64,000 bases of DNA, from positions 3,936,001-4,000,000 of the forward strand of contig CBDDPY010000002.1 in the NCBI GenBank assembly GCA_965232515.1, in the 5' to 3' direction. The notes below the pieces were generated by a model. The model ran no database searches and had not been told where the DNA came from. It worked only from the letters and a program-made list of their open reading frames with translations. This document shows, one piece after another, positions 1 to 64,000 of the stretch. Positions within the stretch are counted from its first letter, which is position 1. Each line of letters starts with the position of its first letter. The DNA comes from Alphaproteobacteria bacterium. GTDB lineage: Bacteria > Pseudomonadota > Alphaproteobacteria > GCA-2731375. A program made the translations under genes and the position numbers.

Positions 1-2
1 AC

Positions 3-932
3 GGCGTTTCCTTCACCATCAACAGCGGCGAAACGCTGGCCGTGGTCGGCGAGTCCGGCAGCGGCAAGAGCGTCACCGCCCTGTCGATCCTCCGGTTGCT
101 GGCCATGCCGCCGGCGCGGATCGCCAGCGGCCGGATTCTCTACCGGGGGCAGGACCTGCTGACGCTCTCCGACGCCGAGATGCGGGACATCCGCGGCAAC
201 ATCATCTCGATGATCTTTCAGGAGCCGATGACGTCCCTCGATCCGGTCATGACCGTCGGCAGGCAGATCGCCGAATCCATCCGGCTGCACCAGGGCGTTT
301 CCACGAGAGAGGCGCTCGAGCGCGCGGTCACGGCGCTCGATCTGGTGGGTATTCCCGCGCCGGCCCAGCGCGCGAGAGAATATCCGCACCAGCTCTCCGG
401 CGGCATGCGGCAGCGCGTGATGATCGCCATGGCGATGGCCTGCAATCCGCGGCTGCTGATCGCCGACGAGCCGACCACGGCGCTCGACGTGACGATTCAG
501 GCGCAGATCCTGAACCTCATGCTCGACCTGAAAGAGCGCATGGGCACGGCGATCATTCTGATCACCCATGACCTCGGCGTCGTCGCCGAGGTGGCCCAGC
601 GGGTGGTGGTGATGTATGCCGGCCGCGTGGTCGAGGAAAGCACGGTCGGCCTGCTGTTCACGCGGCCCATGCACCCCTACACCGTCGGCCTGCTGGGCTC
701 GGTGCCGCGTCTCTTCAGCTCGCTCGAAACCGACGGCGGCGAGGACCGTCTGCAGGAGATTTCCGGCAACGTGCCGTCGATGCGCGAGGAGATCAAAGGC
801 TGCGCGTTCGCACCGCGCTGCGGTTACGCGACCGAGCGCTGCCGGCAGGACGCGCCGCCGCTGGAGGAGAAGCAGCCCGGCCACCGCGCCGCCTGCTGGG
901 AAAGCCACCGGCTGCCGGATCGCCATGCCTGA
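3..932 (+). CDS. Oligopeptide/dipeptide ABC transporter ATP-binding subunit (OppD/DppD-like), 5' truncated by window edge
   Basis: Walker A GESGSGKS, signature LSGGMRQR, Walker B LIADEPT, C-terminal Cys-rich oligopeptide-ABC tail; frame is open to the window start. Confidence 0.93.
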
Positions 933-1944
933 GGTAGCCGCCGGTGTCCCATCAGACAGTGCGCGCACGGTGCTCGATGTCCGCGACCTCGCCATGCACT
1001 TTCCGGTCAAGCACGGCCTGTTCGGACGCGTCTCCGGTCACGTCTATGCCGTGGACGGCGTGTCCTTCTCGATCCGCGAGGGTGAAACCCTGGGCGTGGT
1101 CGGTGAAAGCGGCTGCGGCAAGACCACGCTGGGCAAGACCGTGCTCCGCCTGCTGTCGCCGACCGCGGGTCGGATCGTGCTGCGGGGCGAGGACATCACC
1201 CGCAAGTCGGACCGGGAAATGCGCGAGCAGCGCCGGCAGATGCAGATGGTGTTCCAGGACCCCTACGCTTCGCTCAACCCGCGCATGACCTGCGGCCGGA
1301 TCGTCGCCGAGCCGCTGGAGATCTACGGCCTGGCCTCGGGCCGGGAGAAAGACGACCTGATCACCGCGCTGTTCGAGCGCGTCGGCCTGACCGCGGAACA
1401 GAAGGCGCGTTATCCGCACCAGCTTTCCGGCGGCCAGCGTCAACGGCTCGGCATCGCCCGGGCACTGGCGTTGAATCCCAGCCTCATCATCGCCGACGAA
1501 CCGGTTTCCGCGCTCGACGTCTCGGTGCAGGCCCAGGTCATCAACCTGCTGCGGGATCTGCAGCGCGACTCCAACCTTGCCTATCTCTTCATCTCCCACG
1601 ACCTCGCCGTGGTCGAGCATATCAGCCACCGCATCGCGGTGATGTATCTGGGCAAGGTCGTCGAGATCGCCGAGAAGCGGGCGCTGTTCGCATCGCCCCT
1701 GCATCCCTATTCAGAAGCCCTGCTGTCGGCCGTGCCGGTGCCGGACCCGCATGCCAGGCGCGAGCGGATCATTCTTCGCGGCGACGTGCCGAGCCCGGTC
1801 AACCCGCCGTCCGGCTGCGCCTTCCACACCCGCTGCCCCTACGCCACGGATATCTGCCGCGCGGAAGTGCCGGCATTGAAAGAAATCAGCGACGGCCATT
1901 TCGCCGCCTGCCATCTGCGCGAGCCCGCCGCGCCGAACGGATAA
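925..1944 (+). CDS. Oligopeptide/dipeptide ABC transporter ATP-binding subunit (OppF/DppF-like)
   Basis: [40 protein letters not shown]; start placed at ATG 925, overlapping the upstream stop. Confidence 0.93.
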
Positions 1945-1966
1945 CGTCGAGGAACTGGAGCATCAG

Positions 1967-3628
1967 GTGAGCGAGACTAAATTCACGGCCGACACCATCG
2001 CCGCGGCGGAACAGCTACTCGGCATCGCCTATACGCCTGCCGAGCGCGAACTCATGCTGAACAATCTGGACGGCCAAATCGAAGCCGCGCAGGCGCGCCG
2101 CAAGCTTGTCTTCCCGAACGACCTGCCGCCGGCGAGCCGGTTCGACCCGCGCCTGCCGGGGGCCCGGCCGTCGGCGCCGCAGCGGCCGCTGGTGCGCTCG
2201 GACCGCGATGCCGGGCCGCTGCCGGACTCGGACGAGGACATCGCCTTCGCGCCGGTCAGCGACCTGTCACGCTGGATCGAGTCCGGCGCGCTGACCAGCC
2301 GCCGCCTGACCGACATCTATCTCGATCGGATCGAGACCTATGCCGAAAGGCTCGAATGCATCGTCACGGTGACATCAGATCTGGCCCGCGCCCAGGCCGA
2401 CGCCGCCGACGCGCTACTGCGCGCCGGCACCTATCTCGGCCCGCTGCACGGCATTCCCTACGGCCTGAAGGATCTGTTCGACACCAAGGGCATCCTCAGC
2501 ACCTGGGGCGCCGAGCCGTTCAACACCCGCGTGCCCGAGAGCGACGCCCATATCGTCGACCTTCTGCGCGCCGCCGGCGCCGTGCTCGTCGCCAAGACCA
2601 CGCTCGGCGCGCTGGCCTACGGCGACATCTGGTTCGGCGGCAAGACACGCAACCCGTGGAACCTGAACGAAGGCTCGAGCGGTTCCAGCGCCGGTTCGGC
2701 GTCCGCTACCGCCGCCGGCCTGGTCGGTTTCAGCATTGGCACCGAGACGCTGGGCTCGATCACCTCGCCCAGCCAGCGCTGCGGCACCACCGGCCTGCGC
2801 CCCACCTTCGGCCGCGTCTCGCGGGCCGGCGGCATGGCGCTCTGCTGGTCGCTCGACAAGGTCGGGCCGATCTGCCGCTCGGTCGAGGACACCGCCCTCG
2901 TGCTCGCCGCCATCAACGGCCATGACTCGCGCGACCTTGGCTCGCTCGACGCGCCGTTCAACTTCGACGCCGGCCGGTCGCTCGCGGGCGTTCGCCTCGG
3001 CTATGACCCGGCCTGGTTCGAGGACGACGGCGCCACCGATGTCGACCGCGCCGCGCTCCAGGCGGCGCGGCGGATCGGCGTCGAGCTGGTCGAGATATCG
3101 CTCCCGAACCTGCCCTACGGTTCATTGATCGCCATCCTGTTCGCCGAGGCGGCGGCCAGCTTCGAGGAGCTGACGCTCAGCGACCGCGACGACGAGCTGG
3201 GCTGGCAGGACCCGGGCGCCTGGCCCAACGCCTTCCGCAAGGCGCGCCTGCTCTCGGCGGTCGATCACGTCCAACTCGATCGCCTGCGCTATCGCACGAT
3301 GCAGGAGATGGATCGGCTGTTCGGCCAGGTCGATGCACTGATCGGCCCGTTCATGGTCGGCCCGATGCTGGTGGTCAGCAACTTCACCGGCCATCCCTGC
3401 CTGCACCTGCGCGCCGGCTTCGAGCGGCACAAGACCCGGTCCGACCCGTCGCTCGCCGGCGGCAAACTCGACATCGGCGACGAGGAGACCGATGCGCCCG
3501 CGTTCGAGGTGCCCCAGGGCATCTCGCTCTGGGCCGGTCTGTTCGACGAAGGCCTGCTGTGCAACCTCGGCCTGGCGCTCGAAGCCGAGCTCGGCGCCGC
3601 CGCGCGCCGCCCGACCTTCGCCGAATAG
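1967..3628 (+). CDS. Amidase signature family protein
   Basis: GPLHGIPYGLKDLF (catalytic Lys), GSSGSSAGS, GTETLGSI (Ser nucleophile); RBS GGAG upstream. Confidence 0.92.
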   Translation: MSETKFTADTIAAAEQLLGIAYTPAERELMLNNLDGQIEAAQARRKLVFPNDLPPASRFDPRLPGARPSAPQRPLVRSDRDAGPLPDSDEDIAFAPVSDLSRWIESGALTSRRLTDIYLDRIETYAERLECIVTVTSDLARAQADAADALLRAGTYLGPLHGIPYGLKDLFDTKGILSTWGAEPFNTRVPESDAHIVDLLRAAGAVLVAKTTLGALAYGDIWFGGKTRNPWNLNEGSSGSSAGSASATAAGLVGFSIGTETLGSITSPSQRCGTTGLRPTFGRVSRAGGMALCWSLDKVGPICRSVEDTALVLAAINGHDSRDLGSLDAPFNFDAGRSLAGVRLGYDPAWFEDDGATDVDRAALQAARRIGVELVEISLPNLPYGSLIAILFAEAAASFEELTLSDRDDELGWQDPGAWPNAFRKARLLSAVDHVQLDRLRYRTMQEMDRLFGQVDALIGPFMVGPMLVVSNFTGHPCLHLRAGFERHKTRSDPSLAGGKLDIGDEETDAPAFEVPQGISLWAGLFDEGLLCNLGLALEAELGAAARRPTFAE

Positions 3629-3638
3629 GCCGACGGGT

Positions 3639-3851
3639 CTATTCCGGCTTCTTCTCCGTCTCGCTCTCCGGTGCCGCCTTGCGTTCACCGAAGAGCACGA
3701 AATTGCCGTCCTTGCCGCTGAACAGCCCGGGCCCGGGCTGGATGTCGTGCGGCTCGGTGTAGTCGATCGGCTTGACGTTGCCGCAGGCCGAGAGCGCGAC
3801 CAACAGTACGGCGGCCAGCAATATCGGGGATGAATAAAGCCACCGCGTCAT
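3639..3851 (-). CDS. Small lipoprotein, unknown function
   Basis: MTRWLYSSPILLAAVLLVALSAC signal peptide with lipobox LSAC; core PGPGLFSGKDGNFVLF. Confidence 0.7.
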   Translation of the reverse strand: MTRWLYSSPILLAAVLLVALSACGNVKPIDYTEPHDIQPGPGLFSGKDGNFVLFGERKAAPESETEKKPE

Positions 3852-3931
3852 CCGCCCATCCGTACGGAAATCGACCCCATCGTCGGGTCGTCTGATCAAT
3901 CTAGTTCGCATCCGGCAAGTCCCCCATCCGC

Positions 3932-5746
3932 TCAGACGAGCGCGTTGAAGTCGTCGAGCATGGCGGCGATGCGGCCGGGATCGGCCTGTTCCATGACGCT
4001 CGCCGACCGGCGCACCGCTTCCGCCACCCGGAGCTTGCGGATGCGGCGCTTGACGCGCGGCAGGTTCAGCGCCGACATCGACAGGTCGCGCAGGCCCAGG
4101 CCCAGCAGCAGCGCCGTATAGCGGGGATCGCCCGCCATCTCGCCGCAGAGATTGACCGGGATGCGGGCCCGGAGCGCCGCCTCGGTGGCGAACTGCAGCA
4201 GCCGCAGCACGGCCGGGTGCAGCGGATCGTAGAGATGCGCCACCTGCTCGTTGCCGCGGTCGATGGCGAGCGTGTACATGGTCAGGTCGTTGGTGCCGAT
4301 CGAGAAGAAATCCGACGCGAAGGCCAGGCTGTCGGCGGCCAGCGCCGCCGCCGGCGTCTCGATCATCACACCGAGCGGCGGCAGCGGATCGGCGATCGCC
4401 ACGCGCCGGCGGCGCAGCCGGCGCGCCACCTTGTCCATGGCCTCGCGCACCTGCCGCACCTCGGCGGCGCCGGTGACCATGGGCAGCAGGATGCGCAGAG
4501 GACCGTGCGCGCCGGCGCGCAGGATGGCGGCAAGCTGCGTCTCCAGCAACGGCCGGACCTTCAGCGACAGGCGGATAGCGCGCAGGCCCAATGCCGGGTT
4601 CGCCGCGTCGCCCAGATGCTCGCCCAGCGAATAGGCCAGCTTGTCGCCGCCGACGTCCAGCGTGCGCACGGTCACCGGCCGGCCGCCCAGGCCCTCGACG
4701 ATCAGCCGCAGCGCACGATACTGCTCGTCTTCGTCCGGCAGGTCCTCGCGGTTCATGTACAGGAATTCGCTGCGCAGCAGGCCGACGCCCTCGGCCCCGA
4801 CCCGCATAGCCGATTCCAGCTCCGACGGCAGCTCCATGTTGACCTGCAGCGAGACCGTGACCCCGTCCTGGCTCTCGGCCTTCAGGTTCTTCAGCCGCGC
4901 CAGCACGCGCTCTTCCTTGCGCAGCTCCTCGGCGCGGGCGCGATAGCGCCGCTCGGTCTCGGGCGTCGGATTGACCACCAGCCGGCCGTTGACCCCGTCG
5001 ACGATCACGGTGTCGCCCGCCCGCACGCTGGCCAGAATCTCCGGCACGCCGAGCACGGCCGGCAGGCCGAGCGAGCGCGCCATGATCGCGGTATGGCCCT
5101 CGGCACCGCCCAGCGCCGTCGCGAAACCGCCTACCCGCCGCGGGTCCATGGCCGCGGTGTCGGCCGGCGTCAATTCCTCGGCGATGACGATGGCGCCGGC
5201 CGGCAGATTGCCGAAGCCCTGATAGGGCGCCTGCGACAGGTTGCGGATCAGCCGCGCGCCGACGTCGCGAATGTCCTGCATGCGCGAGGCGATGTAGGGA
5301 TCCTCGATGCGCGCGAACTCGGCCGCCACCTTGCGGATCGCGGCCTGCACCGCGGCCTCGGCGTTGATCCTGCGCTCGGCGATGTGCTGTTCGATGCCGC
5401 GGATCAGGCGCGAGCCCGAGAGGATCTGCAGATTGGCCTCCAGCAGATAGCCCAGGTCCTCGCCCGCGGCGCCTTCCAACATACCGGCCTTCGCCTGCAG
5501 CTTGCGGATCTGCCGGCGCGAGGTCTCGACGGCGGCCTCGACCCGCGCGGTCTCTGCCGCGACGGCGTCGGCCGCAATGCCGTATTCCGGCACCTGCAGC
5601 ATGCCCGGCTCGACCAGATGCGCCGGCCCGATGGCGATGCCGGGCGACACGCCCAGTCCGTCGAGACGCCGTTCCCCGCCCGTCTCTGCCGGGCGTCCCG
5701 GCGAATCGTCAGAAGGCGCCCTCGGAATGTTGTCGTCAGTCTTCAT
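3932..5746 (-). CDS. ptsI: PEP-protein phosphotransferase (PTS enzyme I), no N-terminal GAF domain
   Basis: GGAEGHTAIMARSLG phospho-His motif, GVGLLRSEFLY, NPALGLRAIR, DFFSIGTNDL, CGEMAGDP. Confidence 0.95.
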   Translation of the reverse strand: MKTDDNIPRAPSDDSPGRPAETGGERRLDGLGVSPGIAIGPAHLVEPGMLQVPEYGIAADAVAAETARVEAAVETSRRQIRKLQAKAGMLEGAAGEDLGYLLEANLQILSGSRLIRGIEQHIAERRINAEAAVQAAIRKVAAEFARIEDPYIASRMQDIRDVGARLIRNLSQAPYQGFGNLPAGAIVIAEELTPADTAAMDPRRVGGFATALGGAEGHTAIMARSLGLPAVLGVPEILASVRAGDTVIVDGVNGRLVVNPTPETERRYRARAEELRKEERVLARLKNLKAESQDGVTVSLQVNMELPSELESAMRVGAEGVGLLRSEFLYMNREDLPDEDEQYRALRLIVEGLGGRPVTVRTLDVGGDKLAYSLGEHLGDAANPALGLRAIRLSLKVRPLLETQLAAILRAGAHGPLRILLPMVTGAAEVRQVREAMDKVARRLRRRRVAIADPLPPLGVMIETPAAALAADSLAFASDFFSIGTNDLTMYTLAIDRGNEQVAHLYDPLHPAVLRLLQFATEAALRARIPVNLCGEMAGDPRYTALLLGLGLRDLSMSALNLPRVKRRIRKLRVAEAVRRSASVMEQADPGRIAAMLDDFNALV

Positions 5747-6041
5747 CGAACTTGTTGGCGATCAATGTGCAGATCGCGGTCACGGCGGCCGCCGCCTCCG
5801 GCCCGGTCGCCGCGAGAGCGATATCGGATCCGGGCGACGCCGCCAGCATCATCAGTCCCATGATCGACCGTCCCGATACCGACATGTCGGCCTTGGTGAC
5901 GATGATCTCGGCGTCGAACCGTTCGGCGCATTTGACGAACTTCGCCGCCGCCCGCGCATGCAGGCCACGCTGATTAACGATCGTGGCCGTGCGGCGGACC
6001 GGAACCGCCGCACCGTCCACCTCTCCGTCATCCGCCGTCAC
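5736..6041 (-). CDS. ptsH: HPr/NPr phosphocarrier protein
   Basis: NQRGLHARAAAKFV (His15) and SIMGLMML (Ser46) motifs. Confidence 0.95.
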   Translation of the reverse strand: MTADDGEVDGAAVPVRRTATIVNQRGLHARAAAKFVKCAERFDAEIIVTKADMSVSGRSIMGLMMLAASPGSDIALAATGPEAAAAVTAICTLIANKFDED

Positions 6042-6445
6042 TTGCTGTCGCCGGCCAACAGGCGTGAAGCGACGTTGATGTATTTACGGCCCGATTCCTG
6101 CGCCTGCGCGATGGCGTCGCTCAGGCTCTCGGTCTGCCGCACCGTCGCCAGCTTGATCAGCATCGGCAGGTTCATGCCGGCGATCACCTCGACATTGCCC
6201 TTGTCCAGGATCGAGATCGCCAGATTCGACGGCGTGCCGCCGAACATGTCGGTCAACAGGATCACGCCGTCGCCGTTGTCGACCTCGTCGCAGGCCGCCA
6301 GGATCTCGTTCCGGCGCTGCTCCATGTCGTCATCGGGGCCGATGCAGACCGCCTTGATCGCCTCTTGCGGGCCGACGACATGCTCGGTCGCGGCGATGAA
6401 CTCCTCGGCCAGCCGGCCATGCGTCACCAGCACCATGCCAATCAT
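6038..6445 (-). CDS. manX: PTS EIIA mannose/fructose-type component
   Basis: MIGMVLVTHGRLAEE, TDMFGGTPSN, GMNLPMLIK. Confidence 0.93.
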   Translation of the reverse strand: MIGMVLVTHGRLAEEFIAATEHVVGPQEAIKAVCIGPDDDMEQRRNEILAACDEVDNGDGVILLTDMFGGTPSNLAISILDKGNVEVIAGMNLPMLIKLATVRQTESLSDAIAQAQESGRKYINVASRLLAGDSK

Positions 6446-6458
6446 GTCGAAGCCTCGT

Positions 6459-7385
6459 TCATGTCGTTTTTTCGTTCTCGCCGGGCGGCAGATCGCGGTG
6501 CCGGAGCACGATCTCGCGGCCGGCGGCGCGCAGGCGCTCGGCCAGCTGCTCGGCGACGAACACCGAACGGTGCCGCCCGCCCGTACAGCCGATGGCCAAG
6601 GTCAGATAGCTCTTCCCCTCGCGCTGGTAATGCGGCAGCAGCGACGTCAGCATGTCGACCAGTGTTTGCAGGAACGGCGCAAAGGCAACGTCTTTCGCGA
6701 TGTAGTCGCCGACGCCGGCGTCGCGGCCGGTCAGCGGCCTTAGATCGTAGACATAATGCGGATTGCTGAGAAAGCGGACATCGAATACCAGGTCGGCCTC
6801 GCGCGGCAGTCCCCGGCGGAACGAGAACGACTGTACCGAGATCGTCATGGCGCCGGCCTGCTCGAGGCGGAAATGGCCGGTCAGCAGGTTGCGCAGCTCG
6901 ACCGGGCTCAGCGTCGAGGTATCGATCACCAGATCGGCCCGGTCGGCGACCGGCGCCATCAACGCGCGTTCGCGGCGGATGCCGTCCAGCACCGGCCGGT
7001 CGTCGGCCAGCGGATGCCGGCGCCGCGTTTCCGTGAAACGCCGGCTCAAGACGTCCTGCTCGCAATCGAGAAAGAGCACGCGCAGCTCGATATCCTCACG
7101 GGCCGTCAGCGCGTCCACCTGCGAGAAGAAGCTGTCGGCGCCGAAGTCGCGGGTCCGGAAGTCGACGCTGATGGCGATGGCCTCGCCCTGGCCGTTGCTG
7201 TCGTCGGCGTCGAGCAACGGTCCGATCAGCGACAGCGGCAGGTTGTCGACCGCCTCGTAGCCCAGGTCCTCGAACATCTTCAGCGCCAAAGACTTGCCGG
7301 CCCCCGACAGGCCGGTCACCAGCAGCACGCGCAGGCGCGCGGGCTGGCCGTCGGCGAGGTCGGGCGGTGCGGAACCTGTTGCCAT
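6459..7385 (-). CDS. rapZ: RNase adapter RapZ (P-loop protein)
   Basis: GLSGAGKS, VDNLP, FTETRRRHPL, DVRFLSNPHY, IGCTGGRHRSV. Confidence 0.95.
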   Translation of the reverse strand: MATGSAPPDLADGQPARLRVLLVTGLSGAGKSLALKMFEDLGYEAVDNLPLSLIGPLLDADDSNGQGEAIAISVDFRTRDFGADSFFSQVDALTAREDIELRVLFLDCEQDVLSRRFTETRRRHPLADDRPVLDGIRRERALMAPVADRADLVIDTSTLSPVELRNLLTGHFRLEQAGAMTISVQSFSFRRGLPREADLVFDVRFLSNPHYVYDLRPLTGRDAGVGDYIAKDVAFAPFLQTLVDMLTSLLPHYQREGKSYLTLAIGCTGGRHRSVFVAEQLAERLRAAGREIVLRHRDLPPGENEKTT

Positions 7386-7831
7386 CAGACGCGGATTATA
7401 TCGCCCTCGGCGGCCCGTACTACCAGGCGAAGCTTTGCCGCGGCGGAAATCTCGAATGCGCTCAGCCGCATCAACGGCAGCGAGATGCCCTCGTAGCTGC
7501 AGGTCTCAAGCGTCGGCATGCGCTCGACCTCGCGCGGCGGCACCAGATCGACGACAAGTCCCAGCCGCGCCGTTTCGACGCATGGGACGCGCACGACCCC
7601 GACGCCGCGCACCTCCATCAGACCGGCGATGGCCTCGGGCGCCGAAGCCCAGACCGCGCCGTCCCGCGCCGCCAGCTCCACCTGATCGTCCGAAACCAGC
7701 CTAGCGCCGCCGTTGCCGGTCTCGTCGTCAATCAGCCGCAGCGCCAGGTCGGACTTGCCGCTGCCGGACGGGCCGCGCAGCAGCACCGCGGCCGCGCCAA
7801 GATCGATACAGGTACCGTGAACTCGAACCAT
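7385..7831 (-). CDS. hprK: Short alphaproteobacterial HPr kinase/phosphorylase
   Basis: VHGTC, GPSGSGKSDLALRL, LVSDDQV, MEVRGVG; position between chvG and rapZ. Confidence 0.9.
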   Translation of the reverse strand: MVRVHGTCIDLGAAAVLLRGPSGSGKSDLALRLIDDETGNGGARLVSDDQVELAARDGAVWASAPEAIAGLMEVRGVGVVRVPCVETARLGLVVDLVPPREVERMPTLETCSYEGISLPLMRLSAFEISAAAKLRLVVRAAEGDIIRV

Positions 7832-7897
7832 CGCCAGAAATTGCGTTGCCAAAGCGCCGCGGTCAACGCCCGCATGAACAATCTTGCCCCGGCGGCA

Positions 7898-9553
7898 TTA
7901 CAGCGGCAGCCGGACGATGAAGCGGGCGCCTTTGACCTGGCCATCGGCGTCCCGCCGGTTTTCCGCGTGGATCCGGCCACCATGCGCCTCGACGATCTGC
8001 CGGGCGATCGACAGGCCCAGGCCGGAATGCTGGCCGAACGCCTCGCCGGCCGGCCGGTGGCTGTAGAACCGCTCGAAGATCCGCTCCGCCATATCGTCCG
8101 GCAGACCGGGGCCGTCGTCCTCGACGGTCAGAACGGCCTCGCTCCCGCCGCGCGACAGGCCGAGGCGGATCACGCCGTCGTCGGGACTGAAAGAAACCGC
8201 GTTGCTGACCAGATTATCGACCACCTGGCCAAGCCGGCCGGGCACGCCCTCCACCACCAACGGATCTGCCGGGGTCTGCAACTCGAACCGCGGCTTGCCG
8301 CCGCCGCGGTCCTGATGCACGTGGATGACGGTCTCCAAGAGCCGGGTCAGATCGACCGGTTCCGCCGTCGCGCGCGCCAGCTCGGCATCGACCCGCGAGG
8401 CGTTGGAGATGTCGCTGATCAGGCGGTCGAGCCGACCGACGTCCTCCTCGATTACCGTCAGCAGCCGGCCACGCTGGCTCTCGTCCTTGGCCAGCGCCAG
8501 CGATTCCACGGCGCTGCGCAGCGACGTCAGCGGGTTCTTGATCTCATGCGCGACGTCGGCGGCGAAGGCGCCAATGGCGTCGAGCCGCAGGTAGAAGGCG
8601 TTGGTCATGTCGCCGAGCGCGCCCGACAGGTCGCCGATCTCGTCGCCGCGGTCGCGGAAATCCGGGATCTGCACCCGCTGACCGCGCCAGCGGCGCACCT
8701 GATCGGCCGCCTGCGCCAGCCGGCGCACCGGACGCGCGATGGTGCCGGCGAGAAAGATCGACAGCAGCACGGTCACCGCCAGCGCCAGGACGAAGACCTG
8801 GATGATCGCCACCCGCACGCTGCGCACGCTCTCCTCGATGTCGGCGCTGTCGGTGGACAGCACCAGCGCCCCCAGCACCTGCCGCAACTGCTGCACCGGC
8901 ACGGCGACGGTGATGATCAGCGAGCCGTCATGATCGGACCGGACGGCCCCGCCGAATTCCCCGCCGAGGGCGCCGAGCGCTTCCGGCAGGTCGCCGGCGC
9001 TCTGGATCGGCCGCGGATCCCGACGCGGAAACCGGTCGCCGCTCGGCAGGCGCGGCAGGATCCAGTCGTAGACGCCCGACAGCACGTCGATCACGGCGTC
9101 GCCCTGACCCGGCGGCGGCAGATACTTCAGCTGCACATGCCGGCCGGCCGCGACCAGCTCGCGACTGTCGGCGACGAGATCGCCGCCGACGTCGAACAGC
9201 CGCGCCCGCGTGCGCGTCGGAACCGTCAGCCGGCGGATCAGCCGCTGGGCCACCTCGACGTCGAGCCGGACCGCTTCCGGCGGACCGGCCAGCGCGGACT
9301 CGCCGAGCGCGCCGGCAATGATCTCGCCCTGGGTCTGCAAGGCCGCGATCTTGGCGTCGATCAGGCCGTCGCGGTACTGGTCGAGATAGAGCACGCCACC
9401 AACCAGAATACCCAGCGCCAGCACGTTGGGCGCCAGGATGCGCAGGCTGAGGGTCGAGAACCGCCGGCGCGACGGCGCGCCGCCCTCGGCCGCCGCCGCG
9501 GGGTCCGGTGCTTCCACCGAGGGTCGGGGACCGGGATAGCCGAGAACCGCCAT
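7898..9553 (-). CDS. chvG: Sensor histidine kinase ChvG/ExoS/BvrS
   Basis: LYLDQYRDGLIDAKI sensor start, HAMP, FAADVAHEIKNPLTSLRSAVE H-box, DDGPG, GQHSGLGLSI; synteny with chvI-hprK. Confidence 0.93.
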   Translation of the reverse strand: MAVLGYPGPRPSVEAPDPAAAAEGGAPSRRRFSTLSLRILAPNVLALGILVGGVLYLDQYRDGLIDAKIAALQTQGEIIAGALGESALAGPPEAVRLDVEVAQRLIRRLTVPTRTRARLFDVGGDLVADSRELVAAGRHVQLKYLPPPGQGDAVIDVLSGVYDWILPRLPSGDRFPRRDPRPIQSAGDLPEALGALGGEFGGAVRSDHDGSLIITVAVPVQQLRQVLGALVLSTDSADIEESVRSVRVAIIQVFVLALAVTVLLSIFLAGTIARPVRRLAQAADQVRRWRGQRVQIPDFRDRGDEIGDLSGALGDMTNAFYLRLDAIGAFAADVAHEIKNPLTSLRSAVESLALAKDESQRGRLLTVIEEDVGRLDRLISDISNASRVDAELARATAEPVDLTRLLETVIHVHQDRGGGKPRFELQTPADPLVVEGVPGRLGQVVDNLVSNAVSFSPDDGVIRLGLSRGGSEAVLTVEDDGPGLPDDMAERIFERFYSHRPAGEAFGQHSGLGLSIARQIVEAHGGRIHAENRRDADGQVKGARFIVRLPL

Positions 9554-9573
9554 GTCGCGAGCCGCCCGGCCCG

Positions 9574-10281
9574 TCAGGCCTCCTGGTAGCGGTAGCCGAG
9601 GCCGTAGAGCGTCTCGATGGCCGAGAACTGCTCGTCGACGGCCTTGAACTTCCGGCGCAGGCGCTTGATGTGGCTGTCGATGGTGCGGTCGTCGACATAG
9701 ACGTTGTCGTCATAGGCCGCGTCCATCAGCTGGTCGCGCGTCTTGACGTGGCCCGGCCGCATAGCCAGCGACTGCAGGATCAGGAACTCGGTGACCGTCA
9801 GCTGCACCGGCTCGCCATGCCAGGTGCATTCGTGCCGGGCTGGATCGAGGCTGAGCCCGCCCCGCACCAGCACTTTGCCGCCGTTCGCTTCGGCCTCTTC
9901 CGTCGGCGCTCCCGCCAGCTCCGCCCGCCGCAGCACGGCCCGGATGCGCTCGATCAGCAGCCGCTGCGAGAAGGGTTTACGGATGTAGTCGTCGGCGCCC
10001 ATTTTCAGGCCCAGGACCTCGTCGATCTCGTCGTCCTTCGAGGTCAGGAAGATGACCGGCAACTGGCTGGTCCGGCGCAGCCGGCCGAGCAGCTCCATGC
10101 CGTCCATGCCTGGCATCTTGATGTCGAGCACCGCGAGATCGGGCGGCCGCTGCTCGAAGCCCTGCAGAGCGGCGGCGCCGTCGGTGAACGTCGCGACATT
10201 GAAGCCCTCGGCCTCCAATGCGATCTGCACGGATGTCAGGATATTGCGATCGTCATCGACGAGAGCGATTGTTGGCGCCAC
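9574..10281 (-). CDS. chvI: OmpR-family response regulator ChvI/BvrR
   Basis: [51 protein letters not shown]; GTG start with GAGGAG RBS. Confidence 0.95.
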
Positions 10282-10347
10282 AGCCGTCCACTCCTCTGCC
10301 CCCCTTACGGGCATGGGACCAATTGATCGCATATTTTTGCACCAATG

Positions 10348-10366
10348 TGGCGGTTTCGAGGCGGCA
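10348..10366 (-). promoter_or_regulatory. Possible ChvI autoregulatory site (GCC-N8-GCC direct repeat)
   Basis: Minus strand TGCCGCCTCGAAACCGCCA, a CCGCC direct repeat with 11-bp period about 70 bp upstream of chvI; weak evidence in a GC-rich genome. Confidence 0.35.
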
Positions 10367-10435
10367 TGTGTCGTTATGTTGTCAGGACAGAAGGCATATC
10401 GGGACATTGAATAGGAATAATATTCTATGTCCCAG

Positions 10436-12151
10436 CTATTTGTTGGCCGCCTGCCAGACACCATCCCAATCTTCCGCCGGCGGCGCGGCTGCCAGCAGAT
10501 CGAGACGCTCCAGAAATACGGACGCGGCCGGATCGTCCTCGCAGGCCGTGAAACCCTCGCGCGCCGCCATCCAGTCCCGCCCTCGATAGGCCGCCAGCGC
10601 CGCTTCGAAGCGGTCGCGGCGGATGGCCTCCTGGGGCGACAGGCCGCCGCGCGGCGCCAGCAGCTCGAAGATGCGGATCGGCTCCGTCTTGCCGACGACG
10701 GCGACCAGGTCGATCTCGCGCGCCTCGATGGCGTCGCGCGCCAGCGCCTCGGTCTCGCCCGAGATCAGGATCCGCGTGCCGTATTGCTTGTTCAGCCCCT
10801 CCAGCCGGGCGGCCAGGTTCACGGTGTCGCCCATCACCGTGTAGTTCTTGGAGACATCGGAACCGACGCTGCCGATGATGACGTCGCCGGTCGCGATGCC
10901 GACGCGCACATCGAGGGTCGGCACGCCCTGGCGCAGTCCGGTCAGGTCCGGCAGCCGCGTCTGGAACGCGGCCAGCAGATCCCGCTGCGCCAGGGCCGAG
11001 AGGCAGGCGAGCCGCGCATGCTCGCTGCGGCCGGTGAAGGGCGGGCTCCAGAACGCCATGATGGCGTCGCCGATATATTTGTCGATGATGCCCTTGTTCT
11101 CGCGGATCGGTGCCGACATCTCGGTGAAGTAACCGTTCATCAGGCGCACCACCGCCGACGGCGTCAGCATCTCGGCGAGCGGCGTGAAGCCGGCGATATC
11201 GGAAAAGAACACGGTGCAGATCTCGCGCTCGCCGGCGCCCTCGACGCCGTCGGGATCGTCCAGCAGGCCCTCGACGATGCGCGGATCGACATAACGGCCG
11301 AAGGTGTCCTTGATCTGCTCCTTAACCCTCAGCTCGCCGGCCATGTGGTTGAACGATTGCGCCAGCTGGCCGATCTCGTCGCGCGAACGCACCTCGACCC
11401 GGATCTCCAGGTTGCCGCGCTCGATCTGCTGCGTCGCGTCGACCAGGGCGTGCACCGGCCGGACCATGCCGCGCACCACGCCCGCCGTCAGCAGCAGCCC
11501 CGCCAGCGCGGCCAGCGCGGTCAGCACCAGGTTCGCCTGATAGACCCGCCGCTCGGCCTCCAGCGCCTCGGCGCTGGCCCGCTCGGTGAACCGCGAGACC
11601 ACGACGACGGCCTTGTCGATCTGGTCGTTGAACTCGCGCTCCTCGCTGCGCAGGAACGCCAGCAGCGTCGCGTTGACCTCTTGGTTGCCCTGCCGCAGAA
11701 CCTCGACCAGCCGCAAGCTCTCGTCCTGGAAATCCTGGTGCTCGCGCTCGATCGCCAGGATCATGGCGTCGAGCTCGACCAGTTCGACCAGATGTTCGTC
11801 ATAGCGCCCGTCGGCCCGGGCGGCGGCGATCAGACCGTGCGCTTCACCGATCGCCAGGTCCACCCTCTGGCCGCGATCGTTGACGCTCTGCAGCCCGCGC
11901 TCGACGGCGGCCTCGTCGATCGTCGGATCGCGCAGCTCTGCGATCAGGCTCCGGGTGACCAGCTCCTGCTCGAGCTGATAGGCCTCGACCTCGGCCACCG
12001 CGCGCGACAGGGGAATGTAGGTCTCCTTGACCCGGACCAGGCCGAAATTCACGTCGCGGACCAGATAGGACGACAGCAGCGCCGCCATCGACATAAGCAG
12101 CACCAGCAGCAGCGATACGCCGAAGACCTTGCTTCCGATGGTTATCCGCAC
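10436..12151 (-). CDS. Membrane class III adenylate/guanylate cyclase with periplasmic helical sensor, HAMP and C-terminal TPR-like tail
   Basis: Two TM segments, HAMP ([14 protein letters not shown]), [21 protein letters not shown] (Lys suggests ATP specificity), [15 protein letters not shown]. Confidence 0.9.
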
Positions 12152-12214
12152 GTCTCGCCCTCGAATCGCGGCAATTGTGGAGTCAGGGCGGCGCGGGCGC
12201 AACGACGCCGTGCA

Positions 12215-13597
12215 CTACAGACGCACCACCTCGCGCCGGGAGACGATGCGGAATCGAATGCACAGAAGGATCGCCGACAGCGTCACGCCGCAGAAGGCGC
12301 CGGCCATCAGGCCCGGCGTGCCCAGGCCCAGCGGGAACGCGAACAGCGCCGCCGCGGGCACCATGACCAGGAAGAACGAACAAAGCTGGATGCTGGTCGG
12401 CACCCAGACGTCGGCGGCGCCGCGCAGCGCGCCCATCATCACCGCCTGCACGCCGTCGGTCAGCATGGTGAAGCCGGCCACGAACAGCACCGGCACCGTC
12501 AGCGCGATCACAGCCGCGTCGTCGGTGAAGATCGAGATGATGGTCACCGGCATCAGGAACACGACAATCGCCTGGCTCCACATCGCCAGCAGCACCGCGG
12601 TGGCGCCGCTCCAGCCGGCCGCCGCCATGCCCGGACGGTCGCGGGCGCCGATGGCGTTGCCGACCCGCACGGCCGTCGCCGTGCCGATGCCGATCGCCGG
12701 CATGAAGGCGAAGGCGATGACGTTGAAGGCGATCTGGTAGCCCGCCACGGCGAGCGCGCCGAACTGCCCGGCCAGCATGACCAGCGTACCGAAGGCCGCC
12801 GATTCCAGGCCCTGCGCCAACCCCATGGGATAGCCGAGCCGTCGCAGCTTGCGCCCGATCGCCCGGCCGTCGGTCAACGGGCCAAGGATGTTGTAACCCG
12901 CCGCCGCCGGCAGTCGCAGGATGTAGACCACGAGGACCAGGGCCGCGAGCCAACGCATGCTGGCTGTCGCCAGCGCCGCGCCCTCGGCGCCCATGGCCGG
13001 CCAGCCGGCCTGCCCCTCGATCAGCAACCAGTTCAGGCCGACATTGCCCAGGTTCGCAATCGCCATGGCGATCAGGCCGGCGCGCGGCCGGTCCAGCGCC
13101 TCCAGGAACAGCGTGCTGCAGACATAGATCAGGCCGGCCGGCAGGCCGAACCCCATCCAGGCGATAACGCCGCCGGCACCGTGCGCCAGGCCGGCTTCCT
13201 GGCCGGTCGTCAGGAAAAACCACTCGCCGAGCAGCGTCAGCAATCCCAGGCCGACGCCGAGCAGTAGGGCATGCATCACCGCGACGCGCCAGATCGGGCC
13301 GCATTCATGCCGGGCATCGGCCCCGATGGCCTGCGCCGTCAGGACGGCCGTACCGACCATCATGCCGAGGCCGATCAGGAACAGCACCATCTGCACCGCA
13401 TTCGCCAGCGCGAAATAGGCGAGCTCGGTGCTGTCGGCGCGGCCGACCATGGCCACGTCGACCACCAAAATCAGGATCATGCCGACCCGCGACAAGCTGA
13501 CGGGTGCCGCCAGCCGCACGATCGAGATAAACTGCGCGCGGAATCGGCTGCTTTCGGACGTCGCCGATGCCGTCTGAACTGAAGGGTCGCCGGACAT
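12215..13597 (-). CDS. MATE family efflux transporter
   Basis: LAAPVSL, VDVAMVGR, AVRVGNAIGARD, GALRGAAD; about 12 hydrophobic helices. Confidence 0.9.
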   Translation of the reverse strand: MSGDPSVQTASATSESSRFRAQFISIVRLAAPVSLSRVGMILILVVDVAMVGRADSTELAYFALANAVQMVLFLIGLGMMVGTAVLTAQAIGADARHECGPIWRVAVMHALLLGVGLGLLTLLGEWFFLTTGQEAGLAHGAGGVIAWMGFGLPAGLIYVCSTLFLEALDRPRAGLIAMAIANLGNVGLNWLLIEGQAGWPAMGAEGAALATASMRWLAALVLVVYILRLPAAAGYNILGPLTDGRAIGRKLRRLGYPMGLAQGLESAAFGTLVMLAGQFGALAVAGYQIAFNVIAFAFMPAIGIGTATAVRVGNAIGARDRPGMAAAGWSGATAVLLAMWSQAIVVFLMPVTIISIFTDDAAVIALTVPVLFVAGFTMLTDGVQAVMMGALRGAADVWVPTSIQLCSFFLVMVPAAALFAFPLGLGTPGLMAGAFCGVTLSAILLCIRFRIVSRREVVRL

Positions 13598-13663
13598 GGG
13601 GCGCGGAGACTACACCCGGGGTCGCATAGCGGGAAGGCCGATTCGCCGCCCGATTTCAGAGCC

Positions 13664-14395
13664 GTGACGAACGAACCCACCCCCGCCGAAACCGCACGCC
13701 GGCTCTTGCGCACGCAGGACACGGCGACGCTGGCGACCGCCCATCAAGACGGCGGCTGGCCCTTCGCCTCGCTGGTCCTGGTCGCGGCCGACCACGACGC
13801 GACGCCGCTGCTGCTGATCTCGGCGCTCGCCGAGCACACCCAAAATCTCGCCGCCGAGCCCCGGGTTTCGCTGCTGTTCGACGGCACCCCCGGTCTTGAA
13901 AGCCGCCTGACCGGCCCGCGCGTGACGGTGCTCGGCCGGGCCGAGATCTCCGAATCACCGCACCACCGGCAACGGTTCCTCTCCCGCCACCCGGACGCTG
14001 CCGTTTACGCCGACTTCGGCGACTTCGCCGTCTACCGAATCGTCGTCGAGCGCGCCCACCTGGTTGCCGGTTTCGGCAAGATCGACTGGATCTCGGTCAA
14101 TGACCTGCTCTCTCCGCTGCCGGAAGGTTTTCCTCTAAAGGAGCAGGAATCGGGCGTCGTTGCCCATATGAACGAGGACCACGCCGACGCCATTCAGCTC
14201 TATGCCACCCGGCTGCTCGGCGCCGACGGCGAGGGCTGGCGAATGACCGGTTGCGACCCCGAGGGCTGCGATCTCAGGCGAGGCGGCGAGGTGCTCCGGC
14301 TCGACTTCGACAAACCGGTGCGCGACGCCGAAAGCGCCCGCGTCGAGCTGGTGCGCCTGGTCAAGCGCGCCCGTGGCGTGACGCATGAAAATTAG
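13664..14395 (+). CDS. HugZ-like pyridoxamine 5'-phosphate oxidase family protein with DUF2470 domain
   Basis: GWPFASLV, SALAEHTQNL, HLVAGFGKI, HMNEDHADAI. Confidence 0.88.
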   Translation: MTNEPTPAETARRLLRTQDTATLATAHQDGGWPFASLVLVAADHDATPLLLISALAEHTQNLAAEPRVSLLFDGTPGLESRLTGPRVTVLGRAEISESPHHRQRFLSRHPDAAVYADFGDFAVYRIVVERAHLVAGFGKIDWISVNDLLSPLPEGFPLKEQESGVVAHMNEDHADAIQLYATRLLGADGEGWRMTGCDPEGCDLRRGGEVLRLDFDKPVRDAESARVELVRLVKRARGVTHEN

Positions 14396-14545
14396 TTGGT
14401 GACTTCGCTGTGGTAACCCTATCTGGATATTGCACAGCTAATATGCCACCGGTATATCGGTTGATAACCATTCGCAGTGACAAGAGTCACTGGCGGCAGC
14501 CTTGGTGAGCGCCTAAGAATAAAGCCCGTTTGTGGAGGACTTCAG

Positions 14546-16153
14546 TTGCAGAACACCGGCCCCAACGTCAGCCGCCATGGCCTCGATCACCACGGTATCC
14601 TTAACACCCCCACTGCTTACTGGAACCTGACCGCGCCGAGCTTGATTGAGCACGCGGTCGGCAACGGCGAAGGCGCGCTGGCCCAGGGCGGCGCGCTGGT
14701 CTGCAACACGGGCACGCATACCGGCCGCTCGGCGAATGACAAGTTCATCGTCCGCGAGCCCGGCAGCGAGGCCGATATCGACTGGGGCAACGTCAACCGG
14801 CCGATGGCGCCGGAACAGTTCGACGCCATCCTGGCGCGCCAGCTCGCCTACTATCAGGGCCGTGACCTCTATGTGCAGGACTGCTGGGCCGGCGCCGCCA
14901 AGGCGCACCGGCTGGCCGTGCGCGTGGTCACGCTGACCGCCTGGCACAGCGCCTTTGCCCGCAACATGTTCATCCGGCCGACCGTCGACGAGCTGGCCGA
15001 GTTCGAACCCGAATTCACCATCCTGCACGCGCCCGAGCTGGAAATGCCGCCGGGCACGCCGGGCCTCAATTCCGGCACCTACATCCTGGTCAATTTCGAG
15101 AAACGCCTGGTCCTGATCGGCGGCACCAGCTATGCCGGCGAAATCAAGAAATCGGTCTTCTCGGTCCTGAACTTCCTGCTGCCGGCCAAGAACATCCTGC
15201 CGATGCACTGCTCGGTGAATGTCGGCGCCGCCGGCGATTCGGCGATCTTCTTCGGCCTCTCCGGCACCGGCAAGACCACGCTCTCGGCCGATCCCAATCG
15301 CCTCTTGGTCGGCGACGACGAGCACGGCTGGAGCGAGGACGGCGTCTTCAATTTCGAGGGCGGCTGCTACGCCAAGGTGATCCGGCTCTCGGCCGAGGCC
15401 GAGCCCGAGATCTACGCCACCACCCGGCGCTTCGGCACCATCCTCGAGAACGTCGTGATGGACCCGGACACACGGATCCTCGATCTCGACGACCCGCGCC
15501 ACACCGAGAACACCCGCGGCTCCTACCCGCTGGAGTTCATTCCCAACGCCTCGCGCGCCGGCGTCGCGGGTCATCCGAAAAACATCGTCATGCTGACAGC
15601 GGATGCCTTCGGCGTGCTGCCGCCGCTGTCGAAACTGACGCCCGAGCAGGCGATGTATCATTTCCTCTCGGGCTACACCGCCAAGGTCGCCGGCACAGAA
15701 AAGGGCGTCGGCAGCGAGCCGCAGGCGACCTTCTCCACCTGTTTCGGCGCCCCCTTCATGTCCCGCCACCCCTCCGTCTACGGCAACATGCTGCGCGAGA
15801 AGATCGCCAGCCACGATGTGAATTGCTGGCTGGTCAACACCGGCTGGACTGGCGGCGCCTACGGCATCGGCTATCGCATGCCGATCCAGCACACCCGCGC
15901 CCTGCTGACGGCGGCGCTGGAAAATCGCCTCGACACGGTGCCGCTCAAGAAGGACGACAATTTCGGCCTGCTGGTGCCCGAGGCGTGCCCGGAAGTGCCG
16001 GCCGACGTGCTCAGCCCGCGCAACACCTGGGCCGACAAGGCCGGCTATGACGCCACGGCCCGCGACCTCGTCGGCCGCTTCCAGAACAACTTCGAGAAAT
16101 ACGTCGAATACGTCGACGACAACGTCAAAGCCGCCGCCCCGCAAGCGGCATGA
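14546..16153 (+). CDS. pckA: Phosphoenolpyruvate carboxykinase (ATP)
   Basis: [45 protein letters not shown]; TTG start after GGAGGA. Confidence 0.97.
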
Positions 16154-16177
16154 CATAAGCGCGCTTCATGGCTGCGC

Positions 16178-16281
16178 ATGCTTCGAGACGGCCCCTCCGG
16201 GGCCTCCTCAGCATGAGGGGAATTATTGATATCGAACTCAAACCTCATCCTGAGGAGCGGCGAAGCCGCGTCACGAAGGAT
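16178..16281. repeat. Inverted pair of REP-like palindromes (CCTCATCCTGAGGAG...CGAAG family)
   Basis: 16178-16218 and 16243-16281 are imperfect reverse complements, each with an internal hairpin; located between convergent genes. Confidence 0.7.
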
Positions 16282-16331
16282 CCGATATCGAGCGACGACC
16301 GAGGTAGGTTGATAGCCAGCTGCTACGGCCA

Positions 16332-16985
16332 CTAACTCAACCCCTCGCCATCCATCATGAAGCCCATATGCGCGCGGGCCTGGTTCAGGCCGCCTTCGCC
16401 GCCATGCCAGGTGGCCTGGCCGTCGCCGTTGGCGTCATAGCCCTGGATGATGTGTTTGCAGAGGGCATAGATCTCGGCCACGCCCGCCCGCGCCTCGCCG
16501 GCCGTCTTCGCCGCCGCGACCATCTTGGCGATCACCACGATCTCCTGCGCCCGCACCACGACGTTGTTCGCCGACGCACCGACATGCTCGGCGTGCAGCC
16601 GCACGTTGTCGCTGGCGTCGTCGCTCTTGGCCGCGAAGCCGATATGCTGCGACACGCCGGTCGCGGCCTTGATCAGGCCATAACCCTTGCCGGGCCCGCT
16701 CGGCTCGACCGACGGATCGACGGCGTGCAGCACATGCGCAACATGCGTCTGCATCCAAGCGAGATCGTCGGTCTTCTCGGCCGCCAGCCTCGCGTGTTCC
16801 ATGGCGATCGCGGCCTCGGCTTCCGCCGTCGGCAGCAAGCCGGCGCCGCCCGGCGTGTCGCTCCAGCCGGTCATCACGTGCCCCATATGGGCATGCGACA
16901 TCTTGTCGGCGGCCGCGGCGACACTGGCCGCGACGAGCAGGCCGGCCGCCATCAGTCCGGCGAACAGGCGTTTCGTGCTGTGCAT
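16332..16985 (-). CDS. Secreted His/Met-rich helical protein, unknown function
   Basis: Signal peptide MHSTKRLFAGLMAAGLLVAASVAAA; HAHMGHVM, THVAHVLH, LHAEHV, DANGDG, RAHMGFMM. Confidence 0.8.
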   Translation of the reverse strand: MHSTKRLFAGLMAAGLLVAASVAAAADKMSHAHMGHVMTGWSDTPGGAGLLPTAEAEAAIAMEHARLAAEKTDDLAWMQTHVAHVLHAVDPSVEPSGPGKGYGLIKAATGVSQHIGFAAKSDDASDNVRLHAEHVGASANNVVVRAQEIVVIAKMVAAAKTAGEARAGVAEIYALCKHIIQGYDANGDGQATWHGGEGGLNQARAHMGFMMDGEGLS

Positions 16986-17086
16986 GTGAAATTCGCTCCC
17001 TATCGGATGCGGCCGTGGCCGATCATCGCTTTCGGTCCATCTACGCGGTCCGGGCCGGAACCTTCCCGGCAGGGCCGCGCCGCCCG

Positions 17087-17605
17087 TCATATCGACCGGC
17101 TCAGCGTCGCAACGGTTTGCCATGGGTCCTCGTCCCAGTAGCGCGCGGCGGCACCGGAGGTCGATGGCAGCACAAATAGAACGGTGCCGTCTGGCGTCAA
17201 ATCAAGGCGGCCGTATCCGATATCGCCACCAACGAACGCCTTCGCCGCTCGCTTCCCGTTAAACGCCAGGATCGCCGGCCGGAAGCGCGCGATTTTCGCC
17301 GCCAGCGCCGCCGGATCGTCATGCGACCGGCGAATGCCCGCATCGGCCCCGGCATAGTGCTTCGCCATGTCGGTGAGCCCGATACCGAATTCCGGCAACA
17401 ATGGGAACTCCGCCGGCGCGAGCCGCCGCGGCGTCAGGCCGGTCCGGTGCAGCACGTCCCAGAACTTGTTCCCGGGACCGGCATAATAGGCGCCCGCCCG
17501 CGCCGAGACCGCGCCCGCCGCGCTGCCGCAGAACACGATTTTGAGGCCGGACCGCAGCACGTCCGGCAGTTTCGGTTCGGATTCTTTTGCTGGCTTATTG
17601 GTCAT
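17087..17605 (-). CDS. mug: G/U mismatch-specific DNA glycosylase (MUG family)
   Basis: LPDVLRSGLKIVFCG, YYAGPGNKFW, GIGLTD, LPSTSG. Confidence 0.85.
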   Translation of the reverse strand: MTNKPAKESEPKLPDVLRSGLKIVFCGSAAGAVSARAGAYYAGPGNKFWDVLHRTGLTPRRLAPAEFPLLPEFGIGLTDMAKHYAGADAGIRRSHDDPAALAAKIARFRPAILAFNGKRAAKAFVGGDIGYGRLDLTPDGTVLFVLPSTSGAAARYWDEDPWQTVATLSRSI

Positions 17606-17669
17606 ACCGGCGAAGGCCGGTATCCATGTCTGAAGTCGCTAGTGGATCCTGGCCTGTGCCAGGATGACC
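17600..17669. repeat. CGTC-type REP doublet (REPIN-like), family A
   Basis: GGTCATACCGGCGAAGGCCGGTATCCA-16 nt-TGGATCCTGGCCTGTGCCAGGATGACC; same family as 52577 and 53011. Confidence 0.85.
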
Positions 17670-17699
17670 TCCGAGGCCCTCGAGCGTCCCAACGCGGCG

Positions 17700-20525
17700 T
17701 CAATGCGCCTCGTCCCAGTTCTCGCCAAAACCGGTGTCGACGATCAGCGGCACGTCGAGATGCGCGGCACCCGCCATGACCTTGCTCACCACTGCGGCCG
17801 TCTCGTCGATCTCGGCCTCGGGCACGTCGAAAACCAGCTCGTCGTGCACCTGCAACAGCATCTTCGCGTTCAGCTTCGCGGCCTGCAGCGCCGGCGGGAT
17901 GCGCACCATAGCCCGGCGGATGATGTCGGCGGCCGAGCCCTGGATCGGCGCGTTGATCGCCGCCCGTTCCTGGAAGTTGCGCCGGGCCGGGTTCTTGTCC
18001 TTGATGCCCGGCATGTGCATGCGCCGGCCGAAGATCGAGGTGACGAAGCCCAGTTCGCGGCACTGCGCCTTGGTCCGGTCCATGTAGTCGCGGATGCCGG
18101 GATAGCGCTCGAAATAGGCGTTGATATAGTCCTGCGCCTCTTTCTGCGGGATGCCCAGATTGCGGGCAAGGCCGAAAGCGCTCATGCCATAGATGATGCC
18201 GAAATTGATCGCCTTGGCCGAACGCCGCACCGTCGGGTCCATGCCCTCGATCGGCGTGTCGAAGACCTGCGACGCGGTCATGGCGTGGATGTCGACCCCG
18301 TCGTGGAAGGCCTGCTTCAGGGCGTCGATGTCGGCGATATGCGCCAGCACCCGCAGCTCGATCTGCGAATAGTCGGCGCTCATCAGCTTGTGGCCCTCGG
18401 CCGGCACGAAGGCGCGGCGGATCTTGCGGCCTTCCTCGGTGCGCACCGGAATGTTCTGCAGGTTCGGATCCGACGACGACAGCCGGCCGGTCGACGTCGC
18501 GGCCATGGCGTAGGACGTATGCACACGTCCCGTCTCGGGGTTGATTTCTTTCTGCAGCGAGTCGGTATAGGTGCTCTTCAGCTTGGCGAGCTGGCGCCAG
18601 TCCAGCACGCGCGCCGGCAGATCGTGGCCCTGCGCCGCCAGTCCTTCCAGCACATCGGCGCCGGTGCCGTAGGCGCCTGTTTTGGTTTTCTTGCCGCCGG
18701 GCAGCGACATCTTGTCGAACAGGATCTCACCGAGCTGTTTCGGCGAGCCAATGTTGAATTCCTCGTCCGCGAGGTTGTGGATTTCTTTTTCGAGATCGAC
18801 CAGACGGCCGGCGAAATCGTCCGACAGGCCTTTCAGCTCGGCCGGATCGAGCCGGATACCGTTGCGCTCCATCATCACCAGCACCGGCACCAGCGGCCGT
18901 TCCAGCGTCTCGTAGACCGTGGTCACCCGCTCGGCCAACAGCCGCGGTTTGAGGATCTGGTAGAGCTGCAGCGTGATGTCGGCGTCCTCGGCCGCGTAGT
19001 CCGTCGCCTTGTCCAACGGCACGTAGTCGAAGGTGATGGCGTTCTTGCCCCTGCCGGCGACGTCCTTGTAGCTGATCGGCGCGACGCCGAGATACAGTTG
19101 CGACAGCTCGTCCATGCCGTGGCCGTGCAGCCCGCCCTCGGTCACGTACGACAACAGCATGGTGTCGTCGATCGGCGCCACGTCGATGTCGTAACGGCTC
19201 AACAGCAGCATGTCGTATTTCAGGTTCTGACCGACCTTCAGGACCGCCCGGTCCTCCAGCAACGGCTTCAGCCGCGCCAGCGCCTCGTCGAGCGGGATCT
19301 GCGGCGGCGCCTCGCCGTCGCCCTCGTCGCTGTCGCCGTCGAGATCGAGGCTGCCCTGGTCGGCCGCGCCTTTATGGCCGAGCGGGATATAGCATGCCCG
19401 GTTCGGCGTCACCGACAGCGACACGCCCACCAGCTCCGCCCGCATGGCGTTCAGCGACGTGGTCTCGGTGTCGACCGCGACCAGGCCCGCCGCCGTCGCC
19501 TCGGCGACCCAGCGCTCCAGCGCCTCCAGCGACTGCACGCATTCGTATTGCCGCTCGCCCGGCGCCACGTCGGCGGGCGCCGCGGGCGCCGGCGCGGCCT
19601 CGCCCTCCAAGCCCCATTTCGACTTGATGCGCGAGGTCAGCGTGCGGAATTCCATCTGTTCCAGGAACGCGACCAGCTTCTCCGGCTCCGGCGGCCGCAG
19701 CTCCAGGTCAGAGAGCGTCTCCTCCACCGGCACGTCGGGCTTCAGCGTCACCAGCTCTCGGCTGACGCGTGCCAGATCGGCGTTCTCGATCAGGTTCTGC
19801 CGCCGCTTCGGCTGCTTGATCTCCTCGGCGCGGTCCAGCAGCGTGTCGAGATCACCGTATTCATTGATCAGCTGCGCCGCCGTCTTCACGCCGATGCCGG
19901 GCACGCCCGGCACGTTGTCGACGGAATCGCCGCAGAGCGCCTGCACCTCGATCACCTTGTCGGGCGCGACGCCGAACTTCTCCATCACCTCGTCGGGGCC
20001 GATCTGCTTGCCCTTCATCGGGTCCATCATCTCGACGCCGTTGCCGACCAGCTGCATCAGATCCTTGTCGGACGAGACAATGGTGACCTTCAGGCCGGCT
20101 TCCTTCGCCTGCTCGGCATAGGTGGCGATGATGTCGTCGGCCTCGTAGCCGTCCATCTCGATGGTCGGCATGTTGAAGGCGCGGCTCGCCTCGCGGATCA
20201 GCGAGAATTGCGGCACCAGGTCTTCCGGCGGCTCCGGCCGGTTCGCCTTGTACTCGGGATAGATGTCGTTGCGGAAGGTGACCGAGCTGGCGTCGAAAAT
20301 GACCGCGAAATGGTCGACCTCGTCGTCGCTGAGCGCCTGCTCCAACAGCTTGTGCAGCATGTTGCAGAAGCCCGAGACCGCGCCCACCGGCATGCCGTCG
20401 CTTTTCCGCGTCAGCGGCGGCAGGGCGTGATAGGCCCGGAAGATATAGCCCGAACCGTCGACCAGATAGAGATGCCGCGGCGCCGCCTTCGCGTCGCGCT
20501 GCGCGGCCGCTTCTTGTGTGCTCAT
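17700..20525 (-). CDS. polA: DNA polymerase I
   Basis: LYLVDGSGYIFRAYHA 5'-3' exonuclease, VDTETT 3'-5' exonuclease, TGRLSSSDPNLQNIP, ADYSQIELR, AKAINFGIIYG, LQVHDELVF. Confidence 0.98.
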   Translation of the reverse strand: MSTQEAAAQRDAKAAPRHLYLVDGSGYIFRAYHALPPLTRKSDGMPVGAVSGFCNMLHKLLEQALSDDEVDHFAVIFDASSVTFRNDIYPEYKANRPEPPEDLVPQFSLIREASRAFNMPTIEMDGYEADDIIATYAEQAKEAGLKVTIVSSDKDLMQLVGNGVEMMDPMKGKQIGPDEVMEKFGVAPDKVIEVQALCGDSVDNVPGVPGIGVKTAAQLINEYGDLDTLLDRAEEIKQPKRRQNLIENADLARVSRELVTLKPDVPVEETLSDLELRPPEPEKLVAFLEQMEFRTLTSRIKSKWGLEGEAAPAPAAPADVAPGERQYECVQSLEALERWVAEATAAGLVAVDTETTSLNAMRAELVGVSLSVTPNRACYIPLGHKGAADQGSLDLDGDSDEGDGEAPPQIPLDEALARLKPLLEDRAVLKVGQNLKYDMLLLSRYDIDVAPIDDTMLLSYVTEGGLHGHGMDELSQLYLGVAPISYKDVAGRGKNAITFDYVPLDKATDYAAEDADITLQLYQILKPRLLAERVTTVYETLERPLVPVLVMMERNGIRLDPAELKGLSDDFAGRLVDLEKEIHNLADEEFNIGSPKQLGEILFDKMSLPGGKKTKTGAYGTGADVLEGLAAQGHDLPARVLDWRQLAKLKSTYTDSLQKEINPETGRVHTSYAMAATSTGRLSSSDPNLQNIPVRTEEGRKIRRAFVPAEGHKLMSADYSQIELRVLAHIADIDALKQAFHDGVDIHAMTASQVFDTPIEGMDPTVRRSAKAINFGIIYGMSAFGLARNLGIPQKEAQDYINAYFERYPGIRDYMDRTKAQCRELGFVTSIFGRRMHMPGIKDKNPARRNFQERAAINAPIQGSAADIIRRAMVRIPPALQAAKLNAKMLLQVHDELVFDVPEAEIDETAAVVSKVMAGAAHLDVPLIVDTGFGENWDEAH

Positions 20526-20645
20526 GCCGCCCACTATGCCACGCTCGCGCTGCCGGCAAAACGCCGGAGCGACCACAAGGGTCCCGATGCTGCCATTCCG
20601 CCGACAGCAGCCGGCAAACTCAGACCACGAACCTGAACACCCGCT

Positions 20646-20687
20646 TGTCATGCTGGCGAAGACCAGCATCCATGGGTATCAATGACG
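20646..20687. repeat. Family A REP with truncated partner
   Basis: TGTCATGCTGGCGAAGACCAGCATCCA followed by the remnant TGGGTATCAATGACG. Confidence 0.65.
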
Positions 20688-20695
20688 ATAGTTCC

Positions 20696-20785
20696 ACCAC
20701 AGCGAGCACAGAGGACACAGAGAAGGTCTAAGGGGCGCGAAGCGCCCAAACAAACCAACTCTGTGTCCTCTGTGCGCTCTGTGGT
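20696..20785. repeat. MITE-like element with 9-bp periodic terminal inverted repeats (copy 1)
   Basis: ACCACAGCGAGCACAGAGGACACAGAG ... CTCTGTGTCCTCTGTGCGCTCTGTGGT; internal hairpin GGGCGCGAAGCGCCC. Confidence 0.8.
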
Positions 20786-20814
20786 AATTCGTTTTTTGTT
20801 ACGCGGCTCGACCG

Positions 20815-20991
20815 TCAGTGGCCGGCGGCGACCTTGGCGGTCGACCTCAAGACATAGCGGCGGCCGCAATAGGGGCAGTCGATCTCCGTCTTCTCGCCCA
20901 TGTTCAGATAGACGGCCGGATGGCCCAGCGCGCCGCCGCCGTCGCAGCGGACGACCGGTTCGTCGACGTCGATAATCTCGGGCGGTTCCAT
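20815..20991 (-). CDS. Zinc-finger domain protein (zf-CHCC, NDUFS6-like)
   Basis: VRCDGGGALGHPAVYL...CPYCGRRY. Confidence 0.9.
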   Translation of the reverse strand: MEPPEIIDVDEPVVRCDGGGALGHPAVYLNMGEKTEIDCPYCGRRYVLRSTAKVAAGH

Positions 20992-21094
20992 ATTTGCGGT
21001 ACCTGGTTTTTGTTCCGTTGAGCGTGCGTTGACCCCGAACTGCGCCGGATGATACCCATTGCCGCCACGCAATCAACCGGACAGATTTCACCGC

Positions 21095-22072
21095 ATGTCT
21101 CAGGCGACCGAGGCCGCGTCCGGCCACGCCACCCTGCCCGATCTCGCCATCGATGCGCGCGGCCTGCGCAAGGTCTACGGCGCCGGCGATAAGGCGCGCG
21201 AGGCGCTGCGCGGCATCGACCTCGCGATCCCGCGCGGCGCCGTGTTCGGCCTGCTCGGGCCCAACGGCGCCGGCAAGTCGACCTTCATCAACATCCTGGC
21301 CGGCCTGGTGGTCAAGACCGCCGGCCGCGTGCGCGTCTGGGACCACGACATCGACACCGATACCCGCATGGCCCGCGGCGCCATCGGCGTGGTGCCGCAG
21401 GAACTGAACCTCGACGCCTTCTTCAGCCCGCGCGAGCTCTTGGAATTCCAGGCCGGTCTCTACGGCGTGCCCAAATCCGAGCGCCGCACCGACGAGATCC
21501 TGGCCATGGTGGCGCTGACCGACAAGGCCGACGCCTATTCCCGCAGCCTGTCGGGCGGCATGAAGCGCCGTCTCCTGGTTGCCAAGGCGATGGTGCACGA
21601 TCCGCCGATCCTGGTGCTGGACGAGCCCACCGCCGGCGTCGATGTCGAGTTGCGCCAGCAGCTCTGGGATCACATCCGCCGCCTCAACGACGACGGCGTC
21701 ACCGTGCTGCTGACGACGCATTATCTCGAAGAGGCGCAGCAGCTCTGCGACCGCATCGCCATCATCCACCATGGACAGGTGGTGGCGTGCGACGAGACCG
21801 CGGGCCTCGTCGCCCGCCTCGACCGCAAGGAGCTGACCATCACGCTCGCCGAGGACGTCACGGCCGTGCCGCCGACGCTCGCCCGCTTCGAGGCCGACCT
21901 GCACCCGCCGCGTCGCCTGGTCGTGCGCTACCGCCCCAGCCGCACCCAGATCCGCGACGTGCTCGCCGCCGTCCAAGCCGCCGGCCTCGTCATCGCCGAC
22001 CTCACCACCGAGGAAGCCGACCTCGAAGACATCTTCATCGCCCTCACGCAAGCCGACGACGCGAACGACTGA
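21095..22072 (+). CDS. ABC-2 type transporter ATP-binding protein (YadG-like)
   Basis: [36 protein letters not shown]. Confidence 0.92.
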   Translation: MSQATEAASGHATLPDLAIDARGLRKVYGAGDKAREALRGIDLAIPRGAVFGLLGPNGAGKSTFINILAGLVVKTAGRVRVWDHDIDTDTRMARGAIGVVPQELNLDAFFSPRELLEFQAGLYGVPKSERRTDEILAMVALTDKADAYSRSLSGGMKRRLLVAKAMVHDPPILVLDEPTAGVDVELRQQLWDHIRRLNDDGVTVLLTTHYLEEAQQLCDRIAIIHHGQVVACDETAGLVARLDRKELTITLAEDVTAVPPTLARFEADLHPPRRLVVRYRPSRTQIRDVLAAVQAAGLVIADLTTEEADLEDIFIALTQADDAND

Positions 22073-22137
22073 GAGCCACGCCTGAACCGGTTCCAGCGAG
22101 AACGCCGGCCGATAGCATGAGAAAGCCGCCACCACAT

Positions 22138-22223
22138 CGTCTTTGCCGGACTTGGTCCGGCAATCCAGGAAGCACTTGCCGCAGGCATCATGCTGGATCA
22201 CCGGGTCAAGCCCGGTGATGACA
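22138..22223. repeat. CGTC-type REP doublet, family B (CTTG/TCAAG loop)
   Basis: CGTCTTTGCCGGACTTGGTCCGGCAATCCA ... TGGATCACCGGGTCAAGCCCGGTGATGACA between convergent genes. Confidence 0.8.
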
Positions 22224-22241
22224 ATCTAAGGCCGTCGCGGC

Positions 22242-23033
22242 TCAGGCGATCAACGCCTCGCCCCGCCGGAATGCGTCCGTGAACCGGTCGAGGCCGTGCG
22301 AGCCGCCGTTCACCAGCCGCCGTGCCCGCCGCAGGTCGTCCTCGGCGAGCGCCGTCTTGATCGCCTGTTCCTTCTCCTTGAGGAACGTCGCCAGCACCGC
22401 GGCGGCAACGTCCGGCTCGTTCGCCCGCTCCGGCGCGTTCACCAGATCGATGCCCAGCTTCTCGCCGATGCGCCTATAATTGTCGCGGCCGGTGAGTTGG
22501 ATGTATCCGCGGCCCCGGAAGTGCGCACCGTCCGGCGGCCCCTGATTGCCCAGGTCGCTTCGGTTGTCGTAGAGGTCGAACGGATGCCCGCCGGGCGAGG
22601 TGTTGAACCGCGACTGGAACTCGTTGATCGGCACGAAGCCCTCGGTCTCGGCCCGAATCGTCGCCAGCGCCATCAGCACCATCAGCCGCTCCAGCAGATC
22701 GGCATCATCGAGCGCCCCCAGCACGGGCGGCAGGTTCGCCGCGATATTGCGTCGGGGCGTCTGGGGGAACATTCCGGCCACCGCGTCGACCGAAACATTG
22801 CCGATCGCCAGCGGCGGGTCCGGGTCCTGATCGAGCGCCAGCGCCGCGAAGGTCCGCGCCCCGGCAACACCGTCCGGCACCAGGCCTTCGCTCCGCTGAA
22901 AGGCGATCAGCGCCGCCTCTGTGCCGGCACCGAAAATCCCGTCAATCGCGCCCGGACTGAACCCACGCGCGCTCAGCGCCTCCTGCAGCGCCCGCACGTC
23001 CTCACCGGTATCGAATCGCTTAAGCGTCGCCAT
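22242..23033 (-). CDS. Peptidoglycan-binding domain plus glycoside hydrolase family 19 (endolysin/lysozyme-like)
   Basis: PG_binding_1 pattern (VRALQEAL...DGIFGAGTEAALIAFQ...DGVAG) then AETEGF, FRGRGYIQLTGRDNY, RLVNGGSHGL. Confidence 0.88.
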   Translation of the reverse strand: MATLKRFDTGEDVRALQEALSARGFSPGAIDGIFGAGTEAALIAFQRSEGLVPDGVAGARTFAALALDQDPDPPLAIGNVSVDAVAGMFPQTPRRNIAANLPPVLGALDDADLLERLMVLMALATIRAETEGFVPINEFQSRFNTSPGGHPFDLYDNRSDLGNQGPPDGAHFRGRGYIQLTGRDNYRRIGEKLGIDLVNAPERANEPDVAAAVLATFLKEKEQAIKTALAEDDLRRARRLVNGGSHGLDRFTDAFRRGEALIA

Positions 23034-23213
23034 CGCCACCCTCCGCTTTCACGGTCCCAGACAGCACCCGCAACGCCACCATGATCCCCCATCCCGCCGC
23101 CGACGACAACGCCACGACGCATGTGCATTTCCGGCCACGCCCGACACAACAATTGCCCCAGCCCCGCCCTTCGACTACAAAGACCCGAATCGAAGGGCGT
23201 ATGCGTCCCCTAC

Positions 23214-23290
<77 letters not shown>

Positions 23291-23395
23291 CCCTTCCCAA
23301 TAAAATCAAAAACCTAGAAGCCTCGATTTGCCAGGTAACACCGAATTTGCGTTGCACAGGCGTCACTTGGACGAACTCGATTGTTCTGCCGCTGG

Positions 23396-24286
23396 TCAGA
23401 ATTTCTCCCGAAAGGACGCCACGAGATAATCGACGAAGGCGCGCGAGGAGGCCTTTGCGTTATGTCCTCCAGCGAGAACCGCATTGATCTCAACCGCGCC
23501 GATGCTCCAATCCGGAAGCAGTCGAACAAGCGCACCGCTCTCTAACTCTGTTCTGCATCCCATCAGTGCGGTGGACACGATCCCCATTCCGGCGACCGCT
23601 GCTGCCGTCGTCCCTTCGTTGACGGTGATCATGAGCTTGCTTTCGACCTGCACGGACGTCGTCTTCCCATTCTTCTTAAACGTCCAGCCAGCGTTGCCCG
23701 CGGAAGAAGGCCCCAGGATGATCTGATGACCGGCAAGATCCGCGGGGCGCTTCGGCGTTCCTGCTTTTTTTAGATAGGCCGGCGACGCCGCGATCAGGCG
23801 CTGCGATTCCCCCAGCTTTCTTGCAGTCATTGTTGAATCGCTAAGCGGACCGGAGCGGAGCGCGACATCAATCGCCTCCTCGATCAGATCCTGGCGCGAA
23901 TCCGTCAGGACGAGATCGACCTTCAGCTCGGGGTGCTGAGCCATGAACGCCGGCAAGCGCGGGACGATTTCTCGCACGGCAAAGCTTGTGGCGGAGCCGA
24001 CCCGCAGATGTCCCCGCAGCTCTCCTGTCCCTCGGACAAGATGGTTCGCTTCTTCCAGCGCCGCCAGGATCGGATCCAACCTTGCCAGATAGTCTGCTCC
24101 GGCCTCCGTCAGCTTCACCGCATGCGTACTTCTGACGAACAGGGCAGCGCCCAGGTCCTTCTCAAGCTTGGAGATGATTCTGGACACGGACGGTTGCGAC
24201 AACCCGCTTTCCTTGCCGGCCGTCGTAAAGCTGCCCGAACGGGCCACACGGCTGAACAGTCGCAACGAGGAGATACGGTCATTCAT
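23396..24286 (-). CDS. LysR family transcriptional regulator (CrgA/DmlR-like)
   Basis: GSFTTAG...SQPSVSR...[18 protein letters not shown]; [12 protein letters not shown]. Confidence 0.92.
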
Positions 24287-24447
24287 TTGTATTTCAAATA
24301 ACTGTTAGATATTTGATGATTCTACAAATCAAATTTCAAATGATCAACTTTATCACCACTGGCGGCCATCTGTTTTGAACCCTGTCGTTCATCCCGATCA
24401 GAAGCGCCCGGCAGCCGCAGTTCAGATTTTTGGGAAAGGCATAAGCC

Positions 24448-24855
24448 ATGACCACCGCGACACAGAGCCCAGGACGGGTCGCCCGCATCATGCGATCGTA
24501 TGACGACCTGCCGACGTGGGTGAAAATCTGGATGAACTTCATCCTTGGCCCGATCAACCTCGCAACGCTCGCCTTTATCAATGAGCCAAGCGGCCCCTTG
24601 ATCGCCGCCCTGGCCATCGGCGGCATGATCGTCACGGTGTCCATCGTTTTCGCCGTTGGTGGATTTACAAAACTGGCATCGGCCGGGCATGTCGTGCCCT
24701 GGACACCGCTTGTCTTGATGTTGGCCTTTGCCCGACCGGACGGCAGCGCTGTCTATCTGATGTTTCTGACGGCCCTCTTGATCGCCAACGTGATCTCCCT
24801 GCTGTTCGACTTCAACGATATGCGTCTTTGGCTCAAATCGAGAACGCGATCCTAG
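24448..24855 (+). CDS. Small integral membrane protein, unknown function
   Basis: About four hydrophobic segments, LPTWVKIWM, GHVVPWTPL; RBS AAAGG; divergent from LysR. Confidence 0.75.
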   Translation: MTTATQSPGRVARIMRSYDDLPTWVKIWMNFILGPINLATLAFINEPSGPLIAALAIGGMIVTVSIVFAVGGFTKLASAGHVVPWTPLVLMLAFARPDGSAVYLMFLTALLIANVISLLFDFNDMRLWLKSRTRS

Positions 24856-24928
24856 TCGCCAGAAGGCGTTTTTCTCACCACGCCGGGTGACGAGAAAATC
24901 TCTTCGTTACGGCTCTCTCCCACCCACC

Positions 24929-24962
24929 ACGGCAGCCACGATCGTGGCTGCCGTTTCTTTTT
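24929..24962 (+). terminator. Intrinsic terminator-like hairpin
   Basis: ACGGCAGCCACG-AT-CGTGGCTGCCGT followed by TTCTTTTT. Confidence 0.6.
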
Positions 24963-25144
24963 GTGGTCAGGCAAGCGCATTCACTTTTCAAATAACCGTT
25001 AGTTCAGAAACGCCGCTACCAATCGATAATCGAATGAAAAATATTGGACTCGTAGGCGGCCGAAATGTTCCGGATATCGGTCTGCGGATCGACCAAGAGA
25101 GCCCAACCGCCGTGAATTTTGAGCTTTAGCAAAGGAACGAAACC

Positions 25145-25807
25145 ATGACCCTTCAAGACAAACTCGACGCTTTCAAAGCCGACTTCGAAACGAACCAGGC
25201 GCCGCCGGCAGCGGTCGAGGCGTTCCATCGCTCCAATCAGGAGCTGATCGACGCCGGCTATGCCGAACGTGCTCTCAAAGCAGGCCAAGTCGCTCCGGAA
25301 TTCACGCTGAAGGATTCGGACGGCAACAACGTCTCGTCGCGTGACCTGCTCGCCAAAGGCCCGTTGGTGCTGACCTTCTATCGCGGCGTATGGTGCCCAT
25401 ACTGCAATCTCGAACTGCAAGCTTTGGAAGAAGTCGTTGGCGACATTGAAGCGCGCGGCGCTTCGCTCGTGGCGATCTCTCAACAAAGCGCCGAGAACAG
25501 CCGCAAATCAAAACGCCAAAACAATCTTAGCTTCCCGATCCTGACCGACCAGGCGGGTGATCTCGGCGAGAAGTTTGGCCTGCGTTGGACCCTGCAACCC
25601 CACCTCATCGAGTTCTTCAGGATGTTCCAGGTCGAGCTTCCGGCAATCCAGAACGATGACAAATGGACCCTGCCGATGCCCGCTCGATACATCATCGATA
25701 CGGACGGTAAGATCGTCTATGCCGAGGTCAATCCCGACTATACCCGTCGGCCGGAGCCCAGCGATCTCTTCCCCGTCCTCGACAAAATTACCCGCGCGGC
25801 GGCGTAA
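25145..25807 (+). CDS. Peroxiredoxin-like AhpC/TSA family redoxin
   Basis: LTFYRGVWCPYCNLELQAL, LPMPARYIID, NPDYTRRPEP. Confidence 0.9.
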   Translation: MTLQDKLDAFKADFETNQAPPAAVEAFHRSNQELIDAGYAERALKAGQVAPEFTLKDSDGNNVSSRDLLAKGPLVLTFYRGVWCPYCNLELQALEEVVGDIEARGASLVAISQQSAENSRKSKRQNNLSFPILTDQAGDLGEKFGLRWTLQPHLIEFFRMFQVELPAIQNDDKWTLPMPARYIIDTDGKIVYAEVNPDYTRRPEPSDLFPVLDKITRAAA

Positions 25808-25828
25808 CCGCGCGGCCTTCCGCCCAGC

Positions 25829-25863
25829 CCCCTGACGTTGCATGCGACAAGCAACGTCAGGGG
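25829..25863. terminator. Hairpin downstream of redoxin gene
   Basis: 13-bp stem CCCCTGACGTTGC / GCAACGTCAGGGG; no U-tract. Confidence 0.45.
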
Positions 25864-25923
25864 CAGGAGACAGGGTCTACGCAGATAATAGCCACCAGAC
25901 AGTCGGCCAGGCACGAGCTGTGG

Positions 25924-26028
25924 TCAGGCGTTGGCCCGCGCCAGGCGGCCATAGTGCATAGGATTGACGTTGTAGAAGCCGTGATCCAGGTCGCCGAGGG
26001 CCGGCGGGACATGCGGGGCGAGACCGCG
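25924..26028 (-). pseudogene. Fragment of a paralog of the adjacent methyltransferase-like gene
   Basis: Translates RGLAPHVPPALGDLDHGFYNVNPMHYGRLARANA-stop versus GGVALHVLPAFGDIDHGFYNIHPMIFGHLARANG in 26106-26978. Confidence 0.75.
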
Positions 26029-26105
26029 GGCGGCTCAGCCCTTGATGTGCAGGAGGTTCGACAGCGGCGGGCCGAGCATGGTGCCGGGGATGTCGGTCGA
26101 AGGGC

Positions 26106-26978
26106 TTACGACGCGGCGGCGACCGGGTTGATCTGACGCCAGTACTGATCTTCGGCGCTGGCCTGTTGCGGCCAGACGAAGGCGGCGCTCGTCAGCTTGC
26201 GCAACGCGACGAAGCAATAGTCGAACACGATCGCCGGCGCTTCATGCACCCGGTGCATCACCTTCTCGGCCGTCTCGGCGTCGGCCACATTGGTGACGAA
26301 GGCGACCGTCACCTTGCGTGTGAACAGGCGGCGGTCCTGCATGTCGTCGAAGCTGATTTGCAGGCCGTCGAAATCGAAACCGTCCTCGGGCCGCTCCTGC
26401 ACCTGAAGCGACTTCAAATGCAGATGGTCGATGTACTGCACGTCGACAACCTGATAGCCGTTCGCACGCGCCAGATGACCGAAGATCATGGGATGGATGT
26501 TGTAGAAGCCGTGGTCGATGTCGCCGAACGCCGGCAGGACGTGCAAGGCCACGCCGCCGGGCCGTAACAGGTTGTGCACCGTCTCGAACACGGCGGCGAT
26601 GTTGAAGCAGTGCTCGGCCGTGCCGAAGTTTGTGACCACGTCGTATTGGCGGCCGGCCGCAATGGGGTGGTTGAGATCGTAGGCATAGGTCGCCCGGCCG
26701 TCACCGAGATCGATCGAATGATAGGGCGCCAGCCCAAACAGACCGTACAGCCGCTCCTGACCGTTCGGCGCGAACCGGTCGTCGCCATGCGGACAGAACG
26801 CCGCCATTGTCGCATCGACCTGGCCGTCCTCGACATGCCGGCGCACGACCTGCTCGATCACGCCGCGTGTCGTCATCATGTCTTGCGGGCCCAGTTCCAT
26901 GATCGAGTGCAAGCCCTCGAACGCACCGCGCTGGGCCAACCTGCTGAACCAGAACGCCATCACCGGGTTGATACCCAT
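26106..26978 (-). CDS. Class I SAM-dependent methyltransferase-like protein
   Basis: SIMELGPQD, YHSIDL, YDVVTNFGTAEHCFN, HNLLRPGGVALH. Confidence 0.75.
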   Translation of the reverse strand: MGINPVMAFWFSRLAQRGAFEGLHSIMELGPQDMMTTRGVIEQVVRRHVEDGQVDATMAAFCPHGDDRFAPNGQERLYGLFGLAPYHSIDLGDGRATYAYDLNHPIAAGRQYDVVTNFGTAEHCFNIAAVFETVHNLLRPGGVALHVLPAFGDIDHGFYNIHPMIFGHLARANGYQVVDVQYIDHLHLKSLQVQERPEDGFDFDGLQISFDDMQDRRLFTRKVTVAFVTNVADAETAEKVMHRVHEAPAIVFDYCFVALRKLTSAAFVWPQQASAEDQYWRQINPVAAAS

Positions 26979-27252
26979 GACCCCTCCAATGCACTGCACA
27001 AACGCCGACAACGACAATTTTCCAGATATAAGAATTATATCTATTCAATTCTCGTTTTCGATTCTAGATTGTATTGAACTTGGTTAATTTTCAATTTACG
27101 AAAGCGCGATCTGTCTGCCGATAGTGGGCTCGACCGCCCGCCAACGCCCCGAACGGCGCACGTCGCCGATGGCAATTCCTTTGGGAACCAGATGATTGTG
27201 CCGCTGCGATCGGGGGCCGGACCGACGACACTGCGCCCAAAATGATTGCGAT

Positions 27253-27876
27253 CTAGACGTCGCCAGTGGGGGTAGATTCAGGCCCGGCGACGCGCATCAA
27301 TAACGTGAACGCCCATGCCGCGCGTTCGTCGATCGCCGTTGCGTCGGGCGCCGGCAGTGCGCCGATCGCGCGCCGGATCTGCAGGTCGCCGATCAGCAGC
27401 GAGAAATAGAACTTCACGGCCGTGTCGGGTGGCATGCCGGGGAGCTCGCCCTGCGCGTGCGCGCTGACGAACACCTCGACGATCAGCGGTAGAATCGTGT
27501 CGCGGCCCGCTTCGGTCAGCGCCCGGCCGAGCTCGCCGCTCGCATCGGCCGCCGCCGCGCGATTGAGCGCAATGGCGCGATTGCCGACCAGCAGTGCCAA
27601 GAGATGCGGCCCTAACGCTCGAATGGCCTCAAGCGGCGGCCGCCCGGCCGCGAGATCCGCCTCCAACAATGCACGCACGTCGGCCGCGTTCCGCGCCACC
27701 ATGGCCTTGAACAAGCCCTGCTTGTCGCCGTACCAGCGATAGAGCGTTTCGTTCGAGGCCTTCGCCCGTTTGGCCACGCCCAGCATCGACATGCCGGCAT
27801 AGCCGTTTTCCTCGAGCAGCGCATAGGCGGCCTGTTCTATCTGCTGCTTGCGGATCAATCGCGCCGCGTCGCGCAT
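27253..27876 (-). CDS. TetR/AcrR family regulator
   Basis: IEQAAYALLEENGY...VAKRAKASNETLYRWYGDKQGLF HTH. Confidence 0.92.
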   Translation of the reverse strand: MRDAARLIRKQQIEQAAYALLEENGYAGMSMLGVAKRAKASNETLYRWYGDKQGLFKAMVARNAADVRALLEADLAAGRPPLEAIRALGPHLLALLVGNRAIALNRAAAADASGELGRALTEAGRDTILPLIVEVFVSAHAQGELPGMPPDTAVKFYFSLLIGDLQIRRAIGALPAPDATAIDERAAWAFTLLMRVAGPESTPTGDV

Positions 27877-27905
27877 TGAGTGGCCCTCCATCGCCTTGAC
27901 AAAAC

Positions 27906-27951
27906 CGTACACTTGATTACGTAGAAAAAGATAATCGTACATATCATTACG
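27906..27951. promoter_or_regulatory. Tandem putative TetR operators (CGTACA-N5-TTACG, two copies)
   Basis: CGTACACTTGATTACG (27906-27921) and CGTACATATCATTACG (27936-27951), 30-bp period, between divergent TetR and DUF1772 genes. Confidence 0.65.
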
Positions 27952-27965
27952 CTTTTGGATACGCC

Positions 27966-28493
27966 ATGCGCAACCTGCTGGTCCTATCGGCCTTCGTCGC
28001 CCTGCTCCTGACGGGCGCCGTCTTCGGCTTCTTCTACGCCTGGGTCTGCTCCACCATGTGGGGGCTGGACGCGGCCGACCCGCGCACCGCTATCGCGGCC
28101 ATGCAGGCGATGAACGCGTCGGTGCGAAACGCCGTCTTCGCGCCGGCCTTCTTTCTGACCCCCGTCGCATTGGTGATTACGGCCGCGCTCGCCTGGCGGG
28201 CGAAACAAGGGCCGGCCGCGGCGGCGTTTTCGGCGGCGGGCCTCATCTACCTGTTCGGCGGGATGCTGCTGACCATGACGGTGAACGTGCCGATGAACGA
28301 GACCCTGGCGCTGGTCGCCATCCCCGACGATCCGGCCGAAGCCGCCCAAATCTGGCGGGACTATTCCGGCCCCTGGCAGTTCTGGAACCAGACCCGCACC
28401 GTGTTCTCGGGCCTGGCGCTGGGTCTGGCCGGCTACGGCCTCTATCGCCTGGGCCAACGGCGCGACGGCCCGCAGACGACGGCGACCGCCTAA
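27966..28493 (+). CDS. DUF1772 / anthrone oxygenase family membrane protein
   Basis: GFFYAW...MWGL...AMQAMNASVRN, NVPMNETL, WQFWNQTRT. Confidence 0.85.
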   Translation: MRNLLVLSAFVALLLTGAVFGFFYAWVCSTMWGLDAADPRTAIAAMQAMNASVRNAVFAPAFFLTPVALVITAALAWRAKQGPAAAAFSAAGLIYLFGGMLLTMTVNVPMNETLALVAIPDDPAEAAQIWRDYSGPWQFWNQTRTVFSGLALGLAGYGLYRLGQRRDGPQTTATA

Positions 28494-28578
28494 GCGCCTG
28501 GCCGTACGCGTAGCCGGCGCGCCGCATAGGGCTCGCCCGCCGGCGCCGCGAGCGTGTAAGGTCGGCGCCGGCCGGACC

Positions 28579-30228
28579 ATGCTCGACGATTTCGACACCT
28601 GCACCGATCACGCCGACCTCGCGGCCGATATCTGCATTGTCGGCGCCGGCGCGGCCGGGATTACGCTCGCGCGCGCATTGCGCGGCAAGGGCCATGAGAT
28701 CCTGCTGCTGGAAAGCGGCGGCGCGGATTTCGAGGCTGACGTGCAAGACCTTGCGTCCGGCGAGGTCAGCGGCTTCGACTACTATCCCCTTGTCGACTCG
28801 CGGCTGCGTTTCTTCGGCGGCACCACGGCGATCTGGGGCGGCCGTAGCGCCAGGCTCGACGCCATCGATTTCACGCGGCGCGACTGGGTGGCGGACAGTG
28901 GCTGGCCGTTCGGGCCCGAGACGCTTGCGCCCCATTACGTCGCGGCCGAGCAGCGCCTGGGGCTCGATACCGCAACGGCCGACGACGGCGCCTGGCAACG
29001 GCTCGGCCTGACGCCGCCGCCGTTCGATCCGGCCGAGCTCGGCGTCAACCTCTGGCAGTTCGACGAGCAGGCCGACCGGTTCACGCTTCCCCGCTGCCGG
29101 GACCTAATCGACGCCGCCGACGTGCGCATCCTGCTGCACGCGACCGTCACCCGCATCCGCGCCAACGCCGCCGGGCGCGCGGTCGAGCGGCTCGAGATCG
29201 CCAATCTGCGCGGCGGCCGCGGCCAGGTCCGCGCCGGCACGGTCGTACTGGCGGCCGGCGGGCTTGAAATTCCGCGCCTGCTGCTGGCGTCCAACGACGT
29301 GCAGCCCCACGGCCTCGGCAACGAACACGATCTGGTCGGCCGCTACTTCATGGAGCATCCGCACGCCCGCGGCGGCCGCATCGTCAGCGACCGGCCCTGG
29401 CGGCTGCTGCACCTGCTGCCGCGCTCGCATCGGCACGGTGGCCGGCGTTATGCGACGCTCGGCCGCCCGTCGGAGACGTTGCAGCGACGCGACGGCCTGC
29501 TGAACACGTCTTTCACGCTTGCCGCCCGGCAGGCGCCGGACGACCGCATGGCCGCGACCCGGCGCGCCTACGACACGTTGAAGCATGCGCTGCCGCCGGA
29601 CCGCCTGCGCCGCAATCTCTGGCGCACGGCCAAGCATGGCGTCGTCCGACTGCAGGAGGCGCTGGGTCCGGTCCTGCCCTGGCTGGCGGTAAAAAGGGGC
29701 GCCAAGGGCATCTACGCCATCCTGCGCGCCGAGCAGGCGCCGAACCCGGACAGCCGCGTCGTGCTGACCGGCGATCGCGACGCGCTCGGCCTGCCGCGCC
29801 TCGCGCTCGACTGGCGCTTCCGCGACATCGACCGGGTCAGCGCCCACGGCCTGATGGCCGCGCTCGACCGCGAGCTGCGGCGCCTCGATCTCGGCCGGGT
29901 CGAGATCAATCCCTGGCTCCGCGACGGCGATACGCCCTGGCAGACCGATCCGCTGATCAGCAGCCATCCGCTCGCCGGCTATCACCACATGGGCACGACC
30001 CGCATGGCCGACGATCCGCGCAAGGGCGTGGTCGACGCCGACGCCCGCGTGCACGGCCTCGACAATCTTTACGTGGCCGGCAGTTCGGTGTTCCCGACCG
30101 GCGGCTGGGCCAATCCGACGCTGACCATCATCGCGCTGGCGCTGCGCCTCGCCGACCACCTGACGGTCCGCAGCGGCGGCGCGACGACCGACGCCGCCGC
30201 ACTGGAAAACACCGGCCCGATGGGCTAA
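28579..30228 (+). CDS. GMC family FAD oxidoreductase
   Basis: DICIVGAGAAG, GRYFMEHP, EQAPNPDSRV, HHMGTTRM, GSSVFPTGGWANPTLT. Confidence 0.92.
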   Translation: MLDDFDTCTDHADLAADICIVGAGAAGITLARALRGKGHEILLLESGGADFEADVQDLASGEVSGFDYYPLVDSRLRFFGGTTAIWGGRSARLDAIDFTRRDWVADSGWPFGPETLAPHYVAAEQRLGLDTATADDGAWQRLGLTPPPFDPAELGVNLWQFDEQADRFTLPRCRDLIDAADVRILLHATVTRIRANAAGRAVERLEIANLRGGRGQVRAGTVVLAAGGLEIPRLLLASNDVQPHGLGNEHDLVGRYFMEHPHARGGRIVSDRPWRLLHLLPRSHRHGGRRYATLGRPSETLQRRDGLLNTSFTLAARQAPDDRMAATRRAYDTLKHALPPDRLRRNLWRTAKHGVVRLQEALGPVLPWLAVKRGAKGIYAILRAEQAPNPDSRVVLTGDRDALGLPRLALDWRFRDIDRVSAHGLMAALDRELRRLDLGRVEINPWLRDGDTPWQTDPLISSHPLAGYHHMGTTRMADDPRKGVVDADARVHGLDNLYVAGSSVFPTGGWANPTLTIIALALRLADHLTVRSGGATTDAAALENTGPMG

Positions 30229-30257
30229 CTGGCGGTCGCCGCCGCCAACGTTGGAAC

Positions 30258-31478
30258 GTGCACCGCATGGCTTTCTGGATCGACACCGCCCGCCTTGCCG
30301 ACGCGCAGGCCCTGTTCGGTCTGCCGCCCCTGGACCGGCACCTGCGCGCGCTGGCGCGGCGGCCGGCGCGCGCGCGGGTGATCCTGTCCGGCCCAACGGC
30401 CGAGGCGGCGCAGCCCACGGGCCTGGCGGTCGATGTCGCGGCCGATACCGCGCCCTTCGCCGACCGCCTGCGCGCGGCGCTGGCGGCAAGCGCCGAACCG
30501 GCGCTCGTGGTGCTGGACGGCGGCAGCCTGGTCGACCCGCGCCTGCTCGACGTGCTGGGCGACCACGGCCCGGCGCTGGTCGCCCGGGGCGGCGACGGCG
30601 ACGAACGCGCCGCCGCCCTGCGCCTGCCCGCCGGCGACCCGCGCGTCGTGCCCGACGACGTCGACAGCGTCGCCGACCTCGCCGACCGCCTGCTGGCCGA
30701 CGGCGTCGCCACCGAGCTGACGCCGGACGCCTTTCCCGGCTTCGTCACCAAGCTGCGGCGGCATCTTGATTTCTACGTGGTCGCCGTGCCCGACGCGGGC
30801 CGCCGCGAGGCGCGGGAGCGCTGGCTGTTCTGGTCGAACTACAAGGGTTCGACAGATGTGCTGACCCGCTGGGTCTATCCGCCGCTAGTCTGGCCGCTGG
30901 TCCGCTTCTGCACAGGCTTCCGCATCCACCCGAACTGGGTCACCGTGCTCAGCATCCTGCTGACGGTGGCGGCGGTGCCGCTCTTCGCCATGGGCCTCTA
31001 CTGGCCGGGTTTGGCGCTCGCCTACGCCATGAGCGTGCTCGACAGCGTTGACGGCAAGGTCGCGCGGCTGACGCTTACCGATTCGAAACTCGGCGACGTG
31101 CTCGACCACGGCCTCGACATCGTGCATCCGCCGTTCTGGTATCTCGCCTGGGCCTGGGGCCTGTCGGGCAGCGATCCCTATTCGGGCCTGATGTTCGCGG
31201 GTTGGTTGCTCACCGCATTCTACGTGGGCGACCGTCTGGCGCTGATGGTGGCGAAGTGGCATTTCGGCCGTGGCCTGCACGCCATGACGGCGCTCGATGG
31301 CGCCGTGCGCAGCATCATCGCCCGGCGCAACATCAACCTGTTGATTTTCACCGCCGGTCTCGCCGCCGGCGCTGGCGAGACCGGCTTCTACGCGGTCGTC
31401 GCCTGGCAGGGCGTCACCATGCTGTGGCACATCTGGCGTACCGCCTGGGTCGCCTGGCGCCGCCCCGCCGTCACCTGA
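30258..31478 (+). CDS. CDP-alcohol phosphatidyltransferase family protein with N-terminal soluble domain
   Basis: HPNWVT and DSVDGKVARLT...LGDVLDHGLD signature; about 200-aa N-terminal domain resembling a degenerate nucleotidyltransferase fold (inference). Confidence 0.85.
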   Translation: MHRMAFWIDTARLADAQALFGLPPLDRHLRALARRPARARVILSGPTAEAAQPTGLAVDVAADTAPFADRLRAALAASAEPALVVLDGGSLVDPRLLDVLGDHGPALVARGGDGDERAAALRLPAGDPRVVPDDVDSVADLADRLLADGVATELTPDAFPGFVTKLRRHLDFYVVAVPDAGRREARERWLFWSNYKGSTDVLTRWVYPPLVWPLVRFCTGFRIHPNWVTVLSILLTVAAVPLFAMGLYWPGLALAYAMSVLDSVDGKVARLTLTDSKLGDVLDHGLDIVHPPFWYLAWAWGLSGSDPYSGLMFAGWLLTAFYVGDRLALMVAKWHFGRGLHAMTALDGAVRSIIARRNINLLIFTAGLAAGAGETGFYAVVAWQGVTMLWHIWRTAWVAWRRPAVT

Positions 31479-31482
31479 CGGC

Positions 31483-32427
31483 CTAAGCGGCGCGCCGTCG
31501 CCGGTAGCCGAAGGCGACCAGCGCCGCCAGGCCAAAGCCGAACAGACCGAGGCTGCCGGGCTCCGGGATCACGTTCACGGTAAAGGTCGCCTGGTTCAGG
31601 AATGGAAAGCCGTTGCCGGTGCCGCCCGCCGACAACAGATCGGCCGTCAGCGCCAGGTCGATCAGACCGTCATCCAACGGCCCGCCGGGACCGCCCGTCG
31701 CGGCGGTCTGCAGGAACATCACGTCAAAGCTTTCCGAAATGATGCTCAGGTCGGCGCTGATCGTCGTCTGCGGCGTCCCCGGCACGCCGAGATCGCCCAG
31801 CGATAGGTCCGAGATGCCGACGCCCGTCCAGCGCTCGTCGGCATCGGTGCCGGGTAGCCCCGCCTCCAGCACCAGTTCGCCGTCGGTCGCCGTCGACAGT
31901 GTCGGAATGCCCAGCACGAAGTCCGGCGTCTCGTCCTCGAAGAACGCCAGCGTGGTGCCGGCGCTGAAGGTGCCGGCCGGCAGACCGAAAAGCGCCGCCA
32001 TGCCGGCGTCCGCCTGGAAGACGTAATTGGCGACCTCGTCGCCATCCAGGCCGTTCGAGCAGGCGAGATCGACGCAGTTGCCGTTGGGATCGGCGATGAT
32101 GCTGAGGCTCTGGACCTGGATCGCAAAGACGCCGCTCAGCTCGTTCATGCCGGTGCCGCCGCCGACGCCCGTATCGCCGGCCGCCGTGCGCACGGCGCTG
32201 ATATTGAACATGCCGAACAGCGTATCGCCGACGCCGATCAGATCGTCGCCGTCGCGGTCGAACAGCCCTTCGCCCGAGCTGTCGATAAGCTGCACCTGCC
32301 CCTGCTCCGGGAACAGGTTCTCCACATCCATGGGCCCGGCCTGCGCCGCGCCGGCGGTCAAAACGAGAAAAGCGGCGCAAGCGGCGGCGCCACCGGCCAG
32401 CGGTCGGGTTCTAGATATCGTCGTCAC
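31483..32427 (-). CDS. PEP-CTERM sorting domain surface protein
   Basis: Signal peptide ending AGAAQA; acidic Gly/Asp-rich body; C-terminal IPEPGSLGLFGFGLAALVAFGYRRRRAA. Confidence 0.9.
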   Translation of the reverse strand: MTTISRTRPLAGGAAACAAFLVLTAGAAQAGPMDVENLFPEQGQVQLIDSSGEGLFDRDGDDLIGVGDTLFGMFNISAVRTAAGDTGVGGGTGMNELSGVFAIQVQSLSIIADPNGNCVDLACSNGLDGDEVANYVFQADAGMAALFGLPAGTFSAGTTLAFFEDETPDFVLGIPTLSTATDGELVLEAGLPGTDADERWTGVGISDLSLGDLGVPGTPQTTISADLSIISESFDVMFLQTAATGGPGGPLDDGLIDLALTADLLSAGGTGNGFPFLNQATFTVNVIPEPGSLGLFGFGLAALVAFGYRRRRAA

Positions 32428-32558
32428 GTCTGTTCCCCCTGAGGTTTCCAGAAGGAACTGACTCCCGGCCGGGCGATATCAAGCGCTGGCCACGACGCTC
32501 ACAGATAGATCACAAGACGGCCGAAAACCGGGCATTCCGTCTGGCGATAAAAAATACT

Positions 32559-32608
32559 TGAACAACGTTCGGGAATATCCATCTAGATAATGAACAACGT
32601 TCATTATC
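32559..32608. promoter_or_regulatory. Putative operator pair upstream of PEP-CTERM gene
   Basis: TGAACAACGTTC at 32559 and 32591; the second copy lies in the inverted repeat GATAATGAAC-AAC-GTTCATTATC (32586-32608). Confidence 0.5.
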
Positions 32609-33040
32609 ATTTCATTACACAGGAATTTGGGGGTTCGCAAGATGTGGCCGAAACCGTTCAACATCCGCTTCCGGTGCTTCCTGAAACAGGTCGTCCCAGC
32701 CCTCTGGGGCGGCATGGCCCTGCAGCCGTGCTGACAACGGCCCGCCCGCTGCGCGTTTCCGGCGCACTCGGCGGATCCGCGCGGGGCTAGGTGTCCGGAC
32801 CTATTCGGGAAAAATTGCCACAAAAATAGCGCTGGTCTCCCGTCGACCCCGTCGCGAAGACTGGGGCCATACGTTACTGCCACCAATCGAGGGCTTGGTG
32901 GACAGGGAGGGATCACCAAATCTGCGGCTCGGCCGGCGATCCACCGCCATCCGATCTCCGGTCGGCCGCGGGTTTGGGAAAAATCGAACAGACCGGCGGC
33001 GCGCCATCGGACAACGCCGACCGCCGCGATCTCGGCATGA

Positions 33041-33834
<794 letters not shown>

Positions 33835-33835
<1 letters not shown>

Positions 33836-34950
33836 CACCGGGCCTCCGTCACGCGGCGGCGGATGAAGTTGTTGAAGATCACCGCGATCAGCAGCATCAC
33901 GCCCAGGAACACCTTGAACCAGTCGGTGTTCACGCCGGTAAAGAAGATGCCGACCTGCACGGTGCCGAAGATCAGCGCGCCGAACATGGCGCCGATCGCC
34001 GAGCCGTAGCCGCCGGTCAGCAGGCAACCGCCGATCACCGCGGCGATGATCGCCTCGAACTCCTTCAGCAGGCCGCGGTTGGTGTCGGCCGAGCCGGCGT
34101 CCAGCACCTGGATCGTCGCCACCAGCGTCGCCGCGCAGGCCGTGGTCATGAACAGGATGATCTTCACCCGCTCGACCGGCACGCCGACGTTGCGGGCCGC
34201 CGTCTTGTCGCCGCCGCAGGCGAAGATCCAGTTGCCGAACCGCGTGCGCAGCAGCACCCAGGTGGCGACGGCACCGAAGCCCAGCCACCAGATCACCGAC
34301 ACCGGAATGCCCGGCACAACGGGCGCGCCGTCGGCGCGCTGGGCGATGACGCCGACCTCGGACAGCCAGACGAACAGGCCGTGGCCGACGTCGCCGGAAA
34401 ACAACCCCGCCAGCCAGTCGTCCTCAGCGATCTGCTTCAGGCCCGAGACCTGCGTTCGGCCGGTGATCAGCCGGGTGAAGCCGATGGTCAGGCCGCGCAG
34501 AATGAACAGGCCGGCGAGCGTCACGATGAACGACGGCAGGCCCGTGCGCACCGTGATCAGACCGTTGAAATAACCGACGAAGATGGCGACGCCGAAGGCC
34601 ATCGGGATACAGACCCACAGCGGCCAGCCCCAGGTCGCGGCGGGAATCGCGATCACCACGCCCGCCGCGCCGATCATCGAGCCCACCGACAGGTCGAACT
34701 CGCCGCCGATCATCAGCAGCGCCACGGCCACGGCCAGGATGCCCAGCAGGGCCGAAACTTCGAGGAAGTTGACGATGCCGCGGGCGCTGAACATGCCGCT
34801 GTCGCCGGCGACAATGCCGAAGAACAGATAGACCAAAACAGCACCGGCCACGGCGCCAAGCTCGGGCCGTGCCAGCAGCTTCTTGACGAGTGAGGTCTCG
34901 CGCAGCCGCTCGTCGGCCCGCGCGGCGTCATTGGCGGTCTGTTCAGTCAC
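33835..34950 (-). CDS. Sugar/polyol ABC transporter permease (CUT2)
   Basis: [34 protein letters not shown]. Confidence 0.93.
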
Positions 34951-35061
34951 GGTTCGCCCCCAAGTTTCTTGTCCCCGATAACGCTACATCGACAAAAAGC
35001 TCCTGTGCGGCGATGGCGGCGGCGCGCCGGTGCGTCCCGCCGCCTCACCCCACCCCTACGC

Positions 35062-35997
35062 CTAGCGGATGCCCTTGGCGCTCAGGTCGATCACCTGAGC
35101 GGCATTCTCCGGGGTTACGAAACCGGGACCGGTCAATACGTCGGCGCCCGGCATCAGGCCGTATTTCTTGTGCAGCGTCAGAATGACGACCGGCATATAG
35201 CCCTGCAGGTACTGCTGTTGGTCGATGGCGAAGGCCATCTTCTTGTCGGCCAGCGCCTGCAGCACCGTCGGCGACAGGTCGAAGGTCCCCATCTTGACCT
35301 GACCGATCAGGCCTTCCTCTTCCAGCGCCGCCAGCGCCGGCTCCGCCGCCGACGGACCTAATGTCAGAATCGCCTGCGTATCGGGGTTGCGGATCAGATG
35401 CGACGACACGGCGCTGCGGATCTCGGTCGGGTCCATGGATACCGCCACCACTTCGACCTCACCGCCCAGGCCCTTGGCGAAGCCCTCGCAGCGCAGGTCC
35501 AGCGCCACGTTGCCGACCTCCTGGTTCACGCAGATCGCCTTCGTCACGCCCGACGCGGCCATGCGCTCGCCGCCGCCGACGCCGGCCTCGAACTCGGTTT
35601 GGCCGACATGCACCTGCACGCCCAGCGACTTGCGCACGTCGCTGCCCGAATTCATCGACACGACGGGAATGCCGGACGCCACAGCGGCGCGGATCGACTC
35701 GCCCAGCGCATCGGCGTCGGGGATCGAGACCACCAGGCCGTCCGGATTGGAGGCGACGGCGGTGTCGATCATCTGCGCCATGCGCACCATGTCGAAGGTG
35801 TCGGGCGCCAGGTACTCGACGCTGACGCCCATATCTTCCTGGGCGTCGTCGACGCCGTTCTTCACCACCGACCAGAATGGGTCGGACGCCTGGCCGTGGC
35901 TGACCACGACGATGCGGATGTCCTGCGCCAGCGCAGGTCCGATGGCCAATGCGGCAAGCCCCAGACAGACGGCCGCGAGCAGTTTAAGCTGTTTCAA
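35062..35997 (-). CDS. Sugar/polyol (inositol-like) ABC transporter substrate-binding protein
   Basis: Signal peptide; [29 protein letters not shown]; TTG start after GAGGGAGG. Confidence 0.9.
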
Positions 35998-36229
35998 TAA
36001 AACCTCCCTCAAGTACCGACGGTTTCGAGAACGCGCATTTCTTCGTTTTGTCATAACAGCATGCCGCCTCTCGCCGCGCGGGTAAAGCCTCCGGCCATCC
36101 GCCGCCGATGAACGGTCATACAACCGACACAATTTCTTTGTTGAACCTAAGCAATTCCGTCACGCATGGTGCCGATGCTGCGCCGTCGGTCGAATCGGCG
36201 CATCTGGTCTCTTCAAAGCGGATATCGAT

Positions 36230-37378
36230 ATGCCCCTGAACCTGCTGGCCGGCCGCGTGCTGATGGCGGACGGCAGCCTCGAAACGGCCGACATCCATAT
36301 CGACGACGGCGTGATCGCCGGCTTCGAGGCCGGCCACGGCCCCAATGTCGATGTCGCCGGCCATCTGGTGTTGCCGGGCATCGTCGACAATCACGGCGAC
36401 GGCTTCGAGCGACACATCATGCCGCGCGCGGGCGTCGATTTCCCCCTGCCCGTGGCCTTGACCGACGCCGACCGGCAGTTGCTCTCCAGCGGCATCACCA
36501 CGGCCTTTTTCGCTCAAGGTCTGTCCTGGGAAGGCGGCCTGCGCGGCGCGGCGCGGGCCGACGCGCTGATCGACGCCATCGCCGCCCACGCCCATGTCTG
36601 CGGCGCCGATATCCGCGTGCACATCCGCCACGAGGTCTTCGCGCTCGACGACGTCGATACGCTCGTTGACTGGATCGCCGGCGGCCGGGTCGACATGCTG
36701 GTCTTCAACGACCATCTGCCCGATTTCGAGGCCATGCGCAGCGATACCGGCCGCATCGAGCGCTACGCCGCCCAGGCCGGCTGCGATAACGACACGTTTC
36801 TCGCCCGCATGGAAGCGACCAGAAGCCGCGAGGCGGACGTGCCGGCGGCGTTGGAGAAGATTGCCGCGGCGGCCCGCGAGGCCGGACTGCCGCTGGGATC
36901 GCACGACGACGATTCACCCGATCTGCGTCACCGCTATCAGGCGCTCGGCGCGACCATTGCCGAGTTCCCTGTGAACCGCGAAACCGCCGCGGCCGGCAAG
37001 CAGCTCGACAACCCGGTGATCATGGGGGCGCCGAACGTGCTGCGCGGCGGCAGCTCGCTCGGCAACATCTCGGCCACCGAATTGATCGCCGACGGCCTCT
37101 GCGACGTGCTGGTCTCGGACTACTATTACCCTGCCCAGCTCCACGCCGCCTTCCGGCTTGTGCGCGATGGCGTGCTGTCGCTGGGCGCCGCCTGGGCGCT
37201 GGTCGCGGCCAATCCGGCTGCTGTCGCCGGGCTCGATGATCGCGGCGTCATCGCTGCGGGGAAACGTGCCGACCTGATCGTGGTCGACAAGGGCGATTCT
37301 GGCACGCCGCGGGTGGTCGGCACGGTCGTCGCCGGCCGGCCCGTGGCCATTGGCGGCGAGTTGTTCGGAGCTATTTGA
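36230..37378 (+). CDS. phnM: Alpha-D-ribose 1-methylphosphonate 5-triphosphate diphosphatase-like amidohydrolase
   Basis: LPGIVDNHGDGFERHIMPR, GSHDDD, AEFP, MGAPNVLRGGS, LVSDYY, GKRADL. Confidence 0.85.
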   Translation: MPLNLLAGRVLMADGSLETADIHIDDGVIAGFEAGHGPNVDVAGHLVLPGIVDNHGDGFERHIMPRAGVDFPLPVALTDADRQLLSSGITTAFFAQGLSWEGGLRGAARADALIDAIAAHAHVCGADIRVHIRHEVFALDDVDTLVDWIAGGRVDMLVFNDHLPDFEAMRSDTGRIERYAAQAGCDNDTFLARMEATRSREADVPAALEKIAAAAREAGLPLGSHDDDSPDLRHRYQALGATIAEFPVNRETAAAGKQLDNPVIMGAPNVLRGGSSLGNISATELIADGLCDVLVSDYYYPAQLHAAFRLVRDGVLSLGAAWALVAANPAAVAGLDDRGVIAAGKRADLIVVDKGDSGTPRVVGTVVAGRPVAIGGELFGAI

Positions 37379-37634
37379 AGCGAACGCCGAGCTGGGTTTC
37401 CGAAGTCCAGACGACCTCGCAGGCGACGCTGTTCCCGTCGCTGTCCTCCAGCACCATTTCCTTCGGGCAAGCGAACGCGCTTTCGCATTCGAGCCGCGCG
37501 CCCGTGGTCGAGAGATCGCGTATCCGGCAATCGATCACCGATGCCGCATCGTTGAAGATGATCTTCGCGCTTTTCAGTCGCCGCAGCCGGGCCGCACCGC
37601 GGCGTTCCGGCGTCGCGTCACCGTCACTCATCAT
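37371..37634 (-). CDS. Stand-alone PilZ domain protein
   Basis: RxxxR (ERRGAARLRR) and DLSTTG motifs, CEVVW...LGVRF. Confidence 0.85.
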   Translation of the reverse strand: MMSDGDATPERRGAARLRRLKSAKIIFNDAASVIDCRIRDLSTTGARLECESAFACPKEMVLEDSDGNSVACEVVWTSETQLGVRFK

Positions 37635-37749
37635 GGTCCAACCCAACCGTTCCTGCTCGCCCTGAAGGCCGACCGCCGGACGTGACATCCGCAATCGGCC
37701 CGACAGCTAAGGCGCGCAACCCCCTGACACTAGGGATAAGTGCCGAGGA

Positions 37750-37766
37750 TTAAGGAAAGCTGAACC
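37750..37766. promoter_or_regulatory. CtrA-like box (1 mismatch)
   Basis: TTAA-GGAAAGC-TGAACC about 115 bp upstream of the PilZ gene. Confidence 0.5.
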
Positions 37767-37778
37767 AGTGCAATTGAT

Positions 37779-38744
37779 TTATTGAGCGGTCCGTTCCCGC
37801 GAAAGACGTATGCGCGCGCGGCCGCCGCCGGGAATACGGCCCGCGACCAGCTCGATCCCGCAGCTTCGGCACAGCGCGTCGGCCATGCCCAGGCCCGACG
37901 CGGCCCCGCCCTTCGCGGAAGGCAGACCGCCGCCGACCACGACCATCGGCGCCGACGCCGGCGGCGTCGCCACAAGATCGGCGCCGCCATGATCGACGGC
38001 GATATCGAGGTTTCCGCTCGGATCCACGGCGGCGCCGACGCGGATCCGACCGTCCCTGCCCGCGTTCCCAATCGCGTCCGACAGCAGGCTGACCAGGATC
38101 TGCTGCAACTTGATCTCGTTGCAGCGGACCCGCGGCAACGCCTCGGCCAGGTCGAGCTGAATATCGCCATGCGTGCCGTCGGCGAACTCGAGCGCAACCG
38201 ACACGGCGGTCTCGATCAGCGAGGGGACATCGATCAGCACCTCGTGCATGGCGACCTTGCCGGCATCGACATTCGACAGAGCCAGCAGCTCGTTGATCGC
38301 CACCGTCAATCCCCGGCCGCCATCGATGATGCGGCGAAGCTGCTTGGCGTATTTCGGATGGCCCAGCGGGCCGAAGCGGCCGGCATCGATCGCCTCGGCA
38401 AAGTTTATGATCGCGCTCAACGGCATGTGCAGCTCGTGCGCCATGCTGGCGAGAAAGCCCGACAGATGGCGCAGGCTTTCGTTGTTGCGAAAGCGCACGC
38501 CCACCTGGCGCTCGGACCGCCACATCACCTCGCAGTCGAAGCTCTGTTCGTCGCCGACCTTGAGAATGATGCTCTTCGGCAGATGCGGCGCGTTTTCGGT
38601 TTCCAGCTTGGCGCCGGTGTCGGAGATATCGCGCAGCACGCAATCGATGATCGAACTGGCGTTATTGAATACGACCTTGGCGCTCTTCAATCTCCGGAGC
38701 CGCATGCTATCGCGGCGGTTCGCCATCTCGGCGTTGTCGTCCAT
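37779..38744 (-). CDS. PilZ domain fused to HisKA and degenerate HATPase (pseudokinase-like)
   Basis: NRRDSMR and DISDTG PilZ motifs; FLASMAHELHMPLSAI H-box; N-box LQQILVSLLSDAI and G1 VDHGG degenerate. Confidence 0.8.
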   Translation of the reverse strand: MDDNAEMANRRDSMRLRRLKSAKVVFNNASSIIDCVLRDISDTGAKLETENAPHLPKSIILKVGDEQSFDCEVMWRSERQVGVRFRNNESLRHLSGFLASMAHELHMPLSAIINFAEAIDAGRFGPLGHPKYAKQLRRIIDGGRGLTVAINELLALSNVDAGKVAMHEVLIDVPSLIETAVSVALEFADGTHGDIQLDLAEALPRVRCNEIKLQQILVSLLSDAIGNAGRDGRIRVGAAVDPSGNLDIAVDHGGADLVATPPASAPMVVVGGGLPSAKGGAASGLGMADALCRSCGIELVAGRIPGGGRARIRLSRERTAQ

Positions 38745-38825
38745 AACCAAGGTCCCGAACCCCCGAACGCACCGGCCGTGCCGCCGGCGCATTTTCCCCT
38801 CCTCTCGGATATTGCCGCTCCGCCA

Positions 38826-38870
38826 TTAACGTCGGGTGAAGCCGCCGCGCACGTAAACATGGTGTTAACC
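38826..38870. promoter_or_regulatory. Two CtrA-like boxes (1 mismatch each)
   Basis: TTAA-CGTCGGG-TGAA (38826-38840) and TAAA-CATGGTG-TTAACC (38854-38870) in the divergent promoter region. Confidence 0.55.
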
Positions 38871-38976
38871 CAGGCCCAATGGGCCTACACTTGTTTCTGC
38901 AACCGGTTCGCTGCATCGAAGGCGGCCGGTGCCGCCCGTCGTTCACGGCAGCGAGCCGGCACCGGAGGAAACCGTC

Positions 38977-39411
38977 ATGAACGTCGCGTTGCTGTTACAG
39001 TCGAAAGGATCCGACGTCGCAACCGTCAAACCGGATACCCGGATGTCGACGGTGGTGCGGCAGTTGCGTCTGAAGGGCGTCGGCGCGCTGGTTGTCAGCG
39101 AGGACGGCCGCACGGTTCAGGGCCTGATCTCGGAGCGGCATATCGTGCATGCGTTCGCCGCGCACGGGCCCGAGCTCTTGGACCTGCCGGTGGCCGACGT
39201 GATGAGCCGGTCGGTCATTACCTGCAAGCCGCAGGACAACGTCAAGCAGGTGATGGCGATGATGACCCGCCACCGCGAGCGACATATCCCGGTGGTCGAG
39301 GGCGGTCATCTCTGCGGCCTCATCAGCATCGGCGATGTGGTCAAGAGCCGCCTCGACGAGATGGAGCTGGAAGCCAACGTCCTGCGCGAACGCGTCATCG
39401 CCCGCGGCTGA
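38977..39411 (+). CDS. CBS domain pair protein
   Basis: GVGALVV, GLISERHIV, VADVMS, RHIPVVE, GLISIGDVVK. Confidence 0.9.
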   Translation: MNVALLLQSKGSDVATVKPDTRMSTVVRQLRLKGVGALVVSEDGRTVQGLISERHIVHAFAAHGPELLDLPVADVMSRSVITCKPQDNVKQVMAMMTRHRERHIPVVEGGHLCGLISIGDVVKSRLDEMELEANVLRERVIARG

Positions 39412-39440
39412 CGCCTCGCCGCGTCGGGACGGCGCCGTGC

Positions 39441-40235
39441 CTAACGCCCTTCGAACCGGGGCTTGCGCTTCTCGCCGAAAGCGCGCTGGCCTTCCTGGTA
39501 GTCGGCGCTGGCGTGGCAGGCGTCGACCAGCGCCTGGCAGAGCTCCAGATCCGCCTCCGCGGGCGCCTTGCCGGCTTCGGCAATAATGCCCTTCGCCGCC
39601 CTGACCGATAGGGGCGCGTTCTCGGCAATGCCGCGGGCATAGTCGTCGACCAGTTCGTTCAGTTCGGCCGCCGGCGCGACGCGATTGACCAACCCCATCT
39701 GCATAGCCTCGGCGGCGCTGAACTGGCGGCCCGTGAACAGCAGCTCCTTCGCGTGCTTGGCGCTGATATTGGCCAGCAGCAGCCGCACATCGTCGTACTT
39801 GTAACCGAGGCCGAGCCGCGCCGGCGTCACCGCGAAGCGGGCGTCGTCCGCGGCGATCTGCAGGTCGCAGAGCTGCGAGACCTCGAGCCCGCCGCCGATG
39901 CAATAGCCTTCAATTCTGGCGATCACCGGCTTCGGCGCCTCGGCCAGCGCCGCATAAGCGCGGCCCGAGGCGGCGTTGTATTCGGCGATCTGTTCGTTGC
40001 TGGCCCGGCGCGTCGCGAACTCCGAAATATCGTTACCGGCCGAAAAGGCCTTGCCGCCGGCGCCACTGACCACGATCACGCGGACCGCGTCGTCGCCGAC
40101 AAAATCGGCGATGACATCGGGTATCGCCTGCCACATGGCGAACGAAATCGCGTTGCGGCGTTCGGGTTGATTGAAGATCAGCCGGCCGATCCCGCCGTCT
40201 TTTTGGGCGATAATCTTGTCCGTGACATCCAACAT
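39441..40235 (-). CDS. Enoyl-CoA hydratase/isomerase family protein
   Basis: AFSAGNDISEF, KPVIARIEGYCIGGG, EGQRAFGEKRKPRF. Confidence 0.92.
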   Translation of the reverse strand: MLDVTDKIIAQKDGGIGRLIFNQPERRNAISFAMWQAIPDVIADFVGDDAVRVIVVSGAGGKAFSAGNDISEFATRRASNEQIAEYNAASGRAYAALAEAPKPVIARIEGYCIGGGLEVSQLCDLQIAADDARFAVTPARLGLGYKYDDVRLLLANISAKHAKELLFTGRQFSAAEAMQMGLVNRVAPAAELNELVDDYARGIAENAPLSVRAAKGIIAEAGKAPAEADLELCQALVDACHASADYQEGQRAFGEKRKPRFEGR

Positions 40236-40382
40236 CTCGATCCTTTCGGCAACGTGCGGCGAGACTTGCGAGTCTAGACGCAACCGTTTGCCGTTTCACC
40301 ATCGGCCCGGTTCGCGCTAGATTCCCTCGATCTTTACCACTGCAGACAAACACAACTCGCAACAACAGGGGAACAGGTGGTC

Positions 40383-41402
40383 ATGAAACTGAAATCAGCT
40401 CTTTCCGCCGCCGCGGTCATCGCGGTCACGGCGGCCTTCGGCGCCGCCCAGGCACAGGACATGCGGTTCTTCAAGATCGCCAGCGGCAGCGCCGGCGGCA
40501 CCTACTATCCCATGGCCGGTCTGATCGCCAATGCGGTCAGCAACCCGCCCGGCTCGCGCCCGTGCGAGAAGCGCGGCAGCTGCGGCGTGCCCGGCCTCGT
40601 CGCCATCGCCATGTCGGCGAACGGCTCGGTCGCGAACGTGAATGCGATCCAGTCCGGCACCGTCGATTCCGGCCTGGCCCAATCCGACGTCACCTATTGG
40701 GCCTATACCGGCACAGGCGTGTTCGACGGCAAGCCGCCGCTGACCAAGCTGCGCGCGCTCGCCAATCTGTTCCCGGAGCACATCCACGTCGTCGTGCGCA
40801 AGGACTCGCCGTTCCAGCAGGTCACCGATCTCAAGGGCAAGCGCATCGGCATTGGCCTGCAGGCGTCCGGCGCCAAGGTCGGCGCCGTCTTGATCCTGGA
40901 AGCGCACGGCATGAAGGAGAATGTCGACTACGAGGCCGAGTACCTGAACAGCCAGCAGTCGATCGACCGCATGCGCGACGGTCAGCTCGAGGCCATGATC
41001 ACGGTCACCGGTTATCCGCAGGCCGCCATCGCCGAGCTCGCCACCACGGTCGGCGCCCGGCTGCTGCCGATCGCCGCTGACAAGGCCGAGATCGTCAAGA
41101 AAAAGGCGCCGTTCTATTACAACGAAAAGGTGCCGGCCGGCGCCTACGAGGGCATCGACAGCGACACCGCGACGCTCGCCGTCGGTGCGCAGTGGCTGGT
41201 CAGCGCCGATGCTGACGACAAGCTGATCTACGAGATCACCAAGGCGCTGTGGAACGACAATACCCGCAAGCTGCTGAACAACGGCCACGCCAAGGGCAAG
41301 GTCGTGCAGCTCGGCACCGCGCTCGACGCCATCGGCATCCCGGTGCATCCGGGCGCCGCCAAATACTACAAAGAAGCCGGCATGACCGTGCCGCAGAATT
41401 GA
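40383..41402 (+). CDS. TAXI family TRAP transporter solute-binding subunit
   Basis: Signal peptide; SGSAGGTYYP, GSVANV, LAQSDV, PVHPGAAKYY. Confidence 0.93.
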   Translation: MKLKSALSAAAVIAVTAAFGAAQAQDMRFFKIASGSAGGTYYPMAGLIANAVSNPPGSRPCEKRGSCGVPGLVAIAMSANGSVANVNAIQSGTVDSGLAQSDVTYWAYTGTGVFDGKPPLTKLRALANLFPEHIHVVVRKDSPFQQVTDLKGKRIGIGLQASGAKVGAVLILEAHGMKENVDYEAEYLNSQQSIDRMRDGQLEAMITVTGYPQAAIAELATTVGARLLPIAADKAEIVKKKAPFYYNEKVPAGAYEGIDSDTATLAVGAQWLVSADADDKLIYEITKALWNDNTRKLLNNGHAKGKVVQLGTALDAIGIPVHPGAAKYYKEAGMTVPQN

Positions 41403-41414
41403 TCGTGACGTATC

Positions 41415-41446
41415 TCGGCGGCCGGGTGAGCCTTCCCGGCCGCCGA
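41415..41446 (+). other. Intercistronic stem-loop after solute-binding gene
   Basis: 12-bp stem TCGGCGGCCGGG / CCCGGCCGCCGA; probably stabilises mRNA or attenuates transcription (inference). Confidence 0.5.
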
Positions 41447-41472
41447 CGTTTCCTCGACCCGCAGCCGCCTCC

Positions 41473-43509
41473 ATGACCCAGCTCGACCTGCAAAAAGCCC
41501 AGGTCCTGGAGCATGAATACGACCCGGAAATGCATTTCCGGATGGTCGTCGGCGCGGCCGGCTATCTGGTCGCCGGCCTGCTGGCGGCGCTCTCGGCCTA
41601 TCACTATTACACCGCCGGCTTCGGCATCCTGGCCGAGCACTGGCACAAGGGCATCCATCTCGGCTTCGTGCTGGGCCTGATCTTTATCGTCTTCGGCTAC
41701 GCCAAGTCGGTGAACGACGCGCCCGCCCGCGCGGCCTGGTGGCGGCCCGGCAACGTGCCGGTCTACGACTGGCTGTTCGCCGTCGCCGCCGTCGGCTGCT
41801 CGCTCTATCTGCCGGTAACGCTGGAGTCGATGACCTTCCGCATCGGCAACCCGAACCTGACCGACATGGTCGTCGGGACCACCATGGTGTTGCTGATCCT
41901 GGAGGCAGCGCGCCGCGCCATGGGCTGGGTGCTGCCGATCATCGTCGCGGTTTTCATCCTCTACGCCGTCTTCGGCCAGATCGCGCCCGGCGCGCTGAAG
42001 CATCCCGGCACCAACTGGGCCGGCTTCATCAGCCACGTCTACATGACGACCGAGGGCATCTACGGCATCCCGGTCAAGGTCGTCGCCACCTTCGTCTTCC
42101 ATTTCGTGCTGTTCGGCACCATCGCCACGCGCATGGGCCTGGGCCAGTTCTTCATCGACATCGCCCAGGCCATCGCCGGCCGCTACACCGGCGGCCCGGC
42201 CAAGGTCAGCGTGCTGGCGTCCGCCATGTTCGGCACCATCTCGGGCTCCTCCATCGCCAACACCGTCACCACGGGCGCGCTGACCATCCCGGCCATGAAA
42301 CGCATCGGCTACCGGCCGCATTTCGCCGGCGCCGTCGAGGCGGCCAGCAGCACCGGCGGCCAGATCACGCCGCCGATCATGGGCGCCGCGGCCTTCGTGA
42401 TGATGGAGTTCCTCGAGGTCAGCTACACCACGGTGATCCTGGCCGCCCTGATACCGGCCCTGATGCACTACACCGGCGTCTTCACCAACGTGCACCTCGA
42501 AGCCAAGCGTATGGGCCTGAAAGGCCTGCCGCCCGACGTGCTGCCGAACCTCTGGCACATCCTCAAGACCGGCTGGCCGAACCTGATCCCGCTGATCATC
42601 CTGGTCACCATCATCATCCGCGGCCACACGCCGTTCATGGCTGCGTTCTGGGGCATCACCGCCTGCATCGTTGTGGGCTTCGTCAATCCCCGGCACCGCC
42701 TCAGCCTGCGCGACCTGCTCGATGCCTTCCAGCTCGGCGCCAAATACGCCCTCGCCGTCGGCGCGGCGGCGGCCGCCGTCGGCATCATCGTCGGCGTCGT
42801 CACGCTGACCGGCGTGCCGTTCCGGATCTCCTTCATCGTCACCCAGTTCGCACAGACCACGGCCGAGTTCGTCGACGCGCTGATGCCGCTGACGCTGTTC
42901 ACCCTCGACCAGCTCGTGCTGTTCTTCTCGCTCGTCTTCATCGCCGTCTGCTGCGTCGCGCTCAGCGCCGGCATCCCGACGACGGCGCTCTATATCATCG
43001 TCGCCACCATCGCCGCGCCCGTGCTGGTGCAGTTCGGCATCCCGCCCATCGCGGCGCATTTCTTCGTGCTGTTCTACGGCGTGCTGGCCGACATCACGCC
43101 GCCGGTCTGCACATCGGCCTACGCCGCCGGCGGCATCGCCGGGGCGAACCCGTTCAAGACGGGCCTTACCGCATTCCGCCTCGGCAACGCCAAGGCGCTG
43201 GTGCCGCTGGTCTTCGTCTATTCGCCGTCGCTGCTGTTGGTGACCGACGGTTTCAGCTGGCAGGAATTCGCCATCGCCTTCTCCGGCTGCGTCACCGGCG
43301 TCGTGCTGCTGGGCGCGTCGCTCAGCGGCTATCTGCTGGCGCCGATCCCGGTGCTGCAGCGCTGGGTTATGCGCTTCGCGGCCTTGCTGTTCATCGCGCC
43401 GGAACTGAAATCGGCGTTGGTCGCCGCCATCATGGTGGCGCCGATCATCGTGCTGCAGATCATCGCCCACCGCCGCGAGAAGCAGGCGGAACCGGCAGCG
43501 GCGGAGTAA
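41473..43509 (+). CDS. TRAP transporter 4TM/12TM fused permease
   Basis: GGPAKVSV, GSSIANTVTTG, ASSTGGQITPPIMGAAAF, ADITPPV. Confidence 0.94.
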   Translation: MTQLDLQKAQVLEHEYDPEMHFRMVVGAAGYLVAGLLAALSAYHYYTAGFGILAEHWHKGIHLGFVLGLIFIVFGYAKSVNDAPARAAWWRPGNVPVYDWLFAVAAVGCSLYLPVTLESMTFRIGNPNLTDMVVGTTMVLLILEAARRAMGWVLPIIVAVFILYAVFGQIAPGALKHPGTNWAGFISHVYMTTEGIYGIPVKVVATFVFHFVLFGTIATRMGLGQFFIDIAQAIAGRYTGGPAKVSVLASAMFGTISGSSIANTVTTGALTIPAMKRIGYRPHFAGAVEAASSTGGQITPPIMGAAAFVMMEFLEVSYTTVILAALIPALMHYTGVFTNVHLEAKRMGLKGLPPDVLPNLWHILKTGWPNLIPLIILVTIIIRGHTPFMAAFWGITACIVVGFVNPRHRLSLRDLLDAFQLGAKYALAVGAAAAAVGIIVGVVTLTGVPFRISFIVTQFAQTTAEFVDALMPLTLFTLDQLVLFFSLVFIAVCCVALSAGIPTTALYIIVATIAAPVLVQFGIPPIAAHFFVLFYGVLADITPPVCTSAYAAGGIAGANPFKTGLTAFRLGNAKALVPLVFVYSPSLLLVTDGFSWQEFAIAFSGCVTGVVLLGASLSGYLLAPIPVLQRWVMRFAALLFIAPELKSALVAAIMVAPIIVLQIIAHRREKQAEPAAAE

Positions 43510-43594
43510 CGCCGGAACTTTGGCGCGATAGTTCAAGACGCCGCCGCGCATCGGCCCCAAATCCAGCCGGTCAATCACCTGCTGGAGGCCGCCG

Positions 43595-44056
43595 ATGGAA
43601 CTTCGGATCAACAATCGCGTCTACGCCATCCCGCCGGCATGGCGCGATGAAACCCTTCTCGCCACCCTGCGCGAATTCCTCGGGCTCGTCGGCGCCAGGT
43701 TCGGCTGCGGCGTCGGCCAGTGCGGCGCCTGCACCGTCGTCCTCGACGGCGAAGCGGCGCGGAGCTGCCTGTGGCGCGTCGCCGACGCCGCCGACAGTGA
43801 CATCGTAACGATCGAGGGCCTCGCTGGTCCGGACGGCCGCCTGCACCCGGTACAGCAGGCCTGGCTCGACGAGACCGTGCCGCAGTGCGGCTATTGCCAG
43901 GCCGGCCAGATCATGTCGGCAGTGGCGCTGTTGCGGGACAAGCCACGGCCGAGCGATGCCGAGATCGACGCGGCCATGGCCGACAATCTCTGCCGTTGCG
44001 GCACGCAGCAGCGCATCCGCCGGGCGATACACCGGGCGGCGGAGGCGCTGTCGTGA
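43595..44056 (+). CDS. (2Fe-2S)-binding small subunit of a Mo-hydroxylase (IorA-like)
   Basis: [27 protein letters not shown]. Confidence 0.92.
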
Positions 44057-46113
44057 AACGCCGAACCTTCCTTAACCTCGGCGCTGGCCTCGGTGTCGCC
44101 TTCCTCGCAGGCTGCTCGCTCCCCGTCATTCCGAAACGCCCGGACCCGACGCCCGAGGCCGCGCTCGGCTGGATCCGCTACGTTGACGGCCGCTACGTGC
44201 TGTCGCTGCCGCGCGCCGAGATCGGCCAGAACATCGCCACCGCGCTCAAGCAGGTCGCCTGCGACGAGCTCGGCGTCGATTGGAACGCCGTCGACCTGCG
44301 CCTGCCCGCCACGACCGACATCGAACATGTCCGCGCCACGGTCGGCAGCGACTCGGTGAAGGACTACGCGCTGCCGCTGGCGCAGGCCTGTGCGACCCTG
44401 CGCGAGGCCATCGCCGCCGGCCAGACGACGGGCGTCCTCACGGCAGAACCCCGGCCGATCGGCGCGCTCCGCGCCTTCTCGGGCCGCACCCGCCACGTCG
44501 GCAAGCCCAGGCCGCTCGAACAGGCGGACGCCATCGTGCGCGGCGCGCCGGTCTATGCCGCCGACATCCGCCGGCCCGGCATGGTCTATGGCCGGGTCTT
44601 GCGGTCGCCGGCCTCGCCGGAATTCACATCGTCTCCCGCCACCTGGATCGCCGCCGCCGCCCGCGCGCAGGCGGGTTTCGTCGCGTTGATTGAAGACTCT
44701 CGGCTACGTCAACGCGAGAGCCTCGGGCTCGGCATCGTCGCCGAAACGCCGGGCGCGCTCGACCGCATCGCCGACGCGCTCGACATCCGCTGGCAAATCG
44801 ACGGCCACGTCGACCAGGCCGGGATCGACCAGCGGATCGACATCGACCGCCGGCTCGCCCGGGGCGGGCTGTCCTACGACGTCATCGACGAGCCCGTCGA
44901 TCGCGACGGACCGTGGGATATCGACCTGCGCATGGACGTGCCGCCGGCCGCCCACGCGCCGATCGAGCCGCGCGCCGCCGTCGCCGCGTTCGACGAAAAT
45001 GGCCTGCGGCTCTGGACCGGCTCGCAGGACATCTTCTTCGTCCGCGATACGTTGGTCGGACCGTTCGAACTCGACGACGACACCGTCATCGTCCATGGCC
45101 AGCGCGTCGGCGGCGCTTTCGGCGGCAAGACGATCTGCACGGTCGAGCTGGAAGCCGCCGTTCTGGCGCAAGCCGCCGGACGGCCGGTCAAGGTGCAGTG
45201 GACGCGCGGCCAGGAATTCCGCCAGGGCTTTCACCGTCCGCCAACCAGCCACCGCATTCGCGCGCGGCTTCGCGACGGCCGCATCGCCGACTGGTGGCAC
45301 GGCTTCGCCAGCAGCCACAGCATTTTCACCAATGCCGGCCTGCCGCCCTGGATGCAACGCCTGACCGACGTCATCGGCGACCGCGGCGTCAGCCGGGGCG
45401 CCATCCCGCCCTATCGCATCGCGCGACGGCGGATCGAATACGACCTCGAGCGGCTGCCGGTGCTGACCGGACCCTGGCGCGGCCTCGGCGCCGGCCCGAA
45501 CGTCACCGCCATCGAAAGCGCCATAGACGAATGCGCGCGTGCCGCCGGCACGGACCCGGTGGCCTTCCGCCTGGCCCACATCGAGGACTCACGGCTGGCG
45601 GGCGTCCTGCAACGCGTCGCGGCCGCCGCCGGCTGGGCGGAAGCACGACCGGCAGCGCCAGGGAGGCATGGCCGCGGCGTCGCCTGCGGCATCTACAAGG
45701 AAATGAGCTATGCCGCTGTTGTCGCCGACGTCATCGTTGACGACGGCGCAGTCAGGGTGACGCGCCTTTGGTGCGCGCACGACTGCGGCCGCATCATCAA
45801 TCCCGACCAGGTGCGCGCGCAGTGCGAGGGCAATCTGGTCTGGGGCCTGGGCATGGCGTTGAGCGACAATCTGCCCGTCGCCGATGGCGGCGTCGCGGCG
45901 GAGACATTCGCCGACGCGCCCATTCCCCGGTTCGACCAGGTGCCGCCGATGGAGATCGTGCTCGTCGACAACGGCGAGCCGCCGACCGGCGCCGGCGAAA
46001 CCGCCATCGTCGCCGCTTCCGGCGCCATCCTGAACGCTATCCGTGACGCCACCGGCGTGCGCCCCAGCCGTCTGCCGGTGACGCCCGAGGATCTGTTACG
46101 ATCCCCAGCATGA
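44053..46113 (+). CDS. Molybdopterin-binding large subunit (IorB/aldehyde oxidoreductase-like) with Tat-lipoprotein signal
   Basis: GTG start overlapping upstream stop; KRRTFL...FLAGC; [33 protein letters not shown]. Confidence 0.87.
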
Positions 46114-47054
46114 ACGATTTCGCCGCGGCCGCGATGATGCGGCTGATCCGCCTCGGGTTGGCCCGCCAGGGCCTGGCGTCGGCCGGCGTCGGCTCTCCGG
46201 CCGCGGCGCACGTGCCGTTGAAGGACAAGCGCGCGCTTGCCGAAGCCCTGCTGAAAACGCACGGACCGGATGCGCTGCTGCGCATCGGCGAAGCCGTTCA
46301 TGACGCGCCGAACGAGCCCACGCATGTCGCGCTGGCGCTGGCCCGCGATCCGTTCGACCTCGTCTCCCGCTGGCAACGGCTGGAACGTTTCATTCATTCG
46401 CGGCACCGCGCCCGGATTCTCGAGCGGGACGAGACCCGCCTCGTGCTTCGGCACGTGGCGTTGGCCCCGCACCCGCCACCCCGGCCGGCCGAAGACCTGC
46501 TGATCTTCGGACTGCTGGCGGCCCTGGTGGAATATGTCGGGGCCGAGGATTTCCGCGCCCGGATCGCGGGCGAAACCGCCTGGCGCCGACGCGGCGGAGC
46601 GTGGAAAGGCGACGCCTGTCCGGACGACGTCTCCCGCTGGGAGTTCGCCTGGACGTCGGTGCGCCGCATCGGGCCCGTGTCCGACGCCGCGCCCATCCCA
46701 GGCGATTGGGCCGCCGCCGCCCGCGCCGCGCTCGCGGCCGATCCCGGTCGCGGCTGGACGCTGCGCCAGCTGGCGGACGCGCTCCGGGTCTCGACGCGCA
46801 GCCTGCAACGCCGGCTCAAGACCGAGGGGACGAGCTTCTCGTACCTGCTCGCCGAGGCCCGGCTCGCCGCCGCGGCGACGCTTCTCGGCACATCGGATCG
46901 CTCGGCGGCCGAGATCGGCTATGCCTGCGGCTTCGCCGATCAGGCCCACTTCACGCGCGACTTCAAACGGCACACCGCCTTGACCCCGACGGCGTTTCGG
47001 GCACAGTTCGCGCAGGCGCGACGGCCCGCATCTTTCGCCTCGGCCGCGTCATAA
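46110..47054 (+). CDS. AraC family transcriptional regulator
   Basis: LRVSTRSLQRRLKTEG...AEIGYACGFADQAHFTRDFK. Confidence 0.9.
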   Translation: MNDFAAAAMMRLIRLGLARQGLASAGVGSPAAAHVPLKDKRALAEALLKTHGPDALLRIGEAVHDAPNEPTHVALALARDPFDLVSRWQRLERFIHSRHRARILERDETRLVLRHVALAPHPPPRPAEDLLIFGLLAALVEYVGAEDFRARIAGETAWRRRGGAWKGDACPDDVSRWEFAWTSVRRIGPVSDAAPIPGDWAAAARAALAADPGRGWTLRQLADALRVSTRSLQRRLKTEGTSFSYLLAEARLAAAATLLGTSDRSAAEIGYACGFADQAHFTRDFKRHTALTPTAFRAQFAQARRPASFASAAS

Positions 47055-47077
47055 CTGTTACGGGGAGGACGAAAACC

Positions 47078-47842
47078 ATGGACATGTTCAACCTGAAGGG
47101 CAAGGTCGCGGTCGTCACCGGCGGCAATGGCGGCATCGGCTTCGGCATGGCGCGCGGGCTCGCGCGCGCCGGCGCCGACATCGCCGTGGTCGGCCGCAAT
47201 GCCGAGAAGTCCGCCGGCGCCGCCGACGAATTGCAAGGCCTCGGCGTGCGTGCCATCGCGGTCCAGGCCGACGTTACCGACAGCGCCGCCGTCGCCGCCA
47301 TGGTCGATGCCGTCACCAGCCAGCTCGGCCGCATCGATATCCTGATCAACAATGCCGGCACCAACATCCGCAAGCGGCCCGAGGACCTGGCCGAGGACGA
47401 GTGGCACACGGTGATCGACGCCAACCTGACCAGCGCCTTTCTGTGCAGCAAGGCCTGCTATCCGGCGATGAAGCAGGCCGGCGGCGGCAAGGTGCTCAAC
47501 AACGGCTCCATGCTGTCGCTGTTCGGCACGCCCTGGGGTCCGGTTTATGCCGCCAGCAAGGGCGGCATCATGCAGCTCACGAAGTCGCTGGCCACGGCCT
47601 GGGCCGCCGACAACATCCAGGTCAACTGCTTCCTGCCGGGCTGGATCGATACCGACCTGACGCGTCAGGCGCGGCAGCAGGTCGACGGCCTGCACGACCG
47701 CGTGCTCGGCCGCACCCCGGCCGGCCGCTGGGGCGATATCGCCGACTTCGAAGGCATCGCCGTATTCCTGGCGAGCGCCGCGTCCGACTATGTCACCGGC
47801 ACCGTCATCCCGGTCGACGGCGGCTTCTCGATCACGGCCTGA
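47078..47842 (+). CDS. Short-chain dehydrogenase/reductase (KduD/gluconate 5-dehydrogenase-like)
   Basis: TGGNGGIG, NNAG, YAASKGG, PGWIDT, VDGG; GGGGAGG RBS. Confidence 0.92.
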   Translation: MDMFNLKGKVAVVTGGNGGIGFGMARGLARAGADIAVVGRNAEKSAGAADELQGLGVRAIAVQADVTDSAAVAAMVDAVTSQLGRIDILINNAGTNIRKRPEDLAEDEWHTVIDANLTSAFLCSKACYPAMKQAGGGKVLNNGSMLSLFGTPWGPVYAASKGGIMQLTKSLATAWAADNIQVNCFLPGWIDTDLTRQARQQVDGLHDRVLGRTPAGRWGDIADFEGIAVFLASAASDYVTGTVIPVDGGFSITA

Positions 47843-49652
47843 CCGCCGCAATCAGCACGACGACATCGAGGCCGCCGATCTGGAACCGGTCGCCGTCGGC
47901 GCGGCCCTGAATGCCGGTCACCAGAACGCGTATGCGCATCGACGGCGTTGTCGCATCGAGCGTCATGCGACCGGGCGCGATGCTGTGGGCATTGGCGCTC
48001 GGCTCAACGCCGCCCAGCGCGCGCACCAGGGCATCGAGATCGAACGAAACCGGCGCACCGGCGCCGTCGGACAGCGACAGCGTCGATCGCTCGGGCGAAA
48101 ACGTCAGCGCGTAGCGCCGCGCCGAGGCCGGGTCTTCGATGGTGTGGTTCTTGTGACTTGTCCAGAAGCGGCGCTGGCTCACGAGATCGAAGCCGGCGAC
48201 GGCGATCGTCGGACTGTGCGGCGTGCGATAGTTGAATACGGCGGCATCCTGGTTCGGCCAGACATAGGGCAGGCCGAGCGCGGCCATGAATTGCCTCGGA
48301 CGCCAGTCGCCGGACAAATCCAGATCGGCGGCCCGGCCGTCCAGCCAGGCCGCGAACCTCGGCCGTCTGACCGGTTTACTCAGATAGCTGACGAGCGCGC
48401 TTAGACGCTTGTTGTCCTCGAACGGAATGCTGCCGTCGACCTTCATCAGCTTGCCGTTGCGTAGCAGATCGTTCGCCCCCAGCACGGCCTCGAGCCGGCC
48501 GATCTGACTCTGGAACGACACGTTGGCGGCGCTCCAGGGCCCGACGCCGCCGAAAACCAGCATGATCCCTAGCGACAGCGGGATCGCGACCAGCCGCTTC
48601 ATCCCGAGGCTGAAGACGATCGCCAGCCCGAACAGCCAGATCGTCAGCAGGATCAGCAGATAGCGGTTCTCGGTCACGCCATAGGCGTCGACCCGCAGCC
48701 AAACGGCCACCGCCAGCAAGCCCGCCGGCAGGAACAAAGCCGGGAACAGCACCCGGTCGAACAGCCGCAGCAACCGGTCGCCGCTCTGCCGCAACGGATA
48801 GATGACCAATTTGGTCGCCACGCCGACAACGGCAAAGCCGCAGACCAGCCAGGCCACCTGCCCGCGCGGCAATTCCCATTGAACGGCGATCTTCACGGCG
48901 AAGGCATAGAGGATCAGCAGATAGACAGTCGCCAGCGGCACATAGAGAAACCGCGCCAGGAACCGGATCCAGGCGGGGCAATAGTCACTCGTCGGCGGGT
49001 CGAACCCAGGCGGTATCGAGGCCAGCGCCCGGAGCGGCCAGACCAGGCAGAAGCTGACGGTCCAGATGTCGCGCAGCACGTATCGCGGCGGATCGAAACC
49101 GAACAGGATCTCCAACGCCTGAACGATCGCGCTCAACCCCAGCGCCAGGGTCAGCGCGACCGCCCAGCCGAAGGCCGCGCCCGTCAGCATCAACCGGTTG
49201 AAGGCCCAGAACGCGGCATTGCCATCCGGCCCGGCACGCCAGGCAACGGCCATGGTCAAAAAGGCAAGGCCGCCGAGCATGAACGGAAAGGCGCCCACGA
49301 ACCAAGGGAAACGCCCGGCCGCCATCGACAGACTTGCGGCATAGCCGACCAGTGTCAGCAGCAGGGCGGCAAGCAGCAGCCCGCGGACGCCGCCGACATA
49401 CCGGCCTGTCCATTCGAACCGCTCGGCCGTCAGCTTGGCGAGCAGGCTCGCGAACAAGGCCAGCAGGAAAAATTCGGACGCGACGCCGTTGCTCGCCAAC
49501 GGCCAGAACAACGGGAACCGGTGGTGGCTGGCGAGGTAGGACGCCGTCAGGCCGAGCGCGGCGATCGCCGGCAGCGGAAAGCGAAGCACCGTCGCCATCA
49601 GATCGGCGGCGATGTCCCTCGGCGAGGGCAGGCGTGGCAGGCGCAAGGGCAT
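47832..49652 (-). CDS. DUF4153-like multi-pass membrane protein
   Basis: VLRFPL, VPLATVYLLILYAF, WELPRG, RVDAYGVTENRY, GPWSA. Confidence 0.8.
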   Translation of the reverse strand: MPLRLPRLPSPRDIAADLMATVLRFPLPAIAALGLTASYLASHHRFPLFWPLASNGVASEFFLLALFASLLAKLTAERFEWTGRYVGGVRGLLLAALLLTLVGYAASLSMAAGRFPWFVGAFPFMLGGLAFLTMAVAWRAGPDGNAAFWAFNRLMLTGAAFGWAVALTLALGLSAIVQALEILFGFDPPRYVLRDIWTVSFCLVWPLRALASIPPGFDPPTSDYCPAWIRFLARFLYVPLATVYLLILYAFAVKIAVQWELPRGQVAWLVCGFAVVGVATKLVIYPLRQSGDRLLRLFDRVLFPALFLPAGLLAVAVWLRVDAYGVTENRYLLILLTIWLFGLAIVFSLGMKRLVAIPLSLGIMLVFGGVGPWSAANVSFQSQIGRLEAVLGANDLLRNGKLMKVDGSIPFEDNKRLSALVSYLSKPVRRPRFAAWLDGRAADLDLSGDWRPRQFMAALGLPYVWPNQDAAVFNYRTPHSPTIAVAGFDLVSQRRFWTSHKNHTIEDPASARRYALTFSPERSTLSLSDGAGAPVSFDLDALVRALGGVEPSANAHSIAPGRMTLDATTPSMRIRVLVTGIQGRADGDRFQIGGLDVVVLIAAVRP

Positions 49653-49750
49653 CCTCCCAGTCAAGCACCAACTGGTAAACGAAGCTTGGTGACGCAACTA
49701 GAAGGGGCGGATATGGCGGAAGTGCGGCGCCTTCGTGGCGATATGCGGCC

Positions 49751-50953
49751 TCAACCCAATGCTTGACAGGCGCCTTGGATGCGGGCGCAGGCTTCGCGCA
49801 GGTCGTCGAGCGAGGCGGCGAACGACAGGCGGAAATAGGGCGACATGCCATAGGCCGCGCCGTGCACGGCGGCGACGCCGACCGCGTCCAGCAGATACAG
49901 CACCATGTCCTCGTCGCTCTCGATCACCTTGCCGTCGGGCGTGCGCCGGCCGATCAGGCCTTCACAGCTCGGATAGAGGTAGAACGCGCCTTCCGGCACG
50001 TGGCAGGTCAGGCCGGCGATGTCGTTCAGCAGCTTGACGACGATGTCGCGGCGCTCCTGGAACTCGGTCGTGCGTTGGGCGATGAAATCCTGCGGCCCGG
50101 TCAGCGCCGCCAGCGCCGCCGCTTGGCCCACCGACGACGCGCCCGACGTGCTCTGCGTCTGCAGCGTGATCATGGCCTTGATCAATTCCGGCGGCCCGCC
50201 GGCATAGCCGATGCGGAAACCGGTCATGGCATAGGCCTTGGAGACGCCGTTCAGCGTCAGCGTGCGGTCGAACAGCTCGGGCGCCACCTGCGCCGGCGTC
50301 ACGAAACGCGCGCCGTCATAGCGGATATGCTCGTAGATATCGTCGCTCAGCACATGCACCTGGGGATGCCGCAACAGAACCTCGCAGAGCGCCGTCATCT
50401 CGTCGTGGCTGTAGGTCGCGCCGCTCGGATTGCAGGGACTGTTCAGGATCAGCCATTTGGTTCTGGGCGTGATCGCCGCCGCGAGCTGTTCGGGCCGCAG
50501 CTTGAAACCGTCCTCGGGCGCGCCCGTCAGCACCACCGGCGTGCCGCCGGCGAACTGCGTCATGTCCGGATACGACACCCAGTAGGGCGCCGCGACGATC
50601 ACCTCGTCGCCGGCCTCGACCGTCGCCATCAGCGCGTTGAAGATGATCTGCTTGCCGCCGTTGGCGACCATGATCTGAGCCACCGGATAGTCGAGATCGT
50701 TTTCGCGTTTGAATTTGGCCGCGATCGCTTCCTTCAGCTTCGGCGCGCCGGCGATCGGCATATAGCGCGTCTCACCGCGGGCCATGGCCTCGGTCACGGC
50801 CGCTTTCACGTGATCCGGCGTTTCGAAATCCGGCTCGCCGGCGGTCAGCCGGATGATGTCCTTGCCCGCGGCCTGCAGGTCGCGGGCGCGCTGCGAGGCC
50901 ATCGAGCTGGCCGACGGCTTGGTCCGACGGACACGTTCAGCGATAAACGGCAT
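49751..50953 (-). CDS. PLP-dependent class I aminotransferase (aspartate aminotransferase family)
   Basis: GEPDFETP, NSPCNPSG, SDDIYEH, NGVSKAYAMTGFRIGY. Confidence 0.94.
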   Translation of the reverse strand: MPFIAERVRRTKPSASSMASQRARDLQAAGKDIIRLTAGEPDFETPDHVKAAVTEAMARGETRYMPIAGAPKLKEAIAAKFKRENDLDYPVAQIMVANGGKQIIFNALMATVEAGDEVIVAAPYWVSYPDMTQFAGGTPVVLTGAPEDGFKLRPEQLAAAITPRTKWLILNSPCNPSGATYSHDEMTALCEVLLRHPQVHVLSDDIYEHIRYDGARFVTPAQVAPELFDRTLTLNGVSKAYAMTGFRIGYAGGPPELIKAMITLQTQSTSGASSVGQAAALAALTGPQDFIAQRTTEFQERRDIVVKLLNDIAGLTCHVPEGAFYLYPSCEGLIGRRTPDGKVIESDEDMVLYLLDAVGVAAVHGAAYGMSPYFRLSFAASLDDLREACARIQGACQALG

Positions 50954-50976
50954 GGGCACTCCTCCGGCCGCGGAGG

Positions 50977-51198
50977 CTAGCACAAATCGCCTTCGCCGCC
51001 GTAGCGCGCCGGCGTCGCCGTCTCGATGCGCCGCAGCGTCAATTGCAGCCCGGCCCGCCGCGTCGCCGGCGCGTCCGTCAGGTTGGCGATGCGGCCGCGC
51101 AGATGCGCCAGCGCCTCGGCCCGCGCCGCCGCGAAGCTGGCCGCGCCGCCCGGTTCGAGGCGCGTTTCCGTATCCGCGAGGACGGCCGTCCAGCCCAT
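50977..51198 (-). CDS. Hypothetical small protein
   Basis: 73-aa ORF co-oriented with and immediately upstream of the aminotransferase; no recognisable motif. Confidence 0.5.
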   Translation of the reverse strand: MGWTAVLADTETRLEPGGAASFAAARAEALAHLRGRIANLTDAPATRRAGLQLTLRRIETATPARYGGEGDLC

Positions 51199-51257
51199 AG
51201 GCTCAGTCTAACGCCTGTCGGCGTTGGGCTCGACCCGCAAGGCCGCCCCAGATGACA

Positions 51258-51374
51258 CACCGCAACGGAACAGGGACGCGGAGGGTCGGACAGGCGGGAA
51301 ACCGATCCTCGGGCGCTCGCCGCACAGCGGCTGCGTCTCGCGTGGCCCACCCGCGTCCCTGCACCGTTGCGGTG
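51258..51374. other. Structured intergenic element (possible ncRNA or MITE)
   Basis: Arms CACCGCAACGGAACAGGGACGCGG / CCGCGTCCCTGCACCGTTGCGGTG pair at 22 of 24 positions around a 69-nt interior. Confidence 0.45.
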
Positions 51375-51399
51375 CGCCGGCGTCCGGCGCGGTCGGCCG

Positions 51400-51732
51400 T
51401 CAGCCGCCGGCGGCTTCCGACATGGCCAGAAAGAAGGCCGGTGAAATCTCGAGAAACCGCGCGCCGACCGCGCCGTCGTCGGTGACGTGCACGACCTCGG
51501 CCACGAACCGGCCGGGCCTGGCGGCGCGCAGGCCGTCGATCTCACCGCTCAGCCGCAGGCCCGCGCGCGGTTCGCCATGCAGCTTCTGCAGACGGAATCC
51601 GCCCAGCGACCAGTCGACGGTCTTGTAGTCGTGGCGGCCGATCGAGACGATCAGCGGTTTGTTGGTGATACGCGGATGCTGGCGACGCTCTACATGGGCC
51701 AGCACGGCGTTTCGGATGGACGCGAACCCCAT
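51400..51732 (-). CDS. PilZ domain protein
   Basis: ERRQHPR and DWSLGG motifs, AVGARF. Confidence 0.82.
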   Translation of the reverse strand: MGFASIRNAVLAHVERRQHPRITNKPLIVSIGRHDYKTVDWSLGGFRLQKLHGEPRAGLRLSGEIDGLRAARPGRFVAEVVHVTDDGAVGARFLEISPAFFLAMSEAAGG

Positions 51733-51899
51733 GTCGATCCCCCTTCAGTGGCTCCGCTGCCTGTTCCGGTCGAGGCCGGACGAAGGCCGGTGGCTTTGCG
51801 CCCCGCCGTTTCCGACGGTTTGCCCTTTTCAGGTCGTCAACAACAGGATAGCCCAGCCACGATCCGGCGCAGTGACGGCCATCACCGGCCCCGAATCCG

Positions 51900-51918
51900 T
51901 TAAGCTCCGGTTAACCAT
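51900..51918. promoter_or_regulatory. Consensus CtrA binding box
   Basis: TTAA-GCTCCGG-TTAACCAT, a perfect TTAA-N7-TTAAC about 170 bp upstream of the PilZ gene. Confidence 0.7.
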
Positions 51919-51943
51919 ACTAGGAACGGCCCTTAGGGCCGGA

Positions 51944-52028
51944 GCTCGACCCGTCCCGCTCCCCCACCCGACCACCCATTGAGCATACTTCCGTGGGTGG
52001 TCGGGTGGGGGAGCGGGACGGGTCGAGC
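51944..52028. repeat. Perfect 35-bp inverted repeat with 15-nt loop
   Basis: GCTCGACCCGTCCCGCTCCCCCACCCGACCACCCA (51944-51978) and its exact reverse complement (51994-52028). Confidence 0.85.
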
Positions 52029-52061
52029 CAAACACCACAATCTCGTTTGGGAGTTGCGTTG

Positions 52062-52553
52062 ATGCCCGACCCGATAATCCGCCCGGCCCGCCCCGAGGAC
52101 GCCGACGAAATCGTCCGCCTGGTCCACGCGCTCGCCGAATACGAAAACGAGCCGGCCGACATCGTGAAGCTGACGGCCGACATGGTTCGCCGCGACGCCT
52201 TCGGCGACCGCCCGCGTTTCGAGGCGCTTTTGGCCGAGCATGACGGCGCGGTCGTGGGCCTCGCCCTCTTCTACGAGAACTACTCGACCTGGCAGTCCCG
52301 GCCGGGCCTGTTCCTGGAAGACCTGTTCGTCGAGGAACGCGTGCGCGGGCTCGGCCTCGGCCACAAGCTCATGGCCGCGCTCGCCGCCGTCGCTGTCGAA
52401 CGCGGCTACGGCCGCATCGACCTCGGCGTGCTGCACTGGAACCCGACCCGCGACTTCTACCACCGCCTCGGCTTCCACCACATCGACCAATGGCTCCCCT
52501 ACCGCCTCGAAGGCCCTGCCATCGCCGACCTGGCGAACGAGGCGGAAACTTAG
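52062..52553 (+). CDS. GNAT family N-acetyltransferase (SSAT-like)
   Basis: LAEYE, YSTWQSRPGLFLEDLFV, RGLGLG, VLHWN...FYHRLG. Confidence 0.92.
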   Translation: MPDPIIRPARPEDADEIVRLVHALAEYENEPADIVKLTADMVRRDAFGDRPRFEALLAEHDGAVVGLALFYENYSTWQSRPGLFLEDLFVEERVRGLGLGHKLMAALAAVAVERGYGRIDLGVLHWNPTRDFYHRLGFHHIDQWLPYRLEGPAIADLANEAET

Positions 52554-52576
52554 GAAAGCACGCCGCCGCCATTATC

Positions 52577-52646
52577 CGTCATCCTGGCGAAGGCCAGGAT
52601 CCACCTGCAGAATCAGCCGTGGATGCCGGCCTTCGCCGGCATGACG
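52577..52646. repeat. CGTC-type REP doublet, family A (upstream of GIY-YIG gene)
   Basis: CGTCATCCTGGCGAAGGCCAGGATCCA-16 nt-TGGATGCCGGCCTTCGCCGGCATGACG. Confidence 0.9.
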
Positions 52647-52674
52647 AACAGGGGTCGATTCACTAGAGTTCGAT

Positions 52675-52968
52675 ATGTACGAGCCTGGCTACGTCTACAT
52701 CATGACGAACCGCCGCAATGGCACGCTCTACATTGGCGTAACGTCCGATTTGGTAAGGCGCGCCTACGAACACCGTACCGGTACCGTTCCCGGCTTCACC
52801 AAACGCTATAGCCTGAAGAAACTCGTCTACTACGAAGTGCACGGCGACATCGAAGCCGCGATCGCACGGGAAAAAGCCATGAAAAACTGGCGGCGCGCTT
52901 GGAAGCTCAAACGCATCATTGAGATGAACCCGGGCTGGCGAGATCTGTTCGACGACATCGCCTCCTAG
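52675..52968 (+). CDS. Stand-alone GIY-YIG nuclease family protein
   Basis: GYVYIM...GTLYIGVTSDLVRRAYEH, FTKRY, AIAREKAMKNWRRAWK, NPGWRDL. Confidence 0.93.
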   Translation: MYEPGYVYIMTNRRNGTLYIGVTSDLVRRAYEHRTGTVPGFTKRYSLKKLVYYEVHGDIEAAIAREKAMKNWRRAWKLKRIIEMNPGWRDLFDDIAS

Positions 52969-53010
52969 TTCAAGGCGGTGTTACGAGCCCAACTTCAAAA
53001 ACACCAAGTC

Positions 53011-53079
53011 CGTCACCCCGGCGAAGGCCGGGGTCCACCTGCGACTGCTGTATGGATGCCGGCCTACGCCGGCATGACG
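53011..53079. repeat. CGTC-type REP doublet, family A (downstream of GIY-YIG gene)
   Basis: CGTCACCCCGGCGAAGGCCGGGGTCCA-15 nt-TGGATGCCGGCCTACGCCGGCATGACG. Confidence 0.9.
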
Positions 53080-53101
53080 ACGAGAAAGCTGTAACCGTTA
53101 G

Positions 53102-53171
53102 TGTCGTCCTGGCAAAGGCCGAAATCCAATCGCAGCATTAGCCATGGAAGCCAGCCTTCGCCGAGTTGACG
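53102..53171. repeat. Degenerate family A REP doublet
   Basis: TGTCGTCCTGGCAAAGGCCGAAATCCA-16 nt-TGGAAGCCAGCCTTCGCCGAGTTGACG. Confidence 0.7.
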
Positions 53172-53186
53172 ACGTCCGGACTGCCC

Positions 53187-54263
53187 TCACTCCGCCGCGG
53201 CGATGGTCTCCTCGACCCGGCGCTTGGCATCGAACTCCTCGGCGACCTGCTGGTCCTGGTCGAGCAGCGCACCAATGTCGATGTTGGGATCGGTGAATTC
53301 GAGCACGCCCATCTTCACATAAGCGTCCTGCACCTTCTCGCTCCACAGCCCGATGTCGCGCACGACGGGCACGATGCGCGAGAACAGGCGCGAGCGGAAC
53401 AGCCGCATGGCCTCCGACTTCTCGACCCACTCGATGCATTCCTTCTCCGGCAGGCCCAGCACGCCCCAGAGCTCGGCCGAGGTAAAGCGGTCGCGCATGT
53501 GCAGGCTGGCCTCGATCACGAACTCCTCGCGCTCGGCCCGCTCGGCCTCAGTCAGCTCGGGGTAGTATTCGCGCAGCGCCAGCCGGCCGAAGGCGACATG
53601 CCGAGCCTCGTCCTGCATGACATAGGCGTTCACCGAGGCGGCGAGCGGGTTCTGGCTCATGTCGCGAATAGCGTGGAAGGCGGCCAGCGCCAGGCCCTCG
53701 ATCAGCACCTGCATGCCGAGATAGGTGAAGTCCCAGCGCTTGTCGTGGACGATGTCCTCCAACAGCGCCTGCAACGGCCCGGTGATGGGATAGGCCAGCT
53801 CGAACTTCTCGTGCAGCAGCCGGGAATAGGCCTCGACATGCCGGGCCTCGTCTATCACTTGCGTCGCCGCGTAGAACTTGGCGTTGATGTCGGGCACCTG
53901 CTCGACGATCTTGGCGGTGCAGATCAGCGCGCCCTGCTCGCCGTGCAGGAACTGCGAGATCTGCCAGGCCTGGGCATGGTGGCGCAGCTTGACCTTCTCC
54001 TTGTCGGTCAGCTTGTCCCAATAGGGCGAGCCGTAGATGCGGATCATCTCGTCCGGCATCATCATCGGGTTCTCGGGGTCCAGGTCCTGCGACCAGTCGA
54101 TGCGGTCTGCCGCGTCCCACTGCTGCTTCTTGCCCTTGTCGTAGAGCTTCAGCAGGCTGTCGCTGGCGTCCTCGTACTCCCAGGTGAACCGCACCTCGTT
54201 CTCGCCGTCGAGCTTCCACTCGGTCTGCTCGACCGGCAACGTATACCGATGCACTGATGCCAT
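53187..54263 (-). CDS. Ferritin-like diiron protein (AurF/N-oxygenase-like)
   Basis: QFLHGEQGAL, DEARHVE, LIEGLAL, DEARHVAFG: two ExxH diiron motifs. Confidence 0.85.
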   Translation of the reverse strand: MASVHRYTLPVEQTEWKLDGENEVRFTWEYEDASDSLLKLYDKGKKQQWDAADRIDWSQDLDPENPMMMPDEMIRIYGSPYWDKLTDKEKVKLRHHAQAWQISQFLHGEQGALICTAKIVEQVPDINAKFYAATQVIDEARHVEAYSRLLHEKFELAYPITGPLQALLEDIVHDKRWDFTYLGMQVLIEGLALAAFHAIRDMSQNPLAASVNAYVMQDEARHVAFGRLALREYYPELTEAERAEREEFVIEASLHMRDRFTSAELWGVLGLPEKECIEWVEKSEAMRLFRSRLFSRIVPVVRDIGLWSEKVQDAYVKMGVLEFTDPNIDIGALLDQDQQVAEEFDAKRRVEETIAAAE

Positions 54264-54376
54264 TCCCAAATCTCCCCGGCGTTGTGGCCCTCTAGCGTTT
54301 TCGCCTTGCGTGGTTTGATGTCCGTGTTTGATGTCTGCGGCGCCTGTTCCTCCCCTTGACATGCCCAGGCACCTTA

Positions 54377-54404
54377 AAACAGAATTAGAATTCTAGTTCT
54401 GTTT
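54377..54404. promoter_or_regulatory. Putative TetR operator
   Basis: 28-bp palindrome AAACAGAATTAGAATTCTAGTTCTGTTT (one mismatched pair) between divergent diiron and TetR genes. Confidence 0.75.
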
Positions 54405-54430
54405 AGAGTCAAGCGGCAAGATCGGTCACA

Positions 54431-55084
54431 ATGTCGTCAGTCACGGATATCGCGCGCACGCCGCGCCGCCGACCGGCGCCCGCCAAGCAGCAGCGCGGCC
54501 AACGCACCCGCGGCCTGCTGCTGGATGTGGGCAAGCGGCTGATCGAGGACCGCGACTACGATCAGTTCGGCGTCGCCGACATCGTCGCCGCCGCCGGCTC
54601 GTCGACCGGCGCCTTCTATCACCACTTCACCGACAAGGAGGCCTATCTCGACGCCGTCGTCGATGCTGTGATCGAGCGGCTCTGGCAGCGCTTCGAGGCC
54701 GAGTTCAGCGCCGAGGTTCTGGCGCCGCTGCCGACCGCGGCGCTGCTCGGACGCGCGGTTCTGTTCATCCGGGGGATCATGCGCGACAACCAGGGCCTGA
54801 TCCGCACCACGTTCCGCAAGTCGCTGGACGATCCCGAGGCCTGGGCCCCGGTGCGCGCCTTCGGCCGGGCTTACCAGGCCCGCATCGCCGAGCTGCTGGC
54901 CTCGCGTGCCGGCGATCTCGGCCGCGACGACTGGCAGGACGGCTTCCGCTTCGGCATGCAGATGATCTACGCCACGCTGTTCAACGCCATCGTCAACCGC
55001 CCGGGCCCGCTCGCCATCGAAGACCAGGCGATGGTCGACGAGCTGACCCGCATGCTCACCGGCTATCTCCAGGTACGCGGCTAG
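54431..55084 (+). CDS. TetR/AcrR family regulator
   Basis: QQRGQRTR...VADIVAAAGSSTGAFYHHFTDKEA. Confidence 0.92.
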   Translation: MSSVTDIARTPRRRPAPAKQQRGQRTRGLLLDVGKRLIEDRDYDQFGVADIVAAAGSSTGAFYHHFTDKEAYLDAVVDAVIERLWQRFEAEFSAEVLAPLPTAALLGRAVLFIRGIMRDNQGLIRTTFRKSLDDPEAWAPVRAFGRAYQARIAELLASRAGDLGRDDWQDGFRFGMQMIYATLFNAIVNRPGPLAIEDQAMVDELTRMLTGYLQVRG

Positions 55085-55120
55085 CCCGACATCCGCCGAC
55101 ACGTGCTAACATCGCCGTGC

Positions 55121-55741
55121 ATGGCGATCCCAGCAACGAACAGCAAATGGCGCGCGCCTGGCATCGCGCTTATTGGGGCCGCCGTCCTGGCCGCGACCGC
55201 GCCGGCGGCGGCGAACAACCGGCAACACGCGGCCGACGCGGAGTACGCCGTGCTGGGTTTTACCCCCGGCGAACGCCTGCACGACCTGAGCTTCCGCGAT
55301 CCCGCCGGCCGGCCGATGCACCTCTGGCGTCTGCGCGGCCACATCGTCGTCGTGCATCTCTGGGCCTCGGCCTGCGATCCCTGTCGCCGCGCCTGGCCGC
55401 ACCTGCAACGGCTCTACGACGACCTGCGTGACGAACCCGACGTCGCCTTCGTCGTCCTCAACAGCGACGAGGACCACGACGTCGGCGCGCGCTGGGCGCG
55501 GGCACGCGGCTATACCGTGCCGCTCTCGAACGCGCACCGCTACACGCTCACCGATCTGCCGCGCACCTTCCTGCTCGACCGCAACGGCATCATCGCCGCC
55601 CACCGCCACGCCAACGACGGCCAACCGCCGATCAACGCCCAACAAGTCCGCGACCTGATCCGCACCGCCCCGCCCGTCGCCACGACCGCGCCCGCCAGCC
55701 TGCACGAGTTGATCAGCATCTTCGTCCGCGAAAACGAATAG
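55121..55741 (+). CDS. TlpA-like thioredoxin-fold protein
   Basis: N-terminal signal/TM; LRGHIVVVHLWASACDPC (CxxC), LPRTFLLDRNG cis-Pro loop. Confidence 0.75.
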   Translation: MAIPATNSKWRAPGIALIGAAVLAATAPAAANNRQHAADAEYAVLGFTPGERLHDLSFRDPAGRPMHLWRLRGHIVVVHLWASACDPCRRAWPHLQRLYDDLRDEPDVAFVVLNSDEDHDVGARWARARGYTVPLSNAHRYTLTDLPRTFLLDRNGIIAAHRHANDGQPPINAQQVRDLIRTAPPVATTAPASLHELISIFVRENE

Positions 55742-55766
55742 CGCGCCGGGTGAACGCACCGTTATC

Positions 55767-55863
55767 ACCACAGAGAGCACAGAGGACACAGGACACCGAG
55801 TAGTTTTTTCGGGCGCGAAACGCCCAGATCCACTTGCTCTGTGTGCTCTGTGCCCTCTGTGGT
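55767..55863. repeat. MITE-like periodic-TIR element (copy 2)
   Basis: ACCACAGAGAGCACAGAGGACACAG ... CTCTGTGTGCTCTGTGCCCTCTGTGGT; internal GGGCGCGAAACGCCC shared with copy 1. Confidence 0.8.
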
Positions 55864-55878
55864 TCATCAAGCAGCTGG

Positions 55879-56811
55879 TCAGGTTCGACCCTCGGCCCGC
55901 ATCCAGTCGAGATAGCGCGCAATGCCTTCATGCAGGCTCACCTCGGGCCGCCAACCCAGATCCCGTTCGGCCGCCGAGATGTCGAGCGGCCCGCGCGTCT
56001 GATCTCCAGGATCGGCACCTTCGCCCAGCCGGATGTCGGCCGCCGGCAGCAGCTTGCGCACGACCTCGGCGACGGCGTCGAGCGGCAGCCATTCGTCCCC
56101 GGCAATGTTGTAGGCGGCGTCCGGCTGACGGATCGCGTCCGCCGGCGCATCGAGCGCCGCCGTGACGGCGGCGACCGCATCGTCGACGTAGAGCCAGGGC
56201 CGGTAATGCCCGATGCCGTGGTCATAGACCGTCGGCCGACCGGCCAGCGCGTCGGCCAAAAACGCGCGGATCTGCGAGAACGTCGTACGCCGCGGCCCAT
56301 AGACCGCGCCGACCCTGAGCGCCACCGCATCGACGCCCCAATCGGCCCGATAGCTGCGCATCACCGCTTCGCCCGCGACCTTGCTGGCGCCATAGGCCTC
56401 CGTCGCCCGCAGCGCCGTGGCCTCGTCGATCATCCCCGGCGGCACATCGCCATAGGCGACGTTCGACGACATGAACACCACGCGCTCCAGCCCGAACCGC
56501 CGCGCGGCCTCGAACACGTTCACCGTGCCGCCGATATTGATCTCGAACACCTTGCCCGGATCGTCCGGCAACACCATCGGCCCAGAGATCCCGCCGCAAT
56601 GCACGATCCGCCGCGCCTCGTGCTCGCTCACCGCCCAGCTTAAGCGCTCGGCATCCCGCACATCCCCTGTCACCAACGGCCATTCCGGCGCGCCCTCGGC
56701 CGGCGGCGCAAGGTCATACCCCACAACCCGCCGCCCCTGGCCCCACAACCGCGCCGCCAACGCCCACCCGATCAACCCGCCGCAACCGGTGATGAGGACG
56801 GTGTCGGTCAT
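55879..56811 (-). CDS. NAD-dependent epimerase/dehydratase
   Basis: ITGCGGLIG, SSNVAYG, YGASK, VYGP, LYVDDA. Confidence 0.9.
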   Translation of the reverse strand: MTDTVLITGCGGLIGWALAARLWGQGRRVVGYDLAPPAEGAPEWPLVTGDVRDAERLSWAVSEHEARRIVHCGGISGPMVLPDDPGKVFEINIGGTVNVFEAARRFGLERVVFMSSNVAYGDVPPGMIDEATALRATEAYGASKVAGEAVMRSYRADWGVDAVALRVGAVYGPRRTTFSQIRAFLADALAGRPTVYDHGIGHYRPWLYVDDAVAAVTAALDAPADAIRQPDAAYNIAGDEWLPLDAVAEVVRKLLPAADIRLGEGADPGDQTRGPLDISAAERDLGWRPEVSLHEGIARYLDWMRAEGRT

Positions 56812-56838
56812 GGCGCGCGACTCGGCTGCCTCTCAACG

Positions 56839-56869
56839 CGTCATCGCCGGATCAAGTCCGGCAATGACG
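56839..56869. repeat. Collapsed family B REP (single hairpin with both CGTC ends)
   Basis: CGTCATCGCCGGATCAAGTCCGGCAATGACG. Confidence 0.65.
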
Positions 56870-56900
56870 AGGTGGGACAATGGCGTCGCGGGCACGGACC

Positions 56901-58094
56901 CTAAGAAGCTAAAGGCAAACAGCTCGGCCCGATCGGCTCGAAGCTCTTGTAGGTCAGGATGAATTCCTGGTGGCCGAGGGCCTCCGAGCAGGTCTGCTGG
57001 CCGCGGCCGACGGCCTGGATCAGGTCGTAGATCTCGCGGCCGACGTCGTCGAGATTGGCCTTGCCATCCAAAATCCGGCCGGCGTCGACGTCCATGTCGT
57101 CGGCCATGCGCTTATAGGTATCGGGGTTGGCGCAGACCTTGATCACCGGCGAGATCGCCGAGCCGACGACCGAGCCGCGCCCGGTGGAGAACAGCACCAC
57201 CTGCGCGCCGCAGGCGATCAGCTCGGCCACCTCCTGGTTGTCGTTCATGCTGGGATAGCCGAAGCGTGGCTCACCGTCCGGCACCATGTCCAGGAGGTAC
57301 AGCCCGCCCGCCGGCGGCCGGTCGCCCGGCTTCAGCAGGCCGGAGATCGGCGACGCCCCGCTCTTGGCATAGGCCCCCATCGACTTCTCCTCGATGGTCG
57401 TCAAGCCGCCGTCGGCGTTGCCGGGCGAGATGCTGGCATGGCCCATGGTCTGGTAGTAGTCGCCGGCCTTGCCGACGCAGCGGATGATCTCGTCGGCGAG
57501 GTCCGGCGTCACCGCCCGGTCGGCCATGTAATGCTCGCAGCCGATCAGCTCGCCGGTTTCCTCGAAGATGCCGGCGCCGCCGTCCGCGATCAGGAAATCG
57601 AAGGCGCGGCCCATGGCCGGATTTGCCGTCAGGCCGCTGGTTGCGTCCGAGCCGCCGCAGATCGTGCCGACCACCAGCTCGTCGACGCCGACATCGACCT
57701 CAGGCGTGTCGCGCAGGTCCTTGAGCGTCGCTTCGATCCAGGCCTGGCCCTCGGCGATCGCCTTGGCCGTGCCGCCGACCTCCTGGATCACGGCCAGATG
57801 CGCCGGACGGTCCGAGGCCTGCACGTGCGCCAGCAGCCCTGATTTGTCGAAGCTCTCGCAGCCCAGGCTCACCAGCATGGCGCCGCCCACGTTCGGGTGG
57901 GTGCAGAGCCGGCGCATCATGTCGTCGGCATAGTCGTTCGGGAAGCAGCCGGGAAAGCCGATCACATGCACGCCGTCACGCCGGAACGGCAGGGCGATCT
58001 CGCGCGCCACGTGATGCGCGCACTCCACCAGATAGGCGACGACGATGACGTTGCGGATGCCCTTGCGACCGTCCGATCTCAGATACCCGCGCAT
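56901..58094 (-). CDS. UxaA family dehydratase, large subunit
   Basis: GYLRSDGRKGIRN, HPNVGG, CGGSDATSG, PGNADGGLTTIEEKSMG, FSTGRGS. Confidence 0.9.
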   Translation of the reverse strand: MRGYLRSDGRKGIRNVIVVAYLVECAHHVAREIALPFRRDGVHVIGFPGCFPNDYADDMMRRLCTHPNVGGAMLVSLGCESFDKSGLLAHVQASDRPAHLAVIQEVGGTAKAIAEGQAWIEATLKDLRDTPEVDVGVDELVVGTICGGSDATSGLTANPAMGRAFDFLIADGGAGIFEETGELIGCEHYMADRAVTPDLADEIIRCVGKAGDYYQTMGHASISPGNADGGLTTIEEKSMGAYAKSGASPISGLLKPGDRPPAGGLYLLDMVPDGEPRFGYPSMNDNQEVAELIACGAQVVLFSTGRGSVVGSAISPVIKVCANPDTYKRMADDMDVDAGRILDGKANLDDVGREIYDLIQAVGRGQQTCSEALGHQEFILTYKSFEPIGPSCLPLAS

Positions 58095-58420
58095 CAGCCC
58101 GCCTCCCGTCGCTTCAGATAGGCATTCTCGCCATCGATGGTGTAAGTCGGGATGTAGTCGCTCTGCATGTTGTGGATGTGCACGTAGTCGCCGACCGCGA
58201 TGTCGCGCGTCGCCGAGCCCACCGGCGCGCCGTATTTCAAGACCTTCTCACCGGTCGCGATCGGCCGCACCGCGATCTTGTGGCCATAGCCCGCGTGCAT
58301 GCCGAGCGCATACTCGGCATCGCCGATCCGCAACGCCTCGCCGGCCCGCACATTGGCGCGCAGCACGGCGATGTTGTCCTCCGGCGATATCAGCAACAGC
58401 CGCGGATCCAAGTCATCCAT
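58094..58420 (-). CDS. UxaA family dehydratase, SAF-domain small subunit
   Basis: PEDNIAV, GHKIAV, KYGAPVG, GDYVHIHNM. Confidence 0.9.
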   Translation of the reverse strand: MDDLDPRLLLISPEDNIAVLRANVRAGEALRIGDAEYALGMHAGYGHKIAVRPIATGEKVLKYGAPVGSATRDIAVGDYVHIHNMQSDYIPTYTIDGENAYLKRREAG

Positions 58421-58509
58421 GGCATCCTCCTCCCAACGCCAGCTTAGCACTTCGCGCATCCGCGGAATATGATGCCGACGTCGGGGGAGGGCTGCACGTC
58501 AGATGGTTC

Positions 58510-58618
58510 ACCACAGAGACACAGAGATACCGGAAAGGCCGCGACCGCCGAGACAGATGCGGCCTTCGCTTGAGAAAAAATCGTTTTCCCTTCTCTGTGT
58601 CCTCTGTGTCTCTGTGGT
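58510..58618. repeat. MITE-like periodic-TIR element (copy 3)
   Basis: ACCACAGAGACACAGAG ... CTCTGTGTCCTCTGTGTCTCTGTGGT; internal AAGGCCGC/GCGGCCTT stem. Confidence 0.78.
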
Positions 58619-58645
58619 TAGTCCAACTTCAGTGTTGGTATAGGT

Positions 58646-59662
58646 TTGACAGACACAAACGATAACTTGCCGGAAGTCCTGCGAAAGGCGCTGCTAAACC
58701 GGTTCGGCAGCGATATCGAGGTCGCCGATCTGCGCAAGCTGTCGGGCGGGGCCAGCCGCGAAACCTGGGCCTTCGATGCCATCGACGCCGCCGGCGGGCG
58801 CCACCCGCTGATCCTGAAGCGCGACCCCGTCGGCGCCCACGTCGAAGACGCCGCCGGCGTTGACGCCGAACTCGGCGTCGACCGCCTGACCGAGGGCCGC
58901 CTGTTCGCCGCCGCCAACGCGGCCGGCGTGCCCGCACCCGCGGTGCACGCCCTCCTGCCCGCCGACGCCAACACCAGCGCCGGCTTCGTCATGGACCGGA
59001 TCGACGGCCTCGTGCTCGGCCGCCACGTTCTGCGCGACCCCGCGCTCGCGGACGCCCGACCGCGCCTCGCCCGCCAGTGCGGCGAGATCCTGGCCCACCT
59101 GCATGCGATGCCGGCCGACACCCTGCCGCCGCTGAAGACGCTCGACCCCAGCGACCTGCTGCAAGTCTACCGCGACCTGCTCGACCGCATCGGCCATCCC
59201 TATCCCGGCTTCGAATACGGCCTCTGCTGGCTCGACGAGCGCCGCGAATTCTGGAGCGGCCGGCGCACGCCGGTGCACGGCGACTTCCGCATCGGCAATC
59301 TGGTCATCGGCCCGGACGGCGTCCGCGCCGTGCTGGACTGGGAGCTCGCCCATCTCGGCGATCCGCTGTTCGATCTCGGCTGGCTCTGCATCCCCGCCTG
59401 GCGCTATGGCGAAATCGACAAGCCGGTCGGCGGCGTCGGCGACCGCGCGGACCTGCTCGCCGGCTACGCCGCGGCCGGCGGCGGTCAGGTCAGCCTCGAG
59501 GCCCTGCACTACTGGGAAGCCTTCGGCTGCCTGCGCTGGGGCATGCTGTGCCTGATCATGGGTTTCGCGCATCTCGACGGCCGGCAACGCTCCATCGAAT
59601 ACGCCGCCATCGGCCGCCGCACGGCCGAGACCGAGCATGACCTTCTGGCGCTGATCGACTGA
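58646..59662 (+). CDS. Aminoglycoside-phosphotransferase-like (ACAD10/11 N-terminal type) protein
   Basis: LSGGASRETW, VHGDFRIGN, LDWELAHLGDP. Confidence 0.9.
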   Translation: MTDTNDNLPEVLRKALLNRFGSDIEVADLRKLSGGASRETWAFDAIDAAGGRHPLILKRDPVGAHVEDAAGVDAELGVDRLTEGRLFAAANAAGVPAPAVHALLPADANTSAGFVMDRIDGLVLGRHVLRDPALADARPRLARQCGEILAHLHAMPADTLPPLKTLDPSDLLQVYRDLLDRIGHPYPGFEYGLCWLDERREFWSGRRTPVHGDFRIGNLVIGPDGVRAVLDWELAHLGDPLFDLGWLCIPAWRYGEIDKPVGGVGDRADLLAGYAAAGGGQVSLEALHYWEAFGCLRWGMLCLIMGFAHLDGRQRSIEYAAIGRRTAETEHDLLALID

Positions 59663-60042
59663 TGCCGCAGGACCGCCCCACCGCCGCCGAGCTGGTCGAG
59701 GCCGTGATCGACTTCCTCGCCGACGAGAACGCGTCGAACGACACCGAGCAGGCCACCTTCCACCGCCGCGTCGCCCGCAACGCCCTCGCCATCGCATTGC
59801 GCGACCTGCACGATGGCCTGGCGCTCGCCACCGCCGAACGCGACCGTCTCATCGACCTGCTCGGCCAGGACGGTGACCTCGCCAGCCTCAACGCCGAGCT
59901 CGCCCGCCGCATCCGCAGCGGCGACCCCAATCTCGACCGCCCGCGCCTGCTCGCCCACCTCCGCGCCACCGCCCGCGACAAGCTCGCCCTCGCCAATCCC
60001 CGCTACGCGACGCAGCAGCCTCGGATAAAAACGAAAAACTGA
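59662..60042 (+). CDS. DUF6285-like small helical protein, partner of the phosphotransferase
   Basis: QDRPTAAELVEAV, RVARNAL, KLALANPRY; TGATG coupling. Confidence 0.8.
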   Translation: MPQDRPTAAELVEAVIDFLADENASNDTEQATFHRRVARNALAIALRDLHDGLALATAERDRLIDLLGQDGDLASLNAELARRIRSGDPNLDRPRLLAHLRATARDKLALANPRYATQQPRIKTKN

Positions 60043-60045
60043 TTC

Positions 60046-60162
60046 CACCGCAAAGACACGAAGACACAAAGATGCGGAATCGGTTGCGGCCATCGACGCC
60101 GGTACAGGCACAGCCTGACGAACCAATTTGTTTCTTCTTCGTGTCTTTGCGTCTTTGTGGTG
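60046..60162. repeat. MITE-like periodic-TIR element (copy 4, 8-bp period variant)
   Basis: CACCGCAAAGACACGAAGACACAAAG ... CTTCGTGTCTTTGCGTCTTTGTGGTG. Confidence 0.72.
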
Positions 60163-60254
60163 AAAACCTATCGCCCGTCGAACCTGTCCTTACCGTTCAA
60201 GTCTTTGACTCCACGGCACCGCGCGCTACGATGGCGGAAGAACAGGAGTGGAAC

Positions 60255-60779
60255 ATGCCCTTCGATCCCGCCGCCCAGCCGCCCGGTCTCGCCGAGCCAA
60301 TCGACGACTTCGATCCCGATCCGGCCGACCTGCTGGCGCGCGGCGTGGCGCGGCTGTTGACCGGTCTCGGTTACGCCAGCCTCACCGAGTTCACCCTGCG
60401 CTCGGGCCGCCGCGCCGACGTCGCCGGGCTCGACAAGAAGGGCCGCCTGCTGATCGTCGAGATCAAGCGCTCGCTCGCCGACTTCCGGGCCGACGCGAAA
60501 TGGCCGGACTATCTCGACTATTGCGATCTCTTCTATTTCGCCGTGCCGCAGGGCTTTCCGCTCGACGTGCTGCCCGACGACACCGGCCTGATGCTGGCCG
60601 ACCGCTACGGCGCCGAGATCGTCCGCCCGGCGGCCGCGGCGCAGACGGCGCTGCACGCCAGCCGCCGCCGCGAGGTCATCAACCGCTTCGCCCGCAGCGC
60701 TGCCACCCGACTGACCCAGCTCCACGACCCGCAGCCCGAAACCCCCGCCGCCGGCCACCGCCGCGGCCTCAGTCTCTGA
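60255..60779 (+). CDS. mmcB: MmcB family putative DNA repair endonuclease
   Basis: ARGVARLL, EFTLRSGRRADV, IVEIKRSLADFRADAKWPDYLDYCD, GLMLADRYGA. Confidence 0.88.
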   Translation: MPFDPAAQPPGLAEPIDDFDPDPADLLARGVARLLTGLGYASLTEFTLRSGRRADVAGLDKKGRLLIVEIKRSLADFRADAKWPDYLDYCDLFYFAVPQGFPLDVLPDDTGLMLADRYGAEIVRPAAAAQTALHASRRREVINRFARSAATRLTQLHDPQPETPAAGHRRGLSL

Positions 60780-60801
60780 GCGGCCCGCGTTCCGTTGGAC
60801 G

Positions 60802-61419
60802 TCATCGGGAACTGACCCAGAGCACGACGGCGTCGTCGTCTCCCTCGGACACACAGGCATGGCCCATCTGGCAGTCGTAGTAGACGCTGTCGCCCGGCTG
60901 CAGGCGCACCGGCTCGTAGAACTCGGTGTAGAGGATCGCCGTCCCGGACAGGACATACATGAAGTCCTCGGTGTCATGCCGATCCCAGTCGTCGAATTCA
61001 TCGAGCGAGCGAGCGTGCAGCACCAGCTCGAACGGCAGGAACGATTTGTGGGCAAGCTCGGCGGCCAGCGGCACATAACTGTAGTTCGCCGTCTGGTGCA
61101 CCGGACCGTCGCCCTTGCGCGTGACGCAGCGCCGGCTCGCGGCTCGGGCGTCGCTCGGCGCCGACAGCAGTTGCGCGACATCAAGCACAAACCCATTGGC
61201 CAGCTTCTTCAGCGCATCGAATGTCGGCGACATCTTGCCCTTCTCGATCTTGTACAGCGACGACGGCGACAAACCCGCGCGATGACTGGCTTCATCGAGG
61301 CTCCAGCCGCGTTCCCGGCGCAGCTCGCGAACACGCCGGCCAAGGTCGAGGGCGGTCACGCCGGCCGTTGTCTCCGGCGGCGCATTTTCGCGGAAGGACA
61401 GAACCCGCGGATTTGGCAT
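60802..61419 (-). CDS. XRE family regulator with C-terminal cupin
   Basis: LGRRVRELRRERGWSL...SLYKIEKGKMSPT; HDTEDFMYVLSG, GDSVYYD...GH. Confidence 0.9.
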   Translation of the reverse strand: MPNPRVLSFRENAPPETTAGVTALDLGRRVRELRRERGWSLDEASHRAGLSPSSLYKIEKGKMSPTFDALKKLANGFVLDVAQLLSAPSDARAASRRCVTRKGDGPVHQTANYSYVPLAAELAHKSFLPFELVLHARSLDEFDDWDRHDTEDFMYVLSGTAILYTEFYEPVRLQPGDSVYYDCQMGHACVSEGDDDAVVLWVSSR

Positions 61420-61500
61420 GAACGAAAGCCCTTTTCGAGACGGCGGCACCCCGATTGACGGAGCAAGACCAAGCAGTTTTTTTATCGCAAAGTGACGATC

Positions 61501-61518
61501 TTAGTATTATAATACTAA
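61501..61518. promoter_or_regulatory. Perfect 18-bp palindrome, putative XRE operator
   Basis: TTAGTATTATAATACTAA between divergent XRE and cupin genes. Confidence 0.7.
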
Positions 61519-61546
61519 ATCTGATCATTTTGGAAGAGAGGTCGAC

Positions 61547-61948
61547 ATGATCCGCGCCGTCACCATCGATCGGGAAATCAAGGACCTCACGCCGATCGCA
61601 AACCGGGGTCCGCAGACCCCCGTAGACGACGTCGAAGCCGCGTTCGCGACGCTGGGCAGCGGCGATTTCCTGAACGCCGGCATCTTCCTCGGCAGCTTCG
61701 ACGGCGAATCCGGCTGGGAACGTCATGTCACGGGCGACGAGCTGGTCCAGGTCGTCGCCGGCGAGACCGAATTCGAGATCATCGTCGACGACCACAAGCA
61801 GACTCTCGAGCTCTCCGCGGGCATGCTCCTCATCGTCCCCCGCGGCTGCTGGCATCGCTTCCGGTCCCGGAACGGCGTGACGGTTCTGACCGCCACACCG
61901 CAGTCGGACGAAGAGCACATGTTCGTCGACGATCCGCGCGAGCTTTAG
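61547..61948 (+). CDS. Cupin domain protein
   Basis: WERHVTGDELVQVVAG, VPRGCWHRF. Confidence 0.88.
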   Translation: MIRAVTIDREIKDLTPIANRGPQTPVDDVEAAFATLGSGDFLNAGIFLGSFDGESGWERHVTGDELVQVVAGETEFEIIVDDHKQTLELSAGMLLIVPRGCWHRFRSRNGVTVLTATPQSDEEHMFVDDPREL

Positions 61949-62095
61949 GGCAAGATCAGCAAGGCGTGGCGCGCACTTGGATCAATGCTGGGCTCGTTCA
62001 CCGGCCGACATCGCCAACGATATTGTCACGCGCACCGACTGGGTGATCGGCGCGGATTAGGCTAGGCTGTTCGGATAACAGCGAGGCCTGCCGAG

Positions 62096-63349
<1,254 letters not shown>

Positions 63350-63416
63350 GTCAGGCGACCAACGCTCAAGGACAGGCTAAGATCGCCGAATCTGCCCTCC
63401 CGTTTGTTGGGGTTAC

Positions 63417-64000
63417 ATGCGGGTTCTGGTTCTCGGCGCCAACGGATTTGTCGGTTCGGCCATTGTCGCCGCGCTGATCCGCGCCGACATCGAGGTGCGG
63501 GGCGTGGTTCGCGATCCCAACAAACTGGCAAGACGGTTCCCTGACATCGACGTATTCAAGGCCGACCTCCTGGACGCGTCGGCGCGGGAGTCCGGCTTCT
63601 GGCTGCCGGCGCTCGATGGCGTTGACGCCGTCGTCAATGCGGCCGGCGTGCTGCAGCCACGCCGGCAGCGCGACACCTGGGCGGTTCACGTCGAGGCGCC
63701 GGACGCGCTCTACGCCGCCTGCGTGCAGCTGGGTATCAAGCGGGTCATCCAGATATCGGCCATCGGCGTCGAGGAAGCGGCCACCGTCTACGCGCGCTCG
63801 AAACGGACGGGCGATGACAGGCTCATGGCCCGCAACCTCGACTGGACGATCCTGCGGCCCGTCATCGTCATCGGCCACGGCTCCTATGGCGGCACCTCGA
63901 TGCTGCGCGCCATCGCCGTCTTTCCCTGGGTCACGCCGGTCATCGGCGACGGCGGCAACGCGCTGGAGTTCATTCACAAGGACGACTTGGCGGCGGCCGT
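63417..64000 (+). CDS. NAD(P)-binding atypical SDR protein, 3' truncated by window edge
   Basis: MRVLVLGANGFVGSAIV, DAVVNAAG, ISAIG, YARSK, WTILRP; not in the ORF track because it has no stop in the window. Confidence 0.85.
   Translation, partial: MRVLVLGANGFVGSAIVAALIRADIEVRGVVRDPNKLARRFPDIDVFKADLLDASARESGFWLPALDGVDAVVNAAGVLQPRRQRDTWAVHVEAPDALYAACVQLGIKRVIQISAIGVEEAATVYARSKRTGDDRLMARNLDWTILRPVIVIGHGSYGGTSMLRAIAVFPWVTPVIGDGGNALEFIHKDDLAAA

Follow-up and report, generated by a model that had tools for sequence, protein, structure and literature searches.

A probable Ssn-family GIY-YIG nuclease gene bracketed by CGTC-tagged hairpin doublets in an alphaproteobacterial genome

Introduction

In REPtrons, a RAYT (TnpA-REP) gene has GTAG REPs on its flanks, and doublets of such repeats are known as REPINs. 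Another REP superfamily, whose short, GC-rich stem-loops end on one side in an unpaired CGTC tag, was surveyed by Di Nocera, De Gregorio and Rocco (2013, BMC Genomics 14:522; PMC3733652); this survey describes its members as intergenic monomers and inverted dimers, also in Alphaproteobacteria, which "apparently lack a dedicated transposase".

A pairing of small GIY-YIG nuclease genes with tagged hairpins was described by Chenal et al. (2025, Nat Commun 16:2388; PMC11893778), and the nucleases were named Ssn. Four Ssn homologs bound the NTS/SRM hairpins only as single-stranded DNA (ssDNA); cleavage took place on the forward strand only, a few bases upstream of the tag, and double-stranded DNA (dsDNA) was not cut. 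Mutation of Y6, Y17, and E64 killed cutting by the 94-aa enzyme from Neisseria meningitidis, and alteration of the palindrome with the hairpin kept abolished Ssn activity. The sole demonstrated role is in N. meningitidis, where cutting of incoming motif-bearing ssDNA lowers transformation. An IS-like layout was remarked, and mobilization of the repeats by Ssn was raised as a hypothesis only, in the Discussion of that paper (PMC11893778).

Chenal et al. supply a partner nuclease for the CGTC REPs. Since "Nocera", "REPIN", and "RAYT" each have no occurrence in their text (PMC11893778), the repeat work of 2013 and the enzyme work of 2025 are not explicitly joined. Literature searches tying GIY-YIG to REP returned no paper, those tying it to REPIN gave restriction-enzyme papers alone, those tying it to bacterial miniature inverted repeats gave nothing relevant, and those for SsnA or dRS3 with GIY-YIG returned only Chenal et al. 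(PMC11893778); among articles presumably citing that paper, none concerned mobilization, as judged by titles and abstracts. An earlier note on the DNA considered here, made from its letters alone, had named no characterized enzyme for this repeat class, a statement already out of date because Chenal et al. predates it.

Results

Organization of the nuclease locus

The features of the locus, and of the same repeat family elsewhere in the window (the whole 64,000-nucleotide stretch analyzed), are listed in Table 1. The ATG of the nuclease gene is located 28 bp after the end of doublet 1, and doublet 2 starts 42 bp after its stop codon. The gene is bracketed by two complete doublets and not enclosed in one, so that tag ends face it. 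A gap of 15 bp separates the third, decayed doublet from the AurF-like stop codon. All coordinates that the earlier note had given for the gene and doublets at 52577-53171 held on recheck, and the stretch was present unchanged in contigs from public reads (runs X2 and X3). In an RNA-library relative (X4, ~95% alike), the GNAT and AurF-like genes were covered, the cassette was not, and no contig bridged the gap. A joint from 52603 to 53052 in X4, with 126 other letters between, turned out to be a separate doublet locus of that organism.

Table 1. Positions of the nuclease gene, the hairpin units and doublets, and the enclosing spacer in the window.
Feature	Position	Strand	Description
Spacer between GNAT gene and AurF-like di-iron gene	52554..53186		633 bp; encloses the entire gene-repeat block
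Doublet 1 (units 1 and 2, tail-to-tail)	52577-52646	inverted	spacer typical of the 65-70-bp class of the genome
Hairpin unit 1	52577..52603	+	CGTC tag, 8-bp stem, GAAG loop, CCA tail; forward motif on +; no mismatch to pattern; predicted ssDNA fold -8.5 kcal/mol, z -3.17; SRM match
Hairpin unit 2	52620..52646	-	forward motif on -; predicted fold -12 kcal/mol, z -3.18; SRM match
ssn-type gene (97-aa GIY-YIG ORF)	52675..52968	+	ORF and Pfam
Doublet 2 (units 3 and 4)	53011-53079	inverted	repeat and fold search
Hairpin unit 3	53011..53037	+	forward motif on +; predicted fold -10.7 kcal/mol, z -2.54; SRM match
Hairpin unit 4	53053..53079	-	forward motif on -; predicted fold -10.3 kcal/mol, z -3.55; SRM match
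Doublet 3, decayed	53102..53171		77% identical to doublet 1
Doublet without gene, same family	17600..17669		pattern scan
Single unit, same family	20646..20672	+	2 mismatches to pattern; SRM match

The 97-aa protein matched Pfam PF01541 (GIY-YIG) with an E-value of 4.6e-16 over residues 5-78. Its AlphaFold2 model (mean pLDDT 92.5) consisted of one compact domain with the GIY-YIG fold, and a second domain was found neither by Pfam nor in the model. The nearest solved folds were UPF0213 (1zg2), Slx1, the N-terminal domain of UvrC, and I-TevI; the copy of the PDB searched contained no Ssn structure. UPF0213/YhbQ (PDB 1zg2 and 1ywl) and the Slx1 domain shared the same minimal GIY-YIG fold, with profile E-values of 1.8e-6 and 2.7e-4 and ~27-32% identity to the 97-aa protein, and in Foldseek 1zg2 ranked first and Slx1 (6seh) gave a TM of 0.59 with an rmsd of 2.6 A. 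No NCBIfam model scored above its cut-off, that for group I intron endonucleases reaching 19.7 bits against a cut-off of 56. In a 25-row alignment of relatives, Y8, Y19, H33, E66, and N85 were invariant, and R29 was nearly so; by a two-residue offset and not by alignment, Y8, Y19, and E66 would correspond to Y6, Y17, and E64 of the Neisseria enzyme. This type of GIY-YIG gene was present as one copy in the genome. PADLOC returned nothing meaningful for the locus (E 0.009), Rfam gave just two chance matches, both sub-threshold, between 52000 and 53600, and no sigma-70-like site was found by a promoter scan of 52400-53300. The same scan gave one terminator-like site, at chance level.

The family set of Chenal et al. 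was cut at a protein length of 150 aa and defined by blastp to SsnA (E <1e-10, at least 75% cover) or by a top CDD match to cd10448 (GIY-YIG_unchar_3) (PMC11893778). An ssnA/cd10448 homolog is marked present in Maritalea mediterranea, Magnetospirillum aberrantis SpK, and Shewanella litoralis (Supplementary Data 4, PMC11893778), and these three organisms were the sources of three of our homolog loci (L066, L043, and L069), whose proteins were 58-64% identical to the 97-aa protein. Length (97 aa) and domain content (one GIY-YIG domain) also agreed with the family.

Hairpin units at the locus and in the window

The four intact units were predicted to fold as ssDNA hairpins with 8-bp stems and 4-nt loops (-8.5 to -12 kcal/mol, z -2.5 to -3.6), with the tags outside the pairing. 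The units of doublet 3 had 2 mismatches each to the pattern, and their fold was lost (z -0.16 and -0.52). A search for inverted arms at the locus found one pair of 28 nt (86% complementary, 14 nt apart) and one of 27 nt (81%, 15 nt apart). The degenerate SRM motif of Chenal et al. matched at 52577-52604 (+), 52619-52646 (-), 53011-53038 (+), and 53052-53079 (-), that is, less than 500 bp from the nuclease gene on both its 5' and 3' sides.

When the window was scanned with the pattern CGTC-N8-N4-N8-CCA, with core letters fixed, 11 matches were obtained against 1.18 expected, a number reached in none of 100 shuffles. Nine were real units: six at the nuclease locus, two at 17600-17669, and one at 20646, which bore out the recurrence of the family claimed by the earlier note at 17600 and 20646. 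The other two matches, at 42159 and 62775, looked like chance and not like units.

The repeat family in the genome

A mismatch-count scan of the 7.39-Mb genome (at most 2 mismatches; 1 unit in the reversed-genome control) detected 105 units at 60 loci, including 42 tail-to-tail doublets. With an unpaired CGTC, a short stem-loop, many copies, and inverted dimers, the family corresponds to CGTC-tagged REPs as defined. The nuclease locus was the sole one of the 60 with more than three units. Among 18 doublets of 84-86 bp, in which the spacer was conserved, the alignment ran from tag to tag only. No consistent pattern of replication-direction bias was seen for the 84-86-bp doublets (cumulative GC-skew extremes at 5.81 and 1.38 Mb). 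Within 400 bp of the two Y1_Tnp genes of the genome no tagged hairpin was found, so that its tyrosine transposases likewise lack such flanking repeats, and none was found within 400 bp of the three other stand-alone GIY-YIG genes examined, one of which (the UvrC-like locus L010) was covered by the stricter scan only.

Over the 105 units, the three variable stem positions were Watson-Crick paired in 93%, 91%, and 91% of cases, against 74%, 36%, and 55% under independence, and all four pair types were seen at stem position 3. The remaining five stem pairs and both tags were near-invariant, indicating that sequence is conserved and not shape alone. The stem covariation reported in the earlier note was therefore real, with 91-93% pairing; its conclusion that the hairpin rather than the sequence is conserved stood only in part, since just 3 of 8 stem pairs vary and palindrome changes that keep the hairpin abolish activity in characterized homologs (PMC11893778). 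The stem variant found here (A-T/C-N-C-Y-G-G-C, with loops mostly GAAG or GCAG) accounted for 96 units in this genome (G000) and 287 in its sister genome (G024); the 31 remaining genomes of the family had 0-3 such units each, and the variant is confined to one genus. The single nuclease gene of the genome is accompanied by several stem variants and, together with the published need for the stem sequence, this suggests that some units may be poor substrates.

Association of the gene with hairpins in relatives

At 80 homolog loci from many phyla (proteins 53-68% identical), 140 tagged hairpins were counted in 23,564 bp within 150 bp of the gene and 119 in 1,128,387 bp beyond, corresponding to densities of 5.94 and 0.105 per kb and an enrichment of ~56-fold. 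At least one tagged hairpin was near the gene at 65 loci, and both sides carried one at 44. The nearest upstream unit had its GTC outward in 45 cases against 10, and the nearest downstream unit in 45 against 9. The motif of Chenal et al. was found within 500 bp of the gene at 49/80 loci (both sides, 31/80), and the canonical NTS of Neisseria, allowing 1 mismatch, beside the gene at 12/80; in the published set, the motif was near the gene in 71% and on both sides in 42% (PMC11893778). In most relatives the gene is inside one doublet, and it also occurs between doublets and beside single units. The layout between two complete doublets is not the commonest among relatives, which counts against the Ssn reading. 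Two cassette copies from different contigs of one genome bin (L077 and L082) were 88% identical over 413 bp; the likeness began at GTCAT and stopped at GACG, and the flanks were unrelated.

The loop class of the hairpins (4 or 5 nt) changed 7 times on a tree of 91 proteins, whereas 300 label shuffles averaged 21.1 changes and never gave fewer than 14; within Alphaproteobacteria there were 4 changes against a shuffled mean of 8.2. On the same tree, host class changed 33 times (72 rows). The claim of the earlier note that the nuclease is the cognate partner of the CGTC repeats is supported by the enrichment around homologs, and the comparison of phylogenies that it had proposed showed that nuclease lineage and loop class shift together. 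It had also proposed to compare repeat load with gene presence: in a sample of 301 Alphaproteobacteria, at least 10 units of the 8/4 type were present in 33 genomes, 27 of which carried the gene, against 69 of the 268 others (25 of 31 repeat-rich genomes when the unpublished G063 and G237 were left out), and 6 of the 33 lacked it. No gene was found, even by a looser profile search, in G019 (66 units) and G006 (38 units). Although potential sites number in the tens to hundreds, most genomes carried one to a few gene copies.

Comparison with the sister genome

The empty GNAT-diiron junction that the earlier note had suggested looking for was found in G024: it measures 27 bp there, with no repeat and no gene, against 633 bp here, and the entire 595-bp block is absent. 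The gene-repeat block is an insertion or deletion relative to the sister species. G024 has its own copy of the nuclease gene, 78% identical and at a different locus. The 17600 doublet was also missing from G024, where the corresponding interval measures 16 bp against 113 bp here. Among 20 G024 doublets, 2 were common to the matching site in G000, 6 had flanks that are 9-39 bp apart in G000 and 178-429 bp apart in G024, and the remaining 12 were undecidable. The G024 insertions often exceeded the size of a doublet and had outer inverted repeats. The G000 site matching the nuclease locus of G024 was considered as an empty site and rejected: it holds a different small gene (a VOC/glyoxalase-like frame) and another repeat, and so counts as a variable site rather than one that is cleanly empty. 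One possible 6-bp target duplication, ambiguous, was noted at L148; junctions between the species were too diverged or complex to read. The comparisons within and between genomes reveal turnover and unit-like boundaries, and do not identify the catalyst of this turnover.

Discussion

The 97-aa protein is very probably an Ssn-family GIY-YIG ssDNA endonuclease, and the surrounding and dispersed CGTC hairpins its recognition motifs. Since the pairing was published in 2025, the locus would be a further example of the Ssn kind. It has in common with Ssn and its NTS/SRM hairpins a single-domain GIY-YIG protein of ~95 aa in which Tyr, Tyr, and Glu are conserved, CGTC-tagged hairpin flanks on both sides, and hairpins also dispersed in the genome; the SRM motif is matched by the units, and close relatives have canonical NTS flanks. 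It differs in its genus-confined stem variant, in its modest copy number (105 units in 7.39 Mb here and 432 SRM elements in 2.16 Mb of N. meningitidis; PMC11893778), and in that the gene lies between doublets and not inside one. As in REPtrons, inverted copies of the hairpin dispersed in the genome stand on both sides of a single-copy gene, doublets with conserved spacers are the repeated unit, and, by homology, an ssDNA hairpin would be cut at or near its unpaired tag. On the other hand, the enzyme here is of the hydrolytic GIY-YIG type and not an HUH/Y1 protein with a covalent intermediate, the tag is CGTC and not the GTAG of RAYT REPs, and mobilization is hypothetical. Slx1 is a structure-specific nuclease, and we know of no repeat partner reported for the UPF0213/YhbQ and Slx1 families. 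The separate DNA-binding domain of I-TevI-type homing endonucleases is absent here, and dsDNA was uncut by Ssn homologs.

By analogy with the characterized homologs, the protein would bind the hairpin only in ssDNA, only on the strand reading CGTC-stem-loop-stem-CCA, and the bound strand would then be hydrolyzed, with Mg2+, a few bases 5' of the tag. On the plus strand, cuts are predicted immediately to the left of 52577 and 53011; on the minus strand, immediately to the right of 52646 and 53079. Recognition of the ssDNA hairpin with a nick near the tag, as the earlier note had supposed, is supported by homology to the four assayed Ssn (PMC11893778), and if the analogy holds, the 97-aa protein would resemble these enzymes in its biochemistry and perhaps in its cellular role.

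A tentative extension, compatible with the Ssn explanation, is that the nuclease copies or moves tag-bounded doublets and its own cassette in the manner of a REPtron, and is the missing mobilizing enzyme of the CGTC REPs; this is the full claim of the earlier note, with the cassette as a putative autonomous element and the dispersed doublets as its non-autonomous copies. As the enzyme has no DNA-joining activity of its own, host replication or repair would have to process its nicks outside the tags. The tag-to-tag boundaries of the L077/L082 cassettes and of the 84-86-bp doublets argue for such mobility, as do the differences between G000 and G024 at the 595-bp block, the 17600 doublet, and several other doublets, the G024 nuclease gene copy at another locus, the concentration of the stem variant in two genomes (96 + 287 units, against 0-3 in each of 31 others), and the joint change of nuclease lineage and hairpin class. 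The lack of a transposase associated with CGTC REPs in the 2013 survey (PMC3733652) and the IS-like layout remarked by Chenal et al. (PMC11893778) point in the same direction. However, each doublet strand carries one forward motif, so that a single strand would be cut once per doublet, unlike the two-end cutting of IS200/IS605. GIY-YIG enzymes hydrolyze DNA and a joining step is not known; to our knowledge, neither a covalent intermediate nor strand transfer has been described in this superfamily. Mobilization by the nuclease also agrees poorly with the repeat-rich genomes that lack the gene (6/33 in the class sample, and also G019 and G006) and with the single copy of the gene here. Moreover, the G024 insertions are often larger than a doublet, and with their outer inverted repeats they suggest that another agent may move doublets; the junctions are too diverged for target duplications to be read, and absence at the sister site fits gain or loss alike. 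That Ssn cassettes and doublets form a second, non-HUH kind of REPtron and REPIN, in which a hydrolytic ssDNA nickase, aided by host replication or repair, would give rise to and spread all CGTC REPs, is conceivable but doubtful.

Two other readings were considered. The nuclease gene may be a homing-type selfish gene that cuts at existing hairpin repeats and is copied in by repair, the repeats being targets and not products and spreading by other means. The occurrence of the gene inside doublets, between doublets, and beside single units, its different loci in the sister species, and the existence of repeat-rich genomes without it are all compatible with homing, and the conflict of gene phylogeny with host taxonomy (33 host-class changes on 72 rows), with 53-68% identity across phyla, suggests horizontal movement. 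Classical homing nevertheless requires a double-strand break; characterized homologs do not cut dsDNA (PMC11893778), the additional DNA-binding domain found in GIY-YIG homing enzymes is missing from the 97-aa protein, one to few gene copies per genome stand against tens to hundreds of sites, and the flanking hairpins would give just ~27-70 bp of homology, so that we consider homing unlikely. A purely coincidental arrangement, in which ordinary intergenic REPs acting as terminators or mRNA stabilizers are piled up beside a small gene without functional link, would accord with the common location of REPs after genes noted in the survey (PMC3733652) and with the third doublet, 15 bp from the AurF-like stop. 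It is contradicted by the 56-fold, orientation-fixed enrichment at 80 loci in many phyla and the counts of the motif of Chenal et al., by the nuclease locus alone among 60 having more than three units, by the other small GIY-YIG genes without hairpins, and by published binding and cutting by homologs (PMC11893778), and is extremely improbable.

Assuming that the 97-aa protein belongs to the Ssn family, which is of interest for ssDNA-cutting tools, the locus contributes a further nuclease-motif pair, with a stem variant confined to one genus. A larger question, beyond the repeat survey of 2013 and the enzyme paper of 2025, is whether the nuclease spreads the CGTC hairpin repeats of many bacterial phyla. 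Since the sister genomes differ at many repeat sites, they provide a usable system for this question; if the nuclease does spread the repeats, a genus with 96 and 287 units, in which two species differ at many sites, would be a live example.

The nuclease locus in the window

The 97-aa protein encoded between the GNAT and AurF-like genes gave a Pfam GIY-YIG match spanning residues 5-78 (E 4.6e-16, domain scan), and its GIY-YIG fold was predicted with confidence (pLDDT 92.5), the closest solved structures being UPF0213 1zg2, Slx1, the N-terminal domain of UvrC and I-TevI. The two neighboring genes converge on a 633-bp spacer that holds the nuclease ORF, the single gene of this type in the source genome (G000). 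Y8, Y19, H33, E66 and N85 were invariant, and R29 nearly so, in an alignment of 25 relatives. The spacer has six copies of a 27-bp unit, in which CGTC leads into an 8-bp stem with a 4-nt loop and its complementary arm, followed by CCA; they form three inverted doublets, whose distances from the ORF, as measured in the earlier note, were all exact on re-check. Units 1-4 were perfect and folded as single-stranded hairpins at -8.5 to -12 kcal/mol (z, -2.5 to -3.6), while the hairpin had gone from the last two (z, -0.16 and -0.52). The unit pattern gave 11 matches in the window against 1.18 expected, a number reached in 0 of 100 shuffles, and nine of these are genuine, among them the 17600-17669 doublet and the 20646 unit.

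Features of the nuclease locus and Y1_Tnp genes of the source genome (positions in the window, or in its contig C2 where marked)
Feature	Position	Strand	Basis or remark
GNAT acetyltransferase gene, left neighbor	51993-52553	+	ORF call and Pfam
Inverted doublet 1	52577-52646		
GIY-YIG nuclease ORF, 97 aa	52675-52968	+	ORF call and Pfam
Inverted doublet 2	53011-53079		
Inverted doublet 3	53102-53171		hairpin lost in both units
AurF-like di-iron oxygenase gene, right neighbor	53187-54362	-	ORF call and Pfam
Y1_Tnp gene (IS200/RAYT-like)	C2:3708196-3708483	-	above Pfam cut-off
Y1_Tnp gene (IS200/RAYT-like)	C2:5932606-5932827	+	above Pfam cut-off

By eye, ATGACG at the tag end of unit 2 precedes TAGAGT by 17 bp, and TAGAGT in turn ends 5 bp short of the ATG (52641-52675). 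These form a weak -35/-10-like pair (8/12 matches) under the threshold of the promoter scan, which returned no sigma-70-like site in 52400-53300, and no Shine-Dalgarno-like run was evident by eye in the 28-bp gap before the ATG. If the pair is real, the nuclease transcript would be nearly leaderless.

Probable membership in the Ssn family

This gene is very probably a further example of the already published Ssn family, and the remark in the earlier note that no enzyme had been characterized for this repeat class is out of date. Chenal et al. (2025; PMC11893778) define the family by a single GIY-YIG domain in a protein of about 94 aa (CDD cd10448). The Neisseria meningitidis enzyme binds CGTCATTCCCGCGMAVGCGGGAATCYRG as ssDNA only, on the forward strand only, and cuts a few bases upstream of the motif; cutting was abolished by mutation of Y6, Y17 or E64, residues to which, from the position offset, the active site of the window protein appears to correspond. 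The three bases preceding the palindrome mattered for cutting and the C behind it for binding, and a changed stem sequence abolished activity even when the hairpin was kept. Three more homologs, those of N. elongata, N. wadsworthii and Wolbachia pipientis, cut their own motifs (PMC11893778). The degenerate SRM motif was present at 71% of homolog loci (both sides, 42%), and where a genome held more than 200 SRMs, the gene was there in 81% of cases (PMC11893778).

All four intact units of the window matched the SRM motif. Among the best 80 homolog loci analyzed here, an SRM lay within 500 bp at 49 and on both sides at 31, with a density of 1.26/kb near the gene vs 0.049/kb far from it; canonical NTS (up to one mismatch) was found at 12. 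In the GC-rich G000, SRM gave 140 matches vs 60-78 in five simulated genomes; SRM alone is therefore a noisy counter there, and units were counted with a stricter family consensus. In Supplementary Data 4 of the same paper (PMC11893778), the source organisms of three of our homolog loci (L043, L066 and L069) are listed as having an ssnA/cd10448 homolog.

Linkage between homologs and tagged hairpins

Relatives at E ≤ 1e-5 accounted for 7578 of the 7584 scored candidate proteins. Scanning a single genome for each species gave at least 572 confirmed relatives, of which the best 80 (53-68% identical) were studied; their sources included Alpha-, Beta-, Gamma- and Deltaproteobacteria, candidate-phyla bacteria, Planctomycetes, Ignavibacteria, Cyanobacteria and Nitrospirota. 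Perfect hairpins (stem ≥ 7, loop 3-6) at these loci were called tagged when GTC lay within 5 nt on the 5' side and CC followed. Tagged hairpins occurred at 5.94/kb within 150 bp of the gene (140 in 23,564 bp) vs 0.105/kb beyond 300 bp (119 in 1,128,387 bp), and untagged hairpins at 1.74 and 0.558/kb, respectively. A tagged hairpin was near the gene at 65 of the 80 loci and on both sides at 44, and the nearest unit had GTC outward in 45 vs 10 cases upstream and 45 vs 9 downstream. The commonest layout (25/80) was GTC-hairpin-CCAG, approximately 35 bp, the gene, approximately 19 bp and CTGG-hairpin-GAC, namely, the gene within a single doublet; the doublet-gene-doublet layout of the window was seen again, e.g., at L041, L075, L078 and L081. 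In the taxonomic family of the window, 11 of 33 genomes had a homolog, and at 12 of the 14 loci inspected there the gene had a tagged hairpin nearby. The pairing of gene and hairpin is thus general, and the linkage is conserved and oriented. Together with the SRM match and the published homologs, this oriented linkage bears out the earlier proposal that the nuclease is the partner of the CGTC hairpins.

Co-variation of nuclease, hairpin type and repeat load

The nuclease lineage and hairpin type change jointly. On a tree of 91 proteins (L054 and L056, with stops in the translated match, were left out), 75 rows had a hairpin label (4-nt loop, 50; 5-nt loop, 25), and the loop class changed seven times, whereas 300 label shuffles gave 21.1 changes on average and never fewer than 14; the host class changed 33 times on 72 of these rows. 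The 26 alphaproteobacterial rows showed four changes of loop class vs a shuffled mean of 8.2 (minimum, 5).

Among 301 Alphaproteobacteria (≥ 90% complete), 33 had at least ten units with an 8-bp stem and 4-nt loop, and 27 of these carried the gene vs 69 of the 268 others (25 of 31 repeat-rich genomes without the unpublished G063 and G237). In one genus of the window's family, the four gene-bearing genomes had 25-57 units, and among the 17 without the gene, two had 66 and 38 units and fifteen had 11 or fewer. A looser profile search found no Ssn-type gene in the former two.

The repeat family across the genome

The 7.39-Mb assembly of G000 (window, C2:3936001-4000000) contained 105 units at up to two mismatches in the consensus scan (reversed-genome control, 1), which with three weaker neighbors formed 60 loci; only the nuclease locus had more than three units. 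The units formed 42 tail-to-tail doublets with GTC ends outward, in size classes of 65-70 bp (22), 84-86 bp (18) and 94 bp (2). Since the spacer was kept within each class and the 18 doublets of 84-86 bp were alignable from tag to tag only, the whole doublet is the repeated unit, as in REPINs. The earlier view that the hairpin, rather than the sequence, is conserved applied to three of the eight stem positions, which varied with compensation (91-93% paired vs 36-74% under column independence), but not to the remaining five pairs and both tags, which hardly varied.

No tagged hairpin was found within 400 bp of either Y1 transposase gene or the three other stand-alone GIY-YIG genes of G000, one of which, the UvrC-like L010, was covered by the stricter scan alone (none within about 1.5 kb). 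For the Y1_Tnp genes, this agrees with the remark of Di Nocera (2013) on other CGTC-bearing species. Unrelated to the CGTC family, a second hairpin repeat (CTCTCCCGC, 2-6 nt, GCGGGAGAG) had 46 copies in G000 (reversed control, 0), frequently paired about 50 bp apart and in one place at C2:1666320-1666400; none was inside the window or within 400 bp of either Y1 transposase gene.

Comparison with the sister species

In the sister-species genome G024, the GNAT and AurF-like proteins were 91 and 94% identical to those of G000, and their genes were 27 bp apart with neither repeat nor nuclease gene. The repeat-nuclease block is an insertion/deletion between the two genomes. G024 has a nuclease gene (78% identical) at another locus (L011 1268-1825), where G000 (C2:1665890-1666448) has a different small reverse-strand frame, whose translation looks by eye like a VOC/glyoxalase-type protein, and the second repeat; this spot is variable.

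The doublet at 17600 was absent at the matching G024 site (113 bp in G000 vs 16 bp). Among 20 fetched G024 doublets, two were common to the matching G000 site, for six the two flanks were separated by 9-39 bp in G000 vs 178-429 bp in G024, and twelve were undecidable, gain and loss being indistinguishable in these comparisons. Doublets thus turn over between the two genomes. The stem variant of the window is restricted to their genus (G000, 96 units; G024, 287; each of the other 31 family genomes, 0-3).

Many 85-bp doublets of G024 form the core of a longer palindromic element of approximately 170 bp with outer inverted ends of the CTCAGAGCGTGTGAA.GAATT type (e.g., L136 560-745, L144 500-930 and L147 493-815), which may be why G024 has three times as many units; in G000, such flanks were seen at two doublets only (C2:2092279 and C2:4051087). 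In the G024 assembly (700 contigs), many repeat units were no further than about 100 bp from a contig end, and many homologous proteins are known solely from 0.5-2 kb contigs. CGTC repeats seem to break short-read assemblies, and therefore gene and repeat counts in drafts are probably underestimates.

Proposed action and mobilization

The window locus combines a family-type nuclease gene, an intact active site and motif-matching hairpins on both sides. By analogy with the published homologs (PMC11893778), the chemistry suggested in the earlier note, recognition of an ssDNA hairpin and a nick near the tag, is probably right: the enzyme would bind the hairpin in ssDNA and cut the CGTC-hairpin-CCA strand at a point a few bases 5' of the tag. 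The common cassette (nuclease gene and flanking hairpins) would then receive one cut per strand, just outside each end. In the window, the predicted cut sites on the plus strand are left of 52577 and 53011 and those on the minus strand right of 52646 and 53079, so that cuts would approach the gene from both sides. Since each doublet strand has one forward motif, the enzyme alone would be unable to excise a single-stranded piece, in contrast to IS200/IS605 transposases, and any spread of the repeats would require host replication or repair.

Mobilization of the CGTC repeats by the nuclease is unproven, and no paper showing it was found in the literature searched. Chenal et al. (2025) raise an IS-like layout and a parallel to RAYT/REP as hypothesis only, in their Discussion; the words "Nocera", "REPIN" and "RAYT" do not occur in the text of that paper (PMC11893778). 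The sole role demonstrated there is restriction of incoming motif-bearing ssDNA in Neisseria, the enzyme reducing transformation of meningococcus by motif-bearing DNA (PMC11893778). In one genome bin, two cassette copies shared 88% identity across 413 bp, a stretch beginning exactly with GTCAT and finishing with GACG, and their flanks were unrelated; the cassette behaves as a unit.
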